A program made the position numbers and the translations under genes. From Promethearchaeota archaeon (GTDB lineage Archaea; Asgardarchaeota; Lokiarchaeia; Sigyniarchaeales; SOKP01), in assembly GCA_004524535.1 (NCBI GenBank), contig SDNY01000127.1, positions 1 to 10,395 on the forward strand: a DNA stretch of 10,395 bases, written 5' to 3'. Shown here piece by piece: positions 1-10,395 of this stretch. How positions within the stretch are numbered: position 1 is the stretch's first letter; each line of letters opens with the position of its first letter. The notes beneath the pieces were generated by a model. It made no database searches and was not told where the DNA came from. It saw only the letters and a program-made list of their open reading frames with translations.

Positions 1-264
1 CGGGGTTTTAGACTAATTAAATCAGGTAATGCAGATCTTATTATTTTAGATATAAATTTACCAGGGATGAATGGCGTAAAAATTTGTAGAGAATTGAGAA
101 AAATTCAAAAATATAAAAAAACACCTATTCTGGCATTTACGGCTTTAGATATGAATGGGGGGCAGGAACATATTCTAAATGCAGGATTTGATCTCTGTAT
201 TCCTAAAACAGCAAGTTTATCTTACATAGTAAAGATTATTAAAAAATATCTCCAAATAATTTAG
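1..264 (+). CDS. CheY-like response regulator receiver (REC) domain protein, 5'-truncated by the window edge
   Basis: Frame 1 is open from base 1 (RGFRLIKSGNADLIILDINLPGMNGVKICRELRK...). It has the phospho-acceptor motif DLIILD-INLPGMNG, the conserved Thr in 'PILAFTA' and a Lys after 'AGFDLCIP'. The ATG at 67 is the internal Met of PGMNG, not the start. Confidence 0.92.
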   Translation, partial: RGFRLIKSGNADLIILDINLPGMNGVKICRELRKIQKYKKTPILAFTALDMNGGQEHILNAGFDLCIPKTASLSYIVKIIKKYLQII

Positions 265-1118
265 CGTCTTTGCCTTTGTTGCCTTTGTTGCCTTTGTTGC
301 GGCGGTGTTTGTTCTTGACGATAGACAGGAATAATTTTAGATGTAAATTCTTCAAGCGTATAGGGAAATTCGTCCTCACTTGAAATCTTACCTAATTCAA
401 GCATAATTTGTCTTGCTAGAATCCAAAATACTAAACCTAACGCTTTCTTGCCTCGATTATTAGCCGGAACCGCAAGATCGATGCCAACAAGTGTGTCATC
501 GGTGTCAAATAAAGACACTACTGGTATCCTTGCTAATTGAGCTTCTCGTAAGATCACTTTATCGGCATGTGGGTCAATAATTACCACGACTGACGCGTCT
601 TTAACGTACGTATCTATAATTGGGTTGGTTAAACTGCCTGGAATGAACCGATTGACGATTGCTCTGCATCCAAGGACTTCGCAGAACTTCTTAACTGGTT
701 CTTTACCGTATCGTCGAACAGAACTAACAATTATTCTATCACTTCCTTCCTCAACGTATTTTGATAAAAATTTAGCCACTATTTTTAAACGTTTATCAGT
801 CTGTGTTAAATCTATGACATATAATCCATAATTAGTTTGTCGATAAATAAATCTTCGAGCATCTCCAGATAACAATTTAGTGCCAATATGAATTCCACAA
901 GATAAATAGAGTTGTTTTTGAGCCTCATCTTTATCAATTAATTTTTCCTCTAATTCAAGCTCTTTGTCCAAATCCTCAGTGTCAAGCAAATCCAGTTCTT
1001 CTTCAAGATCAATAAAATCATCCTCAACAAAATCGTCCACAAAGTCTAAATCAATTTTGTCATCTTTTTTCTCTTTTTCTTCTGTTGATTCAGTGTCCTT
1101 ACTTTTCTTTTTAGCCAA
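261..1118 (-). CDS. rps2: 30S ribosomal protein uS2, archaeal/eukaryotic (Sa/RPSA) type, with N- and C-terminal extensions
   Basis: Motifs GIHIGTK, GLYVIDL, RFIPGSLTNP, IIDPHAD, EAQLARIPVVSLFDTD and DLAVPANNRGKKALGLVFWILAR. TTG start preceded by an SD-like AAGGCGG. Confidence 0.97.
   Translation of the reverse strand: MAKKKSKDTESTEEKEKKDDKIDLDFVDDFVEDDFIDLEEELDLLDTEDLDKELELEEKLIDKDEAQKQLYLSCGIHIGTKLLSGDARRFIYRQTNYGLYVIDLTQTDKRLKIVAKFLSKYVEEGSDRIIVSSVRRYGKEPVKKFCEVLGCRAIVNRFIPGSLTNPIIDTYVKDASVVVIIDPHADKVILREAQLARIPVVSLFDTDDTLVGIDLAVPANNRGKKALGLVFWILARQIMLELGKISSEDEFPYTLEEFTSKIIPVYRQEQTPPQQRQQRQQRQRR
270..300. repeat. 9-bp tandem repeat (TTGCCTTTG x3.4) encoding the QQR repeats at the uS2 C-terminus
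   Basis: Three exact copies at 270-278, 279-287 and 288-296, plus a partial copy at 297-300. On the minus strand these read as QQRQQRQQRQ. Confidence 0.9.
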
Positions 1119-1497
1119 GCAAGCCGCCTTTATTATTTTTATTTTTTGTATTTAATTTGTTCAGTTTCTAATTCTTTAATTATAAAAAATTGTATAAATA
1201 ATAAATTTTTTGATTAGATTAATATAATTTCAATAAAAAACAGTTAAATGTGAATAGATTTTTTGAATAATATTTTCTTCATAAGAGATTATATTTTTAT
1301 AATTAAAATTAGAATTTAAGAAAAATTAGGGATAATATAATTTAGCTCCTATTCAATAGTATTAATAATGAAGAATTTAGAGAATTATCCTAATATAAAT
1401 GACATTTATATTCATAGAATAAATAATTTTATCAATTTTTTCAATCATTTCTGTAAATAACTAAAACTTAAACTTAATTATTTATTTATAAATCTTA
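1119..1497. promoter_or_regulatory. Very AT-rich divergent intergenic region, presumably holding the rps2 and HD-gene promoters
   Basis: About 380 bp between divergently transcribed genes, with many TTTA(T/A)A TATA-like boxes on both strands. The functional boxes cannot be pinpointed. Confidence 0.55.
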
Positions 1498-2049
1498 ATG
1501 GTAAAAGAAAAAGCAGAAGAACTACCTATCGTTTTACCCGATCGAGATTTTGCATTAGAACTGTTAAAAAAATTAAAAGTTCCTTATAGTGTTCGGCGAC
1601 ATTCTCTGAAAGTATGTGAAAAGGCTTTAGAAATTGCAAATAAAATTAGGAAAGCAAATATCGATATAAATTTAATTGAAATTGGCGCTATTCTTCACGA
1701 TATTGGAAGATCTAAAACACATGGATTTCAACATGCATTATTAGGTGGTAAAATTTTAAGGGGAAGAGGATTTCCAAATGAAATCGCACGTATTTGTGAA
1801 ACTCACATTTTAGGAGGTTTAGATAAAGAAGATGCTAAATCTGTGGGATTACCTAACAGAGATTATCTTCCAGAAACCCTCGAAGAAAAAATTGTTTGTC
1901 TTGCTGATAAATCAATGGCAGGAAGGAGAGAGGTTTCAATTGATAAGAGATTTCAAATTTGGTTTGCAAAATACGGGAAAAGTAAAATTTTATTAAAATC
2001 TAAGAAAAGAATTAAAGAAATTCAAAAAGAAATACAAAATTTAAGTTAA
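1498..2049 (+). CDS. HD-domain (HDIG) metal-dependent phosphohydrolase, archaeal TIGR00295-like family
   Basis: H...HD...D signature: RRHSLKV, GAILHDIGRSKTH, HALLGGKILR, ETHILGG, LPETLEEKIVCLADK. Confidence 0.9.
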   Translation: MVKEKAEELPIVLPDRDFALELLKKLKVPYSVRRHSLKVCEKALEIANKIRKANIDINLIEIGAILHDIGRSKTHGFQHALLGGKILRGRGFPNEIARICETHILGGLDKEDAKSVGLPNRDYLPETLEEKIVCLADKSMAGRREVSIDKRFQIWFAKYGKSKILLKSKKRIKEIQKEIQNLS

Positions 2050-2054
2050 ATATC

Positions 2055-2555
2055 TTATTTTGAAAGCTTTTTCTTTAACTGGTTGATTATTCCACCTTCA
2101 TTTAAAATTTTTGTTAAAAATTCAGGTATCTTTGCGAATTCAACTTTAACGTTTTTAGTTTTATTAAAAATAACACCTTTATCGAGAGAGATTTCCAATT
2201 TATCTCCTTTAGAAAATGTTTTTTCATTCCACTTGTTTAAAGTAATTCCAGGTATACCTACATTTATTAAATTCCTAAAATAAATTCGTGCAAATGATTT
2301 GGCGATAATTGCTTTAATTCCGAGAATTTTAAAAACATTAACAGCTTCTTCTCTGGAACTACCTGTCCCAAAATTTTCTCCAGCAACGATTATATTTCCT
2401 TTATTAATTTCTTTTACAAATTGAGAGTCTATAAATTCTAATGTACATTTAGCCATTTCATGAGGATCCCTCATAGTAAGAGTATGACTTGGAACAATAT
2501 CATCTGTATTGATATCATCGCCTAAAATGTAAGCAAAACCATTTATTTCATCCAT
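2055..2555 (-). CDS. leuD: Isopropylmalate isomerase/homoaconitase-family small subunit (LeuD/HacB/DmdB type); substrate uncertain
   Basis: GDDINTDDIVP, IIVAGENFGTGSSREEA, IAKSFARIYFRNLINVG and ILNEGG. Lies immediately downstream of the large subunit. Confidence 0.9.
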   Translation of the reverse strand: MDEINGFAYILGDDINTDDIVPSHTLTMRDPHEMAKCTLEFIDSQFVKEINKGNIIVAGENFGTGSSREEAVNVFKILGIKAIIAKSFARIYFRNLINVGIPGITLNKWNEKTFSKGDKLEISLDKGVIFNKTKNVKVEFAKIPEFLTKILNEGGIINQLKKKLSK

Positions 2556-2558
2556 TTA

Positions 2559-3812
2559 TTACAACACCTCACGAGGATCTGTAATTTTACCATAGATGGC
2601 AGAGGCAGTAACAGTAGCAGGAGATGCCAAATAAACTTGAGAACTGGCTGCACCCATCCTACCTACAAAATTTCGATTCGTCGAACTAATACATACTTCC
2701 CCCTCTCCTAATACACCCATATGCCCGCCAATACAAGCACCACAAGTAGAGTGAGTGACTACAGCACCGGCATTTATAAATATATCTAGTAAGCCTTCTT
2801 TCATGGCTGTTATATATACTTCTTTAGAAGCTGGTGTGATTATAAATCGAGTTTTTGGATTTATCGATTTTCCTTTTAGAATTTTCGCTGCTATCCTTAA
2901 ATCCTCGATTCTTCCATTTGTACAACTTCCAAGAAATGCTTGATCAATTTCAATACCTTCCACATTTTCAATTTCATCTGCATTTCCCGGACTGGAGGGT
3001 TTAGCCACCATTGGAATAATTTCTGATAAATTATATTCAAGAGTTTTTTCATAAATTGCTTCTTTATCAGGGTGAATAATATTATATTCTTCTTTACTAC
3101 GCTTTTGTATCCAACTTTCTAATTTATTATCAGATAAAAACACGCCAAATTTTGCCCCTGCTTCAACTACCATATTAGAGATTGTCATTCGTCCATCTAT
3201 TGAAAGAGAATCTATGCCATGAAATTCTAATGATTTATAGATTGCTCCTTTTGTTGTAATATCACCAATAATTTTTAGAATAATATCTTTTGACATAACT
3301 CCTTTATTTAGTTCCCCTACAAAATTTATTTTATATGATTCGGGAACTTTAAACCATAATTTACCAGTAGCAAAAACAACTGAAACATCAGTAGCTCCGA
3401 TACCAGTAGATAAACAATTAAACGCTCCATAAGTAGTTGTATGACTATCGGAGCCAACAATTAACATTCCTGGTCGTGAAAAACCCATTTCTGGTAGTAC
3501 TTGGTGGCAAATTCCTTTATCCATTCCTATATTATGAATAAAATTATATTTTTCGGCAAAAGCTCTACAGTCTTGATGCATTTGAGCTGCGGATATTGTG
3601 GGGGCCGGAACCCAATGATCTAATATAAAAAAGATTTTATTTGGATCCCAAACATAATCAATTCCAAGTTTTTCATATTCTTTATGAATTCTTCCTCCTA
3701 ATTGCTCGTGAACCATTATTAAATCAATATCACATTCAACAAACTGTCCGGGTGATATCTCTTTTAAATCCGAATGTTCTAATAATATTTTTTCTGCTAC
3801 TGTCTTGCTCAT
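2559..3812 (-). CDS. leuC: Isopropylmalate isomerase/homoaconitase-family large subunit (LeuC/HacA type, [4Fe-4S])
   Basis: KTVAEKIL, DHWVPA, GICHQVLPE, GSDSHTTTYGA, Fe-S ligands GSCTNGR and CGAC, and SSTNRNFVGRMG. The ATG at 3812 (MSKTVAEKI) is preferred over the ORF-track start at 3824. Confidence 0.92.
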   Translation of the reverse strand: MSKTVAEKILLEHSDLKEISPGQFVECDIDLIMVHEQLGGRIHKEYEKLGIDYVWDPNKIFFILDHWVPAPTISAAQMHQDCRAFAEKYNFIHNIGMDKGICHQVLPEMGFSRPGMLIVGSDSHTTTYGAFNCLSTGIGATDVSVVFATGKLWFKVPESYKINFVGELNKGVMSKDIILKIIGDITTKGAIYKSLEFHGIDSLSIDGRMTISNMVVEAGAKFGVFLSDNKLESWIQKRSKEEYNIIHPDKEAIYEKTLEYNLSEIIPMVAKPSSPGNADEIENVEGIEIDQAFLGSCTNGRIEDLRIAAKILKGKSINPKTRFIITPASKEVYITAMKEGLLDIFINAGAVVTHSTCGACIGGHMGVLGEGEVCISSTNRNFVGRMGAASSQVYLASPATVTASAIYGKITDPREVL

Positions 3813-3817
3813 TCTTT

Positions 3818-5101
3818 TTAACACACTATTTCGTGTTCTTCACTTAATAATTTATAATCTTCATCAAGCATTAAAATTACTCTTCGAGCAATGATGCATG
3901 CTTCTACTAAGATTTGAGGATCAACCTTATCTGGTGTATCAATTTCACTATGAGTATAAAATGCAGCATCTTTAGTAGAAATATCAACGGCACTAAAACT
4001 CCTTAAATGAAATGGAACAGAATCGGTATGTGCTCCTGTTGTTATATGAAAACCATGAAGTTCAACATTTTCCTCTGATGCTGCGTTTTCCAAATATTTA
4101 CTGAGAATTGGAGCAACTTTTTTACGAGGAATAAATCCGTAAGATTTTAAATACTCAAGTCTATTTCCTCTTTTGCGTTTTGCTGCTGAAACCATATCAA
4201 AATTTAATTGAAAGATCTTACCTTTAATGAATTGGTCTTCATGATTATTTACAAAAATTCTTGAGCCCATCGTTCCTAATTCTTCTGCAGAAAATTGGCA
4301 GAACCATATATTAAAATTTTCTAAGAGATTATCCTTAAAAAATCTACTTAATTCAAATACAATAGACATTCCAGAGGCGTTATCTAAAGCACCGGGGGAT
4401 TTATTTTGAGTATTGAGAAATATTAATAATAGATTTGAGAACGAAATTAAACCCGTTAATATCCAAATGCCAATTTGTAAGATTAAATAATTAAGCTCTA
4501 CAATGCAATAATAACAAAGCAGTGAAGCAATATAAAATCCTCCAAGAATAATTCCGCAAAATAACCATATTCGATAGGAAATAATTCTCCAGGCGGTTTT
4601 AAAGGTTTGAGATTTGGAATCAAGATGAGCAGATATTATAATATTACCTGCTTTTTCAATTGGCATAGATTTCGCGTTTAGTTTCACAAAAACATTTGTG
4701 GCTTGAATAGTTTTGCCGAAATATTCTCCCCAGAATCCTTTTTCTTCGGGATGCTTTAATCCTCTTATAATTAAAAAAACTATTAATGTCATCAATCCTA
4801 TTATAAAAAATGTAAAGAGGATGTTAAGGTATATAGCTAAAACAAAAACCAATAGAGCGTTTAAACTAATTATACCTATAAATTTAACAAGCGTCGTAGA
4901 GTAAAAATCGGAGAATTCAAATTTTTCTTTTATAATCTCATTCTCAGTATATCCTATTTCTTTAAATGTATCAACAGTCAACTTTACTGCTTCTTTCTCA
5001 CCATCACTTCCTACAAGTCGAGGAAAACTAAATTTTTGAACATTTTTATAAATTCTATCTTTACTATACCAATGATTATTAAGAGGAGCTTCTGTATTCA
5101 C
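3818..5101 (-). CDS. M28-family zinc metallopeptidase with two inserted transmembrane hairpins
   Basis: FPRLVGSDGE, ISAHLDS, PGALDNASG, SAEELGTMGS, LNFDMV, TDSVPF and YTHSEIDT, so the expected Zn ligands and catalytic Glu are present. Hydrophobic segments at about aa 71-112 and aa 179-229. GTG start. Confidence 0.88.
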   Translation of the reverse strand: MNTEAPLNNHWYSKDRIYKNVQKFSFPRLVGSDGEKEAVKLTVDTFKEIGYTENEIIKEKFEFSDFYSTTLVKFIGIISLNALLVFVLAIYLNILFTFFIIGLMTLIVFLIIRGLKHPEEKGFWGEYFGKTIQATNVFVKLNAKSMPIEKAGNIIISAHLDSKSQTFKTAWRIISYRIWLFCGIILGGFYIASLLCYYCIVELNYLILQIGIWILTGLISFSNLLLIFLNTQNKSPGALDNASGMSIVFELSRFFKDNLLENFNIWFCQFSAEELGTMGSRIFVNNHEDQFIKGKIFQLNFDMVSAAKRKRGNRLEYLKSYGFIPRKKVAPILSKYLENAASEENVELHGFHITTGAHTDSVPFHLRSFSAVDISTKDAAFYTHSEIDTPDKVDPQILVEACIIARRVILMLDEDYKLLSEEHEIVC

Positions 5102-5173
5102 AATTTATCTTAGTTCAATTAGGATTATTAAAGTTCAATCTTAAAACTAGAAATAAAACAAAGGATTAATTTC

Positions 5174-5785
5174 TTATTCTTTTAATTTATTAATTACAAT
5201 TTTCTGAATTTGTTTTTGTGTAAATTCAATAATATCGTCCGTATTTATTACAAAATACCGTTTTTTTTTCGCACGTTTTAAATAGAGATCCCTTACTTTA
5301 TCTAAAAAAGGGGTTTCTTCAAATTTTTCTAAAGCTCCAGACTTGCGCGCCAGAGAGATTCTAGGATCGATATCTAATATAATAGTTAAATCTGGTTGAC
5401 CAACAAACTTATTAAGTTCTTCTATCCAATCAATAGATATTTCATCAGATTGTACTGACTGATATATTATGGAAGATTCAAGATAACGATCTGATATGAC
5501 AATATATCCTTCGTCAAGTTTCTTCTTAATTTCATTATGATAATGGAGGTCTCTATCTGCAGCAAATAAAAGAGCATCTGTAGTTGGTGGAATACTATTA
5601 TCCTTCAAGAATTTTCTTAATATGACTCCAATTTCGCTTTTAGAAGGTTCTTGAGTTAAATGAACTTTAAGTTTTTCATTCTTTAAAAATCCCTCAAGTA
5701 GGCGGCTATGAGTGGTTGTACCGCTACCATCCAATCCTTCCAAGACTATAAATACAGATTTTTGAGTTAGATTCATTTTTTTCAT
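5174..5785 (-). CDS. tmk: Thymidylate kinase (dTMP kinase), P-loop variant
   Basis: FIVLEGLDGSGTTT, TQEP, LLFAADR, VISDRYLESSIIYQ, PDLTIILD and EKFE. The P-loop Lys is replaced by Thr. Confidence 0.9.
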   Translation of the reverse strand: MKKMNLTQKSVFIVLEGLDGSGTTTHSRLLEGFLKNEKLKVHLTQEPSKSEIGVILRKFLKDNSIPPTTDALLFAADRDLHYHNEIKKKLDEGYIVISDRYLESSIIYQSVQSDEISIDWIEELNKFVGQPDLTIILDIDPRISLARKSGALEKFEETPFLDKVRDLYLKRAKKKRYFVINTDDIIEFTQKQIQKIVINKLKE

Positions 5786-5891
5786 TTAAATCAAATATTT
5801 AAAAGTATAAAAATTATAAGAGAGTATTGTTTTTGAATATCTTAGGATTTAATTCATTTTGAAAAAGTAAAAAATTAAAGAAGATTATATT

Positions 5892-6260
5892 TTGACAAGC
5901 ACTACTCCAATGGGTTATTGTCCGCACTGTCAGCAGAACGTTTTACTACATAGAGAGCCAATTGATCCGATGTTAGCCATTATTTTGATCTGTTGTACAT
6001 TCGGAATTGGTTTTTTCATTTATTTAATTATATATTATTCAAAATCCGAAAACAGATGCGTTCATTGCGGTACACAAGTTACAGCATTACCAAACCAATA
6101 TTCTCAGACTATTAGCCAGTTGCCAAATCAACAACAAGCTCAATTTAGCCAAGTTAAGCTAATTGAATCTGATATAGTGAAATATTGTCATTTATGTGGA
6201 GGAAAATTAGATAAACATACCCAAAATTTTTGTCCTCATTGTGGTAGTAAAATAGATTGA
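5892..6260 (+). CDS. Small membrane protein: LITAF/BRI3-like CxxC-hydrophobic-CxxC domain, Gln-rich linker and C-terminal zinc ribbon
   Basis: CPHC, then a 42-aa spacer containing MLAIILICCTFGIGFFIYLIIYY, then CVHC. C-terminal CHLC...CPHC. TTG start (alternative ATG at 5910). Confidence 0.8.
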   Translation: MTSTTPMGYCPHCQQNVLLHREPIDPMLAIILICCTFGIGFFIYLIIYYSKSENRCVHCGTQVTALPNQYSQTISQLPNQQQAQFSQVKLIESDIVKYCHLCGGKLDKHTQNFCPHCGSKID

Positions 6261-6269
6261 TTTTTTTTT
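6261..6269 (+). terminator. Putative archaeal oligo(T) terminator
   Basis: A run of 9 T directly follows the TGA stop of 5892..6260. Confidence 0.55.
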
Positions 6270-6406
6270 CTATTATACACCAATTTTGATAATATATTTT
6301 TAAATATTATTCTAAATCGGTTCTATTTTATGGTAAAAATTGGACTCGAGATCATTTTAATATTAGCCATACTGCCTTTTATTTAATTACTAAAAATTCA
6401 AAATAA

Positions 6407-6412
6407 GAGGTA
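6407..6412 (+). promoter_or_regulatory. Shine-Dalgarno-like ribosome-binding site
   Basis: GAGGTA a few bases upstream of the TTG at 6419. Confidence 0.6.
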
Positions 6413-6418
6413 ATAAAT

Positions 6419-6760
6419 TTGGCATCATTAGGTTATTGTCCAAATTGTAAAAAAAACGTAGATAAAGAAAAAGGAAGTTTTAGCTTTTTGTTAGCGTTCA
6501 TTTTAGCTTTTACAGGTATAGGATTAGTCATATATATTTTATACTATATCGACCAAAAGCCAGAATATTGTGAGTTTTGCCATGCACTCTGTGAACCACC
6601 ACAATTAGAAAACAAATCTCAACAACCTAAAGAACTAGAAAATATGACTCCAAAATTAATAACTAATGAAAAAGTAAGATTTTGCTATAACTGTGGAACT
6701 GAAATAGAATATAGAGATGAAGCTAAAATCTGCGATTTTTGCGGAGATAATATAGTATAA
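6419..6760 (+). CDS. Paralogous small membrane protein: LITAF/BRI3-like domain and C-terminal zinc ribbon
   Basis: GYCPNC, then a 40-aa spacer containing FSFLLAFILAFTGIGLVIYILYY, then CEFC. C-terminal CYNC...CDFC. Aligns with the preceding ORF. Confidence 0.8.
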   Translation: MASLGYCPNCKKNVDKEKGSFSFLLAFILAFTGIGLVIYILYYIDQKPEYCEFCHALCEPPQLENKSQQPKELENMTPKLITNEKVRFCYNCGTEIEYRDEAKICDFCGDNIV

Positions 6761-6791
6761 AAATTTTAATTTTCTTTTTTAATCTTCTTTC

Positions 6792-8000
6792 TTATTTTTT
6801 ATTTAAGTTGTTCTTTATTATTTCTAAAATAGTTGACTCAACGGGTGTACATCCTTTAATAAAAGTACCATTTTCTCGTTGTTCATAAGTGCAATTTCCA
6901 ATTAAGAAAGTCTCATCATAAATATCTGATTGTTTTATTCCTTTTCCTATTGCTAAATTTAATGGATTTTCAGGTGTAAAATGTTTGTCAATAAAATCTT
7001 TGTTATTTTTCAATAAATTGAATATTGTGGATAGGCATGCAGAGCAGGAATCAATGTCAATTAAATTCACATTTTTATATTTAATGCTTATTGAACTTGG
7101 AGGAGGCTCTAAAGGTCTTATAAATTCTTGAATATTTTCAGGAATTGTTAAAATATCTTCATGGCTCTTTGGTGCATTTAATATCATATCTGATATCAGT
7201 TTCAAATGAGGAACATCTTCTAAAGACCATTCTGGCTGAGTTAATGCAAGGGCAATGATATCTGCTGCAAGGTAATCGGTAGATGCTATTATTGTGTCTA
7301 ATTTCACAGGATTTCCCGAAGAAGGTCCCATCCCTTCTTGAGCATATGATGCGTCTATTACTATTAAGTCAGGATGAAATATGTGAGCAAGATCTGCGAT
7401 TGCAATATCTAATTCTTTAATTTTCCTTATCGAATCTTTCAATTGGCTTATTACTTCGGGAGCTTGAAGATGATGTAAAGTAACTTTTTTTCTTTTATAG
7501 ATTAACCCTTTTAAATTTTTAAAACTTAGAGAAGCCCCACAGTGCATATGCATTTTTAAGACGGGAATTGATATTATAGAATCAATATCATTCCAGTAAC
7601 CGGTAACCTTGATTTTCTTTAGAATTTTTCCATTTGGTATATCTAATTCGATGGGAGGTTTATCATCTAAATCAATAAATTGAATATCGTCATCGTTCAA
7701 TAGATTATTATAGCCGGATTGCTCAAATGCCTTTCTTGTATCAGTATTTATTATAGGAGAGTCACCAATTAAAAATCGTGCCTTAAATTTTTGTTTTAAG
7801 TAATTAAAGATAGCAATTACAACTTCAGGATTTGTATTTATTCCTAAATAAGGATCATCTTCTCTGCCAACATTTGGTTTTAGTAAAACATTTTTTCCAT
7901 TTAAATCAGGAAGTTTCAACTGATCTAGAGCTGAATTTACTGCTATTATAATATCATCATTCCGTGCTATTGAAACAATAGGTTTTTCTCTTTTTAACAT
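6792..8000 (-). CDS. DUF362-domain protein with a C-terminal cysteine-motif (putative Fe-S) domain
   Basis: VLLKPN, TNPEVV, IGDSP, SIPVLKMHMHCGASLSFKNLKG, GMGPSSG and STDYLAAD. C-terminal CSAC...IGNC...GCTP. Confidence 0.85.
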   Translation of the reverse strand: MLKREKPIVSIARNDDIIIAVNSALDQLKLPDLNGKNVLLKPNVGREDDPYLGINTNPEVVIAIFNYLKQKFKARFLIGDSPIINTDTRKAFEQSGYNNLLNDDDIQFIDLDDKPPIELDIPNGKILKKIKVTGYWNDIDSIISIPVLKMHMHCGASLSFKNLKGLIYKRKKVTLHHLQAPEVISQLKDSIRKIKELDIAIADLAHIFHPDLIVIDASYAQEGMGPSSGNPVKLDTIIASTDYLAADIIALALTQPEWSLEDVPHLKLISDMILNAPKSHEDILTIPENIQEFIRPLEPPPSSISIKYKNVNLIDIDSCSACLSTIFNLLKNNKDFIDKHFTPENPLNLAIGKGIKQSDIYDETFLIGNCTYEQRENGTFIKGCTPVESTILEIIKNNLNKK

Positions 8001-8857
8001 TATTTTAAACCGAGAAAATCAATAATTTTATTTTTCATTAATTTACTATTTGGAGTTTTCCCAGTCCACCATTCAAAGGCTAATACACCCTGATTGACTA
8101 ACATATCAAGACCACCGAGGGTTTTGCATCCTATTTCTTTCGCGTCCTTCATTAATTGTGTCTCTATAGGATTGTATACAACGTCAAATACGAAGAGATT
8201 ACTATGTAGTAGAGCTTTGGGAACGGGAGACATTTCAATTTTGGGGTACATCCCTATAGGGGTGCAATTAATGAGAATATGAGCTTTTTCAATTTCTTGC
8301 TTTAATACTTTTTTATTACTAATCTTTCCTTCTACGTTCGCACCAGTCTTTTCCCTCACTTCAGCTGCTAAAGTAATCGCCCGTTCCTTTTCAACATCTG
8401 TTAAAACAATTTTATCAACATTATCAGATAAAATAAATGAGATTGCTCTTGCCACACCTCCAGAACCTATTAAAATTATATTTTTACCAGATAATTCACA
8501 CCCCGCATCTATTAGCGATTTTTTAGCTCCTCCCGCATCTGTATTTGTAGCTTTCAAAATACCATCCTCATTTTTAATTGTATTGATGGCACCAATTTTT
8601 TCTACTATTGTATCAATCTCATCTAAATATTGGATAATTGCTTCTTTATGGGGTATTGTAACATTGATGCCTTTAATGTCTAAAGCTCTAAAAGCTTGTA
8701 CAGCATTTTCTAAATTGTCAGGATGGACGTCAAATGCAATATATACATAATCGAGCCCTAGATGTTGAAAATTTGCATTATGCATTATTGGAGAAAATGA
8801 GTGTTCTACGGGATGACCGATGAGACAAAAAACCTTTGTTTTCCCTGAATATGACAT
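8000..8857 (-). CDS. aroE: Shikimate dehydrogenase
   Basis: IGHPVEHSFSPIMHN, GINVTIPHK, GAINT, NTDAGG, GSGGVAR, NCTPIGM, DVVYNP and GLDMLVNQG. Confidence 0.95.
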   Translation of the reverse strand: MSYSGKTKVFCLIGHPVEHSFSPIMHNANFQHLGLDYVYIAFDVHPDNLENAVQAFRALDIKGINVTIPHKEAIIQYLDEIDTIVEKIGAINTIKNEDGILKATNTDAGGAKKSLIDAGCELSGKNIILIGSGGVARAISFILSDNVDKIVLTDVEKERAITLAAEVREKTGANVEGKISNKKVLKQEIEKAHILINCTPIGMYPKIEMSPVPKALLHSNLFVFDVVYNPIETQLMKDAKEIGCKTLGGLDMLVNQGVLAFEWWTGKTPNSKLMKNKIIDFLGLK

Positions 8858-8937
8858 ATTTCTAAGTTTTAATTTATATTTTACGGTATTTAATATTTAG
8901 CTTACTTATTCAAAAAACATTCTATTTTCTTTCTTAA

Positions 8938-8953
8938 CTATCTATCTATCTAT
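8938..8953. repeat. Short tetranucleotide repeat (CTAT)x4
   Basis: ctatctatctatctat in the intergenic region between aroE and the channel gene. Confidence 0.6.
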
Positions 8954-8992
8954 ATTTAAAAAGATAAGGAAACAATTAAAGTATTTAATATT

Positions 8993-10395
8993 TTATGGCT
9001 TGATTTTTGGTATCTCTAATATATGACCACATCTCGGGCAAATTTTATGCAATCGATATTTTTTCATACTACTGAAAAAGCTTGAACCAAGTATTCCTGC
9101 AGGCAATGTAAATAGTGCTACACCTCCAAATGCAAATAATACTAATAAAAAACGCCCCATGGTAGTGACGGGATATATATCTCCATACCCTACTGTGGTA
9201 TAAGTAATAATTCCCAACCACATAGCTTGAAAAATATTTCCAACTTTGCCAGGTTGGGCGGCACCTTCAACATAATAGAGAGCAGCCGAGCTAAATATAA
9301 GGTACAAAACACATATCAACATAGATGTAAAAAATATTTTTCTATTTTCTATAAAAATATCCCCTATTATATTAAATATATCAGTAAAATGACTAATTTT
9401 AAACACAACAATAAATCTTAACAATAGTATAAATTTTAATTCACCAGTGAATGCAAAAGCAGGAACTAGCATTGGTAAAAAGAGGATAATTATAAGTAAA
9501 TCGAGTATTGACAAAGGACGAGCTATAAATTTTAATCTTCCTTTTATGGGATGATGATATTTTGCTTCTTCAGAGGCAGTACAGGACCAAATTCTTAAGA
9601 TATATTCTAAACAAAAAATACTAAATGAGATATAGTAAAAAGGAATTAAAATAAAACTGAATTCTTGATATACCTGTGGATTTGATTCAAGTAGTACTGC
9701 AAATGCGTTAAGGGCGATTAATATAAAAAAGAAAAATGCAACAATTCTCGGTTTTAATTCTGTTGGATATTTATTTTCAAGGGCATTAAAAACAAAATGT
9801 TTTCTGCGTTGATTTGGTGTTAGCTTATCTAAATCAATAACAACTTCGAGGGATTTTGTTTCATCAATTAATGTTTTTTTTCTTGTTCTTCTTATATCTT
9901 TTAAAGACTTGCTTTCTTCAAATTCCACGTTACAATTTGGACAAAAATCATAATGTGGATATCTTTCTTGAGTTTCATCTATAAAACCACTGGCAATGAC
10001 ACTTGCAGGCAATAAAAAGATAGTTATACCAAGAAGCGATACAATTATTGCAATAATCTTACCCATGGGAGTAATAGGAATAAGATCTCCGAAACCAATC
10101 GTGAATAAAGTTATCCCTGCCCAATATAATGCGTTAAAGAACGTTCTAAATTTTTCCGGTTGAGCTTTATGTTCTGCAATATAAAGAAAAATTGCAGCTA
10201 CAAACATAATAACTAAAGATAAAATGAGTGTCATTAATAATTCTTCTCTTTTTCTTTTAATCACTACCCAGATAATCTCAAATGAAGTAAAGTATCTTTT
10301 TAATTTTAGGAGCACAAATAAGCGTAATAATTGTAACGCTTTAGCGAGAAAGATATTCTCGATTGAAAATAATATTACTGAGATATAAATTATAG
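8993..10395 (-). CDS. Two-repeat voltage-gated-type potassium channel (tandem ion-transport domains), 5'-truncated by the window edge
   Basis: The frame stays open past 10315 to the window end (IIYISVILFSIENIFLAKALQLLRLFVLLKLKRY, an S3-S4-like segment). Pore 1 filter TIGFGD at 10085-10102. A complete second S1-S6 repeat follows, with EYILRIW, ILDLL and filter TVGYGD at 9179-9196. A CxxC follows each repeat. Confidence 0.92.
   Translation of the reverse strand, partial: IIYISVILFSIENIFLAKALQLLRLFVLLKLKRYFTSFEIIWVVIKRKREELLMTLILSLVIMFVAAIFLYIAEHKAQPEKFRTFFNALYWAGITLFTIGFGDLIPITPMGKIIAIIVSLLGITIFLLPASVIASGFIDETQERYPHYDFCPNCNVEFEESKSLKDIRRTRKKTLIDETKSLEVVIDLDKLTPNQRRKHFVFNALENKYPTELKPRIVAFFFFILIALNAFAVLLESNPQVYQEFSFILIPFYYISFSIFCLEYILRIWSCTASEEAKYHHPIKGRLKFIARPLSILDLLIIILFLPMLVPAFAFTGELKFILLLRFIVVFKISHFTDIFNIIGDIFIENRKIFFTSMLICVLYLIFSSAALYYVEGAAQPGKVGNIFQAMWLGIITYTTVGYGDIYPVTTMGRFLLVLFAFGGVALFTLPAGILGSSFFSSMKKYRLHKICPRCGHILEIPKIKP

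Follow-up and report, generated by a model that had tools for sequence, protein, structure and literature searches.

Tandem genes for small zinc proteins with a LITAF-like domain and a predicted membrane hairpin in one Asgard archaeal lineage

Two paralogous genes between tmk and aroE

The window, a stretch of 10,395 nucleotides from a Promethearchaeota archaeon (contig SDNY01000127.1, assembly GCA_004524535.1), carries two small neighbouring genes on the forward strand, ORF1 and ORF2. Their features are as follows.

5892..6260, + strand: ORF1 coding sequence, 122 aa, TTG start, TGA stop
5916..6083, + strand: ORF1 N-terminal LITAF-like split zinc-ribbon domain (PF10601 match; invariant cysteines)
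5919-5930, + strand: ORF1 first knuckle, C10/C13
5967..6041, + strand: ORF1 hydrophobic segment, residues 26-50, predicted to form two short helices with a break at T36-F37-G38
6057-6068, + strand: ORF1 second knuckle, C56/C59
6081..6182, + strand: ORF1 polar linker rich in Q, P and N, predicted disordered (pLDDT <50 for residues 69-94)
6183..6251, + strand: ORF1 C-terminal Cys4 zinc ribbon, C99, C102, C114 and C117 (PF13240, residues 98-120)
6261..6269, + strand: run of nine T immediately 3' of the ORF1 stop, a possible archaeal terminator
6405..6411, + strand: AAGAGGT, a Shine-Dalgarno-like motif 7 nt upstream of the ORF2 TTG, a putative ribosome-binding signal
6419..6760, + strand: ORF2 coding sequence, 113 aa, TTG start, TAA stop
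6434..6586, + strand: ORF2 N-terminal LITAF-like domain, C7/C10 and C51/C54 (PF10601; invariant residues in alignment A7)
6473-6550, + strand: ORF2 hydrophobic residues 19-44
6683..6751, + strand: ORF2 C-terminal Cys4 zinc ribbon, C89, C92, C105 and C108 (cysteines invariant in A7; generic zinc-ribbon matches)

The start position of ORF1 is supported by its orthologs: of the 61 ORF1-type genes, 52 carry an ATG at the matching codon; TTG is found in the window and in L009, its nearest relative. Each gene appears to be its own transcription unit. Metatranscriptome contigs from two runs of two studies cover positions 6385-6597, the region of the ORF2 N-domain, at 90-99% identity. They represent a small share and may reflect DNA carry-over, and this cover is therefore not taken as proof of transcription. 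ORF1 had no such cover, to which we attach no meaning.

As originally predicted, the two proteins follow one plan. In both translations a GYCPxCxxNV motif is followed by hydrophobic residues that include T-x-GIG and IY..YY, then by another CxxC, a linker rich in Q, P, N and E, and a C-terminal CxxC-x11-12-CxxC. BLASTP aligns them over 118 columns with 31% identity (E 6e-14), and the plan is conserved in orthologs. ORF1 orthologs were detected in 60 species-representative genomes, and at 58 of these 60 loci two to four family genes lie side by side, giving a total of 155 ORFs, of which 153 carry two additional CxxC motifs downstream. All four cysteines of the N-domain are invariant, both in a 91-sequence alignment (A3) and in 124 sequences, and the ORF2-type orthologs align together in A7. 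The ORF1 linker varies in sequence and length across orthologs. The dN/dS values are 0.20 (ORF1) and 0.16 (ORF2) against L009, and 0.17 and 0.22 against L010, a comparison in which dS is saturated. ORF1 and ORF2 are thus real paralogous genes under purifying selection.

The neighbouring genes are tmk, DUF362, aroE and an M28 peptidase, all of them housekeeping genes. Wherever a locus shows both tmk and aroE (50 loci), the array lies between them. The window contains neither an integrase nor any other mobile gene. The genome encodes two Snf7-family proteins, on other contigs (C37 and C158), and no ESCRT or ubiquitin gene was found near the array. The surroundings therefore give no genomic sign of the endosomal partnership with ESCRT-I and NEDD4-type ligases that characterises LITAF and CDIP1.

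The distribution of the family was surveyed in 151 Asgard genomes representing 27 family-level groups of the phylum. The family is present in 25/25 genomes of one group and in 0/125 genomes of the 26 others, a pattern reproduced by the Pfam model PF10601, with one to eight matches per genome. An Asgard-wide family was suggested by the NCBI labels of some positive genomes (Thor-, Odin-, Hod- and Hermodarchaeota). We rejected it, since all positives fall in the one family-level group and synteny and flanking-gene identity are uniform among them.

Relationship of the N-terminal domain to LITAF

The PF10601 model (zf-LITAF-like; profile length 70, gathering cut-off 23.8 bits) is built chiefly on eukaryotic sequences. 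It matches ORF1 at residues 9-63 (profile 7-66, 19.8 bits) and ORF2 at residues 6-56 (profile 7-64, 16.5 bits), both under the cut-off; a six-frame search gave 19.7 and 17.7 bits, respectively. For the ORF1 domain alone it is the top family (21.1 bits). Across the family, an E-value of 0.01 or lower is reached in 85 of 124 full-length members and in 34 of 44 ORF1/ORF2-type domains (best 1.4e-5). Unlinked paralog domains all match (10/10, best 33.3 bits, in a relative), and one paralog in the window's own genome exceeds the cut-off with 25.3 bits. The cut-off was reached in 0/14 control genomes. Comparison by hhalign of the window type (A6) with the paralogs that pass the cut-off (A5) gave 99.1% with an E-value of 5.9e-19 over 59 columns. 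Since ORF1 and ORF2 themselves score below the cut-off and their homologous paralogs pass it, their LITAF-domain membership is by transitive homology only. The LITAF-like architecture proposed in the original prediction is supported, with PF10601 covering both knuckles and the hydrophobic segment of ORF1 and ORF2.

The unlinked paralogs of the same lineage (e.g. G000:C98 and G000:C131) share the N-domain and fall into a minimal type of 73-90 aa, which lacks the C-terminal ribbon, and a type of 143-160 aa, which ends in a Cys4 ribbon as ORF1 and ORF2 do. They differ from ORF1 and ORF2 in passing the PF10601 cut-off (24-33 bits) and in their Lys-rich flanks.

In the excerpts of two papers, LITAF is described as a monotopic protein whose zinc finger is made of two Cys-rich regions on either side of a 22-residue hydrophobic region (PMC5095921, PMC5142333). 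Likewise, ORF1 and ORF2 both have two CxxC motifs around a hydrophobic region of about this length, with 42 and 40 residues between the motifs and uncharged cores of 25 and 26 residues. The likeness to LITAF and CDIP1 extends to the order of the elements, a CxxC knuckle, a short β-hairpin, a hydrophobic region of about 22-25 residues and a second CxxC knuckle, all of which the profile spans. The zinc-clamped, non-spanning insertion is shown for LITAF in these excerpts (PMC5095921, PMC5142333) and is predicted here. The differences are also clear. The domain is C-terminal in LITAF and CDIP1 but N-terminal in the archaeal proteins, which belong to a prokaryotic host, lack the proline-rich region, PPxY and P(S/T)AP, and carry an extra C-terminal Cys4 ribbon. 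Moreover, the first six positions of the PF10601 profile are unmatched in ORF1 and ORF2. The LITAF motif includes a His two residues before the second CxxC, and ORF1 and ORF2 lack it. The differences from LITAF named in the original prediction hold: this His is missing, and neither PPxY nor P[ST]AP (PSAP in that prediction) occurs in ORF1 or ORF2.

The likeness to BRI3, claimed at the same time, proved weak. At E <= 10, BRI3 is absent from the complete list of 19 families for ORF2 and from the 25 families listed out of 57 for ORF1. With the BRI3 model (PF10164, cut-off 25.9 bits), E <= 0.01 is reached in 34 of the 124 members (best 4.7e-5), and weak matches occur in 14 of 44 window-type domains. 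Because every match lies below the cut-off, we do not file the proteins under BRI3.

The C-terminal modules of both proteins contain a CxxC-x(10-13)-CxxC motif and match generic zinc ribbons (DZR PF12773, PF13240). PF13240 (cut-off 25 bits) scores 24.8 bits in ORF1 and 15.8 bits in ORF2, and is found at E <= 0.01 in 116/124 members (best 1.1e-10). The DZR match bridges the first and the last CxxC of ORF1 (residues 10-118). Public annotation of family members reads 'zinc-ribbon domain-containing protein'; generic names of this kind overlook the hydrophobic hairpin predicted to be inserted in the first ribbon. Some members are already labelled automatically as 'LITAF-like zinc ribbon' (precomputed Pfam; ESM Atlas cluster names), and the recognition of a LITAF-like domain is therefore not in itself new. 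A literature search found no paper linking LITAF to Asgard archaea, and among the titles listed for LITAF in archaea or prokaryotes none concerns this subject.

Predicted hairpin and its position in the membrane

The paralogs ORF1 and ORF2 belong to a multi-copy family specific to this lineage, probably one of small zinc proteins that a LITAF-like, zinc-clamped hairpin anchors in the membrane. The first 65 residues or so would constitute the LITAF-like domain. In this domain, the two CxxC knuckles, about 42 residues apart, would come together to form a zinc ribbon that binds a single zinc ion, a role for the four cysteines as ligands that is suggested by their invariance in the 91 and 124 aligned sequences. 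Clamping by zinc would force the hydrophobic stretch of about 25 residues into a short helix-turn-helix hairpin, with its turn at the conserved T-x-G-x-G, and this hairpin would reach only into the cytoplasmic leaflet, short of spanning the membrane. The disordered polar linker may then tether the second, ordinary Cys4 ribbon in the cytoplasm, where it would be the likely partner-binding module. Such proteins would serve as monotopic anchors or adaptors at the membrane and might, as reported for LITAF, also be wedges that induce curvature.

The AlphaFold2 model of the N-domain, computed with 91 sequences (mean pLDDT 86.6), contains strands at residues 2-5 and 10-15, helices at 21-31 and 34-45 and short strands at the second knuckle (domain numbering). 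The same pattern is seen in the full-length ORF1 model, with helices H26-35 and H39-50. This predicted secondary structure fits a hairpin rather than a single long helix. The two-residue break between the helices could also be a kink within one membrane-spanning helix.

The structural comparison by Foldseek that had been proposed as a check gave no significant match in BFVD or the PDB. With the domain model, nothing was found in either database at E <= 0.001. The third-ranked match was the LITAF protein of Singapore grouper iridovirus, which we discarded as not significant (TM 0.42, E 2.6). The full-length model had a single match in BFVD (E 4.7e-4), to an unnamed protein, and this search is uninformative because of the flexible linker. 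A profile search of PDB sequences found no relative, and there is thus no solved LITAF-like structure for comparison.

We considered whether the proteins could instead be bitopic, with one kinked helix spanning the membrane, the N-terminal CxxC outside and the second CxxC and the ribbon inside; the likeness to LITAF would then come down to composition and two generic CxxC motifs. The uncharged core has the required length for a bilayer, with 22-30 residues in 157 of 158 members (mode 25) and 18 in the remaining one, and the C-terminal flank is the more positive (net charge +1.18, compared to +0.54 for the N-terminal flank; 158 members). The sub-cut-off PF10601 scores of ORF1 and ORF2 and the structure searches above also leave room for it. 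However, Lys or Arg flanks the core on both sides in 156/158 members. An extracellular CxxC on its own would have no other ligands to pair with, and still none of the four cysteines varies; the profile match spans both knuckles and a spacer of LITAF size (40-47 residues between the CxxC pairs in 158 members). The predicted helices, of 11 and 12 residues, are each too short to cross a bilayer, and the break between them falls at an almost invariant glycine: G38 and G40 of ORF1 are kept in at least 90% of 124 sequences, and in 127/158 members a GxG sits at about the centre of the hydrophobic core. Finally, mean-field DCA (361 unique sequences, Meff 175) placed couplings between the first ribbon half and the second-knuckle region at 9 of the top 30 non-Cys pairs, compared to 3.98 expected (p 0.012), an enrichment that is modest and may be inflated by subfamily structure. 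The helix-helix signal was not significant (5 pairs among the top 30; expectation 3.46). On this evidence a bitopic arrangement seems unlikely, although it keeps a real chance.

Possible origins and significance

The caution expressed at the outset that similar small domains occur elsewhere was borne out by relatives encoded in tailed-phage contigs. Two metagenomic minimal homologs, P0244 (E 4.1e-10) and P0256 (E 1.2e-9), match the archaeal domain profile, and their relatives in IMG/VR tailed-phage contigs lie beside major head, portal and tape-measure genes. These phage proteins (IMG/VR loci L081-L087, inside head or tail gene modules) share the core of the archaeal domain, with FNW/FS, a central G-x-G, Y..YY and CPxC, but measure 55-140 aa and have no Cys4 ribbon. 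These minimal CxxC-hairpin-CxxC proteins score 19-21 bits with PF10601, below threshold. A homolog search with distant minimal proteins gave nine matches. The closest ESM-Atlas clusters are mostly viral and also bacterial, and none is labelled eukaryotic. No match to P0256 was obtained by tblastn against GenBank phages, and P0254 had no confirmed relative among the viral contigs.

Such relatives, together with the narrow distribution and the one to eight copies per genome, could indicate that the genes were acquired from viruses or mobile elements and then expanded in the lineage, with a virus-related role at the membrane, such as exclusion or remodelling of the envelope or membrane, rather than a housekeeping one. 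Against this stand the fixed chromosomal site between tmk and aroE, a window free of mobile genes, and purifying selection like that on host genes. Moreover, PHROGs has no family that matches the N-domain; the matches obtained there were all weak, and most fell on the C-terminal ribbon. We consider such an acquisition very unlikely.

It is more improbable still that these proteins have eukaryotic-signature status, as archaeal forerunners in the direct line to LITAF and CDIP1 that work with the Asgard ESCRT and ubiquitin machinery in membrane sorting. The PF10601 match, an Asgard host with two Snf7-family genes, and the description of LITAF domains only as eukaryotic in the excerpts of two papers (PMC5142333, PMC5095921) speak for it, but the family is confined to one Asgard group by both surveys, has minimal homologs in phages and non-eukaryotic nearest clusters, carries its LITAF-like domain at the N-terminus, and shows PPxY in only 3/411 members and P[ST]AP in 2/411, with ESCRT and ubiquitin genes not found nearby. 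Both the narrow distribution and the lack of motifs related to ESCRT speak against counting the family among the Asgard-wide eukaryotic signature proteins. Neither the signature status nor the link to eukaryote-like sorting raised by the original prediction is borne out: the family was found in one family-level group and has relatives in phages, its members almost never carry late-domain motifs, it is flanked by housekeeping genes, and both Snf7 genes are on contigs other than this one.

On the preferred reading, that of a LITAF-like membrane anchor, a whole archaeal lineage carries a LITAF-like domain in multiple copies and in an architecture that is new, and minimal versions of the domain are found in tailed phages. 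The family may serve as a prokaryotic model, small and tractable, of an uncommon mode of membrane anchoring, the zinc-clamped hairpin. The LITAF domain is linked to human disease, and its origin is brought within reach of a phylogenetic test. A speculative reading, which we hold to be distinctly unlikely, is that the hairpin of LITAF and CDIP1, and perhaps of BRI3, is not a eukaryotic invention but part of an ancient superfamily of very small monotopic membrane proteins found in prokaryotes and viruses. The Lokiarchaeia-labelled lineage would then have those cellular prokaryotic members that are nearest to the eukaryotic domain, and eukaryotes would have obtained the domain from an Asgard ancestor or its viruses. 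These archaea are known for their membrane protrusions and, if this were true, their LITAF-like proteins, at one to eight copies per genome, would be curvature-generating wedges in protrusion-bearing cells.

The ORF1/ORF2 locus

ORF1 and ORF2 are adjacent and are bordered by tmk and a DUF362 gene:

5174-5785, minus strand: tmk, upstream border of the pair
5892-6260, plus strand: ORF1, 122 aa, TTG start
6419-6760, plus strand: ORF2, 113 aa, TTG start
6792-8000, minus strand: DUF362 gene, downstream border of the pair

The host genome of this contig (C82) is 3.66 Mb long and 99% complete, and its public relatives carry Asgard archaea labels, Promethearchaeota for most. The ORF1 start is supported by the orthologs, since the same codon is ATG in 52 of 61 ORF1-type genes. 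The motif AAGAGGT lies 7 nt upstream of the ORF2 start. A run of nine T directly follows the ORF1 stop codon, suggesting that ORF1 and ORF2 probably each have their own transcript. Contigs of two metatranscriptome runs, one from a wetland study and one from a hydrothermal vent study, match positions 6385-6597 (ORF2 start and N-domain) with 90-99% identity. This is a weak hint of ORF2 transcription; none of the contigs of these two runs falls on ORF1.

ORF1 and ORF2 share 31% identity (E 6e-14). Every common feature listed in the original prediction was confirmed in both proteins: GYCPxCxxNV, a hydrophobic stretch with T-x-GIG and IY..YY, a second CxxC followed by a polar linker, and a C-terminal CxxC-x(11-12)-CxxC. 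A pattern scan in which each prokaryotic species was represented by one genome retrieved ORF1 orthologs at 60 loci, 58 of which carry 2-4 adjacent family genes, with a total of 155 ORFs. Two further CxxC are present downstream of the N-domain in 153 of these ORFs, and the array is located between tmk and aroE in all 50 loci showing both genes. The dN/dS values relative to the closest relative are 0.20 for ORF1 and 0.16 for ORF2. The four cysteines of the N-domain are invariant in alignments of 91 and 124 sequences; within the central G-x-G, one glycine is conserved at 90% or more in the former and both are in the latter. ORF1 and ORF2 are real genes.

Four-gene family arrays occur at seven loci of related genomes (L013, L015, L018, L019, L020, L064 and L065, at about 3500-5400 in each). 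Between tmk and the ORF1 type, they contain an additional gene of an 'upstream' subtype (…YC.NCEKE…KPKRKS…). The window has no such gene there, the gap between tmk and ORF1 being only 106 bp. Elsewhere in the window, the Pfam S2 domain of the uS2 protein (261-1118, minus strand) begins only at residue 72, after about 70 acidic, D/E/L-rich residues, and a Q/R-rich tail ends the protein. A 440-aa ion channel (8993-10315, minus strand), whose open frame continues to the window end, combines Ion_trans_2 (residues 34-109) and Ion_trans (191-415). Two motifs, GFGD/GYGD, are pore-like, and CxxC occurs both behind the first module and at the C-terminus.

Relationship to LITAF and occurrence in Asgard archaea

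The Pfam zf-LITAF-like profile (PF10601, cut-off 23.8 bits) aligns with ORF1 and ORF2 over the two knuckles and the spacer that separates them. Both scores are under the cut-off: 19.8 bits for ORF1 (E 9e-4, residues 9-63 on profile positions 7-66 of 70) and 16.5 bits for ORF2 (E 0.0099). When the ORF1 N-domain was used alone, PF10601 was the top-scoring family (21.1 bits). At E <= 0.01, the profile matches 34 of 44 ORF1/ORF2-type domains and 85 of 124 full-length family members. The same genome encodes two unlinked paralogs:

C131, 331-780 (locus L001), minus strand: 149 aa, K/E-rich linker and Cys4 ribbon, PF10601 25.3 bits
C98, 1429-1692 of locus L003, minus strand: 87 aa, without C-terminal ribbon, PF10601 17.9 bits

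The 149-aa paralog has the architecture of ORF1 and ORF2 and scores over the cut-off. Such paralogs in related genomes reach 31.9-33.3 bits; all 10 that were tested are matched by the profile. When the window type was compared with the unlinked paralogs, profile against profile, the probability was 99.1% (E 5.9e-19, 59 columns), and none of 14 control genomes had a PF10601 match over the cut-off. The window proteins thus belong, as divergent members, to a family in which other proteins meet Pfam's own criterion. The BRI3 profile matches 34 of the 124 family members at E <= 0.01, and is missing for ORF2 and from the best 25 of the 57 families of ORF1; in profile matches it is a weaker echo than LITAF. 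The LITAF part of the proposed LITAF/BRI3 likeness is supported at the profile and predicted-fold level; the BRI3 part is weaker.

In a survey of 151 genomes, spread evenly over the phylum (E <= 1e-5), the domain profile matched every one of the 25 further genomes in the family-level group of the window, with 1 to 8 family matches per positive genome. It matched none of the 125 sampled genomes of 26 other groups, including the two from the same order. PF10601 gave 21/25 versus 0/125, with 20 of the 151 genomes over the cut-off. Outside this family-level group, the family was thus not found in those genomes searched, which are samples. Some positive genomes bear NCBI labels of other Asgard groups, and synteny and flanking-gene identity are uniform in them (Tmk 62-91%). 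Four such MAGs, titled Hermod-, Thor-, Hod- and Odinarchaeota (L010, L016, L018 and L021), show the gene order of the window and flanking proteins 60-80% identical to its own. Their public labels look inconsistent with their relatedness as read from these genes.

Predicted fold and membrane topology

The AlphaFold2 domain model (91 sequences, mean pLDDT 86.6) predicts strands at residues 2-5 and 10-15, helices at 21-31 and 34-45, and short strands surrounding the second knuckle. The full-length model shows the same pattern, with linker residues 69-94 disordered. The hydrophobic core of 25 residues is long enough to span the bilayer and could cross it as one helix. The two predicted helices are 11-12 residues long and are broken at the almost invariant T-x-G-x-G, which fits a re-entrant hairpin better than one spanning helix. 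GxG is found near the middle of the core in 127 of 158 members, and Lys or Arg on both flanks in 156. Mean-field DCA on 361 unique domain sequences (Meff 175) ranked pair 3-14, within the N-terminal hairpin, first. Nine of the top 30 pairs connect the N-terminal ribbon half with second-knuckle residues (3.98 expected, p 0.012); helix-helix pairs showed no significant enrichment in the same sequences. Structure searches with the predicted models returned no significant match, and a profile search of PDB sequences found no solved LITAF structure. These points favour but do not prove the predicted zinc-clamped hairpin.

Distant relatives and possible function

Against 1.84 billion representatives, the domain profile matched 757 clusters at E <= 0.001, 117 of them at E <= 1e-10. 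The weaker clusters among the matches listed contain minimal proteins of 55-100 aa and some proteins that have the domain at the C-terminus; PF10601 is sub-threshold for most and one passes. IMG/VR relatives of two clusters adjoin major head, portal, minor head, major tail and tape-measure genes:

L081-L087, IMG/VR viral contigs: minimal CxxC-hairpin-CxxC genes, 55-140 aa, inside tailed-phage structural modules

These genes follow the major head gene, separate it from the minor head gene, or are placed between major tail and tape measure. As leads only, the nearest ESM Atlas clusters are viral or bacterial for most, and some Promethearchaeota clusters are auto-named 'LITAF-like zinc ribbon domain-containing protein'. 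Some distant relatives, the metagenomic proteins P0188 and P0223, are internally duplicated, a single chain holding two LITAF-like units.

The suggestion of eukaryotic signature proteins acting with ESCRT was not supported. The window neighbours are uS2, an HD-domain protein, the large and small subunits of an aconitase-family enzyme, an M28 peptidase, tmk, DUF362, aroE and the ion channel, and both Snf7-family genes of the genome are on other contigs. Among 411 family proteins, 3 contain PPxY and 2 contain P[ST]AP. Neighbour genes, Snf7 location and late-domain motifs thus provided no link of ORF1 or ORF2 to ESCRT or ubiquitin. The best-supported reading is a monotopic anchor whose flexible tether would keep a cytosolic zinc ribbon at the membrane. 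For LITAF, a curvature role is reported in PMC8353527 and, by analogy, a similar role is possible for these proteins.

The LITAF domain is described as eukaryotic in passages of PMC5142333 and PMC5095921. We found no paper combining LITAF and Asgard, published Asgard signature-protein tables being outside this search, and, among the listed titles that pair LITAF with archaea or prokaryotes, none on a prokaryotic LITAF domain. The domain described here is partly recognised by automatic annotation and is not discussed in the papers searched. Compared with eukaryotic LITAF, both its position and its architecture are new; it belongs to a prokaryotic lineage and has relatives in phages.

Follow-up and report, generated by a model that had tools for sequence, protein, structure and literature searches.

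To our knowledge, multi-repeat channels of the voltage-gated type (TPC, Cav, Nav and tandem Kv-like channels) are regarded as eukaryotic inventions, and the prokaryotic relatives that we know to serve as structural models all have just one 6TM unit per chain. Several other K+-type proteins resemble the channel described below in that each chain carries at least two K+-type P-loops, and hence need fewer chains per pore, namely K2P (2x2TM), TOK (6TM+2TM) and the prokaryotic TrkH/KtrB (four M1-P-M2 repeats per chain), but none of them has two complete S1-S4 sensor domains plus two pores. KCNQ/Kv7 channels possess an S6 hinge of the P-A-G type and lack one charge of the S4 register. For a further group, the prokaryotic 6TM Kv channels with a CPHCG tail, we know of no established name.

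The eukaryotic tandem Kv-like channels consist of two Kv-like 6TM repeats per chain, which share about 30% identity or less and carry unequal S4 charge. The authors of that study, in which 302 sequences were used and the K2P and TOK layouts are also described, view them as the outcome of several independent events (PMC7576140). Two-pore channels (TPCs) are presented, in the excerpts available to us, as dimeric pseudo-tetramers with functionally unequal sensor domains, and the available part of PMC6259924 treats them as Na+/Ca2+ channels without a GYG filter.

Here, we analyze a DNA stretch of 10,395 nt (the window) from a metagenome-assembled genome (MAG) of a Promethearchaeota archaeon. The best overall explanation for a gene at its end, which we consider probable, is a Kv-type 2x6TM K+ channel subunit that belongs to a small family known from Asgard archaea and originated by a single duplication and fusion, with the allele at hand being 5'-truncated. 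Two fused complete subunits of the voltage-gated type represent a layout that was otherwise found described only for eukaryotes in the literature searched, and full-text searches returned no description of a 2x6TM K+ channel from Asgard archaea or from any other prokaryote.

Two pore modules in one open reading frame

The frame of the channel gene is uninterrupted and open at its 5' end according to an ORF scan. The window represents an entire contig (C82 of genome G000), whose end truncates the frame. The longest start-to-stop ORF inside this frame has 440 aa and starts with a GTG at 10315. The features of the locus are as follows (positions in the window):

8993..10393, minus strand: tandem K+ channel gene, open frame of 466 codons plus TAA, 5' side cut by the contig end
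10247..10395, no strand: terminal 149 nt, shared without differences with the end of contig C150; here the assembly graph branches and the 5' truncation has its breakpoint
10367..10393, minus strand: remnant of repeat-1 S3 (IIYISVILF), aligned to P0007 and P0002; helix 2-8 in the model
10292..10351, minus strand: repeat-1 S4 with four periodic K/R
9962..10249, minus strand: pore module 1 with S5, pore helix, filter and S6 (Pfam, AlphaFold2 model)
10085..10102, minus strand: selectivity filter 1, TIGFGD
9917..9952, minus strand: beta-hairpin knuckle 1, CPNC at 9932-9943, putatively from the C-terminal tail of a single-subunit ancestor
9818..9916, minus strand: inter-repeat linker, basic, 33 residues
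9014..9817, minus strand: full repeat 2 with pre-S1 helix, S1-S6 and knuckle 2 (Pfam, subgroup profile, model)
9389..9757, minus strand: voltage-sensor-type domain of repeat 2, S1-S4 (Pfam, model)
9389..9445, minus strand: repeat-2 S4, charge-poor, with three periodic K/R and the last charge changed to His
9053..9343, minus strand: pore module 2 with S5, pore helix, filter and S6 (Pfam, model)
9179..9196, minus strand: selectivity filter 2, TVGYGD
9014..9049, minus strand: beta-hairpin knuckle 2, CPRC at 9029-9040

The original prediction, made from the letters alone, had described two homologous pore modules in one unbroken ORF, a complete S1-S4 domain between them and an S4-like helix (FLAKALQLLRLFVLLKLKRY) 5' of the GTG. 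All three were recovered. Both filters were located, and the two repeats of the window protein matched each other with 29% identity over 138 aa (E = 9e-24). The S1-S4 domain is present between the pores, and the upstream helix is real and aligns with the repeat-1 S4 of full-length relatives. The Pfam profile Ion_trans (PF00520) matched the window protein in two stretches (118.2 bits, cut-off 25), the better of which extends over residues 217-441 (profile positions 3-235 of 241) and corresponds to repeat 2, and Ion_trans_2 also matched in two stretches (107.2 bits). Two pore modules and two hairpins were likewise predicted by AlphaFold2 (pLDDT 84.0, pTM 0.78).

A family of tandem channels in Asgard archaea

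Full-length relatives with the same tandem architecture, about 560-590 aa long and 45-80% identical to the window protein, were found. A profile of single-6TM relatives matched 37 of 42 close relatives twice and nearly end to end, with both repeats covering profile positions ~3-265, and the other five relatives are fragments. Ion_trans and Ion_trans_2 were each detected twice in the window protein as well as in all eight relatives tested. Two filter motifs (pattern T-x-G-[YF]-G-[DE]) occur in 39 of the 42 relatives; the three that fall short comprise two C-terminal fragments and P0041, which has one pattern match. The AlphaFold2 model of the relative P0002 (580 aa; pLDDT 82.9, pTM 0.76) contains two full S1-S6 sets and two hairpins. 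Across the family, the linker between the repeats has a median length of 35 residues (range 18-67). Judged from sequence, the family is truly 2x6TM, and the layout and K+-type pore proposed originally for the window gene hold at the family level.

A named source exists for ten of the 42 close relatives (eight Promethearchaeota, one Hermodarchaeota and one Thorarchaeota), in agreement with the Asgard host that had been considered for this DNA. Wherever the source gives an organism name, the family is known only from Asgard archaea, a range that refers to the organism-named set, outside of which the deep-branching P0036, P0038, P0040, P0041 and P0122-P0129 are found. Within the phylum, the family is narrow and patchy. 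The fused form was detected in 17 of 399 genomes and, in one family, in 15 of 133, while searches of 401 genomes from each of two other archaeal phyla yielded none (E <= 1e-60). Database labels of the tandem proteins do not go beyond 'potassium channel family protein' or 'ion transporter', and a protein atlas search returned single-domain 'ion transporter' clusters only.

Origin of the two repeats

The original prediction attributed the two modules to an internal tandem duplication, and this is supported. In three trees, repeat 1 (R1) and repeat 2 (R2) each formed one side of a branch (support 94/99, 96/94 and 95/95, respectively), and the branching order inside R1 mirrors that inside R2, which indicates a single origin of the tandem family. 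The identity between R1 and R2 within the family is low (median 30.6%, range 25-38.5%, n = 44), and the split between single-subunit proteins and R1 plus R2 received 72% support.

In the trees, both repeats nest beside the CPHCG-tailed prokaryotic Kv channels, examples of which are P0052, P0076 ('Ion transport protein, Halothece sp. PCC 7418') and L066. Among the matches listed, these single subunits are widespread in bacteria and archaea, and they are 30-42% identical to each repeat. The resemblance includes an end-to-end profile match per repeat, a K+ filter, an LPAG-type S6 motif, a pre-S1 helix and a CxxC knuckle right after S6, whereas a chain of the single-subunit type contains just one repeat, with about 7 S4 charges compared to about 4 and about 2.6 in the two repeats of the tandem channels. 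A CxxC immediately follows S6 in 73 of 78 single-domain relatives, and conservation within the tandem family is at least 90% at C151/P152/C154 and C452/P453/C455. A CPxC knuckle that putatively stems from a 6TM Kv ancestor with a CPHCG tail has been retained in both repeats, which argues for the duplication of a whole subunit. We propose that a complete prokaryotic single-subunit Kv channel (pre-S1 helix, S1-S6 and CPHCG knuckle) gave rise to two copies joined head to tail, that this happened once, and that the two halves co-evolved afterwards.

The eukaryotic tandem Kv-like channels (PMC7576140) are similar in having two Kv-like repeats with separate R1 and R2 clades, about 30% identity and unequal S4 charge, and they differ by their eukaryotic hosts and by the several independent origins assigned to them. 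We also considered a shared origin with the multi-repeat K+-type proteins P0124, P0128, P0135 and P0136, which are presumably eukaryotic judging by their composition. This was rejected. Their repeats form a clade of their own (support 87) apart from R1 and R2 (95 each), with the named sequences of PMC7576140 lying outside the tree; the four proteins are devoid of CPxC knuckles.

Alternative explanations for the fusion

The original prediction had named an assembly error as a result that would speak against it, and neighboring pairs of separate 6TM genes, from which assembly or gene calling could produce an erroneous fusion of two single-subunit genes, do occur, e.g., in Methanothrix (L025, L050). 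Nevertheless, we regard the probability of such an artefact as negligible. A stop codon between the repeats is absent from the window and from 16 other genomes of the phylum, in which stop-free tandem frames of 550-677 aa were found, and the identical fused layout is present in about 40 different proteins of independent assemblies from NCBI, JGI, ENA and Logan, on contigs of up to 1.28 Mb. The length of the linker is conserved across the family. Logan's separate assembly of the probable source run also contains a contig of 10,395 nt, with 0 differences in the first 149 nt, which were compared. A fusion of two paralogous genes that had diverged beforehand, in a two-gene operon that lost a stop codon, would replace the intragenic duplication and appears unlikely to us, yet it deserves far more weight than an artefact. 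The low identity between R1 and R2 and the weak support for the branch that separates them from single-subunit channels would fit this scenario, and a two-gene state exists in the Methanothrix pair. Against it, R1 and R2 are located together on one side of the sampled single-subunit proteins in the tree, and the Methanothrix genes are placed among the latter and not with R1 or R2. Moreover, a split gene of the R1 or R2 type was found neither among the best 120 of 958 matches nor among the 150 representatives listed. The tandem-length matches from Methanothrix were also examined as candidates for a pre-fusion stage and were rejected, being two separate genes that branch with single-subunit channels.

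The 2x6TM layout per chain and the Asgard host could also suggest that the gene is a homolog or forerunner of eukaryotic TPCs, with implications for how 4x6TM Cav/Nav channels could have arisen via Asgard ancestry, and the two sensor domains are unequal, as they are in TPCs according to the excerpts available. We consider this very improbable. Each of the 60 PDB sequence matches listed (of 157) is a K+ channel; KCNQ5 ranks first (2e-27), and TPC, Nav and Cav are absent from this list. The top 50 Foldseek matches are all Kv subunits that each cover one repeat. KCNQ/Kv7 channels, the closest solved relatives by sequence (among these 60) and by fold, align to one repeat with an rmsd of 3.3-4 Å over about 250 columns; they differ by having one repeat per chain, a calmodulin-binding C terminus and eukaryotic hosts. 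The filters are of the GYG/GFG K+ type, compared to the Na+- or Ca2+-selective TPCs of the available part of PMC6259924, and the position of both repeats beside CPHCG-tailed channels also speaks against a TPC ancestry. The confinement of the fused form to 17 of 399 genomes, almost all of one family, argues for a late, lineage-specific origin. Sequence and fold searches thus lead to Kv/KCNQ channels and not to TPCs, and they point to an independent parallel to TPCs, one of the two possibilities that the original prediction had raised; the other, a relevance to TPC or Cav/Nav ancestry, was not borne out. With TPC1-3, as far as the excerpts describe them, the tandem channel shares 2x6TM per chain, unequal sensors and a dimer that we infer here. 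TPC1-3 have a Na+/Ca2+ filter without GYG, and the resemblance is one of layout only.

Truncation of the dominant allele

The probable source run contains two genotypes that differ at the window end. In the dominant one, the DNA upstream of this end is unrelated and stands in place of S1-S3 of repeat 1, and the minor genotype carries these helices there. The paths into the window end have depths of 47.7 (unrelated DNA) versus 6.1, which add up to approximately the 53.3 of the window contig, all of them being means over whole Logan contigs from one run, probably the source, and hence tied to the assembly. The gene is 5'-truncated in the dominant genotype of this MAG. The location of repeat-1 S1-S2 outside of the window, as originally predicted, therefore holds true for the relatives and the minor genotype and fails for the dominant genotype with its unrelated upstream DNA.

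With S1-S3 of repeat 1, the promoter and the start lost, this gene copy might be a dead remnant that gives rise to no working channel, a reading to which we assign a substantial probability somewhat short of even. It is in line with the unrelated DNA on the dominant path. Repeat-1 S1-S3 was not found in the bin of the MAG (search at E <= 10), and the homology to P0007 ends within two residues of the breakpoint. The channel gene is also the sole Ion_trans gene in the bin, so that the missing part could not be supplied by another gene. On the other hand, the remaining 466 codons are free of stop codons and frameshifts and share 76-80% identity with intact relatives, an ATG in the same frame is provided by the unrelated upstream DNA 14 codons ahead of the first full codon of the window, and the truncated fragment was modeled with confidence. 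In addition, the pore modules of another 2x6TM channel can be functional without their sensor, as stated in the part of PMC5150636 that was available. The dominant allele may be a decaying gene, and we see roughly even chances for the shortened product to be still at work.

Proposed assembly and divergence of the sensors

For the intact Kv-type 2x6TM subunit, which is the explanation we favor, two chains would form a pseudo-tetramer in which the P-loops of R1 and R2 alternate around one K+-selective pore. The presence of two P-loops per chain makes the dimeric pseudo-tetramer a sound inference, and the T-x-G-[YF]-G-[DE] signature of both filters suggests K+ selectivity of the pore. Prediction of a dimer from two copies of the window protein, in which repeat 1 is without S1-S3, gave a score of 0.10 (mark 0.42), which counts neither for nor against binding. 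In the proposed assembly, the two CPxC knuckles would be located just below the two S6 helices of one chain and, more speculatively, might coordinate a metal together. Conduction of K+, like gating and the binding of a metal, is a presumed property of the channel.

From a mean of 6.75 K and R residues in S4 of single-subunit channels (n = 75), S4 charge has dropped to 4.04 in R1 and 2.62 in R2 (n = 47 each). The window protein has four periodic charges in S4-I and three charges plus His in S4-II. This His is invariant in the family, where repeat 2 retains two or three charges. S4 charge is graded within the tandem family, from 5-8 in deep-branching members to 2-4 in crown members. Given these charge-poor helices, the label 'voltage-gated' may not apply to the tandem channels. 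Any voltage dependence is probably weak and mostly carried by repeat 1, considering its approximately four charges in comparison to the two or three charges plus His of repeat 2.

A more far-reaching proposal, which we regard as rather doubtful, is that the family represents the first natural prokaryotic concatenated 6TM channel, with R1 as a weak voltage sensor, R2, given its invariant S4 His and its lost charges, as a sensor of another stimulus such as pH or a ligand, and the knuckles as a Cys4 metal/redox switch under the gate. The fusion into one chain would then leave the halves free to specialize. If true, the Cys4 switch would suit an anaerobic sediment archaeon, and the channel would offer a tractable prokaryotic model for the path from symmetric tetramers to asymmetric multi-repeat channels.

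Apart from this proposal, the Asgard 2x6TM K+ family shows that the first step, in which concatenation leads on to an asymmetric decay of the voltage sensors, is possible in prokaryotes, and its S4 charges preserve a graded series of this process. The genes are small and free of introns, and they could help to address the joint control of one pore by two sensors of unequal strength. The family may also inform about the role of the widespread, uncharacterized CPHCG tail of prokaryotic Kv channels. It is not informative about the descent of TPCs or of Cav/Nav channels.

Genomic surroundings

The ORFs of the window and of contig C150 have no counterparts beside the channel genes of three genomes of the same genus (G001, G004 and G007). 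Since the channel copies of these genomes are distant (about 48% identical to that of the window) and belong to another subclade, the neighborhood offers no functional clue. In the window, the channel gene is surrounded by housekeeping genes, i.e., those for shikimate dehydrogenase, a DUF362 protein, thymidylate kinase, an M28 peptidase, the large and small subunits of an aconitase-family enzyme and an HD protein.

Architecture of the channel gene

The window comprises one entire contig (G000:C82) and carries, at its right-hand end, one open frame with two homologous pore modules, a full S1-S4 between them and an S4-like helix ahead of the first pore. This description by the original prediction is correct throughout, as judged by Pfam, sequence coordinates and a predicted model. 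The parts, with boundaries taken from the coordinates and the secondary structure of the model (pLDDT 84.0, pTM 0.78), are:

8993-10393, minus strand: tandem K+ channel open frame, 466 codons, ending in TAA and running off the right-hand window end
N-terminus of the frame: S3 helix remnant of nine residues
First unit, after the S3 remnant: S4, S4-S5 linker, S5, pore helix, filter TIGFGD and S6
Directly after the first-unit S6: short beta hairpin with CPNC
Between the CPNC hairpin and the second unit: basic linker of 33 residues
Complete second unit: pre-S1 helix, S1-S6 and filter TVGYGD, then a second hairpin with CPRC

The longest start-to-stop ORF inside this frame has 440 aa and starts with GTG at 10315. 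Ion_trans (118.2 bits, cut-off 25) and Ion_trans_2 (107.2 bits) each match the window protein in two stretches, and residues 217-441 form a full six-helix unit (Ion_trans profile positions 3-235 of 241). The two units share 29% identity across 138 residues (E = 9e-24). No other Ion_trans gene occurs in the bin. Downstream of the channel gene lies a shikimate dehydrogenase gene (8000-8857), whose stop is overlapped by one base by the gene for a 402-aa DUF362 protein with a Cys-rich C-terminal part (6792-8000, minus strand); no link between the DUF362 protein and the channel was evident.

A family of tandem 2x6TM channels

A word-indexed search with the window protein returned 958 proteins at E <= 0.001. 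We analyzed the best 120 of these, the first 42 being two-filter proteins or their fragments, mostly of 548-605 aa and up to 795 aa where N-terminal extensions are present. A profile built from single-subunit matches of 255-330 aa fits 37 of the 42 twice and nearly end to end (profile positions ~3-265), which bears out the proposed tandem duplication and 2x6TM layout for the family; the remaining five are cut (P0001, which is the window's own protein, P0003, P0007, P0033 and P0042). Counting repeats with Pfam gave two Ion_trans and two Ion_trans_2 stretches in all eight relatives tested, as in the window protein, and the AlphaFold2 model of P0002 (580 aa, 78% identical) shows two full helix sets (pLDDT 82.9, pTM 0.76). 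An assembly or gene-calling artefact is excluded, since 16 more genomes from the window's phylum carry the fused frame uninterrupted (550-677 aa, no internal stops) and relatives with the same architecture are fused in NCBI, JGI, ENA and Logan assemblies.

Two relatives, P0016 and P0026, are extended at the N-terminus by roughly 65-120 residues, beginning with a zinc-finger-like C-x2-C ... H-x5-H motif; Pfam reported no domain in this part. The deep-branching 2x6TM members P0127 and P0129 are without the CxxC hairpin, hereafter the knuckle. GYG is absent from both filters of P0129, which has therefore probably lost K+ selectivity.

Host range

Organism names accompany ten of the 42 close relatives, P0007 (80% identical) among them: eight Promethearchaeota, one Hermodarchaeota and one Thorarchaeota. 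A pattern scan of the genome collection found single-ORF tandems in at least two Promethearchaeota records and at least one 'uncultured archaeon' record. Where an organism name is given, the fused form was found only in Asgard archaea. In genome counts by phylum, which are samples, it occurs in 17 of 399 genomes of the window's phylum; with the window's own genome left out, these comprise 15 of the 133 genomes in its family and 1 of 14 in a second; all other families had none. No fused form was found at E <= 1e-60 in 401 genomes of the phylum that holds Methanothrix or in 401 of the phylum that holds Nitrosopumilales; this threshold passes fused matches and not single subunits (weakest fused match in the window's phylum, 2.5e-90). 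So restricted and patchy a distribution favours a late, lineage-specific origin of the fused form and speaks against its having contributed to the ancestry of eukaryotic channels.

Within the order, a second family contributes a single match (G169:C11:47401-48750). Its 635-aa open frame aligns with P0002 over residues 122-572 alone, at 35% identity, and may be a divergent or differently built member of the tandem family.

Origin of the two repeats

For the tree of repeats with single-subunit Kv channels, proteins were split into first (R1) and second (R2) halves and joined with single-subunit relatives. Three unrooted trees were made by 'quick' IQ-TREE searches with SH-aLRT support only. In each, all first halves lie on one side of a branch and all second halves on one side of another, with supports for R1 and R2 of 94 and 99 (tree 1, 125 rows), 96 and 94 (tree 2, 106 rows, with seven added representatives from an exhaustive search) and 95 and 95 (tree 3, 75 rows). 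The internal branching orders of R1 and R2 mirror each other in all three. Because the single-subunit proteins fall on one side of a branch with a support of 72 in tree 2, R1 and R2 may, weakly, be each other's nearest kin among the sampled sequences.

The sequences point to one origin of the tandem family, from a prokaryotic Kv channel with a CPHCG tail. CxxC, mostly CPHCG, directly follows S6 in 73 of the 78 single-subunit relatives (P0043-P0120), some of which have a helical insert of 40-60 residues ahead of it; to our knowledge, no function has been described for this conserved tail. It appears that a whole subunit was copied, tail included, since the tail is kept in both knuckles of the tandem family (each at least 90% conserved) and a pre-S1 helix precedes each repeat. 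Within one protein, the repeats share a median identity of 30.6% (range 25.0-38.5, n = 44) and are joined by a linker with a median of 35 residues (range 18-67).

Voltage sensors and predicted mechanism

Judging by their S4 charges, the voltage sensors of the two repeats appear to have decayed unequally.

S4 charge in single subunits and in the two repeats (K+R counted over 22 S4 columns of an alignment to the single-subunit profile)
Sequences; n; mean K+R; K/R share at the seven periodic positions
Single subunits; 75; 6.75; 0.93, 0.99, 0.89, 0.99, 0.96, 1.0, 0.99
First halves (R1); 47; 4.04; 0.13, 0.21, 0.68, 0.89, 0.06, 0.98, 0.96
Second halves (R2); 47; 2.62; 0.13, 0.40, 0.19, 0.74, 0.11, 0.91, 0.04

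At the seventh (last) periodic position, R2 has a His that hardly varies. The window protein has four periodic charges in its first S4, and three plus the His in its second; more charges are kept in the deep-branching tandems P0040, P0126 and P0129. With charge-poor, unequal S4 helices, voltage dependence is predicted to be weak and to rest chiefly on repeat 1.

A K+ pore needs four P-loops, and the chains of K2P channels and eukaryotic two-pore channels (TPC) pair. By analogy with established K+ channels, tandem chains with two P-loops would have to pair as well, forming a pseudo-tetramer with R1 and R2 alternating round the pore. With a canonical filter in each half, the channel is predicted to be K+-selective. 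Within one chain, each S6 helix is immediately followed by a knuckle; that the two knuckles jointly offer four cysteines to a metal is a speculation we consider rather unlikely.

Relation to known channels

A sequence search of the PDB gave 157 distinct chains at E <= 1e-5, the best 60 of which are all K+ channels, with KCNQ5 first (2e-27), followed by other KCNQ, Kv2.1, MlotiK1, Kv1/Shaker and Kv4. The 50 best Foldseek matches are all Kv subunits, each covering ~250 columns, or one repeat. No TPC, Nav or Cav chain occurs among the best 60 of 157 PDB matches or the 50 best Foldseek matches. We therefore reject a TPC relative, and the possible bearing on TPC evolution raised by the original prediction falls, also in view of the narrow host range.

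Eukaryotic tandem Kv-like channels, as described in the accessible part of PMC7576140, have first and second repeats in separate clades, repeat identities of 30% or less and S4 charge that is unequal between repeats. The Asgard family shares separate repeat clades, low identity and unequal S4 charge with them, and that part of the source mentions no prokaryotic tandem. Our literature search, in one paper library, found no description of an Asgard or other prokaryotic tandem 2x6TM K+ channel. The finding is real; the concatenated Kv-like channel is a known kind, and its prokaryotic version is new.

The exhaustive representative search also yielded long multi-repeat proteins of eukaryote-like composition: P0124 (1493 aa), P0136 (1748 aa), P0128 and P0135. 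They have four 6TM repeats (two to three in fragments), and all filters are K+-type. Their repeats form a clade apart from R1 and R2 (tree 3) and are without knuckles, so a common origin was rejected; the two architectures are independent events. Repeats of the P0124 group are mutually 71-77% identical, which points to recent internal duplications. P0134, P0140, P0146 and P0152 combine two, three or four Ion_trans (sensor) stretches with a single pore module, P0140 having four, one pore and a cyclic-nucleotide-binding domain.

In two Methanothrix MAGs (L025:2791-4473 and L050:2995-4681), a pair of distinct 6TM channel genes lies side by side. The first (266 aa) has the non-canonical filter TVGDNF instead of TVGYGD and is without CxxC; the second (277-286 aa) has TVGYGD and CPHC. 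Both fall among the single-subunit channels in the tree, so their products may combine into a heteromeric channel with an origin separate from that of the Asgard fusion.

Allelic state of the window copy

The assembly consists of graph unitigs, whose commonest end overlap is exactly 149 nt (150 directed overlaps; next lengths 8 each). The last 149 nt of the window's right end are common to one other contig end alone, that of C150. There, the channel frame opens a mere 25 codons ahead of the overlap and includes a second in-frame ATG, 14 codons upstream of the first complete codon in the window. An unrelated 758-aa ORF ends 14 nt before the overlap; it is one of three ORFs (402, 282 and 758 aa) on C150 (L018, 1-5391), none with a Pfam match. 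Homology to P0007 ends at most two residues from the overlap. Neither a search at E <= 10 nor tblastn found repeat-1 S1-S3 in the bin, whose completeness by markers is 99%.

Logan contigs were aligned to the C150 end. In run X1, the probable source, which contains all sampled words, two alternative paths lead into the window contig (depth 53.3): C150 (47.7) and a 490-nt contig (6.1). These two depths, which sum to 53.8, are averaged over whole contigs of a single run and are tied to the assembly. The last 30 letters of the 490-nt contig before the junction encode, in the channel frame, the ten-residue S3 motif FSGLIDLFSA (FIGLVDLFSA in P0007, PLGLIDLFSA in P0002). A 1763-nt contig (depth 10.3) of run X2, which comes from another study, fits the 149 nt with 4 differences; it has the same loose end and extends 526 bases further upstream. 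We take this to mean that a minor genotype and a further sample have an intact 2x6TM gene, and that S1-S3 of repeat 1 are replaced in the dominant genotype of the source sample, hence in the MAG. The window copy is probably a truncated allele. The expectation that S1-S2 of repeat 1 lie outside the window thus agrees with the minor genotype, where the S3 motif is found upstream, but not with the dominant C150 path, which leads into unrelated DNA.

Whether the shortened product of this truncated allele still works is evenly balanced in our view: 466 intact codons, the ATG available on C150 and the confident predicted model speak for function, but sensor helices are missing and the native start is lost. 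At the junction (L002:1467-1499), C150 carries a 13-nt tandem repeat and an inverted repeat with a 9-bp stem, which stop a single base short of the 149 nt in common and could represent a terminator or a recombination footprint.
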